A stretch of DNA of 55,512 nucleotides, taken from sequence record NZ_CP071303.1; one strand, written 5' to 3'. Shown here one piece after another: positions 1 through 55,512 of the stretch; positions within the stretch are counted from its first letter, which is position 1; every line of letters starts with the position of its first letter. This stretch comes from a plasmid. Both the position numbers and the translations under genes were made by a program. The notes beneath the pieces are model-generated. The model ran no database searches, was not told where the DNA came from, and saw only the letters and a list, made by a program, of their open reading frames with translations.

Positions 1-374
1 ATGAAGATACAATTAGTTTATGTGACAAATACGAATTATTTCCTAGCTTAGAGGAATGGAAGGGCAAGATTTTACTTATTGAAACAAGTGAAGAGAAACC
101 AACCCCAGACATTTTTAGAGAAATGATTAAGAGACTAGAAGAATTTGGATTATTTGATGTTATATCCGGAGTACTTGTTGGAAAACCTCAAAATGAAACA
201 TATTACGATGAATATAAAACAATTATTTTAGATGAAATTTCAAACAAAACTTTATCTATTGTTTATAATGTTAATGTTGGTCATGCTACACCTAGATGTA
301 TAATTCCGTTTGGAATTAATGCGCATGTCAATATAAAAGAACAGATAATAAGTTTTGATTATGAAGACTATTGA
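1..374 (+). pseudogene. C-terminal part of an S66 LD-carboxypeptidase (LdcA/MccF-like) gene; continues in frame from 55185..55512 across the window junction
   Basis: Frame 3 from nt 3 reads EDTISLCDKYELFPSLEEWKGKILLIETSEE...GLFDVISGVLVGKPQ..., which is LdcA C-terminal-domain-like. Window end (..aga t) plus window start (at gaa..) join in frame as R-Y-E-D. No catalytic Ser (GYSDxT) region upstream, so the gene is degenerate. Confidence 0.5.
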
Positions 375-432
375 ACTGGATTTTTTTGATTTGAAACCCA
401 TACTTTCACTTGCATTAACAGGTTTTGTTTCA

Positions 433-454
433 TATACTATACTAGTATAGTATA
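433..454. promoter_or_regulatory. 22-bp perfect palindrome tatactatACTAGTatagtata upstream of epsR; candidate XRE/EpsR operator in the eps promoter region
   Basis: Perfect dyad centred on ACTAGT, about 110 bp upstream of the epsR start, in an AT-rich leader. Confidence 0.4.
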
Positions 455-564
455 GAAAATTAAAAAAAACACCAAAATGGTTTAACTTAAGCAAGTTTTG
501 ATTTAATTTTTCAGAAAAATTAGGGTTTCTCTTACAGAATTTAATAAAAAGAGGAGTTATATTT

Positions 565-819
565 ATGAATGATTTATTTTATCATCGGCTAAAGGAACTA
601 GTTGAATCAAGTGGTAAATCTGCAAATCAAATAGAAAGGGAATTGGGTTACCCTAGAAATTCTTTGAATAATTATAAGTTGGGAGGAGAACCTTCTGGGA
701 CAAGATTAATAGGACTATCAGAGTATTTTAATGTGTCTCCAAAATATCTGATGGGTATAATTGATCAGCCTAATGACAGTTCTGCAATTAATCTTTTTAA
801 AACTCTAACTCAAGAATAG
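565..819 (+). CDS. epsR: XRE-family HTH transcriptional regulator (EpsR-like)
   Basis: 84 aa with a helix-turn-helix (SANQIERELGYPRNSLNNY); RBS AAGAGGAG; first gene of an eps cluster with pNZ4000-like order. Confidence 0.7.
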   Translation: MNDLFYHRLKELVESSGKSANQIERELGYPRNSLNNYKLGGEPSGTRLIGLSEYFNVSPKYLMGIIDQPNDSSAINLFKTLTQE

Positions 820-915
820 AAAAAAGAAATGTTTATAATTTGTCAAAAATGGCTTTTTTTAGAATATCAAATAGAGTTATAACAATAATAAATTTAGGGA
901 GTTTTTCTTATTAAT

Positions 916-1683
916 ATGATGAAAAAAGGAATTTTGGTAATTACTATAGTGATATCTATAGCATTGATAATTGGAGGTTTTTATAGTTATAATTCTAGGA
1001 TAAATAATCTTTCAAAAGCTGATAAAGGAAAAGAAGTTGTAAAGAATAGCAGTGAAAAAAATCAGATAGACCTTACCTATAAAAAGTATTATAAAAATTT
1101 ACCAAAATCAGTTCAAAATAAAATAGATGATATTTCATCCAAAAATAAAGAAGTTACTTTAACTTGTATTTGGCAATCTGATTCAGTTATTTCTGAACAA
1201 TTTCAACAAAACTTACAAAAATATTATGGAAATAAGTTTTGGAACATCAAAAATATCACCTACAATGGCGAAACAAGTGAACAATTATTGGCTGAAAAAG
1301 TTCAAAATCAAGTATTGGCGACTAACCCTGATGTTGTTTTATATGAAGCTCCACTTTTTAATGATAACCAAAACATTGAAGCAACAGCCTCACGGACTAG
1401 TAATGAGCAACTTATAACAAATTTGGCTAGTACAGGAGCAGAGGTGATAGTTCAACCCTCTCCACCGATTTATGGTGGTGTTGTATACCCCGTACAAGAA
1501 GAACAATTTAAACAATCTTTATCTACAAAATATCCCTATATAGACTATTGGGCTAGTTACCCAGACAAAAATTCTGATGAAATGAAGGGGCTGTTTTCTG
1601 ATGATGGAGTATATAGAACATTAAATGCTTCGGGGAATAAGGTTTGGCTAGATTATATTACTAAATATTTTACAGCAAACTAA
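916..1683 (+). CDS. epsX: EpsX-like membrane-anchored protein of unknown function
   Basis: N-terminal TM segment; sits between the regulator and the Wzz gene as in lactococcal eps operons; possible degenerate GDSx motif (QSDSV). Confidence 0.5.
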   Translation: MMKKGILVITIVISIALIIGGFYSYNSRINNLSKADKGKEVVKNSSEKNQIDLTYKKYYKNLPKSVQNKIDDISSKNKEVTLTCIWQSDSVISEQFQQNLQKYYGNKFWNIKNITYNGETSEQLLAEKVQNQVLATNPDVVLYEAPLFNDNQNIEATASRTSNEQLITNLASTGAEVIVQPSPPIYGGVVYPVQEEQFKQSLSTKYPYIDYWASYPDKNSDEMKGLFSDDGVYRTLNASGNKVWLDYITKYFTAN

Positions 1684-1722
1684 TTAAGTTATAAATAACA
1701 ATTATTAAATATTGGAGAAGAA

Positions 1723-2502
1723 ATGCAGGAAACACAGGAACAAACGATTGATTTAAGAGGGATTTTTAAAATTATTCGCAAAAGGTTAGGTTTAATATTA
1801 TTTAGTGCTTTAATAGTCACAATATTAGGGAGCATCTACACATTTTTTATAGCCTCCCCAGTTTACACAGCCTCAACTCAACTTGTCGTTAAACTACCAA
1901 ATTCGGATAATTCAGCAGCCTACGCTGGACAAGTGACCGGGAATATTCAAATGGCGAACACAATTAACCAAGTTATTGTTAGTCCAGTCATTTTAGATAA
2001 AGTTCAAAGTAATTTAAATCTATCTGATGACTCTTTCCAAAAACAAGTTACAGCAGCAAATCAAACAAATTCACAAGTTATTACGCTTACTGTTAAATAT
2101 TCTAATCCTTACATTGCACAAAAGATTGCAGACGAGACTGCTAAAATATTTAGTTCAGACGCACCAAAACTATTGAATGTTACTAACGTTAATATTCTAT
2201 CCAAAGCAAAAGCTCAAACAACACCAATTAGTCCTAAACCTAAATTGTATTTAGCGATATCTGTGATAGCCGGACTAGTTTTAGGTTTAGCCATTGCTTT
2301 ATTGAAGGAATTGTTTGATAACAAAATTAATAAAGAAGAAGATATTGAAGCTCTGGGGCTCACGGTTCTTGGTGTAACAACTTATGCTCAAATGAGTGAT
2401 TTTAATAAAATTGCTAATAAAAATGGTACGCAATCGGGAACTAAGTCAAGTTCGCCTAGCGACCATGGAGTAAATAGGACATCAAAAAGGAATAAAAGAT
2501 AG
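1723..2502 (+). CDS. epsA: Polysaccharide chain-length determinant (Wzz/CpsC-type, PCP2b)
   Basis: Two TM segments flanking a periplasmic domain; directly upstream of the tyrosine kinase. Confidence 0.75.
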   Translation: MQETQEQTIDLRGIFKIIRKRLGLILFSALIVTILGSIYTFFIASPVYTASTQLVVKLPNSDNSAAYAGQVTGNIQMANTINQVIVSPVILDKVQSNLNLSDDSFQKQVTAANQTNSQVITLTVKYSNPYIAQKIADETAKIFSSDAPKLLNVTNVNILSKAKAQTTPISPKPKLYLAISVIAGLVLGLAIALLKELFDNKINKEEDIEALGLTVLGVTTYAQMSDFNKIANKNGTQSGTKSSSPSDHGVNRTSKRNKR

Positions 2503-2511
2503 GAGTTCAGG

Positions 2512-3207
2512 ATGGCTAAAAATAAAAGAAGCATAGACAACAATCGTTATATTATTACTAGTGTCAACCCTCAATCACCCATTTCTGAACAATATCGTAC
2601 GATTCGTACGACTATTGATTTTAAAATGGCGGATCAAGGGATTAAAAGCTTTCTAGTAACATCTTCAGAAGCAGCTGCAGGTAAATCAACCGCAAGTGCT
2701 AATCTAGCTGTTGCTTTTGCACAACAAGGTAAAAAAGTACTTTTAATTGATGGCGATCTTCGTAAACCGACTGTTAACATTACTTTTAAAGTACAAAATA
2801 GAGTAGGCTTAACTAATATTTTAATGCATCAATCTTCGATTGAAGATGCCATACAAGGGACAAGACTTTCTGAAAATCTTACAATAATTACCTCTGGTCC
2901 AATTCCACCCAACCCATCGGAATTATTAGCATCTAGTGCAATGAAGAACTTGATTGACTCTGTGTCCGATTTCTTTGATGTTGTTTTGATTGATACTCCG
3001 CCTCTCTCTGCAGTTACTGATGCTCAAATTTTGAGTAGTTATGTAGGAGGAGCAGTTATTGTTGTACGTGCCTATGAAACAAAAAAAGAGAGTTTAGCAA
3101 AAACAAAAAAAATGCTTGAACAAGTTAATGCAAATATTTTAGGGGTTGTTTTGCATGGGGTAGACTCTTCTGAGTCACCATCGTATTACTACTACGGAGT
3201 AGAATAA
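2512..3207 (+). CDS. epsB: Tyrosine-protein kinase (CpsD/BY-kinase)
   Basis: Walker A SSEAAAGKST, DxD region, C-terminal tyrosine cluster SYYYYG. Confidence 0.85.
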   Translation: MAKNKRSIDNNRYIITSVNPQSPISEQYRTIRTTIDFKMADQGIKSFLVTSSEAAAGKSTASANLAVAFAQQGKKVLLIDGDLRKPTVNITFKVQNRVGLTNILMHQSSIEDAIQGTRLSENLTIITSGPIPPNPSELLASSAMKNLIDSVSDFFDVVLIDTPPLSAVTDAQILSSYVGGAVIVVRAYETKKESLAKTKKMLEQVNANILGVVLHGVDSSESPSYYYYGVE

Positions 3208-3261
3208 TTGGAATAAACTTGAATCAAATAAAAGAACGAAATTCGTAGGATAGGAGAGAAA

Positions 3262-4026
3262 ATGATTGATATTCATTGCCATATTTTACCGGGGATAGAT
3301 GATGGGGCTAAAACTTCTGGAGATACTTTGACAATGCTGAAATCAGCAATTGATGAAGGGATAACAACCATCACTGCCACTCCTCATCATAATCCTCAAT
3401 TTAATAATGAATCACCCCTTATTTTGAAAAAAGTTAAGGAAGTCCAAAATATCATTGACGAACATCAATTACCAATTGAAGTTTTACCCGGACAAGAGGT
3501 GAGAATATATGGTGATTTATTAAAAGAATTTTCTGAAGGAAAGTTACTGACAGCAGCGGGCACTTCAAGTTATATATTGATTGAATTTCCATCAAATCAT
3601 GTGCCAGCTTATGCTAAAGAACTTTTTTATAATATTCAATTGGAGGGACTTCAACCTATTTTGGTTCACCCTGAACGTAATAGTGGAATCATTGAGAACC
3701 CAGATATATTATTTGATTTTGTTGAACAAGGAGTACTAAGTCAGATAACAGCTTCGAGTGTCACTGGTCATTTTGGTAAAAAAATACAAAAGCTGTCATT
3801 TAAAATGATAGAAAACCATCTGACGCATTTTGTTGCATCAGATGCGCATAATGTTACGTCACGTGCATTTAAGATGAAGGAAGCTTTTGAAATTATTGAA
3901 GAAATTTATGGTTCTGGTGTATCACGAATGTTTCAAAATAATGCAGAGTCAGTGATTTTAAATGAAAGTTTTTATCAAGAAAAACCAACAAAGATCAAAA
4001 CAAAGAAATTTTTAGGATTATTTTAA
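3262..4026 (+). CDS. epsC: PHP-family phosphotyrosine phosphatase (CpsB-like)
   Basis: N-terminal MIDIHCHILPGIDDGA metal-binding motif typical of CpsB/YwqE. Confidence 0.85.
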   Translation: MIDIHCHILPGIDDGAKTSGDTLTMLKSAIDEGITTITATPHHNPQFNNESPLILKKVKEVQNIIDEHQLPIEVLPGQEVRIYGDLLKEFSEGKLLTAAGTSSYILIEFPSNHVPAYAKELFYNIQLEGLQPILVHPERNSGIIENPDILFDFVEQGVLSQITASSVTGHFGKKIQKLSFKMIENHLTHFVASDAHNVTSRAFKMKEAFEIIEEIYGSGVSRMFQNNAESVILNESFYQEKPTKIKTKKFLGLF

Positions 4027-4047
4027 AGAGTTTAAATGGAGTAAATA

Positions 4048-4734
4048 ATGGAAGTTTTTGAGGATGCCTCATCACCTGAATCGGAAGAACACAAATTAGT
4101 AGTATTAAAAAATTTTTCTTATAGAGAGCTAATTATAAAAAGAGGGATTGATATTTTAGGGGGATTAGTGGGCTCAATTTTCTTTCTTATTGCGGCTGCA
4201 TTGCTTTATGTCCCTTACAAAATGAGCTCAAAAAAATATCAAGGGCCAATGTTCTATAAACAAAAACGGTATGGAAAAAACGGTAAAATTTTTTATATTT
4301 TAAAATTTAGAACAATGATTCTTAATGCCGAGCAGTATCTAGAACTTAATCCGGATGTTAAAGCTGCTTACCATGCCAACGGCAATAAGCTAGAAAACGA
4401 TCCACGGGTAACGAAGATTGGATCATTTATAAGACGACACTCAATTGATGAACTGCCACAATTTATCAATGTTCTTAAAGGGGATATGGCATTAGTTGGT
4501 CCAAGACCAATTCTGCTTTTTGAAGCGAAAGAATATGGGAAACGCCTCCCTTACTTACTGATATGTAAACCAGGAATCACTGGTTATTGGACGACACATG
4601 GTCGAAGTAAAGTTCTTTTTCCTCAACGAGCAGATTTAGAACTCTATTATCTCCAATATCACAGCACCAAGAACGATATCAAGCTTCTCATACTTACAAT
4701 TGCACAAAGTATTTACGGATCGGACGCATATTGA
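4048..4734 (+). CDS. epsD: Priming undecaprenyl-phosphate sugar-phosphotransferase (bacterial sugar transferase family)
   Basis: Single N-terminal TM plus conserved C-terminal sugar transferase domain (DELPQFINVLKGDMSLVGPRP). Confidence 0.85.
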   Translation: MEVFEDASSPESEEHKLVVLKNFSYRELIIKRGIDILGGLVGSIFFLIAAALLYVPYKMSSKKYQGPMFYKQKRYGKNGKIFYILKFRTMILNAEQYLELNPDVKAAYHANGNKLENDPRVTKIGSFIRRHSIDELPQFINVLKGDMALVGPRPILLFEAKEYGKRLPYLLICKPGITGYWTTHGRSKVLFPQRADLELYYLQYHSTKNDIKLLILTIAQSIYGSDAY

Positions 4735-5204
4735 TGAAATATAAAGATAAAATAATTTGTTTTGCCTCATCCTCTGGAGGACATTTTGAACAGCTCATGA
4801 TGTTAAAGCCCTTAATGAAAAAATATCCTCGAAGTTTTATTGTTACTGAAAAGACTGATTATAAAGTTTACTCTGATATTAATATTGAGTATATGTGTCA
4901 AGTAAATAGAAAACAAATACTTTTTTTTATTTACTTGATTATTAATTTTATTATTTCCTTCTTTATAATCCTAAGAAAAAAACCAGATGTTATAATATGT
5001 ACAGGAGCTCTTTCAATGATTCCTATGTGTTTAGTTTCAAAATTATTTGGTGCAAAATTGATTTTTATTGAGTCATTCGCAAAAATTAATTCACCTACCT
5101 TGACAGGTAAATTTTTATATAAATATGCCGATGTTTTTTATGTTCAATGGGAGACCATGAAAAAATTCTATCCAGAAGCAATATTTTTAGGAGGCATATA
5201 CTGA
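4731..5204 (+). CDS. epsE: Alg14-like glycosyltransferase membrane subunit (Cps14F/EpsE-type)
   Basis: ASSSGGH motif and N-terminal TM; paired with the downstream Alg13-like gene. Confidence 0.7.
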   Translation: MMKYKDKIICFASSSGGHFEQLMMLKPLMKKYPRSFIVTEKTDYKVYSDINIEYMCQVNRKQILFFIYLIINFIISFFIILRKKPDVIICTGALSMIPMCLVSKLFGAKLIFIESFAKINSPTLTGKFLYKYADVFYVQWETMKKFYPEAIFLGGIY

Positions 5205-5684
5205 ATGATATTTATTATTTTAGGATCCCAAAAATTTCAATTTAATAGGCTTCTTAAGGAAATTGACCAGTTGATTGAAGAGGATTATATTAAAGAAGAA
5301 GTATTTGCACAAATAGGAGTAAGTACTTATAAACCAAATAATTTTTTCTACAAAAATTTTTTAGATAGAAAAGAGTTTCAAAAAAAAATATCTACCTCTA
5401 GTATAGTAATAACACATGGAGGAACAGGAGCTATTATTGAATCTATAAAAAAAGGGAAAAAAGTCATAGCAGTTTCTAGACTAAAAAAATTTGGTGAACA
5501 TGTCGATGATCATCAAATAGAAATAGTAAAACAGTTTGCGGAACTTAAGTTAATTGAACCGTGCATAAATGTGTCAAATTTAAAAGATGCATTAACTAAT
5601 ATTAATATAAAATTTTATGAACAATACCGTTCAAATTCAAAAGTGTATATAGAATCAATTGAAAAATATGTGAGGGGTTTATGA
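5205..5684 (+). CDS. epsF: Alg13-like glycosyltransferase catalytic subunit (GT28 C-terminal domain; Cps14G/EpsF-type)
   Basis: ITHGGTGAIIESIKKGKKVIAV motif. Confidence 0.7.
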   Translation: MIFIILGSQKFQFNRLLKEIDQLIEEDYIKEEVFAQIGVSTYKPNNFFYKNFLDRKEFQKKISTSSIVITHGGTGAIIESIKKGKKVIAVSRLKKFGEHVDDHQIEIVKQFAELKLIEPCINVSNLKDALTNINIKFYEQYRSNSKVYIESIEKYVRGL

Positions 5685-6718
5685 AAAAAGTATTAATGAT
5701 TGGGAATCATCCCAGAGTTAAAGGGGGGATTTCTACTGTTATTGTACGGTTTCTAGAGTTTGAGTGGGACGAATCAAAAGTAAAGTTAAAATTTATTCCT
5801 ACATATATTGACAGTAATTTAATTGTTCAATTAATTTTTTTTATGAAAAGTATTTTCAGCATATTGGTACAACTTATTTTTAATCGACCAACTGTGTTAT
5901 ATATACATATGTCATATAAAGGAAGTTTTTATAGAGCATGGCTAGTTAGTCTGTTGGCTAAAATTTTTAAAGTCGAAATCATAATTCATTTACATGGTTC
6001 AGAATTTAAAGAATGGTATGATAATTGCAGTCTGAGTAATCAGAAAATTATAAGGAAGTTTCTTTTATTATCAAGGTATGTTATTGTTCTTGGAAATGAG
6101 TGGGATAAAAAAATAAAAAAAATTGATTCTAGAATTAAAACTAAAATTATTATGAATTCTGTTGAAATTCCTAAAGAGATAATACACTGGAACAGTGAAA
6201 TAAGTTTTCTATATCTAGGAGTTTTAATCAAACGTAAAAATGTTGATAAGTTAATAGAAGCATTTAAAAGTATAAATAATACAAATGTAATCCTAAATAT
6301 AGCGGGACATGGAAGAGATTACAAAGATTTAAGAAAGAAAGTAATAAATTTAGGCCTTAACGAAAGAATTATCTTTCATGGATGGATTGATAATAAAGAA
6401 AAGATTGATCTTATACGGAGAAGCCGCTTTTTAATATTGCCTTCACAAAATGAGGGACTACCCATGGCGATACTTGAAGCAATCAGCTATGGTTTGCCAG
6501 TTCTCGCTACAGATGTTGGGGATATAAAAGAAGCTGTTATTCCTTTTAAAAATGGATTTATTATTTCTTCAGATTTGACCGATCTAACTAGTAAGTTAAA
6601 TATCCTATGTGAAATCGACGAAATCAGTTGGACTAAAATGAGTCATAATTCAAGAAAAATAGCTGAAATTAAATTTTCAGAAAAAAATTATTTTAGTGAA
6701 ATAAGCAAATTATTTTAA
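5681..6718 (+). CDS. GT4-family glycosyltransferase
   Basis: C-terminal EGLPMAILEAISYGLPVLATDVG (EX7E) motif. Confidence 0.75.
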   Translation: MKKVLMIGNHPRVKGGISTVIVRFLEFEWDESKVKLKFIPTYIDSNLIVQLIFFMKSIFSILVQLIFNRPTVLYIHMSYKGSFYRAWLVSLLAKIFKVEIIIHLHGSEFKEWYDNCSLSNQKIIRKFLLLSRYVIVLGNEWDKKIKKIDSRIKTKIIMNSVEIPKEIIHWNSEISFLYLGVLIKRKNVDKLIEAFKSINNTNVILNIAGHGRDYKDLRKKVINLGLNERIIFHGWIDNKEKIDLIRRSRFLILPSQNEGLPMAILEAISYGLPVLATDVGDIKEAVIPFKNGFIISSDLTDLTSKLNILCEIDEISWTKMSHNSRKIAEIKFSEKNYFSEISKLF

Positions 6719-6831
6719 CGATATTTTAATAGGTATAAATTAAATATTTTATAACAAATTATTAGATTTATTTTTGAAAAATTATTTAATTATCATTATA
6801 AAAATATTTTTAAATAAGATAGGATAAGTGA

Positions 6832-7938
6832 ATGAATATTTTATTTTTAACTTTTTCAATGCTATCTGGTGGTACAGAACACCTAACAGTCGATATTTGT
6901 AATGAATTAGTAAATAGAAAACATAATGTTCATCTATATATAGTAAATGAACATTATGATGAGGAAGTTCTAAGTAAATTAGATGAAAAAGTCGTAGTAA
7001 TTAAACAGAACAGAAGAGAAGCTAGTGGTAATAAATTGGTTACGATAAAAAAAGTGAGCGAATATATAAAAGATAAGAAGATAAAAATCGTTCATTGTAA
7101 TAATCCTACTGCACCGGACTTATTATTATTAAAGCCTTTTCTCTTCCCGAAAGTTAAGATCATTCAAACAATTCATGATACAATGGGGTATCGTAAGATG
7201 ACACTGCATAAAGTTTATTTTAGAAATATACAAATTCATAAGTTTATTGCAATCTCAAATTCAGTTAGAAATGACATGGTTTTACATGGTGCTAACAAAA
7301 ACAAAATAGAAGTTATTTATAATGGTATTAAAATAAAAAAATATAGTCCATGTTACCAAGCCAAGAGTTCTTCGAAATTTATAATTGGTAATGTGGCTCG
7401 AATAAATCCTTGTCAAAAAAGACAGGACCTACTCATCATGGCTATTGCAAAGGTAAAAAAAGTTTATCCAAATATTGAATGTAGATTTGCTGGTATGGTT
7501 TCCAACGATCAGCAAAAAGAATTTGAAATACTCAAAGGACTTGTTAAAAAACATAATCTAGACGAAAATATAAAATTTTGTGGGAATGTACTTGATATAC
7601 CAAAGTTTTTGGATGATTTAGATTTATTTGTTCTTCCATCTAGAACTGAAGGATTTGGGCTGTCTCTTGTTGAAGCAATGGCTATGGGTGTTCCCGTAAT
7701 AGCAAGTAATATTGAAGGCCCATCTGAGGTGATTGGTAATAATGCAAGAGGACTTTTGTTTAAAACTGGAGATTTAGATAGTTTAGTAGAAAATATATTA
7801 TATGCTATTAAAAATATCAATCATATAAAAGAGAAATCATCTGAAATCAGAAATTACGTAATAACTAATTTTGATATTTCTCAGACTGTAGATAGACTTG
7901 AAACAATTTATGTTTCTGTAGGAGGTGAATTTGAATAA
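6832..7938 (+). CDS. GT4-family glycosyltransferase
   Basis: EGFGLSLVEAMAMGVPVIASNIEG motif. Confidence 0.75.
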   Translation: MNILFLTFSMLSGGTEHLTVDICNELVNRKHNVHLYIVNEHYDEEVLSKLDEKVVVIKQNRREASGNKLVTIKKVSEYIKDKKIKIVHCNNPTAPDLLLLKPFLFPKVKIIQTIHDTMGYRKMTLHKVYFRNIQIHKFIAISNSVRNDMVLHGANKNKIEVIYNGIKIKKYSPCYQAKSSSKFIIGNVARINPCQKRQDLLIMAIAKVKKVYPNIECRFAGMVSNDQQKEFEILKGLVKKHNLDENIKFCGNVLDIPKFLDDLDLFVLPSRTEGFGLSLVEAMAMGVPVIASNIEGPSEVIGNNARGLLFKTGDLDSLVENILYAIKNINHIKEKSSEIRNYVITNFDISQTVDRLETIYVSVGGEFE

Positions 7939-8803
7939 CCTAGCTTTTGTTGTATTAAATTATAATTCGGCGGATGATACGATTAGATGTGTAGAACGAC
8001 TATTAAGCTTTAATAAAAATTTTTGGATAATAATAGTGGATAATTTTTCTAGCGATGACTCACAAGAAAGAATAAGTAAACAATTTAAATCTAAAAAAAA
8101 AATTATTCTGTTGCCTTCTGAAGAAAATAGAGGGTATGCAGCTGGCAATAATATTGGAATAAAATACGCAATAGGTACTCTAAATGTGGAATATATTGGG
8201 ATAATTAATCCGGACGTGTTGATTCCATATAATCTTTTAGAAAAAATACTTACTGCTTTTAGTATTCATAAAGACATCGTTTTACTTAGTGGTGAAATGG
8301 AATGGAACAATGCAAAGGTAACCAACTATTGGGATATACCAACCTCAAGAAATATAGTAACTCAGCATTCACTTTTTTTTAAGAATAAAAAGGAAGTGAA
8401 AAATACAAAAAAAATTTCGTCTAATGTGATGGAGGTAGAATGTGTATCCGGGGCATTTTTCATAGCAAAATCATTTATTTTGGAAAGTATTAACTATCTT
8501 GATGAGGGCACATTCTTGTATAATGAAGAAAATATACTTGGAATTAATATAAAAAAAAGAGGATTTAAAGAAGCAATTATAAAAAATGAATTTTACCTCC
8601 ATCTCCACCCCATAGATAAGAGAAAGAAGATTCCGTTAAAAAATAAAATTATTTCAAGTGAACCCTCATACAAATCGAGTAAGTATTTATTAGAAAAATA
8701 TTACAATGGAAAAAAACTAAGATCACTGTTTTTGGCTGAAGTTAGTAATAAAGTGTTTCTTTTCTTGGCTTACTTAAAAAAATTAATAACCTATGAAAAA
8801 TAA
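7925..8803 (+). CDS. GT2-family glycosyltransferase
   Basis: N-terminal AFVVLNYNS...DDS...IIVDNFSSDDS pattern of GT-A fold. Confidence 0.7.
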   Translation: MNLNNLAFVVLNYNSADDTIRCVERLLSFNKNFWIIIVDNFSSDDSQERISKQFKSKKKIILLPSEENRGYAAGNNIGIKYAIGTLNVEYIGIINPDVLIPYNLLEKILTAFSIHKDIVLLSGEMEWNNAKVTNYWDIPTSRNIVTQHSLFFKNKKEVKNTKKISSNVMEVECVSGAFFIAKSFILESINYLDEGTFLYNEENILGINIKKRGFKEAIIKNEFYLHLHPIDKRKKIPLKNKIISSEPSYKSSKYLLEKYYNGKKLRSLFLAEVSNKVFLFLAYLKKLITYEK

Positions 8804-9995
8804 AATTATTATAAATTATTATACAATGTTTCTTGGATTGATTATTTTTTTCAATCTTCAAGGTTTTTATCTGTTTAGCTCATCATTATTTACTGATTCT
8901 ATTTCTTTAATTTTAGAAATAACATTTTTTGTTTTTGTTATGTTTTCTGGTAATAATACGACAATACAAAAATCAGATATTTTGTTTATTATGCCTATAG
9001 TTTTTGTTTTTACTTCTTCAATAATGGCAAATTTTGATTATTTACAGCCTTTGTGGATGGGGATTATTGCACAACGATCTTGGGTAATGAGTATTTTAAT
9101 GTTCTTCCCTATTAAAAAGATCATAGGAACAAAAAAGGTAAATTCAAATGATATTTATAAATTACTGGATAAATTAAACATAGTATATATTTTTCTCATT
9201 TTTATTCAGTACTTTATAGGAGATCATATAACAATATTGCATGTATTAACGAAAGAGAGATATGATAATGTTCGTTTATATGTGACAATCAGTTTTATAA
9301 TGATTTCATATTTTGTACATTTAGTTAGAATAATTGAAAGAAAAAAAATCAACTTTAAAAGTATCTTCTTTATTATTACACCTATTTTAATACAATTTTT
9401 AATTACTAAGTCTCGTATGGCTGTATTGGCACTTATTTTAGTTACTATTTTTTTAATTCTAACATCGCAAAGAAATTATCGGAAATACAGTTTGTTGGGA
9501 GTTGCTACACTCGGTATTGTTATCTCTCTATTTACGACAATTGGAAAAGAAATACTTAGTTTGATTACTGGAAATAATATTAATATAACTGATGATACTT
9601 CTCAGATTAGAGAAATAGGAAGAGAGTTTTTTCTACGGCAAATTAATATTGACTGGATTCATAAGGTTTTTGGAGCAGGATACGTAAATATAAATTGGGG
9701 TCAATCTTTTTTTATGAGCCAATATGATAAAGGAATTTATCCAGCTGATAATGGTATATTTGGAATATTATTTTATTACGGATATTTTTTTCTTATTTTT
9801 CTTATTATAATATATGTTTCGATTCTTATTAAAGCTTGGGAAAGACACAAAGAAGTATTTTATTTTTTGCTGTTAGGAATTTTAGGGATATTTAGTCTGT
9901 ATCCCGATATATACATGAACAATATTGCATTTTCCTTAGTTTGTGCAATTGTATACGAAAAAAGAGAAAAAATTACTTTTGAAAGGATAAAATGA
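8793..9995 (+). CDS. wzy: Repeat-unit polymerase (Wzy, O-antigen ligase-like)
   Basis: 400 aa, about 10-12 TM segments with a large loop, inside the eps cluster. Confidence 0.65.
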   Translation: MKNKIIINYYTMFLGLIIFFNLQGFYLFSSSLFTDSISLILEITFFVFVMFSGNNTTIQKSDILFIMPIVFVFTSSIMANFDYLQPLWMGIIAQRSWVMSILMFFPIKKIIGTKKVNSNDIYKLLDKLNIVYIFLIFIQYFIGDHITILHVLTKERYDNVRLYVTISFIMISYFVHLVRIIERKKINFKSIFFIITPILIQFLITKSRMAVLALILVTIFLILTSQRNYRKYSLLGVATLGIVISLFTTIGKEILSLITGNNINITDDTSQIREIGREFFLRQINIDWIHKVFGAGYVNINWGQSFFMSQYDKGIYPADNGIFGILFYYGYFFLIFLIIIYVSILIKAWERHKEVFYFLLLGILGIFSLYPDIYMNNIAFSLVCAIVYEKREKITFERIK

Positions 9996-10660
9996 GAAAA
10001 TATATTAAATATTTGAAGTTCAGCTGGATATTAACGATAGCTAAGACAATTTATTTTAATTTAAAATACTTACCCTTTAAAACTGCAATAAAGCTACCTA
10101 TACTAATTGACTATAGTGTACGTATTCAAATTAAGAAGGGAGGAAAAATAAAAGTTGCAAAAGAAACGACACGATTTGGTGTACAAATTGGAGGGATGGA
10201 GGGTTACTACATCCCCCATAGGAAAAGTTCATATTTAAGAATTGAAAATAACATGGAATTTAAAGGGAATGCAAAGATCCTTAGAGGATGTTATGTTTCA
10301 TCTTTTGGAGGAGAGGTTATTTTTGGGGAAAATTTTTTTGCAAATCATGACTTACATGTTATAAGCTCAGATAGAATAGAATTCTCTAAGGATGTTTTGA
10401 TCGGTTATAATTGTGAATTTAGAGATACTGGGGGTCATTATATTAACAAAAAAGTTAGTATATCACCTATATTAATTGGTAAACATGTATGGATAGCTTC
10501 CGATTGTAAAATATTGCAAGGCGTTCAATTAAAGGATGGGTGTGTAGTTGCTACCGAATCGTTAGTTCTATCTAAAATCAATAGTTTACATCAAGAGAAA
10601 TCATTGATTGGCGGGAGTCCAGCAAAAGTTTTAAAGAAAAACATTGTTTGGAAAGAATAA
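9992..10660 (+). CDS. Hexapeptide-repeat (left-handed beta-helix) acyl/acetyltransferase
   Basis: Tandem [LIV]GxxxxI hexapeptide motifs (IGKHVWIASDCKILQGVQLKDGCVV). Confidence 0.7.
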   Translation: MRKYIKYLKFSWILTIAKTIYFNLKYLPFKTAIKLPILIDYSVRIQIKKGGKIKVAKETTRFGVQIGGMEGYYIPHRKSSYLRIENNMEFKGNAKILRGCYVSSFGGEVIFGENFFANHDLHVISSDRIEFSKDVLIGYNCEFRDTGGHYINKKVSISPILIGKHVWIASDCKILQGVQLKDGCVVATESLVLSKINSLHQEKSLIGGSPAKVLKKNIVWKE

Positions 10661-10728
10661 ATATTAGAAATAGAATGTCTGGAATTCATTCCTATATTTT
10701 ATAGTAAAGTAGAAATTTGGAGGATGAA

Positions 10729-11715
10729 ATGAAGTGTGAAATTAAATATTATTCCTATGCACCTCACCTTTCTCAGATAATTACAGGATTCATATTATTA
10801 AAACAAAAAAATATAATAGATAATTTAACTATCATTAATTGTGTAGAAGGATCTGACGCATTTTTTAATCCATTAGTTTTAGATGTAACAATAAATGATG
10901 AAATTCATATCGCATTTGATATGAATGATGGTTATAATTTCGATATAAATAAATTTAATAATTATATCAAACGGGTGGATTATTACTTTAAAAGAAGCTT
11001 TAGTATTGAAAAAAATAAAAATTTATATGAAAAAGAGAAAATTTTTCCTCTTTCTTTTAATTATTTTGTATCAATCAAAGGAAATCCACTAACAAAAATT
11101 CAATTTAATAGAACACTTGAGAGTTATAAAAGATATATTAGAGGAAAACGTGTTGATATAAAAAAATTTCAAAAATCCAATAAAATTACTAAAGATATAA
11201 AAATACTTTTTCTTACAAGATGTTGGGAAAATGAGAAAGAAATAAACAATTTTAGAGCAGAGTGTATTAGGAGTCTTAAAAAAAATTTTGGAGATAGAGT
11301 TATTGCGGGGTTTCAAGAGTCCTCTTTGGCTAAGAAATGTTATCCAGATTGTGTGATAAATAAAAAATACACAAAAAAGTCAAAATATATTAAACTAATG
11401 AAGGAATGTTCTATTTGTATAACAACAATTGGCTTACATTTTTCAAATGGTTGGAAACTAGGGGAATATGTTTCACAAGGTAAGGCAATTATTACTGAAA
11501 AAATGATTTATGAAGTAAACGGGAACTTTAATAAAGGAGACAATTATCTAGAATTTGAATCCCCAGATGAATTAGTTGATCAAGTTAATAAAATATTATC
11601 TAATAAAAAATATATGAAATCTATGATGAATAAAAATAATGAATATTATCGTATGTTCTTAGCACCTGATAAAGTAGTTTTTAATGCTTTAAAAAAAATC
11701 AAAGGTATGGATTAA
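10729..11715 (+). CDS. Hypothetical protein in the eps cluster; possible glycosyl/phosphotransferase
   Basis: ATG at 10729 with GGAGG 6 nt upstream. The track's TTG start at 10717 is rejected. No firm motif seen. Confidence 0.35.
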   Translation: MKCEIKYYSYAPHLSQIITGFILLKQKNIIDNLTIINCVEGSDAFFNPLVLDVTINDEIHIAFDMNDGYNFDINKFNNYIKRVDYYFKRSFSIEKNKNLYEKEKIFPLSFNYFVSIKGNPLTKIQFNRTLESYKRYIRGKRVDIKKFQKSNKITKDIKILFLTRCWENEKEINNFRAECIRSLKKNFGDRVIAGFQESSLAKKCYPDCVINKKYTKKSKYIKLMKECSICITTIGLHFSNGWKLGEYVSQGKAIITEKMIYEVNGNFNKGDNYLEFESPDELVDQVNKILSNKKYMKSMMNKNNEYYRMFLAPDKVVFNALKKIKGMD

Positions 11716-13136
11716 TGAGAATAATAAAAAATTTTTTTTGGAACAGTAGTTATCAAATGATAATAATATTATTACCACTAATTACAGCGCCTTATATAAC
11801 AAGAGTTCTAGGACCGAAAGGTGTGGGAATTTATTCATTCACAGGTTCTGTAGTACAGTATTTTGTTTTATTTGCGTTGTTAGGTAATTATATTTATGGG
11901 AATCGTGAAATTGCATTTTATCAAAATGATAAAAAACAAAGAAGTCAAGTTTTTTGGGGTATTAATTTTGTTACTTGGGGAGTTGCATTCATTATATTTA
12001 TTATTTATATTTTGTTTATAACCTATACAGAACAATATAAAATGATTTATATTATACAATCTATTTTGATATTTGCTTCTTTATTTGATATTTCATGGTA
12101 TTTTCAAGGCAGAGAAAATTTTAAAATTATAGTAATAAGAAATTTACTTGTCAAATTAACCACTGTTATTTTAATTTTTTTATTTGTTAATACAAAATCT
12201 GATTTACTATTATATATTAGTTTGATGTCTCTCGGAACTCTTTTCGGTAATTTATCACTTTGGGGATATTTAAAAAATGAAATATATCCTCCAATATTTA
12301 AAAATATGCAGTTAAAAAAACATTTCAAGTCAAGCCTACTATTATTTTTACCATCTCTAATTTCTCAATTTTACCTCATAGCAAATAAAATAATGATTGG
12401 ATCACTGGATTCTGTAACAAATGCAGGTTTCTTTGCTCAATCTGATACTATTGTGAGAATGACACTTACTGTCATCACCTCACTCAGCATAGTGATGCTT
12501 CCAAATGTAACAAACTTATTATCAAGAGGAAATATTGAAGCAGTTAAAAAAAAAGTTGAAATTAGTTTTAAAGTATCAACATCTATTGCAGTTCCGCTTA
12601 GCTTTGGATTAGCCGCTATAGCACTAAATTTTGCACCTTTCTTTTTTGGTTCAAATTTTTCAAAAGTAGGTGTAATATTAATTATTGAGTCGCCAATTAT
12701 TCTTTTTTTAACATGGAGTACAGTTATAGGTTTTCAATACTTACTTCCTATGAATAAAATGAAAGAATATATTTTTTCTGCATTGGTAGGCGCAATTTCT
12801 TGTGTTATTATTAATATCTTACTAATTCCGACAATGGGTGTTCTAGGAGCTACAATAGGATCCGTTGTCGCTGAATTTTTAGTTTTTTTAACCCAATTTT
12901 TGTTAGTTATTAAAACTTTTAGTTTCAAGTTACTATTTAAAGGATCTTGGAAATATTTTTTATCAGGTTTTTTGATGTTTGATATAGTACTTTTTATTAA
13001 TATAAAATTTGGAATGTCTTTCCTTCAATTATTTTTACAAATTTTTATAGGTTGTATCACTTATTTATTTTTTAATATTATACTAAAAACAGACTTATGG
13101 ATAATGGTAAAAAAATTATATTTAAAATATTTATAA
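11715..13136 (+). CDS. wzx: Polysaccharide flippase Wzx (MOP/PST family)
   Basis: 473 aa, about 12-14 TM, typical Wzx N-terminus. Confidence 0.7.
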   Translation: MRIIKNFFWNSSYQMIIILLPLITAPYITRVLGPKGVGIYSFTGSVVQYFVLFALLGNYIYGNREIAFYQNDKKQRSQVFWGINFVTWGVAFIIFIIYILFITYTEQYKMIYIIQSILIFASLFDISWYFQGRENFKIIVIRNLLVKLTTVILIFLFVNTKSDLLLYISLMSLGTLFGNLSLWGYLKNEIYPPIFKNMQLKKHFKSSLLLFLPSLISQFYLIANKIMIGSLDSVTNAGFFAQSDTIVRMTLTVITSLSIVMLPNVTNLLSRGNIEAVKKKVEISFKVSTSIAVPLSFGLAAIALNFAPFFFGSNFSKVGVILIIESPIILFLTWSTVIGFQYLLPMNKMKEYIFSALVGAISCVIINILLIPTMGVLGATIGSVVAEFLVFLTQFLLVIKTFSFKLLFKGSWKYFLSGFLMFDIVLFINIKFGMSFLQLFLQIFIGCITYLFFNIILKTDLWIMVKKLYLKYL

Positions 13137-13214
13137 GAAAGAATAATACAATTGGAAGGTATGGATTTTAGGTTGTACTTGATTTAATCTAAAAACAGGA
13201 GGTAATAATTTATT

Positions 13215-14393
13215 TTGAGTAAAAAAAAGAAAATCTCAGTCGTTGGTACAGGATACGTGGGTCTGTCTATTTCAGTACTTTTAGCACAACATCATGAAGT
13301 CATTGCTTTGGACATTGTTGAGTCGAAAGTAGATCGGATTAATTCTAAAAAATCGCCTATTGCTGACAAGGAAATAGAGGGATTTTTAGCAAGTAAAAAT
13401 TTGAATCTGTTTGCTACGACAGATAAAAGTTTAGCTATAAAAGATAGTGATTTTGTTATCATAGCTACACCAACAAATTATGATGATGTCAAGAATTATT
13501 TTAATACAGATTCTGTAGAAGCAGTAATTAAAGAAGTCTTGGAATTTAGTCCGAATGCTACGATTGTTATAAAATCAACTATTCCAGTTGGTTTTGTGGA
13601 AAAAATGCGTGCTAAATATAATATTGATAACATTATCTTTTCACCAGAATTTTTACGAGAAGGTCGAGCATTGTATGACAATCTTCATCCATCTCGCATT
13701 GTTGTGGGGGAGCAATCTGAGCGTGCCTCTCAATTTGCTGAGCTATTATTAGAGGGAGCTGTTGAGAAAGATATCCCAATTCTTTTTACAAATCCTACTG
13801 AAGCAGAAGCCATTAAGCTCTTTTCAAATACATATTTGGCTTTACGCGTAGCTTATTTTAATGAATTAGACACCTATGCTGAAGTTCGTGGTTTAGATAC
13901 AAAACAAATTATTGATGGGGTTGGGTTAGATCCACGAATCGGAACACACTATAATAATCCTTCATTTGGTTATGGGGGTTATTGCCTACCGAAAGATACC
14001 AAACAGCTTTTGGCTAACTATGACCAAGTTCCTGAGAAATTAATTGAGGCTGTCGTTGAATCAAATAGGACAAGAAAAGATCATATTGCAGATATGATCA
14101 TTAAACGTTCTCCTAAAGTGGTGGGTATCTACCGCTTGACTATGAAGTCAAATTCTGATAATTTTAGATCAAGTTCAATTCAAGGAATTATGAAACGAAT
14201 TAAAGGCAAGGGAATTGAAGTAGTTGTCTATGAGCCAACACTAAAAGATACTCATTTCTACAATTCTCGGGTAGTTCATAATCTGGATGAGTTTAAAACG
14301 ATTTCTGATGTGATTGTTTCAAATCGTTATACTAAAGAACTTGAGGATGTTAAAATTAAAGTTTATACGAGAGATTTATTTGGGCGTGACTAA
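13215..14393 (+). CDS. ugd: UDP-glucose 6-dehydrogenase
   Basis: N-terminal Rossmann VVGTGYVGL, catalytic [12 protein letters not shown] start with AGGAGG RBS. Confidence 0.85.
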
Positions 14394-14402
14394 ACAACAA
14401 TT

Positions 14403-15317
14403 TTGGAGGAAAAGTTGGAACGAAAAAAAAAGAAAAAAAAGAATATTTGGGTTATAATTATACCTATCTTAATTTTTATTACCCTTATAGGAGCAGGGGC
14501 TTATGCCTTAAGAGATTCACTTATTCCTACTGATCATACGAAAACAAATAGTTCGGATCAACCGACCAAAACTTCGGCCTCTAATGGTTATGTAGAGAAA
14601 AAAGGTGAAGAAGCTGCTGTAGGTAGTATAGCACTTGTAGATGATGCTGGTTTACCAGAATGGGTAAAAGTTCCCTCAAAGGTAAATCTAGATAAATTTA
14701 CTGATTTATCCACGAATAATATCACTATTTATCGAATTAACAATCCGGAAGTCTTAAAAACAGTTACCAATCGTACAGATCAACGGATGAAAATGTCAGA
14801 AGTTATAGCTAAGTATCCTAATGCTTTGATTATGAATGCTTCCGCATTTGATATGCAGACAGGACAAGTAGCTGGATTTCAAATTAATAATGGAAAGTTG
14901 ATTCAAGACTGGAGCCCAGGTACAACGACTCAATATGCTTTTGTTATTAACAAAGATGGTTCGTGCAAAATTTATGATTCAAGTACACCTGCTTCAACTA
15001 TTATTAAAAACGGAGGGCAACAAGCCTATGATTTTGGTACTGCAATTATCCGTGATGGTAAAATTCAACCAAGTGATGGCTCAGTAGATTGGAAGATCCA
15101 TATTTTTATTGCGAATGATAAAGATAATAATCTCTATGCTATTTTGAGTGATACAAATGCAGGTTATGATAATATAATGAAATCAGTATCAAATTTGAAG
15201 CTCCAAAATATGTTATTACTTGATAGTGGTGGCTCAAGTCAACTATCTGTCAATGGTAAAACGATTGTTGCTAGTCAAGATGATCGAGCCGTACCGGATT
15301 ATATTGTGATGAAATAA
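14403..15317 (+). CDS. epsL: EpsL-like protein, phosphodiester glycosidase (DUF2233/NAGPA) family
   Basis: C-terminal LLLDSGGSSQLS motif; N-terminal TM. The 5' coding end contains an A9-G-A8 tract. Confidence 0.55.
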   Translation: MEEKLERKKKKKKNIWVIIIPILIFITLIGAGAYALRDSLIPTDHTKTNSSDQPTKTSASNGYVEKKGEEAAVGSIALVDDAGLPEWVKVPSKVNLDKFTDLSTNNITIYRINNPEVLKTVTNRTDQRMKMSEVIAKYPNALIMNASAFDMQTGQVAGFQINNGKLIQDWSPGTTTQYAFVINKDGSCKIYDSSTPASTIIKNGGQQAYDFGTAIIRDGKIQPSDGSVDWKIHIFIANDKDNNLYAILSDTNAGYDNIMKSVSNLKLQNMLLLDSGGSSQLSVNGKTIVASQDDRAVPDYIVMK

Positions 15318-15321
15318 AAAT

Positions 15322-15346
15322 AAAAGAACCTCTTGGTTCTTTTATT
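15322..15346. terminator. Bidirectional rho-independent terminator between epsL-like and the LCP gene
   Basis: aaaagaacc-tcttg-gttctttt hairpin with flanking A/T runs. Confidence 0.7.
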
Positions 15347-16244
15347 TTAGAGATTTTTCAAAAAGGGTTTTGACTGAGTCTAATTCTGTTTGAGAAACTA
15401 CCTTAGCTCCATTTTCATCTGTTGTATGTAGATTGAGCTTGCTGGTATTTTTTAGAGCCTTATTGTAGCTCATAACGATCGTTTTAGCATCATTGAAACT
15501 TATATTGGTTTTAACAGTGTTTGAAAAAGCATAGAGAATTTCTCGATAGTAATTGAAACTTTCAAGTTTTTTCATATGAGCAATTTTTTGAATATTTCCG
15601 TAGAGTTCCATTGAGACATTTTGAATCCGAGTGATTGAAGCATCCAAATCAGTATCGTCAATTTGTGTCATATAGGCTTGGACTTGATCAGCAGTTTGTA
15701 AATTAACGGTTCCTTGTTTAAACTCATAACCTTCAGCATTGAACGCCTTTGGATTTTGCATGGTGATTCCACCAGTGGCCTGTACAAGTGATCCCATTTT
15801 ATTAACATCGATCTGAATTACTTTGTTAATGGACACATTCAATAGGTCTTTAACCATCTGGAAAATTCCATCATCTCCATTCGTATTGTAAACTTCAGTG
15901 ATTGTTTTTTGATTAGGCATTGTCGCAAAAACTGGGAAGTTCATGAAAGTAGTTTGATTTGTCTTTACATTCGTTGAAGCTAAAACAGTAGCATAAGCTG
16001 AATTTTTAGAATTATTTTTACCAGTTGCAATGATAAGTGTGGTGAATGTTTTAGACTTTTTTAAGTCGATACTTGTTGTTTTAGGGAAATTTTCATATGA
16101 TGTTGAAAATGTTGATTCAACATTTCTATAAGCAGCGTAGGCTATAGAAGCAATAGCGATAATTACTAATACAAAAATAATTGAAATAACTTTTAGTACT
16201 ATGTGTTTTTTCTTACGATAATGACGCCTCTTTTTTTGATTCAT
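15342..16244 (-). CDS. LytR-CpsA-Psr (LCP) family protein, orfY-like, divergent from the eps operon
   Basis: N-terminal TM plus conserved LCP domain; same position and orientation as orfY of pNZ4000. Confidence 0.75.
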   Translation of the reverse strand: MNQKKRRHYRKKKHIVLKVISIIFVLVIIAIASIAYAAYRNVESTFSTSYENFPKTTSIDLKKSKTFTTLIIATGKNNSKNSAYATVLASTNVKTNQTTFMNFPVFATMPNQKTITEVYNTNGDDGIFQMVKDLLNVSINKVIQIDVNKMGSLVQATGGITMQNPKAFNAEGYEFKQGTVNLQTADQVQAYMTQIDDTDLDASITRIQNVSMELYGNIQKIAHMKKLESFNYYREILYAFSNTVKTNISFNDAKTIVMSYNKALKNTSKLNLHTTDENGAKVVSQTELDSVKTLFEKSLK

Positions 16245-16293
16245 GGTATCTCCATATACATATTATATACCTTAAATTATACCATATTTAATG

Positions 16294-16475
16294 ATGTCAT
16301 CCTTAAATCTTAGAGTCACTATTGTATAATTTAGACAAAGGACAAAAACATGCAAAAACGCTACTCAAAAGAATTTAAAGAAACCCTTATCGCCTTCTAT
16401 CATTCTGGTCAATCCGTCACCCAGCTGTCTAAAGAATACGACGTGGCCCCTGCTGGACTATTATCATATAATTAG
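16294..16475 (+). mobile_element. IS981/IS3-family element 5' fragment (IRL plus 41 codons of orfA)
   Basis: TGATGTCATCCTTAAATCTTAGAGTCACTATTGTATAATTT end followed by MQKRYSKEFKETLIAFYHSGQSVTQLSKEY; abruptly joins IS982 at 16487. Confidence 0.6.
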
Positions 16476-16486
16476 ATATAAAAAAA

Positions 16487-17486
16487 ACCGAATTGCTAGT
16501 TAATTTCATTGGAAAATAAATAAGTCGTGCTATCCTAATCTTAAACCACTAAGCATTAGAAAGCGCACGACTTATATGACTTATAATAGCACACTTCCAA
16601 AAGTTTTTGTTTATTTACTGACAACCATTGAGACGCTTTATCAAACGAGTGTTCCCCTTGAGGTTCAAAACCGAAAGAACGTCCATCTCGCAACATCAGA
16701 TTGCTTAGTTATCGCTTGTTACCTATGGGGCGTACTGCATTTTAGTGAAACGCTTAAAGCTAAGCACCAATTGGCTCAAAGTTTATTTCCTAATTTCCTA
16801 GAATATTCTCGCTTTGTCCGCCGTTGTAATGCCCTCTTACCGAGTATCCAAGTCATTCGCCAAGCACTCGTCTTTAAAGAGGTTGAAGGAATGAGTGTAT
16901 CCATTATTGACAGCTTCCCTATTCCTTTGTGTCAGCCTATTCGTAATTTCAAAAGCAAAGTTCTTGGAGATTATGCAAATGTTGGCTACAATGCTACAAA
17001 GGGACAGTACTTCTATGGATGTAAATGTCATGCTTTAGTCAGTGAATCAGGCTATGTCATAGACTACACAATTACTCCTGCTTCAATGGCTGATAGTTCA
17101 ATGACCGAGGAAGTGTTGAGTCAATTTGGGACACCAACAGTCCTTGGAGATATGGGATATCTAGGTCAGTCACTGCATGATAGGCTGGAATTAAAAGGAA
17201 TTGATCTAATTACACCTGTCAGGAAGAACATGAAGCAAAAGAAAATCCTTTTTCCTAATTTTTCAAAACGTAGAAAAGTGATTGAGCGAGTTTTCTCTTT
17301 TTTGACAAATCTAGGAGCTGAGCGTTGTAAAAGTCGTTCGCCTCAAGGTTTTCAATTGAGATTAGAGATGATACTTTTAGCGTATTCTTTACTGTTAAAA
17401 TCAGCTAAATCACTGGAACCAGAGACTTTAAGATATTCTATCGGGTATCAAGTCATGGCTAAATAATCAACTAGCAATTCGGGTTT
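16487..17486 (+). mobile_element. IS982-family insertion sequence (transposase 16576..17466)
   Basis: Terminal inverted repeats AACCGAATTGCTAGTT.. at 16487 and ..AACTAGCAATTCGGGTT at 17486; 296-aa DDE transposase typical of IS982. Confidence 0.85.
16576..17466 (+). CDS. IS982-family transposase
   Basis: 296 aa; matches lactococcal IS982 transposase by recall. Confidence 0.85.
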   Translation: MTYNSTLPKVFVYLLTTIETLYQTSVPLEVQNRKNVHLATSDCLVIACYLWGVLHFSETLKAKHQLAQSLFPNFLEYSRFVRRCNALLPSIQVIRQALVFKEVEGMSVSIIDSFPIPLCQPIRNFKSKVLGDYANVGYNATKGQYFYGCKCHALVSESGYVIDYTITPASMADSSMTEEVLSQFGTPTVLGDMGYLGQSLHDRLELKGIDLITPVRKNMKQKKILFPNFSKRRKVIERVFSFLTNLGAERCKSRSPQGFQLRLEMILLAYSLLLKSAKSLEPETLRYSIGYQVMAK

Positions 17487-17521
17487 TTTATTACATTTTA
17501 CAATAAATCAGGTGTTATGGG

Positions 17522-17539
17522 GAACTTTGCAACAGAACC
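17522..17539. repeat. Solo IS6-family terminal inverted repeat (scar)
   Basis: GAACTTTGCAACAGAACC with no IS interior on either side. Confidence 0.6.
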
Positions 17540-17600
17540 ACTTTTTATATAATTGCTATAGATACTAAGTTCGATTTATATGAGCATTAAACAATGTATA

Positions 17601-17627
17601 TCTCGCCCTCCGGGGCGTTTTTTTTTT
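17601..17627 (+). terminator. Rho-independent terminator
   Basis: cgccc-tccg-gggcg followed by T10. Confidence 0.6.
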
Positions 17628-17666
17628 GCCTAATTGGGTAATTGATGTATGTAAATTGACACTAAT

Positions 17667-17695
17667 TCTAAATTTTGGTATGATGAAAGTTGATT
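17667..17695 (+). promoter_or_regulatory. Sigma-70 promoter for the lipoprotein gene
   Basis: TTGACA, 17 bp, TATGAT, with TGg upstream of the -10. Confidence 0.55.
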
Positions 17696-17731
17696 AAGTT
17701 ATGCTTAAGTTTAGATAGGATATTTAAAATT

Positions 17732-18445
17732 ATGAAAAAGATGCTATTGATTATCACAATGTTAATTAGCACCGTGTTATTCTCAGCTTGCTCTAAAAAT
17801 AATAAAGAAGAATCTAGCGCTGGATCAACTTCTAACTCGGAGTCATATCAAGAAAAAACAGTAAGTTATTCTTTATCAGAAATCATAACCAGAGATGCCG
17901 ATGGTGCTGAAGTTTGGTATTCAACCGTTTCAGGAGATGATTTAAGATATGATACCAGAATAGATATGATTTATTATATTAATCACAAGGATTATAAGAT
18001 ATATCAGTCTCCTGTAACAGTTCATGAAATGTCTCTTGATTTGGAAGATATTTCGAAAATGTCAGATCAGGAAGAATTAAATATGATATTTGAGGATGAA
18101 TATAAAAACACATTAGTTAGCTCGGGGTCTTCTCAAATTTTGATTGATAAAGATTCAAGCGGGACTAAAACTGCAATAGAGAGTCTTGTTATTGGGGACA
18201 TTTTCAAATCTAAATTTCCGTTCGTGTTTAATGCGGGTTTACAATCTGTAAGCATTATTAATAGTCAGTTTACTGCTCTATATGATTATATCCATGATAG
18301 ATATTTGGTGAAAAAAGATGTTCCTGGGGACAACTATAGAATAACATTAGATACTCCCGACTTGGTAACCCGAAATAAAGAAAATGAATATATGGATAAC
18401 AAAGACCTTAGGTTAGTTGCATATTTTAAAAAAATGAGAGATTAA
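17732..18445 (+). CDS. Hypothetical lipoprotein
   Basis: Signal peptide MKKMLLIITMLISTVLFSAC with lipobox LFSAC; start chosen at 17732 rather than the track's 17690. Confidence 0.6.
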   Translation: MKKMLLIITMLISTVLFSACSKNNKEESSAGSTSNSESYQEKTVSYSLSEIITRDADGAEVWYSTVSGDDLRYDTRIDMIYYINHKDYKIYQSPVTVHEMSLDLEDISKMSDQEELNMIFEDEYKNTLVSSGSSQILIDKDSSGTKTAIESLVIGDIFKSKFPFVFNAGLQSVSIINSQFTALYDYIHDRYLVKKDVPGDNYRITLDTPDLVTRNKENEYMDNKDLRLVAYFKKMRD

Positions 18446-18683
18446 TTAACATAATTTAATAAGATAATGATTTTTTGATTTACAAGTTTTATGACATAGG
18501 TTATAATAATTATTCTAAATTTTAACTTTTCATAAATCCATTCGGTTTAGAACTCCGGCTCACCTCATATAGTCGCTCTTCGGAGCGGCTTTTTTATTTT
18601 GTTTTATATGATATAATGAGGATCTTAAACATGGGTGTCAGTAAACCGCAGGCTTTTTTTATTCGATCTAATAAATTATTTTA

Positions 18684-18737
18684 ACTAAACCCGAATTGCT
18701 AGTTGATTATTTAGCCATGACTTGATACCCGATAGAA
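18684..18737 (-). mobile_element. IS982 3'-end fragment, inverted relative to the copy at 16487, truncated by IS6 insertion
   Basis: Reverse complement of 17435..17486, abutting the IS6 IRL. Confidence 0.7.
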
Positions 18738-19545
18738 GGTTCAGTTGCAAAGTTTTCCAAAAAATCTATTTTAGTGTAAAATTGAGAAAAAAGACAGAGA
18801 GGACAGAGGTATGAATCATTTTAAAGGCAAACAATTCAAAAAAGACGTCATTATTGTCGCTGTTGGTTACTACCTGCGTTACAATCTAAGCTATCGTGAA
18901 GTTCAGGAATTGTTATATGATCGTGGAATAAATGTTTGTCATACTACGATTTATCGTTGGGTGCAAGAGTACAGCAAAGTCCTCTATTATCTTTGGAAGA
19001 AGAAAAATAGACAATCCTTCTATTCATGGAAAATGGACGAAACCTATATCAAAATTAAGGGACGTTGGCATTATCTTTATCGTGCAATTGATGCGGACGG
19101 TTTAACCTTAGATATCTGGTTACGAAAGAAACCGGATACGCAGGCAGCCTATGCTTTCTTAAAACGACTCCATAAACAGTTTGGTGAGCCGAAAGCAATT
19201 GTGACCGATAAAGCACCTTCTCTTGGCTCCGCCTTTAGAAAGTTACAGAGTGTGGGTTTATATACTAAGACAGAGCACCGAACTGTGAAGTATCTTAACA
19301 ATTTAATAGAACAAGACCATCGACCTATTAAACGACGGAATAAATTTTATCAAAGTCTCCGTACAGCCTCTTCCACGATTAAGGGCATGGAGACCATTCG
19401 AGGAATATATAAAAAGAACCGAAGAAATGGAACGCTCTTCGGATTTTCGGTGTCTACTGAAATCAAGCTATTAATGGGAATACCAGCCTAAGATATTTGG
19501 AGTTCAGAGAGAGCGCGTTTGATTTTCAAACTTCGCAACAGAACC
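18738..19545 (+). mobile_element. IS6-family element, ISS1/IS946-like, 808 bp (copy 1)
   Basis: IRL GGTTCAGTTGCAAAGTTT, IRR AAACTTCGCAACAGAACC; 226-aa transposase 18811..19491. Confidence 0.9.
18811..19491 (+). CDS. IS6-family transposase
   Basis: MNHFKGKQFKKDVIIVAVGYYLRYNLSYREVQELL..., DDE. Confidence 0.9.
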   Translation: MNHFKGKQFKKDVIIVAVGYYLRYNLSYREVQELLYDRGINVCHTTIYRWVQEYSKVLYYLWKKKNRQSFYSWKMDETYIKIKGRWHYLYRAIDADGLTLDIWLRKKPDTQAAYAFLKRLHKQFGEPKAIVTDKAPSLGSAFRKLQSVGLYTKTEHRTVKYLNNLIEQDHRPIKRRNKFYQSLRTASSTIKGMETIRGIYKKNRRNGTLFGFSVSTEIKLLMGIPA

Positions 19546-19585
19546 AAATAGGGTTAATCTCATCAAGAAAAGGAGTTAGAAACAG

Positions 19586-20161
19586 TTGCGAAAATATATG
19601 ATCTACCTCAGCAGTTTATTGGTCACATTTATCCTGAGTTATGCGACGATTACTTGGCTGATTATGCCCGTTCTCACTCGCTATCAAAGCCTGGCTAGGT
19701 TGATTAACCACTTTGACTATACCGCATTAACTTTAATACTCTTATTAACGCTGATTATCTGGTTGTTTGGCATCCAGTATCACCTCAAACATTTTTCAGT
19801 TATTTATCTCTATCTTGCTTTCAGTGTGTCTTTATTACTGTTATTCATGGTTCTTTTTACTAAAACAACGGATTTTCAGGCGATATCACTGAATCCTTTT
19901 GACTTTATAAAAGCGGATACCAGAACGATTCAAGAGGCAGTGCTAAATATTATCTACTTCATTCCTTTAGGTGGCCTTTACTGTATCAATACTGATTTCA
20001 AACAGTTTGTCATTGTCAGTTTGGTCACACTTTTAGGAATTGAAACCATTCAATTTATCTTTTATTTGGGCACATTTGCCATTAGTGATATTATCTTGAA
20101 TTTTTTGGGTTGTTTGATTGGGTATTATTGTTGTTGGGAGATTAAAAGGCGGTTGAGTTGA
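19586..20161 (+). CDS. VanZ-like family membrane protein
   Basis: 191 aa with 5-6 TM segments; LNPFDF and GTFAISDIILNFLG motifs resemble the VanZ family. Confidence 0.45.
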   Translation: MRKYMIYLSSLLVTFILSYATITWLIMPVLTRYQSLARLINHFDYTALTLILLLTLIIWLFGIQYHLKHFSVIYLYLAFSVSLLLLFMVLFTKTTDFQAISLNPFDFIKADTRTIQEAVLNIIYFIPLGGLYCINTDFKQFVIVSLVTLLGIETIQFIFYLGTFAISDIILNFLGCLIGYYCCWEIKRRLS

Positions 20162-20376
20162 GCTAACCCAAAAGTAGCATAAAAATAGACAGGAGGTGTA
20201 TCTCGAATGGTATCGAGATATATCTCCTGTCGGTTCTGTTAAAATTTGTCCAAGATATTGAACCAAATACAGATTGACGTTAAGTCGAGTTTTTAGAGTA
20301 ACAAACGTATGGACTATTATCAAATAATTAGACATAAAAAAGAAAAGCGTTAATAATTGTTTTTCTTTTTTTATAT

Positions 20377-20406
20377 TGTGTCCATAAAATGGTCATTTTC
20401 TGGACA
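20377..20406. promoter_or_regulatory. Candidate res (resolvase-binding) site
   Basis: GTGTCCA-N16-TGGACAC inverted repeat about 120 bp upstream of the resolvase gene. Confidence 0.4.
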
Positions 20407-20526
20407 CTCTTCTTTTGTTATAAAAACTCTCAAAAACATTTATATTTATTGTTCATAAACCCGTGATTTATTCTATGTTCATTTATACATATCTTTCTAA
20501 GTTATGATACAATACAATAAATTAAA

Positions 20527-21096
20527 ATGAAGGAGAAAAAAATGAATATAGGATACGCACGAGTTTCAACTGGACTTCAAAATTTAGATTTACAAAAAGA
20601 TAGTCTCAAAAAATATAACTGTGAAAAAATATTTACTGACCATCTGTCAGGAAGTAAAAGAGAAAGACCTGGATTAAAATCCGCCATCGAATTTTCTCGT
20701 CCTGGGGATACGATTGTTGTTTGGCGATTGGATCGACTAGGTAGAAATATGGAAGATCTCATTAATATTGTTAATTCTCTTAATAATAAAGGGGTAAGTT
20801 TTCATAGTCTACAAGAAAATATTACAATGGATAAATCAAGTTCGACTGGACAATTGATGTTTCATTTGTTTGCGGCTTTTGCGGAATTTGAGCGAAATCT
20901 TATTTTGGAGCGTTCTGCCGCTGGTAGAGAAGCCGCACGTGCAAGAGGACGACTTGGAGGAAGACCTGAGAAATTTTCGGAGCAAGACGTAAAGCTTCTT
21001 AAAACCTTGGTAGAAAGTGGTACGCCGATTAAGTCGATTGCGGATTCTTGGGGAGTTTCAAGAACCACAATTTATAGATATATTAATAAGTTTTAG
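20527..21096 (+). CDS. Serine recombinase (resolvase/invertase family)
   Basis: N-terminal GYARVSTGLQNLDLQ with catalytic Ser; C-terminal HTH. Confidence 0.9.
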   Translation: MKEKKMNIGYARVSTGLQNLDLQKDSLKKYNCEKIFTDHLSGSKRERPGLKSAIEFSRPGDTIVVWRLDRLGRNMEDLINIVNSLNNKGVSFHSLQENITMDKSSSTGQLMFHLFAAFAEFERNLILERSAAGREAARARGRLGGRPEKFSEQDVKLLKTLVESGTPIKSIADSWGVSRTTIYRYINKF

Positions 21097-21242
21097 AATA
21101 AAATAAAAGACCAGCTCACAACGATTAAGTTATTGGCTGGTTTTTAAATATTCTACTTTTGTATATTTATTTTTTGGAAAAAAATAAAGTTAATAGCTTA
21201 TAAATTGAATAGTTATCTCAATTCTTTCTTCTTAATTTTTTT

Positions 21243-21259
21243 AACTTTGCAACAGAACC
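21243..21259. repeat. Solo IS6-family inverted repeat (scar)
   Basis: AACTTTGCAACAGAACC without adjacent IS interior. Confidence 0.6.
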
Positions 21260-21707
21260 CTTTGATGTATTGCACCACAAAATTTGAACCAAAATTGTCC
21301 AATTAATTAAAGGAGGCTCAGTCACATTATAGAGTATCCATTTGCGTTAAAACAAAAATCTATTTAAAACAAGGGGAGTGTACTGAACTTATTGTTTATG
21401 AAAACGGTTGAATTAGAAAAGCGCCTTTCAAAAGGTGCTTTTTGTCTTTCTAGTTTGAAAAATATACTCTATTTTTTTATTCTTCGTAACTCATTCTTTT
21501 CCCTGATTTCCAAGTTCGAAAATGAGACTTGGAGGTAACCGTAGTCACTTCTGGCCGTATTTTTTTCTTTTATTCTCTCCTTGCCGATACTTTTTTATTG
21601 AGTATCGCTATGAATATATATTATAATATCACATTTAGGACACAAAAGAAACCTTACGGTTATTGATTTGTAATATTTATAGAATACAACTTTTTTCCTT
21701 GACTTTG

Positions 21708-21727
21708 ATAGTTTACAATTGTAAACT
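21708..21727. promoter_or_regulatory. cop box (CopY/CopR operator) overlapping the copB promoter
   Basis: Perfect palindrome TAGTTTACAATTGTAAACTA containing the consensus TACAnnTGTA, 45 bp upstream of copB; TTGACT -35 box at 21700. Confidence 0.7.
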
Positions 21728-21770
21728 ATATATAGATAGAAATTTCAAAGCATTCATTTAGGAGGAAAAT

Positions 21771-23828
21771 ATGTCAAATAAAACTCATTCGTCTAATCAC
21801 GATGAAATGATGGATATGGAGCACGAAAACCATGAGATGCACAACATGCACAATATGGATAATATGCATGATATGGACAATATGGATATGATGAATCATG
21901 GAGGACACATGATGCATATGGGTGATATGAGTAAAAAGCTCAAAGTGGCTATCATTCTTATGATTCCGCTTCTACTCATTTCACCAATCGCGGGCTTTAC
22001 TATCCTTAAATTCCCCGGAAGTGAAATTTTGCAACTCATCCTTGGTACAATTATCTTCTTTTACTCTGGGACTCCTTTTTTTAGCGGAGCAAAAGGTGAA
22101 TTAAAAAGCCGTAAGCCAGCCATGATGATGCTGATTACAATGGGAATTACCGTTGCCTATGCTTATTCTGTTTATGCCACAATTATGAGTCTTAACGGAC
22201 ATATGGGCATGAACTTCTGGTTTGAACTGGCAACTTTAATTGTCATTATGTTGATTGGTCACCTGATTGAGATGAAAGCAATCATGGGTGCTGGCGATGC
22301 ATTGAAAGATTTAGCAAGCCTTGTTCCCAAAAAAGCTCACTTAAAAAGTGGGAAGGATGTGGAGCTTTCAGAACTAAAAGTTGGCGATTTGCTTTTAGTG
22401 AAAGAAAATGAAAAAATTCCTGCAGATGGCCTTATATTAAGTGAAGCGCTCGTTGATGAGTCAATGATTACTGGTGAAAGCCGAGCAGTCAATAAAAAAA
22501 CAAATGACCTTGTTTATGGTGGTTCCCTCAATCAAAACCAACCATTTGAGATGAAAGTCACAACCCTTGGAAAAGATTCATTTCTCAATCAAGTGGCCGA
22601 ATTAGTCAAGAAAGCCCAAGCTCAAAAATCTAATTTGGAAAATATGGCTGACAGAGTGGCCGGTTACCTTTTCTATGCTGCACTTATTGTCGGTATCTTC
22701 TCATTAATTTTTTGGACAATTAGTTCTAACTTTAGTTTTGCTCTACTTCTTGCGGTTTCTGTTTTTGTAATTGCATGTCCACACGCTTTAGGTCTTGCGG
22801 TTCCACTTGTTGTTTCTCGCTTAACCAGTATTTCTGCTAAAAATGGTTTATTAATTCAAAACAGAACCTCTTTGGAAAAAATAAATACAATTAAATATGC
22901 CTTAATGGATAAAACAGGAACATTAACTGACGGTAAGTTTATTGTCCGTAATGTTATTAATTTTACTGATGAAACAGACATTCTCCAAATCATGGCAGCA
23001 CTTGAAGGAAGTTCCACTCACCCGATTGCTCAATCAATCGTTTCATCTGCTAAACCTCTTGAAAATCTAAAAGTTGAAGCGGTTGAAAATATCCCAGGAG
23101 TTGGAATTAAAGGGCAAGTTAATCAAAACTTTTATCAAATTGTTAACTATAAATATCTTCGTGAAAATCAACTTTCTTATGATGAACAAAAGATTGCTCA
23201 ATATTTAGATTTAGGTTTAACTGTATCTTTCCTAATCAATGAACAACAAGATGTTTTAGGATTTATTGCCTTAGGAGATTCTCCTAAAGCAGACGCGAAA
23301 GCCTTTATTAATGGTTTATTAGCCCAAGGAATTACCCCTGTTATGCTCACGGGTGATAATAAAGAAACTGCTCAAAAAATTGCTAGTGCACTAAATATTC
23401 CCGAATTTAGAGCGGAATTAAAACCTGAAGATAAAGCAGAAATTGTGAAAGAATACCAAAAGAAAGCCGGCGTTCTTTTCATTGGTGATGGTGTCAATGA
23501 TTCCCCAGCTCTTGCAACTGCTACAATTGGTTTTGCGATTGGAGCAGGAACTTCGGTTGCTATCAGTACCGCTGATGTCGTCCTAGTTAACTCCAATCCA
23601 AGTGACGTCTTGGATATGATTAATATCTCCAAACGCATGCTTAGAAAAATGAAACAAAACCTCTGGTTTGGAGCAGGCTATAACATTATTGCTATTCCTG
23701 TTGCAGCGGGTATTCTTTATCCATTTACAGGAATTTATATTGACCCTCTCATTGCAGCAGTCCTGATGTCAATCTCAACCGTGATTGTCTCAATCAACGC
23801 GATGGGATTGAGGTATGATAAAAAATAG
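21771..23828 (+). CDS. copB: Copper-translocating P1B-3-type ATPase (CopB-like)
   Basis: His/Met-rich N-terminal tail, TM6 CPH motif (VIACPHALG), DKTGTLT, GDGVNDSPAL. Confidence 0.85.
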   Translation: MSNKTHSSNHDEMMDMEHENHEMHNMHNMDNMHDMDNMDMMNHGGHMMHMGDMSKKLKVAIILMIPLLLISPIAGFTILKFPGSEILQLILGTIIFFYSGTPFFSGAKGELKSRKPAMMMLITMGITVAYAYSVYATIMSLNGHMGMNFWFELATLIVIMLIGHLIEMKAIMGAGDALKDLASLVPKKAHLKSGKDVELSELKVGDLLLVKENEKIPADGLILSEALVDESMITGESRAVNKKTNDLVYGGSLNQNQPFEMKVTTLGKDSFLNQVAELVKKAQAQKSNLENMADRVAGYLFYAALIVGIFSLIFWTISSNFSFALLLAVSVFVIACPHALGLAVPLVVSRLTSISAKNGLLIQNRTSLEKINTIKYALMDKTGTLTDGKFIVRNVINFTDETDILQIMAALEGSSTHPIAQSIVSSAKPLENLKVEAVENIPGVGIKGQVNQNFYQIVNYKYLRENQLSYDEQKIAQYLDLGLTVSFLINEQQDVLGFIALGDSPKADAKAFINGLLAQGITPVMLTGDNKETAQKIASALNIPEFRAELKPEDKAEIVKEYQKKAGVLFIGDGVNDSPALATATIGFAIGAGTSVAISTADVVLVNSNPSDVLDMINISKRMLRKMKQNLWFGAGYNIIAIPVAAGILYPFTGIYIDPLIAAVLMSISTVIVSINAMGLRYDKK

Positions 23829-24161
23829 AAGAGCCTATGCTCTTCTATTTTTTTCATACTAATTATGAAACTTTTATCACTTAAATATACTTAAAGATTA
23901 AGTATGATATCACAGAAATACTAATGATTGTAATGATATTTTTTAAATATGATTTATTTTTAAATGATTTTAGAATCTTTCGTTCATAATCATTTAATTG
24001 ACTCCCTTTATGAACTAGAAAATAAATATTACCTCTAAGATTTAAGGATAACATCAACAAACTGAAATTCAAGAAGCTAAAAAAGAACAAAAAGAATTGC
24101 TAAAAAAGCACGAAGAAAAACAAAAAAAGAAAGTAAATTAGACAGCTTTAAAAATAAATTC

Positions 24162-24969
24162 GGTTCTGTTGCAAAGTTTTCCAAAAAATCTATTTTAGTG
24201 TAAAATTGAGAAAAAAGACAGAGAGGACAGAGTAATGAATCATTTTAAAGGCAAACAATTCAAAAAAGACGTCATTATTGTCGCTGTTGGTTACTACCTG
24301 CGTTACAATCTAAGCTATCGTGAAGTTCAGGAATTGTTATATGATCGTGGAATAAATGTTTGTCATACTACGATTTATCGTTGGGTGCAAGAGTACAGCA
24401 AAGTCCTCTATGATCTTTGGAAGAAGAAAAATAGACAATCCTTCTATTCATGGAAAATGGACGAAACCTATATCAAAATTAAGGGACGTTGGCATTATCT
24501 TTATCGTGCAATTGATGCGGACGGCTTAACCTTAGATATCTGGTTACGAAAGAAACGGGATACGCAAGCAGCCTATGCTTTCTTAAAACGACTCCATAAA
24601 CAGTTTGGTGAGCCGAAAGCAATTGTGACCGATAAAGCACCTTCTCTTGGCTCCGCCTTTAGAAAGTTACAGAGTGTGGGTTTATACACTAAGACAGAGC
24701 ACCGAACTGTGAAGTATCTTAACAATTTAATAGAACAAGACCATCGACCTATTAAACGACGGAATAAATTTTATCAAAGTCTCCGTACAGCCTCTTCCAC
24801 GATTAAGGGCATGGAGACCATTCGAGGAATATATAAAAAGAACCGAAGAAATGGAACGCTCTTCGGATTTTCGGTGTCTACTGAAATCAAGGTATTAATG
24901 GGAATAACAGCCTAAGATATTTGGAGTTCAGAGAGGGCACGTTTGATTTTCAAACTTCGCAACAGAACC
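24162..24969 (+). mobile_element. IS6-family element, ISS1-like, 808 bp (copy 2, direct repeat of copy 1)
   Basis: IRL GGTTCTGTTGCAAAGTTT, IRR AAACTTCGCAACAGAACC; transposase 24235..24915 differs from copy 1 at a few residues. Confidence 0.9.
24235..24915 (+). CDS. IS6-family transposase
   Basis: 226 aa, near-identical to 18811..19491. Confidence 0.9.
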   Translation: MNHFKGKQFKKDVIIVAVGYYLRYNLSYREVQELLYDRGINVCHTTIYRWVQEYSKVLYDLWKKKNRQSFYSWKMDETYIKIKGRWHYLYRAIDADGLTLDIWLRKKRDTQAAYAFLKRLHKQFGEPKAIVTDKAPSLGSAFRKLQSVGLYTKTEHRTVKYLNNLIEQDHRPIKRRNKFYQSLRTASSTIKGMETIRGIYKKNRRNGTLFGFSVSTEIKVLMGITA

Positions 24970-25103
24970 GTAATTCTTATTTTTATAGAATGCTTTGCTG
25001 TAGATAAAATTATGAATAAATAAAGTAAAAAATACATCCTGACTTATAATACAGTTCATTAGGGTGTGTTTTTGCTAAACGTTTAATAAAAAATTAGGAG
25101 CCA

Positions 25104-25445
25104 TTGATGAAAAAAACTATAATCTTTATATTACATATTCCATTTATACTTCTCCTCTGGCTCTGTATAACGTCTCCCTTTTTTATAAAAAATAGTCTGC
25201 TTAATTCATCCTTTGGTCACATTTTTAAAGGAGTAGAAAATATTTCTCATAGTGGACCTCTAGCAACAGTTTTGTTGTTATTCGTCATACCTTTACTTTC
25301 ACTCATTTCATGCTTATACCTTGCTTTTAAGAAAAACCAGAGCGGAAGAAATTATGTGATTTATATTTTGATGTCGTTATTTTCTCTTGTTTGCCTCTCA
25401 GTTTTTTCTGTTATTATGATAATAGGTTTAGGAAACTATTTATGA
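25104..25445 (+). CDS. Hypothetical small membrane protein (3 TM)
   Basis: 113 aa, hydrophobic; followed by a strong terminator at 25447..25495. Confidence 0.4.
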   Translation: MMKKTIIFILHIPFILLLWLCITSPFFIKNSLLNSSFGHIFKGVENISHSGPLATVLLLFVIPLLSLISCLYLAFKKNQSGRNYVIYILMSLFSLVCLSVFSVIMIIGLGNYL

Positions 25446-25446
25446 A

Positions 25447-25495
25447 AAAAAGCCTCTACAAGCTAAATGGCTTGTAGAAGCTTTTTTTTGTTATA
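25447..25495 (+). terminator. Rho-independent terminator
   Basis: agcctctacaagc-taaatg-gcttgtagaagct followed by T8. Confidence 0.7.
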
Positions 25496-25576
25496 ATAAT
25501 GGAGTAGAGTTTATGAACGGTAGCTTTGATTGGAGGTGGTGCTTATGATTATTTCGTGGGCAAAACCTCACAAAAC

Positions 25577-25678
25577 ATGAAAGGCGAAAATTTTTTGACT
25601 GTATTTCAGGCATTGAGTCTCATGATTGCATTTGCAACTTTGATGATTCTTGTCATTAATACGAGTAACAAAAAATGA
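25577..25678 (+). CDS. Holin-like/Fst-like small hydrophobic peptide (type I toxin candidate)
   Basis: 33 aa, MKGENFLTVFQALSLMIAFATLMILVINTSNKK: a single TM helix with a lysine-rich tail. A plus-strand terminator lies at 25743..25772. A minus-strand hairpin at 25668..25712 overlaps the stop codon. Confidence 0.35.
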   Translation: MKGENFLTVFQALSLMIAFATLMILVINTSNKK

Positions 25679-25803
25679 CCGTTCATCTTAGCGGATAAGG
25701 TCATTTAGATAGTATTTGCTACCGTTCTTAAAACGGCTACATTGGACTTGTTACTAGCAAGTCCTTTTTTCTTTATCTTTATTTTATCACAACTTCCATT
25801 TTT

Positions 25804-26070
25804 TGTCATCTCTGATGTTATCCTTAAATTCTAGAGTCGCTATTGTATAATTTTAAACTGTTTATTTTAAGTGATTGCTTTTTCAAATTGATTAGGCGTA
25901 AGATACCCTAAACTCTGATGGATGCGTTTTGAATTATAAAAGGCTTCAATGTACCAGAAAATACTCTGATAGGCTTCTTCAAAGTCCTTATATTTAAATT
26001 GATACACCCATTCTCTTTTTAAATTTCCATGCCAAGATTCAAGACTGGCATTATGATAAGGATAACATCA
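25804..26070 (-). mobile_element. IS981/IS3-family element 3' fragment (IRR plus about 75 C-terminal codons of orfB)
   Basis: The end sequence TGATGTTATCCTTAAATTCTAGAGTCGCTATTGTATAATTT matches the IR at 16294; the reverse-strand translation reads CYPYHNASLESWHGNLKREWVYQ...LGYLTPNQFEK. Confidence 0.6.
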
Positions 26071-26115
26071 CGCGGAAGCTATCCGCTAATATAAATATAA
26101 GGAAATATAATATTA

Positions 26116-26144
26116 TTGACGTAATGAAAGCGTTTGTGATATAA
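26116..26144 (+). promoter_or_regulatory. Promoter upstream of the maltose module
   Basis: TTGACG, 18 bp, TATAAT. Confidence 0.5.
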
Positions 26145-26182
26145 TTGATTTACCTTAAAAAAAGCGCTTTTATTTTTGGTTG

Positions 26183-26204
26183 ATTACGCAAACGGTTGCG
26201 TAAT
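26183..26204. promoter_or_regulatory. LacI/MalR-family operator-like palindrome
   Basis: ATTACGCAA-ACGG-TTGCGTAAT; the core CGCAAACGGTTGCG resembles the LacI-family operator pattern nGCAAACGTTTGCn. Confidence 0.45.
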
Positions 26205-26231
26205 TTTTTCGAATTTTTTGGAGGATATCTT

Positions 26232-26438
26232 ATGTCGGAAGTAAAAACTTCTAAATTACCAACTTTACCATTAAAAACAATCTGGATGTTGTCGTTTGGT
26301 TACCTTGGGGTTCAAATGGCTTTTTCTCTTCAAAGCTCAAATATGGGAAGAATTTTTGAAACACTTGGTGCGGACCCAACTCGTTTAGGTTTTTTCTTCA
26401 TTTTACCACCTAAAGGATATTCCATCTGTACAAAATAA
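26232..26438 (+). pseudogene. Truncated N-terminus of a GPH/sucrose-transporter-like sugar:cation symporter
   Basis: MSEVKTSKLPTLPLKTIWMLSFGYLGVQMAFSLQSSNMGRIFETLGADPTRLGFFF matches the SUT/GPH N-terminal signature; the frame ends after about 68 aa. Confidence 0.5.
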
Positions 26439-26589
26439 TTTATAATTAAACTTATTAATAATGAGCTCTACTATAACTGGATTAATAAATAAGTAAGTAA
26501 CCCACTGAATTGACAGTCTTTACTTCCAATTATGTCATCCTGGGAATATCAGTTTTATAAAAAATAGAAGGTGAGAACAAGATAACACT

Positions 26590-28848
26590 ATGAAACAAAT
26601 CAAAAGAATTATGGGCATTGACCCTTGGAAAATTACATCAAATCAGATTGAAAAAGAAGACCGTCGTTTGCAAGAATCACTTACTTCCATTGGAAATGGC
26701 TACATGGGAATGCGCGGAAATTTTAGTGAAACTTATAGTGGCGACAGTCACCAAGGAACTTATATTGCAGGGGTTTGGTTTCCAGATAAAACACGTGTAG
26801 GTTGGTGGAAAAATGGTTATCCTGAATATTTTGGTAAAGCAATCAATGCCCTCAATTTTGCTTCTGTCAGAGTTTTTATTGATGACAAAGAAGTTGATTT
26901 AGCCGCAAGTCACGTGACTGATTTTAATCTGTCGCTTGATATGGAAAAAGGGATACTCACCTATACTTATGTAGCTTATGGAGTACGTGTGACTGCCGAA
27001 AGATTTTTCTCAATTGCTCAACAAGAACTTGCGGTTTTTGCTTTCATGTTTGAAAGCTTAGATGGTGAAATTCATCAAATCCGTACAGCCTCAATCATTG
27101 ATGCAAATGTTCGTAATGAAGATTCCAACTACGATGAAAAATTTTGGACAGTAAAAAACCTTGATAATACAGCTACAGGTTCATTTATTGTCACCGAAAC
27201 AATTCCTAATCCATTTGGAGTTGAACAATTTACGGTAGCAGCTAAACAAAGCTTTGCAGGCGATTTTACTCGAGTTAAGCAAGAAACAAGAGAAAGTTCT
27301 GTTTTAGATGTTTACGAAGCAAAATTAATAGAAAATGCACCACTCGCCTTTATCAAAAATGTTTTAGTTGTCACAAGTCGTGATATTGAACCCTCGAATT
27401 TAACAAAAGTGCTATCAAATTTGACCCTTGAAATTTCTAAGAAAACATATCATGAATTTTATAAAGAACAAGAAATCGCTTGGAAAAAACGTTGGGAAAT
27501 TGCTGATGTACAAATTGACGGTTCAGCAGAAGCTCAACAAGGGATTCGCTTTAATCTTTTCCAACTTTTCTCTACCTATTACGGCGAAGATGAACGTTTA
27601 AATATTGGGCCTAAAGGATTTACTGGAGAAAAATATGGCGGAGCAACTTATTGGGATACAGAAGCCTATGCCGTTCCATTATACTTGGCACTTTCTGATG
27701 AAAAAGTTGCTAAAAATCTTTTAAAATATCGTCATAATCAATTGCCACAAGCACAACATAATGCCCGTCAACAAGGACTTAAAGGTGCTTTGTATCCAAT
27801 GGTTACTTTTACAGGTGTTGAATGTCATAATGAGTGGGAAATTACATTTGAAGAAATTCACCGTAATGGAGCAATGGCTTATGCGATTTATAACTACAGC
27901 AACTACACGGGAGATGAAACTTATCTTGCTCATGAAGGTTTAGAAGTTTTGATTGAAATTGCTCGTTTTTGGGCAGACCGTGTGCATTATAGTAAACGAA
28001 ATGATAAATACATGATTCATGGAGTCACAGGCCCAAATGAGTATGAAAATAATATCAATAACAACTGGTACACTAATAAATTGGCAGCTTGGGTTTTGAC
28101 TTATACTGCTGAAAGTTTAGCGAAATACCCACGCCCAGATTTAATTGAAGGAGCTGAAATTGCTCACTGGTCAGAAATTGTGGATAAAATGTATTATCCA
28201 GAAGATGAAGAATTGGGTATCTTTGTTCAACATGATGGTTTTTTAGATAAAGATTTGACTCCAGTGGCTCAACTTGACCCTAAAAATCTTCCATTGAACC
28301 AAAATTGGTCTTGGGATCGAGTGTTACGTAGTCCATATATTAAGCAAGCAGATGTGCTTCAAGGAATTTACTTTTTCGGCAATCAGTTTTCATTAGCCGA
28401 AAAACAACGAAATTTTGATTTTTATGAACCATTAACTGTTCATGAAAGCTCACTTTCTCCATCCATTCATGCGATTTTAGCAGCAGAGCTTGGCATGGAA
28501 GACAAGGCTGTTGAAATGTATGAAAGAACAGCTCGTCTTGACTTAGATAATTATAATAACGACACAGAAGATGGACTTCACATCACATCAATGACTGGCT
28601 CATGGTTGTCGATTGTTCATGGTTTTGCCCAAATGAAAACCTGGGATGGTCAATTGAGTTTCGCCCCATTTTTACCACAAGCATGGACGGGTTATGCCTT
28701 TCACATTAACTATCGCGGACGTTTATTAAAAATTTCTGTTGGTCAAGAAGTGAAGCTTGAATTATTAAGTGGTCAAGCCTTAAATCTTGAAATTTATGGT
28801 GAAAAAATTAAACTTTCAAATTTTGTTTCAGTAAACTTAAAAAAATAA
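26590..28848 (+). CDS. malP: Maltose phosphorylase (GH65)
   Basis: 752 aa; N-terminal [57 protein letters not shown] matches lactococcal/enterococcal MapA/MalP by recall; followed by beta-PGM. Confidence 0.8.
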
Positions 28849-28857
28849 GGAGAAGTT

Positions 28858-29526
28858 ATGTTTAAAGCAGTTTTATTTGATCTAGATGGTGTTATCACAG
28901 ATACAGCAGAGTATCATTATCAAGCTTGGAAAGAGTTGGCAGAATACCTAGGGATTAAAGGAGTTAATCGAAAATTTAACGAACAATTAAAAGGTGTATC
29001 AAGAGAAGAATCCCTAAAGAAAATTCTATCGCTTGATGAGGGAATGAAATCATACACTGAGAAAGATTTTTTTGCTTTAGCGAATATGAAAAATGATAAT
29101 TATGTCAAGATGATTCAGAATATAAGCTCTCAAGATGTTTATCCAGGAATTTTAAAACTTTTGAAAGATTTGAAAAAAAATGATATTAAAATTGGACTAG
29201 CTTCTGCATCTAAAAATGGTCCATTTCTATTAGAAAAAATGGAATTAACTGAATATTTTGATGCTATTGCTGACCCGTCTGAAGTTGTGGCATCAAAGCC
29301 AGCACCAGATATTTTTATTGCAGCAGCACATGCTGTTGGCGTTATGCCTTATGAATCAATCGGTTTGGAGGATTCTCAAGCTGGAATTCAATCCATAAAA
29401 GATTCTGGGGCATTACCAATTGGTGTGGGAGATGAAGAAAATTTGGGAAATGATATTGCAGTAGTAGAAAGCACTGAAATGCTGACTTTTGAATATTTAA
29501 AAAAAATTTGGGAGATAAATCATTAA
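28858..29526 (+). CDS. pgmB: Beta-phosphoglucomutase (HAD superfamily)
   Basis: [28 protein letters not shown] with the DxDG nucleophile motif; 222 aa. Confidence 0.85.
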
Positions 29527-29539
29527 TGTTAAGTGAAAC

Positions 29540-29557
29540 GGTTCTGTTGCAAAGTTC
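29540..29557. repeat. Solo IS6-family inverted repeat between pgmB and the PTS gene
   Basis: GGTTCTGTTGCAAAGTTC with no IS interior adjacent. Confidence 0.6.
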
Positions 29558-29597
29558 AAATATGTACACAAATATTAATTTTTAAGGAGATGAGGAA

Positions 29598-39883: not shown

Positions 39884-40321
39884 TTATCCCAAAAATTTGG
39901 TAATACTATCTGTAATATTTTGAATTTGTTCAGGGATATTTTCGGTTATATCTCCTGCAACATTTTGAATTTGTTCAGGGATATTTTCGGTTATACCTCC
40001 TGCAACATTTTGAATTTGTTCAGGGATATTTTCGGTTATACCTCCTGCAACATTTTGAATTTGTTCAGGAATATTTTCGGTTATACCTCCTGCAACATTT
40101 TGAATTTGTTCAGGGATATTTTCGGTTATACCTCCTGCAACATTTTGAATTTGTTCAGGAATATTTTCGGTTATACCTCCTGCAACATTTTGAATTTGTT
40201 CAGGGATATTTTCGGTTATACCTCCTGCAACGTTTTGAATTTGTTCAGGAATATTTTCGGTTATATTTCCCAAAATTTCTTGTGCTTGTCCAGTTAAGTT
40301 TTGAAATATATTTTTAAACAT
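39884..40321 (-). CDS. Acidic tandem-repeat protein (8 x 16-aa ITENIPEQIQNVAGG), translationally coupled downstream of the P1B-4 ATPase
   Basis: GGAG RBS 14 nt after the ATPase stop; the eight 48-bp DNA repeats are near-identical (two alternating variants) at 39915..40305. Confidence 0.5.
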   Translation of the reverse strand: MFKNIFQNLTGQAQEILGNITENIPEQIQNVAGGITENIPEQIQNVAGGITENIPEQIQNVAGGITENIPEQIQNVAGGITENIPEQIQNVAGGITENIPEQIQNVAGGITENIPEQIQNVAGDITENIPEQIQNITDSITKFLG

Positions 40322-40335
40322 TTATAGTTCTCCTT

Positions 40336-42225
40336 CTATATTTTTTTATTTGGCAATAATAATCTCAATGAATTTAGCAGAACAACCAGAGTACTTCCCT
40401 CATGCAATGTTATGCTTAGTACCACGGAGGCATTTTTCCAAAGACTAATATACACTAAAAATAGAACAACTAATAAAGCAAATATTATATTTTGAGTTAC
40501 AATATTTTTTAATCTTTTAGAAGTTTTATGTGCACTCACAAAATTCCCAAGGTCATTCTTCATTAATACTACATCTGCAGTTTCTATAGCTACATCTGTG
40601 CCATCTCCCATCGCAATACCTACATCTGCTACAGCAAGTGCTGGTGCATCGTTAACACCATCTCCGACCATCGCGGTTGGACCATATTTTTCTTTATTTT
40701 CATTTATTATTTTTGCCTTTTCATCAGGCATTACATTTGCCTGCACATCTCTTACACCTAACTGTTTTCCAATTGCCTTTCCTGTTAATACTGCATCACC
40801 AGTTATCATAATAGTTTTTATTTGATTCTTATTTAAATATTGAATTGCTGAAATTGCAGTCTTTTGAGGAGTATCTTGAATTGCTATTAAACCTTCGACT
40901 TTATCGTTAACAGCAATAAATACCACCGTTTTTCCTTCATTTTCAAAGTTTTCCTGTTTTTCAATCCATTCTTGACTTACGATTTTAAAAGCACTTGGTT
41001 TAGCAATTCGATAGCTTTCTCCTTGGTAGGTTGCGCTCAACCCTGTCCCAAGTTCATTTTCTACTTTGATATCGTAGTCAACTTTTTGAATTTCAAATTT
41101 ATTAACTATAGCATTTGCTAATGGGTGATTACTTTGCTTTTCCATTGCTACTAATGTATTTCTAAAGGATTCACCATCAAGTTCGGGATTAAAATAGAAA
41201 TCTACTACTTTTGGTTTTCCTTCTGTCAATGTTCCTGTTTTATCAAAAGCGACAGCTTTTAAATTAATTAAATTTGAAAGAAAATTACCACCTTTAAATA
41301 GTATTCCTTGTTTTGCTAAAGATGATATTCCAGCTAATGTTGCAGGAATTGCAGCAACAGCTAATGCACATGGTGAAGCAGAGACTAGAAAGACTAAACT
41401 TCTTGAAATTGTTTCCGTTAATGTCCAGCCTAAAAACATTGGAGAAAATATAATTAAAGCTAAAAATATTACTAATACTCCGTTGACATAGTGTGGTTCA
41501 AAACGTTTTATGAAATCGGCAGTTGGTGAAAGGTTATTTTGTGACTCTTCAACCATAGTTAATATTTTAGAAAATACTGTATCCTTGCTATCCTTGGATA
41601 CTCTCATAGTGAATGTACCTGTACCATTAATGGTTGAACCAAAAACAATATCACCAACATTTTTTTCTCGAGGAATACTTTCACCATTTATGGTTGACTC
41701 ATCAATGCTTGTTGAACCATTAAGTATGATACCATCAGTTGGAACTTGCGCTCCATTCAAAACTTGAAGTCTATCACCTATTTTTAATTTATCAATCGAA
41801 ACTACTTCTATATTTCCCTCATTATTAATTAAACGAGCTTCCGTAGGATTTAGTTCTATTAGTTTAGTAATTTCCCGTTTACTTTTTCCCTCAACATATT
41901 CTTCAAGAAAGTGTGCCCCTGCGAATATAAAGATTAGTAGAGCAGCTTCAACGGCTTCTCCTAAGAAAATTGCACCTATTGCGGCAAGTGTCATTAAAAT
42001 ATGCGTATTAGGAGTAAATCTTTTCTTTTTGACTGTCTCTTTTATGGTATCATCTATCCCTTCAAGCATTACATGATATCCCGATAAAATAGTTGCTATT
42101 ATGCTAATTAAAACTCTGACTGTACTTGATATTGGGAGTAATAATCCGATGATAAAAATTATTATTCCGATAAAATATAAGCGTAATGCTCTCTTTTCTT
42201 TTAAAGCTGTAATTAAGCTTTTCAT
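40336..42225 (-). CDS. Heavy-metal P-type ATPase, P1B-4 subgroup (Co/Zn/Cd-type), no N-terminal metal-binding domain
   Basis: TM6 SPC motif (VSASPCALAV), TM8 HEGST, DKTGTLT, GDGVNDAPAL; starts directly with TM helices. Confidence 0.8.
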   Translation of the reverse strand: MKSLITALKEKRALRLYFIGIIIFIIGLLLPISSTVRVLISIIATILSGYHVMLEGIDDTIKETVKKKRFTPNTHILMTLAAIGAIFLGEAVEAALLIFIFAGAHFLEEYVEGKSKREITKLIELNPTEARLINNEGNIEVVSIDKLKIGDRLQVLNGAQVPTDGIILNGSTSIDESTINGESIPREKNVGDIVFGSTINGTGTFTMRVSKDSKDTVFSKILTMVEESQNNLSPTADFIKRFEPHYVNGVLVIFLALIIFSPMFLGWTLTETISRSLVFLVSASPCALAVAAIPATLAGISSLAKQGILFKGGNFLSNLINLKAVAFDKTGTLTEGKPKVVDFYFNPELDGESFRNTLVAMEKQSNHPLANAIVNKFEIQKVDYDIKVENELGTGLSATYQGESYRIAKPSAFKIVSQEWIEKQENFENEGKTVVFIAVNDKVEGLIAIQDTPQKTAISAIQYLNKNQIKTIMITGDAVLTGKAIGKQLGVRDVQANVMPDEKAKIINENKEKYGPTAMVGDGVNDAPALAVADVGIAMGDGTDVAIETADVVLMKNDLGNFVSAHKTSKRLKNIVTQNIIFALLVVLFLVYISLWKNASVVLSITLHEGSTLVVLLNSLRLLLPNKKI

Positions 42226-42275
42226 ATTAGATACCTCTTCTAAATGATATAAATATTTTTATATGTTATACTGAT

Positions 42276-42306
42276 ATTATAAACTATACCTTTACGGTAA
42301 GGTCAA
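42276..42306 (-). promoter_or_regulatory. MerR-type promoter for the ATPase operon
   Basis: On the minus strand, TTGACC, then 19 bp (containing the imperfect dyad ACCTTACCGTAAAGGT), then TATAAT; divergent from the merR-like gene. Confidence 0.65.
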
Positions 42307-42315
42307 GGAGAAAGA

Positions 42316-43095
42316 ATGGAAAATAAAAATTATTTGACTATAGGAAAACTTAGCAGCTATTCTGGTATACATATCAAGGCTTTAAGATATTATGAGTCTA
42401 TCGGCATTTTACATCCAGCATTAATTGATGCTAATAATGGTTACCGCTATTACTCTCATGCACATATTCCATATGTGAAAATTATAAAATTATGTGCTGA
42501 TTATGGAATTCCTCTAGGGACTTTTAACGACTTTATTAAGTCCGAAACTGAGATCAATTTGATCGAAATCATTAGAAAAGCTAGTAACATATTAGAATTA
42601 AAAGAAAAGCAATTAAAAGAGGATAAGCAATTTTTAGAATATATACAAAATGAAATAAGCTTATCTCAAAAACTAGACTCATCAATTAATGTTGATTTAG
42701 AGCAAACTCATGAGGATTTTATCTTGATACCTTTCGATGATGTATTTTTTTCAAATAAGTACTATGATACAATTAATAAAACTATCTCTATGTTGAAGGA
42801 TTTAGAAATAGAATTTTTTAACCGAATTGGGTGTTATTATTCACTCCAGTATGGTAACTACGATAAATTTCTTGCCTTAAAAGTTCGGGGCCACTCATCA
42901 AAGTTAAAAAACATAAAAATTTTGCATATTGATCATGTCTGTGTTCAAGCACAACATATTGAACCTGATAAGATAACGGATGAATTAATTAGACTTAAAA
43001 AACTTAAGCAAAATTCTATATTAATTCTGGAAACTTACGAAAATCCGTACAACTTTTCAACGCCACATCTGGAATTAAGGATATTATTAAATTAA
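42316..43095 (+). CDS. MerR-family transcriptional regulator with an extended C-terminal domain
   Basis: N-terminal HTH TIGKLSSYSGIHIKALRYYESIGIL; 259 aa, longer than classical metal-sensing MerR regulators. Confidence 0.7.
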   Translation: MENKNYLTIGKLSSYSGIHIKALRYYESIGILHPALIDANNGYRYYSHAHIPYVKIIKLCADYGIPLGTFNDFIKSETEINLIEIIRKASNILELKEKQLKEDKQFLEYIQNEISLSQKLDSSINVDLEQTHEDFILIPFDDVFFSNKYYDTINKTISMLKDLEIEFFNRIGCYYSLQYGNYDKFLALKVRGHSSKLKNIKILHIDHVCVQAQHIEPDKITDELIRLKKLKQNSILILETYENPYNFSTPHLELRILLN

Positions 43096-43107
43096 TTGGC
43101 AGTTATC

Positions 43108-43150
43108 TAAAAATACAATACTAGATATGTATCTAGTATTGTATTTTTTA
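43108..43150. terminator. Bidirectional terminator
   Basis: Perfect palindrome AAAATACAATACTAGATA..TATCTAGTATTGTATTTT. Confidence 0.65.
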
Positions 43151-43515
43151 ATTTGGGAGTAGGAATACTACATTTTCTGGGCTAATATTTGTTCTAACAT
43201 TTCCCCAAGGAAATGTCCCACCATATCCAGCTTCTTGAACGTTAAATGTTCCATCTGGGTTCACCCCAGTTACTACTGCCACATGACCATATGGTGAGGT
43301 TCGAGCTGTAGTAGACGTTCCATATCCTGTAAAATGGTCAGTAAATCCTGAAGCAATAACTCCTGGAGCCAAATTTGTTCGACGCAAGACTCCTTGACTC
43401 ACACCATTTGTTCCCCAATAACCTCCATTACCATTTACTATGTTTGCTATATATATTCCTTTAGCGGCAAAGTACTGCCAAACAAAATCGGTACAGCCTC
43501 CGCCTGCATAAGGAT
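43148..43515 (-). pseudogene. CHAP-domain peptidoglycan hydrolase remnant, N-terminally truncated by IS6 insertion
   Basis: HPYAGGGCTDFVWQYF...YGHVAVV (CHAP Cys/His); the coding frame runs straight into the IS IR at 43516. Confidence 0.55.
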
Positions 43516-44324
43516 GGTTCTGTTGCAAAGTTCCCCATAACACCTGATTTATTGTAAAATGTAATAAAAAAGAATGCGAGGACAATAGATGAATCATTTT
43601 AAGGGCAAACAATTCCAAAAAGACGTGATTATTATCTCTGTTGGGTATTATCTTCGCTATAATTTGAGTTATCGTGATGTTCAAGAGATGTTATATGATC
43701 GTGGCATTAACGTTTCTCACACAACAATTTACCGTTGGGTTCAAGAATATGGTAAGCTGATCTATCAAATCTGGAAAAAGAAAAATAGACAGTCCTTTTA
43801 TTCGTGGAAAATGGACGAAACTTATATTAAAATTAAAGGGAAGTGGCATTATCTCTATCGTGCAATCGACTCAGAAGGCATGACACTGGATATTTGGCTA
43901 AGACGAAAGAGAAATACTCAGTCTGCTTATGCTTTCTTTAAACGACTATACAAGCAGTTTGGGGAACCGAAAGTTATCGTGACAGATAAAGCACCATCAA
44001 TTGCTAGTGCTTTTAGGAAGTTACAAAAGCAGGGGCTATACAGCGAAACTGAGCACCGGACAGTCAAGTATCTCAATAACTTAATTGAGCAAGATCATAG
44101 ACCTGTTAAACGTCGAAATAAACTTTATCAAAGTCTTCGTACTGCATCAACTACGATTAAGGGCATAGAAGCATTGAGAGGCATATACAAAAAGAACCGA
44201 AGAAATGGAACGCTCTTCGGCTTTTCGGCATCTACTGAAATTAAAGTTTTGATGGGTATACCAGCATAGTCAAAGTATCAGAATGGGACTTTTGTACTCA
44301 GTATTGAAACTTTGCAACAGAACC
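43516..44324 (+). mobile_element. IS6-family element, 809 bp (copy 4, divergent variant)
   Basis: IRL GGTTCTGTTGCAAAGTTC, IRR AAACTTTGCAACAGAACC; transposase 43589..44269. Confidence 0.9.
43589..44269 (+). CDS. IS6-family transposase
   Basis: 226 aa, MNHFKGKQFQKDVIIISVGYYLRYNLSYRDVQEML... Confidence 0.9.
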   Translation: MNHFKGKQFQKDVIIISVGYYLRYNLSYRDVQEMLYDRGINVSHTTIYRWVQEYGKLIYQIWKKKNRQSFYSWKMDETYIKIKGKWHYLYRAIDSEGMTLDIWLRRKRNTQSAYAFFKRLYKQFGEPKVIVTDKAPSIASAFRKLQKQGLYSETEHRTVKYLNNLIEQDHRPVKRRNKLYQSLRTASTTIKGIEALRGIYKKNRRNGTLFGFSASTEIKVLMGIPA

Positions 44325-44626
44325 CATTTTTGCGTTTGACTTGTAAGAACAGGATTGAATGAAGCCATACTGTTCGCATATTTTTAGTGAATGAACAAAC
44401 AAAATACGAGAGATTTTTTGTTCGTTCATCCATGGTTTTAGAAAAAAGAGGGACGATTTCGGAAGACGAAAATCGTCTCTTTTTTTCTTCTTTTTGTATG
44501 ACAAAAAGAAAGATCTTTTGCCTATTTTATTTTTATAAAATGGGTAGGTGGCGTTTGCTTTAAGCAAATCGACACAATCCAAAGGGGATAAAAGGGGAAA
44601 GTGAAACTTCCCCCTTTTCAAGCCAC

Positions 44627-44672
44627 ATTGTAATACAAGAACGAAGTGCTTTGTATTACAATGTGATAGCTT
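44627..44672. promoter_or_regulatory. 13-bp inverted repeat CATTGTAATACAA..TTGTATTACAATG; candidate oriT or mob operator
   Basis: Perfect IR with an 18-bp spacer, about 140 bp upstream of mobC. Confidence 0.4.
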
Positions 44673-44811
44673 GCAGTATTTATGGTTTTATATAGTCTAT
44701 TTTGTTATAATGATTGTAACCGAATAGGGCGCAATGCTTATTACAAAATCAATGACAAAGGGCGATTGAGGAATGAGCGCTGGGGCATTTTATCTTTGAG
44801 GAGGCTATTTA

Positions 44812-45176
44812 TGGATCAGAAAGAAGTATCACAAAATCAAACAAAGTACATTCAATTTAGATTATCTGAAGAACAATACAATAAGCTGAAAATTTCAGGA
44901 GAAACATATGGACTCTCTCCGAATCTCTATGCGAAAAAATTAGCACAAAAATCTCATTTAAAAAAACCTTATCTCGAACATGACCAAGCGAAAGCTTTAT
45001 TGCTAGAACTCTCAAAACAAGGAACCAATTTAAATCAAATCGCCAAGAAACTCAATCAATTCGATCGGATGGACAACCAAGATAAAGAGCTGATCGAGGC
45101 TTTACGCTATACATACGGAGTACTCGCTCAAGCTCAAAAAGGGTATCAAGAGTTATGGCAACAATTGCAAAAATAA
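44812..45176 (+). CDS. mobC: MobC-family mobilisation accessory protein
   Basis: Start at MDQKEV with GAGGAGG RBS; MobC signature GTNLNQIAKKLN. Confidence 0.7.
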
Positions 45177-46387
45177 GCAATGGCGCAAGTGCAGCGAGCG
45201 CCCTTAATTATGCTTTAGGTCAAGACAGACCCATGCATGAAAAAACTGAACAGTGGCTACAAGACCATCAATTGGAACGTCCTGTGGAGCTGACAAATTG
45301 TCGGGCAGTTGCCGTGGGTGGAACCAACGGGATTGATCCCTTTATCGCCAAAGAACAATTTGATGTCATTCGACAACTTCATAACCAAACCAAAGAATCC
45401 AATCAAGTCTTGCGTATTACCCAATCTTTCGCCTTGGATGAACTGAATCCGAAAGTTCAAAAAGACTGGCAAAAAGCCAATGATTTAGGCGTTGAATTAG
45501 CAGAAAATCTCTATCCTAACCATCAAAGTGCTGTGTATACGCATTTAGACGGAAAAAATCACGTCTTACACAACCACATCATTGTCAATAAGGTCAATTT
45601 AGAGACAGGAAAGAAATTAAGAGAACAAAAAGGAGAAAGCGTTCAACGAGCACGAGAAATGAATGATCGACTCGCTTCTCGAGAAAACTGGCACATTTTA
45701 GAGCCACCAAAAGAGCGCCAAACAGAGACAGAAAAAGAACTAATCGCCAAAAATGAGTATTCCTACATGGATGATTTGAGAGAAAGAATCAATAAATCGC
45801 TTCAAGATGTCTCTGTGAGCTCATATGAGACGTTTAAAGAGCGCTTATCCGATAATGGTGTAATTCTATCAGAAAGAGGCCAAACGTTCTCATACGCCTT
45901 TTTAGACGCCAATAACAAGCAAAGACGAGCACGAGAGACCCGATTGGGTTCTGATTTTGGAAGGGAGACCATTTTACATGAGTTGGAAAACCGAGCAAGA
46001 CAAAACGAATTTAGCGCTGTTGAACAACGAGAACCAGCGATTACTCCGCTTGAGCGAGACACTCAACAAAGAGAATCAGAAATTGTTAGCCTTGAACAAG
46101 CAATTGAACCAAGAAAATCAGAAGCTCTCAAGCGAGAATCAAAAATTAATCGATTTATTGACACAATCAAACAGTTTGCAGGACGAGTACCAGAACTTAC
46201 TCAACGCGTTACAAGAAAATTAAATCAAACAAAAGAGAAAATCCTCGATGATTTTGAACGTCGCTTTTCAAAGGACATGAAAAATTACGAGCAAGAACAA
46301 CAGAAAAGCCTAGAAAAACAAGCGAATAGAGACGTACAGTCTGAAAAGAAACCAACAAAAGATCATGATCGGGGGATGAGTCGATGA
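45155..46387 (+). CDS. mobA: Relaxase (MobA; Relaxase/Mobilisation nuclease domain)
   Basis: N-terminal MATIAKISNGASAASALNYALG and three-His motif HLDGKNHVLHNHIIVN; C-terminal coiled coil. Confidence 0.85.
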   Translation: MATIAKISNGASAASALNYALGQDRPMHEKTEQWLQDHQLERPVELTNCRAVAVGGTNGIDPFIAKEQFDVIRQLHNQTKESNQVLRITQSFALDELNPKVQKDWQKANDLGVELAENLYPNHQSAVYTHLDGKNHVLHNHIIVNKVNLETGKKLREQKGESVQRAREMNDRLASRENWHILEPPKERQTETEKELIAKNEYSYMDDLRERINKSLQDVSVSSYETFKERLSDNGVILSERGQTFSYAFLDANNKQRRARETRLGSDFGRETILHELENRARQNEFSAVEQREPAITPLERDTQQRESEIVSLEQAIEPRKSEALKRESKINRFIDTIKQFAGRVPELTQRVTRKLNQTKEKILDDFERRFSKDMKNYEQEQQKSLEKQANRDVQSEKKPTKDHDRGMSR

Positions 46388-47007
46388 ATAAAGATGAACA
46401 ACTCGTTGTTCAAGTATTAAATGCTTATAAAAATGGCAAAATTGATTTCAGTCACGTTCCAGAACTAGAAACCTTAGTCCGTCAAGAAGTTAATAAAGAC
46501 TTTCGGGACTACCAAGAAAAATTAGAAGCTGTTGCGAATCAAAAAATTGAGTCTGCCATTCAAGAACAACTCCATCGTTTAGAGGCAGAAAACTTAAAAG
46601 CGACCATACTGAAAGACATTCAAGTTGAAAAACAAGCATTACTCGCTTTGAAAAAAGAACTGAATGAACAAAAAGAGCAGATAAAAGCAGATCGCAAACG
46701 TGAGATTGTCGAACGTTACGGTATTTTGATTGCGAACATTGTCTGCCTGTTCTGTTTCTTAGTTGTCGGTATTCTCATCGGACGATGGATTTATAAAGGG
46801 ATCTGGGATGGTTGGGGTTTGCATATTTTGTATGATACAGTGATGGAAATACAGCCTAAACATCCTTATGGGGCAGTCGTTCTTGGATTAGGTGGTTTTG
46901 GTTTAATCGGAGCTGGTATCTATGGCAGTTTTCGATTAATGTATACCGCTTCAACATGGTTTGATCAACGTCCAAAAATTTTCAAAAGAATCTTTCCGAA
47001 AAAATAG
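46384..47007 (+). CDS. mobB: MobB-like mobilisation protein (coiled coil plus C-terminal TM)
   Basis: Overlaps the mobA stop; position and architecture as in the lactococcal mobABC region. Confidence 0.5.
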   Translation: MNKDEQLVVQVLNAYKNGKIDFSHVPELETLVRQEVNKDFRDYQEKLEAVANQKIESAIQEQLHRLEAENLKATILKDIQVEKQALLALKKELNEQKEQIKADRKREIVERYGILIANIVCLFCFLVVGILIGRWIYKGIWDGWGLHILYDTVMEIQPKHPYGAVVLGLGGFGLIGAGIYGSFRLMYTASTWFDQRPKIFKRIFPKK

Positions 47008-47023
47008 AGAGTGAGGGGATATT

Positions 47024-47626
47024 TTGGTTTTAGATAATAAATTAGGCTTAACAAATTCAGCAGAATTAGCCAAACAAGAAGAAATCTTAACGAAAAAAAG
47101 AGCCAAAGAATTGTTTGAGTCTGGCAAAATAGAGGATCTTGAAATTGGGACGTTTCAAGGCTTATCTGATATTCATCAGTTTTTATTCCAAGATATTTAC
47201 GACTTTGCAGGAAAAATTCGAGAAGTGAATATTGCGAAAGGAAACTTTCAATTTGCGCCACGTATTTTTTTAGCGCAAACACTTGAATATATTGATAAAT
47301 TACCTCAAGAAACATTTGATGAAATTATTGATAAGTATTCGGATATGAATGTGGCGCATCCTTTTAGGGAAGGCAATGGACGAGCCACTCGTATCTGGTT
47401 GGATTTAATTCTTAAAAATAAACTACACAAAATCGTCGATTGGAATCAAATTGATAAGGATGAATATTTAAATGCCATGATCCGTAGTACAGTCAGCACC
47501 AATGAATTAAAATATTTGATTCAAAAGGCTTTAACCGATGATTTAGGTAAAGAACAATTCTTTAAAGGAATTGATGCGAGTTATTATTACGAGGGATATT
47601 ATGAAATAAAAACAGAAGATTTATAA
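47024..47626 (+). CDS. fic: Fic-family protein (AMP transferase), class III with C-terminal inhibitory motif
   Basis: Fic motif HPFREGNGRATR; C-terminal SYYYEG fits the (S/T)xxxE(G/N) inhibitory helix; 200 aa, as for NmFic. Confidence 0.75.
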   Translation: MVLDNKLGLTNSAELAKQEEILTKKRAKELFESGKIEDLEIGTFQGLSDIHQFLFQDIYDFAGKIREVNIAKGNFQFAPRIFLAQTLEYIDKLPQETFDEIIDKYSDMNVAHPFREGNGRATRIWLDLILKNKLHKIVDWNQIDKDEYLNAMIRSTVSTNELKYLIQKALTDDLGKEQFFKGIDASYYYEGYYEIKTEDL

Positions 47627-47635
47627 ATAACCGAT

Positions 47636-47680
47636 ACAAACAGACTAATCAAATTCTATATTGATTAGTCTGTTTGCTTA
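47636..47680 (+). terminator. Rho-independent terminator after fic
   Basis: caaacagactaatcaa...ttgattagtctgtttg perfect 16-bp stem. Confidence 0.65.
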
Positions 47681-47841
47681 CGGGATAATTTTGACTTTTG
47701 ATTTTAAATTTTTGAAAAAAATAAAAAAAGGCGAAGCCTATATTAATTTATCATATATATTTTAATCTTTTCTTCTTTTGCGTGGTGAAAAAGTCAATGT
47801 TTCCGCCAATTATATAAATTATACCAAGACAAAAAACAATG

Positions 47842-48649
47842 GGTTCTGTTGCGAAGTTTGAAAATCAAACGAGCCCTCTCTGAACTCAGAATATCTTAGG
47901 CTGGTATTCCCATTAATACCTTGATTTCAGTAGACACCGAAAAGCCGAAGAGCGTTCCATTTCTTCGGTTCTTTTTATATATTCCTCTAAGGGTCTCCAT
48001 GCCCTTAATCGTGGAAGAGGCTGTACGGAGACTTTGATAAAATTTATTCCGTCGTTTAATAGGTCGATGGTCTTGTTCTATTAAATTGTTAAGATACTTC
48101 ACAGTTCGGTGCTCTGTCTTAGTATATAAACCCACACTCTGTAACTTTCTAAAGGCGGAGCCAAGAGAAGGTGCTTTATCGGTCACAATTGCTTTCGGCT
48201 TACCAAACGGTTTATGGAGTCGTTTTAAGAAAGCATAGGCTGCTTGCGTATCCCGTTTCTTTCGTAACCAGATATCTAAGGTTAAGCCGTCCGCATCGAT
48301 GGCTCGATACAAATAATGCCAATGTCCCTTAATTTTGATATAGGTTTCGTCCATTTTCCATGAATAGAAGGATTGTCTATTTTTCTTCTTCCAAAGATAA
48401 TAGAGGACTTTGCTGTACTCTTGCACCCAACGATAAATCGTAGTATGACAAACATTTATTCCACAATCATATAACAATTCCTGAACTTCACGATAGCTTA
48501 GATTGTAACGCAGGTAGTAACCAACAGCGACAATAATGACGTCTTTTTTGAATTGTTTGCCTTTAAAATGATTCATTACTCTGTCCTCTCTGTCTTTTTT
48601 CTCAATTTTACACTAAAATAGATTTTTTGGAAAACTTTGCAACAGAACC
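47842..48649 (-). mobile_element. IS6-family element, ISS1-like, 808 bp (copy 5, inverted)
   Basis: IRs GGTTCTGTTGCGAAGTTT and AAACTTTGCAACAGAACC; transposase 47896..48576 on the minus strand. Confidence 0.9.
47896..48576 (-). CDS. IS6-family transposase
   Basis: 226 aa, near-identical to copies 1 and 2. Confidence 0.9.
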   Translation of the reverse strand: MNHFKGKQFKKDVIIVAVGYYLRYNLSYREVQELLYDCGINVCHTTIYRWVQEYSKVLYYLWKKKNRQSFYSWKMDETYIKIKGHWHYLYRAIDADGLTLDIWLRKKRDTQAAYAFLKRLHKPFGKPKAIVTDKAPSLGSAFRKLQSVGLYTKTEHRTVKYLNNLIEQDHRPIKRRNKFYQSLRTASSTIKGMETLRGIYKKNRRNGTLFGFSVSTEIKVLMGIPA

Positions 48650-48655
48650 TTAATT

Positions 48656-48829
48656 ATGTTTGATAAATTAATTGAAGAACTATCCGAACTAATTGACGAA
48701 GACGAATTAAACGACTACAAAAAAGCAAAAGAAGTCGTTGAAAAAATTCCAGAAAATGAAGTCGAAGAATTGTGTTTTACGATTGAAAGTTTGTACGGAG
48801 ATATTGAAAATTATCCTAGCTATTTCTAA
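48656..48829 (+). CDS. Small acidic hypothetical protein (57 aa), possibly the 3' remainder of a gene cut by the IS
   Basis: The ORF begins 7 bp after the IS end; no RBS. Confidence 0.2.
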   Translation: MFDKLIEELSELIDEDELNDYKKAKEVVEKIPENEVEELCFTIESLYGDIENYPSYF

Positions 48830-48940
48830 AAAATGGGGATTGGGGCAACGCCACAAAAGTAAAAAGAATCGTCTGAAGCGAGGAACAAACTAAAATGTAA
48901 ATTTTAGTTGTGACCGAGTGGAAGATGATTACTTTTTAAC

Positions 48941-48960
48941 CTATGTGTATATACACATAG
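48941..48960. promoter_or_regulatory. 20-bp perfect palindrome CTATGTGTATATACACATAG; candidate oriT of the second mobilisation module
   Basis: About 70 bp upstream of mobC2. Confidence 0.4.
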
Positions 48961-49031
48961 TAAGCTCGCTAAAGACACTAACCCCCTATTTTGGGCTTTT
49001 AGAGTTGACAGATATTTGTGAGGTTGACAAG

Positions 49032-49478
49032 ATGAAAAAAATCAAAAATCGTGAGAGAAATATTTTAAAAAGGTTCTTCGTAAATGAAAAAGAAGACGAA
49101 AGAATTAAATTGATGATGAGAAAAACTGGTATCACTAATTTTTCTATTTTTGCAAGACGAGCTTGTTGCAATAAAGAGATTTTTTCTATTGATTTTTCAG
49201 AATATAAAAATATTATTTCTGAAATTGCTTCGACAAAATCTGAACTCAAACGTATCGGAAATAATATCAATCAAATTGCTAAACATTTAAACGAAAATAA
49301 AAATAATCAGACAAAAGAATGGATGTCTGATTATCAAAATCAATTAGAAAATTTGGAAGAAAAATTCAAGAAGTCGTTCATTTTATTTCGGAGGGCTAGA
49401 AAAAATGACAGTGATTTATATGCCAAAACAATCGAACGGAACGGTTCATTCTTCAAAAGATTTAAACCAACTCATTGA
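49032..49478 (+). CDS. MobC-family mobilisation accessory protein (second copy)
   Basis: RIGNNINQIAKHLN signature; start at 49032 rather than the track's 48918; overlaps the relaxase start. Confidence 0.6.
   Translation: MKKIKNRERNILKRFFVNEKEDERIKLMMRKTGITNFSIFARRACCNKEIFSIDFSEYKNIISEIASTKSELKRIGNNINQIAKHLNENKNNQTKEWMSDYQNQLENLEEKFKKSFILFRRARKNDSDLYAKTIERNGSFFKRFKPTH

Positions 49479-55512: not shown

Follow-up and report, generated by a model that had tools for sequence, protein, structure and literature searches.

A probable ZccR/ZccE-type metal efflux cassette on a plasmid, with a putative lineage-specific repeat gene of variable length

On a plasmid sequence of 55,512 nucleotides (NZ_CP071303.1; the whole stretch is called the window here), a P-type ATPase gene is divergent from an unusually long MerR-family regulator and is followed by a short open reading frame (ORF) built almost entirely of tandem repeats. 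Two questions are raised by this arrangement: is the repeat ORF a gene, and what does the regulator sense? A sequence-only reading of the locus had regarded it as a MerR-activated P1B-4-type operon whose distal gene, tightly coupled, is the repeat ORF, a description that our analysis supports. In our view the locus is likely to be a ZccR/ZccE-type divalent-metal efflux cassette that is flanked on both sides by IS6 elements and carries an additional, lineage-specific gene, itself probably real and translated.

Results

Organization of the Cassette

The features of the cassette are as follows.

39884..40321 (−), repeat ORF, 145 aa: 19-aa head, eight 15-aa units (ITENIPEQIQNVAGG), and 6-aa tail ITKFLG
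39905..40264 (−), 45-bp tandem array of eight in-register units, a variable-number repeat
40322..40335 (−), 14-nt ATPase/repeat-ORF junction, with the ribosome-binding site (RBS) GAAGGAG ahead of the repeat-ORF ATG
40336..42225 (−), ZccE-like P1B-4-type metal-exporting P-type ATPase, 629 aa, assigned by homology and motifs
42276..42306 (−), ATPase promoter and MerR operator, TTGACC-19 nt-TATAAT with the imperfect dyad ACCTTAC-CG-TAAAGGT in the spacer, found by reading and pattern match
42316..43095 (+), ZccR-like MerR-family activator, 259 aa: helix-turn-helix (HTH), long coiled coil, and C-terminal GyrI-like domain (Pfam, AF2, and Foldseek)

The three ORFs had been placed correctly in the sequence-only reading, and the ORF listing gives their lengths as 145, 629, and 259 aa.

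The Pump and Its Relation to ZccE

The ATPase matches TIGR01525 (557 bits) and the Pfam families E1-E2_ATPase and Hydrolase, and it possesses the P-type core: a GES actuator motif (NGES, residue 180), DKTGT (328), and a GDGxND motif (GDGVND, 521). The P1B-4 signature is also present, as SPC (284) and HEGST (608) align with the motifs of sCoaT and are kept in all relatives; the best solved match is sCoaT itself (7qbz, E 1e-93). Pfam detects no HMA domain, and ~14 residues stand ahead of the first membrane helix, which starts at about residue 15. The ATPase is thus, as first described, an SPC/HEGxT enzyme without an N-terminal metal-binding domain. That NGES instead of TGES might be an actuator defect was considered and rejected, N or S being normal in the clade (ZccE has T).

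For comparison with Streptococcus mutans we used locus L052, which matches exactly 9 of the 12 published S. mutans zccE/zccR primers and provides the S. mutans-type ZccE/ZccR sequences. The ATPase is 60% identical to this ZccE over 612 aa, and the MerR protein is 41% identical to ZccR over 254 of its 259 aa (E 1.5e-76). The pump and regulator pair therefore does have a described relative, contrary to what had been thought, since ZccE/ZccR was published in 2022 (PMC9387928). That paper described the pair as found in S. mutans alone and put it forward as a species-specific drug target (PMC9387928). Loss of ZccE makes S. mutans sensitive to Zn, Cd, Co, and Cu, with protection primarily against Zn (PMC9387928). 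ZccR/ZccE relatives are widespread in Streptococcaceae. By inference from this family, the substrates of the plasmid-borne pump would be Zn and probably Co and Cd. In distant relatives from Lacticaseibacillus and E. raffinosus, a small ORF just 3' of the pump resembles an ArsR/SmtB metalloregulator when read by eye; judged from its sequence, this neighbor looks like one that would count toward a metal role for the clade.

The Regulator and Its Operator

Pfam places MerR/MerR_1 at residues 8 to 68 of the regulator, and its AF2 model has a pLDDT of 92.9. With this model, Foldseek returned a full-length match to BmrR (E 3e-11, TM 0.6 to 0.7), then EcmrR and BrlR; the C-terminal domain matched SbmC/GyrI and the C-terminal domains of EcmrR and BrlR, with no match to Pfam GyrI by sequence. 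The protein thus has the HTH, coiled coil, and GyrI-like domain of a BmrR-like architecture. It does not resemble the short metal sensors, being 259 aa long and scoring 24 to 37 bits with the ZntR/CadR/CueR models, whose cut-offs are 143 to 244; the idea that its C-terminal domain might prove a standard metal-binding loop is not borne out.

The sequence-only reading had proposed from the length of the protein that the effector may not be a metal. Five residues, H214, E239, E242, H251, and E253, are invariant in the MerR subfamily and absent or rare in 13 more distant MerRs of the alignment, and a C-terminal PHLE(L/M) motif is present in both this regulator and ZccR. ZccR is needed for the induction of zccE by Zn and binds the intergenic region Zn-dependently, binding being abolished by TPEN and restored by Zn (PMC9387928). 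On the strength of the invariant His/Glu residues in the GyrI-like domain and the Zn responsiveness of ZccR, a homolog with the same operator, the effector is probably a metal, Zn(II) or another divalent ion of its kind being likeliest.

The promoter with its internal dyad is present on the minus strand, as had been read (42306..42276), and its −35 hexamer adjoins the RBS of the MerR gene. Since standard promoter scans do not cover 19-nt spacers, this one was verified by inspection and by a pattern match. The bare pattern is not beyond chance, 0.69 matches being expected in the AT-rich window when one mismatch is allowed, but its position and its conservation with a 19-nt spacer in every related locus are. 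The operator motif CTTGACCTTnCnnTnAnnGTATAGTTTAT occurs once each, in the same place, in 19 related loci, and near-identical variants are found in L036, from an uncultured relative, and in the S. mutans-type locus. A divergent pump gene and a dyad operator within a 19-nt spacer, the ZccR-type arrangement, are thus both found here, and the EMSA primer in the ZccR paper holds the operator motif (PMC9387928).

The Repeat ORF and Its Protein

TRF delimits the array at 39910-40265 with a period of 45, 7.9 copies, 97% identity, and a score of 663. The unit is therefore 45 bp/15 aa and not 48 bp/16 aa as first given, and the peptide quoted with that figure is itself 15 letters long. Eight units do stand in register, as had been counted, the last two of them in degenerate form. 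Ahead of the repeat ORF, the 14-nt gap and a GGAG RBS are present as described, the RBS reading GAAGGAG. In a second allele lineage, one additional base in an A-run makes the ATPase 5 aa longer, and its TAA stop adjoins the repeat-gene ATG. A site scan of the interval between the two genes revealed no strong promoter-like or terminator-like site.

The description of the product as acidic and free of Cys and His holds by composition count: 19 residues are acidic and 2 basic, the pI is 4.05, and Cys, His, Trp, and Tyr are all absent. Without Cys or His, the protein is unlikely to bind soft metals specifically. The hydrophobic moment at 100 degrees is 0.56, in the top 0.9% relative to shuffled sequences. 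AF2 without an alignment predicted an all-helix protein with one long helix, the five models disagreeing (mean pLDDT 31 to 78, pTM 0.28), and the weak profile matches were to long-helix proteins only (ApoLp-III, tape measure proteins, and ZorA tails).

Distribution of the Repeat ORF

The repeat ORF is confined to a near-identical plasmid-borne lineage with <1% ATPase divergence. It is missing downstream of all 17 distinct pumps of 52 to 79% identity, so the expected co-occurrence with the ATPase does not extend beyond this lineage, and aligning the regions 3' of the pump in diverged relatives revealed no similarity that could mark a precursor of the repeat. A HMMER search against 1.8 billion representative proteins gave 622 matches; each of those inspected was either an unrelated protein, repetitive or of low complexity, or a truncated piece of this gene. 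A word-indexed protein search gave one truncated 80-aa fragment and nothing more; exact look-up of seven repeat-protein alleles in the protein collection found none. No credible family was found with Pfam, NCBIfam, PHROGs, or PADLOC, whose matches were repeat-inflated or low-scoring with few or no matched stretches, and Rfam gave nothing real between 38500 and 44500. When metagenome contigs were scanned with a degenerate DNA pattern for ENIPEQIQN, 16 were identified, all with the same gene after the same pump. Of the two signs that had been said to mark a noncoding minisatellite, the lack of homologs thus applies outside the lineage (HMMER), whereas a translation signal, the RBS, is present. 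In L036, the ORF that comes after a 73%-identical pump is also repetitive, but it is His/Asp-rich and unrelated.

A literature search by accession and topic found no account of a P1B-4 pump paired with an acidic repeat protein, the only record being the annotation of the gene in pLG42 as “no relevant homology / RESA-like”; the pSMA198 paper does not cover the gene cluster. The statement that no such pairing was known is supported, and the repeat gene was found beside no diverged relative of the pump.

Copy Number and Evidence for Coding

Complete records have 4, 6, 7, 8, 9, or 13 units with the frame kept in all, which confirms the suggestion of a variable-number locus; low counts in metagenome copies may have been collapsed by short-read assembly. 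A contingency locus in the on/off sense, suggested as well, does not fit: the 45-bp unit is a multiple of three, so the frame is constant from 4 to 13 units and copy number alters protein length only. The 11 plasmid or genome alleles of the repeat gene are all intact, as is every metagenome copy free of contig-end cuts (~25 alleles in total). An open frame kept across a lineage of <1% ATPase divergence is weak evidence for coding, and copy-number variation by itself is uninformative on function, since a neighboring 12-bp noncoding array is equally variable (0, 2, 5, 6, 7, 13, or 14 copies in other loci).

Among 86 units compared, the interior ones have five variable sites, all of them third-position synonymous transitions, and as 14 of the 45 possible transitions in a unit are synonymous, five of five has P ~0.003. 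The same five polymorphisms are synonymous in neither of the two other sense frames. The 12-bp array is open in several frames, and its unit variants are nonsynonymous. The RBS, the ATG, and the head and tail peptides are preserved in both allele lineages; the spacer just 3' of the repeat gene is 87% identical between them (13% diverged, with indels) versus 99.2% for the ATPase. In pIBB-JZK, an IS element lies 12 nt past the repeat-gene stop codon, with the ORF undamaged. In the ORF listing, the 45-bp array is open on its antisense strand as well. Given the synonymous-only interior variation and the diverged adjoining spacer, the repeat ORF is probably a real, cotranscribed orphan gene whose product is an acidic repeat protein of amphipathic helices; its cotranscription, its translation, and any function are what we infer.

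Flanks and Mobility

Outside the cassette, four further features delimit the module.

38611..39419 (+), IS6-family (IS1216-like) element, module edge on the repeat-gene side, with terminal repeats GGTTCTGTTGCAAAGTTT at 38611 and 39402-39419
39511..39671 (no strand), second variable-number repeat, 12 bp × 13.4 copies (TRF), past the terminator and probably noncoding
39682..39704 (−), terminator-like hairpin and T7 run, likely end of the operon transcript, conserved in the other lineage apart from changes in the stem
43516..44324 (+), second IS6-family element, oriented like the first, module edge on the MerR side

The transposase of the first element matches NF033587 (262 bits). The second interrupts a CHAP-domain gene, of which a remnant is left at ~43148-43515, and L001 has the full-length CHAP gene at the same position. 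The IS6-bounded module occurs on plasmids of Lactococcus lactis, L. garvieae, L. piscium, Leuconostoc, and Lactiplantibacillus. An IS982 lies between operator and pump in two plasmids, which indicates that the cassette decays easily. The plasmid studied here also bears a tetracycline-resistance gene, and its iterons (51643-51721) and replication region lie away from the 45-bp array.

Discussion

A model can be proposed from the family and from ZccR. A dimer of the 259-aa MerR protein would sit on the dyad within the overlong 19-nt spacer, and effector bound at the C-terminal GyrI-like domain, presumably Zn(II) or a comparable divalent metal bound through the invariant His/Glu residues, would untwist the spacer and thereby make the −35 and −10 hexamers usable by RNA polymerase. 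A single mRNA would yield two proteins: the ATPase, expected to export Zn and probably Co and Cd from the cytoplasm, and the small acidic repeat protein, whose ATG lies 0 or 14 nt past the ATPase stop behind a strong RBS. The repeat gene probably arose within the plasmid lineage, its unit number drifting in frame-preserving 45-bp steps through slippage or unequal recombination. Our best guess for its product is a dispensable cytoplasmic accessory of the pump, either a helical or membrane-surface-binding protein or one that buffers cations with low affinity.

The repeat “gene” could instead be a nonfunctional minisatellite in the 3' UTR of the pump mRNA, open because a stop-free 45-bp unit preserves the frame and translated incidentally. 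Such an origin would agree with the lack of homologs among 1.8 billion representatives (unrelated repeats and truncated fragments aside), with the absence of the repeat from all diverged homologous loci, with the open antisense strand, and with the second, noncoding variable repeat 230 nt off. It would also agree with pLG42, which bears the 13-unit allele: curing L. garvieae of this plasmid left all metal MICs unchanged, most being off-scale (>2048 µg/ml) in rich medium, with Co at 64 and Hg at 2 µg/ml in both cured and carrier strains; this result also counts against the proposed cassette model. Stop-start coupling to the ATPase, the absence of any disrupted copy among ~25 alleles, polymorphisms synonymous in this frame and in no other sense frame, and ends conserved beside a spacer 13% diverged with indels all argue against a minisatellite, to which we assign a minor but appreciable probability. 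That the array acts as DNA, as a protein-binding iteron or centromere-like plasmid site to which the ORF is irrelevant, is scarcely credible: nearly identical, evenly spaced direct repeats on a plasmid invite the idea, but the array moves with the pump among unrelated replicons, inside an IS-bounded unit and away from the replication region, and variation at third codon positions alone is unexpected for a binding site.

As for the metal, P1B-4 pumps are promiscuous, with Co, Zn, Cd, Ni, and Fe among their substrates. The SPC/HEGST signature and the PIB-4 structure as best match would suit an Fe(II) or Co(II) pump such as PfeT, PmtA, or CtpD, in which case the plasmid copy would detoxify iron or cobalt in dairy or meat settings. 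We consider this substrate unlikely in place of Zn, as the Co MIC was the same after pLG42 curing and the sole characterized close relative (60% identity) protects primarily against Zn (PMC9387928). Sensing of an organic ligand, a cationic drug or electrophile, by a BmrR-like regulator that induces the pump under nonmetal stress is suggested by the nearest solved structures, which are the drug sensors BmrR, EcmrR, and BrlR, and by the missing Cys metal loop of the CueR/ZntR kind, whose models score far under their cut-offs. The regulated gene is always a metal pump, the subfamily-invariant His/Glu set is absent or rare in distant MerRs, and the homologous ZccR mediates Zn induction with DNA binding lost upon TPEN and regained with Zn (PMC9387928), which together make an organic effector very unlikely.

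ZccR/ZccE, published as confined to S. mutans and as a proposed species-specific drug target, belongs in fact to a family spread over Streptococcaceae chromosomes and IS6-bounded plasmid units. The ZccR family offers a testable model of metal sensing by a GyrI-like domain through conserved His/Glu, unlike the Cys-loop MerR sensors. Under the preferred reading of a metal-responsive cassette with a probable extra gene, the repeat gene would be a clean natural example of an orphan, a copy-number-variable coding sequence under apparent purifying selection, with uses as a strain-typing marker for dairy plasmids and in the study of gene birth, for which it is a candidate. One may go further and suppose a young, possibly de novo gene, arisen by repeat expansion 3' in a mobilized ZccE-type operon, whose length-tunable acidic helical product works with the pump as, for example, a cytoplasmic cation buffer or membrane-surface partner; we regard this as improbable. 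If it were true, the L036 ORF would suggest that small repeat proteins have been recruited to this position more than once, to substitute for the absent N-terminal metal-binding domain. Practical consequences are modest, the sole published phenotypic test of a module-bearing plasmid (pLG42) having shown no effect.

Relation to Known Systems

BmrR of Bacillus subtilis, EcmrR, and BrlR have their three-part architecture and fold in common with the regulator described here, and all three act at promoters with 19-bp spacers. Identity is ~20%; BmrR binds lipophilic cations and controls a drug pump, while our regulator has a metal-pump target and invariant His/Glu at the pocket region. ZntR, CadR, and CueR share the N-terminal HTH and the activation logic of a long-spacer promoter, but they are 127 to 141 aa long and bind metal with Cys/His at the end of the dimerization helix, whereas the present protein is twice as long and without that loop. 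The PIB-4 ATPase sCoaT of Sulfitobacter (PDB 7qbz/7qc0) shares SPC in M4, HEGST in M6, and the lack of a classical metal-binding domain; it is distant in sequence, from another phylum, and has no known MerR partner or repeat gene. The repeat protein recalls amphipathic-helix repeat proteins (apolipophorin-III, LEA-type proteins, and phage tape measure segments) in its short periodic amphipathic units and sub-threshold profile matches. Significant homology is absent, the period of 15 residues with Pro and Gly-Gly in each unit and the context differ, and the likeness is one of sequence character only.

The closest system is ZccE/ZccR, with which the cassette shares a divergent ~260-aa MerR activator, a P1B ATPase that has the SPC motif but no N-terminal metal-binding domain, the operator CTTGACCTTcCCtTtAAGGTAT.GTTTAT with the same 19-nt spacer, and a regulator start codon a few bases from the −35 hexamer. 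ZccE/ZccR is chromosomal, and a terminator and a tRNA gene come after zccE; the copy here is plasmid-borne and IS6-flanked, lacks a basic N-terminal tail, and has the repeat gene after the pump. The kind of pump and regulator is therefore already known, and the repeat gene, with 4 to 13 units between strains, is found nowhere else. By sequence comparison, the cassette appears to be a mobile copy of the known ZccR/ZccE-type MerR-switched pump on a dairy Lactococcus-type plasmid.

Layout of the module and its mobile setting

The three open reading frames (ORFs) between 39884 and 43095 that the sequence-only reading had delineated could all be read in the window at the same positions, and the module is flanked by two like-oriented IS6 elements:

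38611-39419, IS6 element
39884..40321, minus strand, repeat ORF, 145 aa (ORF call)
40336..42225, minus strand, ATPase, 629 aa (ORF call)
42316..43095, plus strand, MerR-family gene, 259 aa (ORF call)
43516-44324, IS6 element

Direct reading and a pattern match confirmed the ATPase promoter, TTGACC TTACCGTAAAGGTATAGTT TATAAT (42306-42276, minus strand), with its spacer of 19 nt; the -35 hexamer immediately adjoins the ribosome-binding site of the divergent MerR gene. The junction also proved to be as described, the TAG stop of the ATPase being followed by 14 nt with GAAGGAG and then by the ATG of the repeat ORF. Near-identical copies of the module form two allele lineages. In the lineage other than that of the window, the TAA stop of the pump abuts the repeat-gene ATG, while in the window lineage an A-run is shorter by one base and the pump stops 5 codons sooner. 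This one-base difference near the 3' end of the gene (window 40336-40350 compared with L001 and L002, two loci of the other lineage) separates the 629-aa and 634-aa forms of the pump.

The window represents a lactococcal theta-type plasmid of mosaic structure. Its iterons (22 bp) lie at 51643-51721, and an IS6-family terminal repeat occurs in it 14 times. The second IS6 element truncates a CHAP-domain gene: a remnant (Usp45/LcoB-like) is found at 43148-43684, cut by IS6 at 43516; in L001, an L. piscium plasmid, the equivalent place is taken by an intact 429-aa CHAP-domain gene. Near-identical modules are present on about 14 plasmids of Lactococcus lactis, L. garvieae, L. piscium, Leuconostoc lactis, and Lactiplantibacillus plantarum, as well as in draft genomes of L. 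formosensis and L. hircilactis, and their IS junctions vary from record to record. In two Lactococcus plasmids, an IS982 lies between the MerR operator/promoter and the pump (L008, 5508-6398; L009, 5150-6040), which suggests that the cassette is easily lost or silenced. The MerR gene is lost from L009; the pump and the repeat gene are intact in both plasmids.

Other features of the plasmid were recorded. A second metal pump is encoded at 21771-23828; it is a copper ATPase resembling CopB, contains a CPH motif, and has a His/Met-rich N terminus encoded by a 9-bp repeat (Tandem Repeats Finder, 21831-21888). A Tet(M)/Tet(S)-type ribosomal-protection tetracycline resistance gene (35629-37569; 1269 bits) is located ~2 kb from the module, thus placing metal and antibiotic determinants on one IS6-rich plasmid. 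A second variable-number repeat, 12 bp in 13.4 copies (GGTCRGTATYRR), is found at 39511-39671, just past the terminator-like hairpin of the operon, and occurs in 0, 2, 5, 6, 7, 13, or 14 copies in other plasmids. This array is labeled "hypothetical protein" in some records and is open in several frames; it looks non-coding.

Structure and distribution of the repeat gene

Tandem Repeats Finder gave a period of 45 bp, 7.9 copies, and 97% identity, and in register the ORF consists of eight 15-aa units, ITENIPEQIQNVAGG, the final two of which are degenerate; the unit of 48 bp and 16 aa proposed earlier was a miscount. The encoded protein (19 acidic and 2 basic residues, pI 4.05) lacks Cys and His, as had been noted, and also Trp and Tyr. 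Arg is absent too, and K3 and K142 are the sole Lys residues, so that trypsin would release a single peptide of about 139 aa that escapes standard proteomics. In all near-identical copies of the module, the repeat gene lies behind the pump, with 4, 6, 7, 8, 9, or 13 units and ORF lengths of 85 to 220 aa. The earlier idea of a contingency locus is thus borne out for copy-number variation, not for an on/off switch.

The repeat gene was not found behind any of the diverged pumps examined (17 distinct pumps of 52 to 79% identity, on contigs reaching past the stop), including the 79%, 68%, and Streptococcus mutans loci. Protein searches found no homologues, the databases holding only truncated fragments of the gene itself, and metagenome contigs scanned with a degenerate DNA pattern yielded only this gene, each time after this pump. 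In the metagenome loci (L055-L070) the gene has only 1 to 6 units, counts that are unreliable because they come from short-read assemblies; several of these contigs stop inside the array.

Behind a 73%-identical pump from an uncultured source (L036-L038; Logan SRR25399794) we observed an unrelated 83-aa His/Asp/Arg-rich ORF preceded by GGAGG (4758-5009 in L036), made of about three 20-aa repeats (DDFTNDRHERTKHGGDKHHR...). It had no family match, and it possibly occupies the place of the repeat gene as a metal-binding counterpart.

Is the repeat ORF a gene?

The 11 alleles contain 86 units of 12 types. In the interior units, all five polymorphic sites are third-position synonymous transitions in the repeat-ORF frame, and the same five changes would alter the encoded residue in either of the two remaining sense frames; amino acid changes are limited to the last two units and two singletons. 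Since 14 of the 45 possible transitions are synonymous, the chance of five out of five is ~0.003. Comparison of the two lineages shows 100% identity in the promoter region and 99.2% in the ATPase, whose codons differ synonymously in 13 cases and non-synonymously in 3. Both lineages conserve the start signals of the repeat ORF (ribosome-binding site and ATG) together with its 19-aa head and its 6-aa tail.

A non-functional minisatellite would be consistent with the very young age of the lineage carrying the ORF, with the lack of any homologue, and with the non-coding 12-bp array 230 nt away, which is equally variable (0 to 14 copies); the array's antisense frame is likewise open. In favor of a gene are the purely synonymous variation of the interior units, the close spacing of pump stop and repeat ATG in the two lineages, and the retention of start signals and end peptides next to a 213-nt spacer, directly downstream, that has diverged to 87% identity with indels. 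We regard the minisatellite explanation as the less likely of the two. On this balance, the repeat ORF is probably a real, coding gene, one without known relatives.

The repeat protein

Each unit carries hydrophobic residues at positions 1, 5, 9, and 12, and the helical hydrophobic moment (0.56 at 100 degrees) is in the top 0.9% of shuffles; to judge from the sequence, N-I-P-E-Q resembles a helix N-cap and Gly-Gly a C-cap. AF2 without an alignment yielded a single long helix, yet its five models disagree, and the profile matches, all weak, were to ApoLp-III, tape measure proteins, and ZorA tails, which are long and helical. By inspection the protein has no signal peptide, as claimed before, and no membrane helix. 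Together with its helical character, this suggests that it is most likely a cytoplasmic, acidic protein whose units form a series of amphipathic helices or a rod that lengthens with unit number. Having neither His nor Cys, it is unlikely to bind soft metals specifically.

The repeat gene of pLG42, an L. garvieae plasmid with the 13-unit allele, is orf27, which has been wrongly likened to a malarial antigen. Curing of pLG42, the only experiment on a carrier plasmid, altered no metal MIC, in a test in rich medium with most MICs off-scale and many transporters encoded by the chromosome.

The regulator

Sequence searches against known structures matched only the N-terminal 119 residues of the MerR protein, with BmrR as the best hit. 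An AF2 model built from 37 homologues (pLDDT 92.9) matched BmrR from end to end (Foldseek E 3e-11, TM 0.6-0.7), with EcmrR and BrlR next in rank, and its C-terminal domain matched GyrI/SbmC-type domains. These matches identify a MerR protein with a GyrI-like effector domain, a domain better known as drug-binding; as modeled, this fold explains why the regulator had looked odd. A short Cys-loop metal sensor was rejected (24 to 37 bits against ZntR/CadR/CueR cutoffs of 143 to 244).

Five residues of the C-terminal domain, H214, E239, E242, H251, and E253 (two His, three Glu), are invariant in 24 of 24 ZccR-like proteins but rare or missing among the 13 more remote MerR sequences aligned with them; in the ZccR-like proteins they may form a metal site within the GyrI-like domain. 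The non-metal effector suggested in the sequence-only reading is unsupported, the protein being a homologue of ZccR, whose DNA binding in S. mutans is Zn dependent.

The pump and the ZccE/ZccR family

Pfam and NCBIfam place the ATPase in the heavy-metal P1B class, and neither found an HMA domain in it. The closest solved structure is sCoaT (7qbz, PIB-4; E 1e-93), whose SPC and HEGST motifs align with those of the window protein, in keeping with its description as an SPC/HEGxT ATPase without an N-terminal metal-binding domain. The motifs are NGES 180, SPC 284, DKTGT 328, GDGVND 521, and HEGST 608, with NGES or SGES being the norm for the pump clade. In chromosomal relatives (L012, L013, L014, and L031) the pump starts with a short His-rich tail (MAHTHHHKK, MTHSHHK, MTQLHHHD), which both ZccE and the plasmid pump lack.

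ZccE of S. mutans is a P1B ATPase that has the SPC motif and lacks a metal-binding motif at its N terminus; the divergent 795-bp MerR gene zccR is needed for Zn induction, and DNA binding by ZccR is abolished by TPEN and restored by Zn (PMC9387928). The primer table of that study contains the operator (CACAAATAGCTTGACCTTCCCTTTAAGG) and gives the ends of ZccR (MKKTQQLLTIGQLA... and ...PHLEMQY) (PMC9387928). Because 9 of the 12 published zccE/zccR primers match locus L052 exactly, and the remaining three with 1 or 2 mismatches, we identified L052 as a zccE-zccR locus of the S. mutans type. Identity to the L052 counterparts is 60% over 612 aa for the window ATPase and 41% over 254 aa (E 1.5e-76) for the window MerR protein, and the L052 promoter, CTTGACCTTCCCTTTAAGGTATGGTTTATAGT, shares the 19-nt spacer.

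The MerR-pump pairing and the operator are conserved wherever a MerR gene accompanies the pump (59 to 79% ATPase identity), among others in Pseudolactococcus piscium, P. plantarum, Streptococcus azizii, Streptococcus sp. HF-1907, and several uncultured relatives. Relatives of 52 to 57% identity in Enterococcus, Lacticaseibacillus, and Amphibacillus are without a ZccR-like MerR. In Lacticaseibacillus and E. raffinosus, the pump is followed by an ORF that reads, by eye, like an ArsR/SmtB repressor, which would also point to a metal role.

The copy-number-variable, probably coding repeat gene lifts the finding slightly above the routine. The ZccE/ZccR pair has been described as virtually unique to S. 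mutans (PMC9387928). We found clear homologues with the same operator (L012, L013, L014, L027, L031, and L049-L054) in Pseudolactococcus, several Streptococcus species, and plasmids of lactic acid bacteria, the Streptococcus MerR homologue matches naming S. suis, S. dysgalactiae, and S. parauberis; the system is thus not confined to S. mutans. The pump and regulator of the window are a new, mobile member of the known ZccR/ZccE system, of the P1B-4 type.
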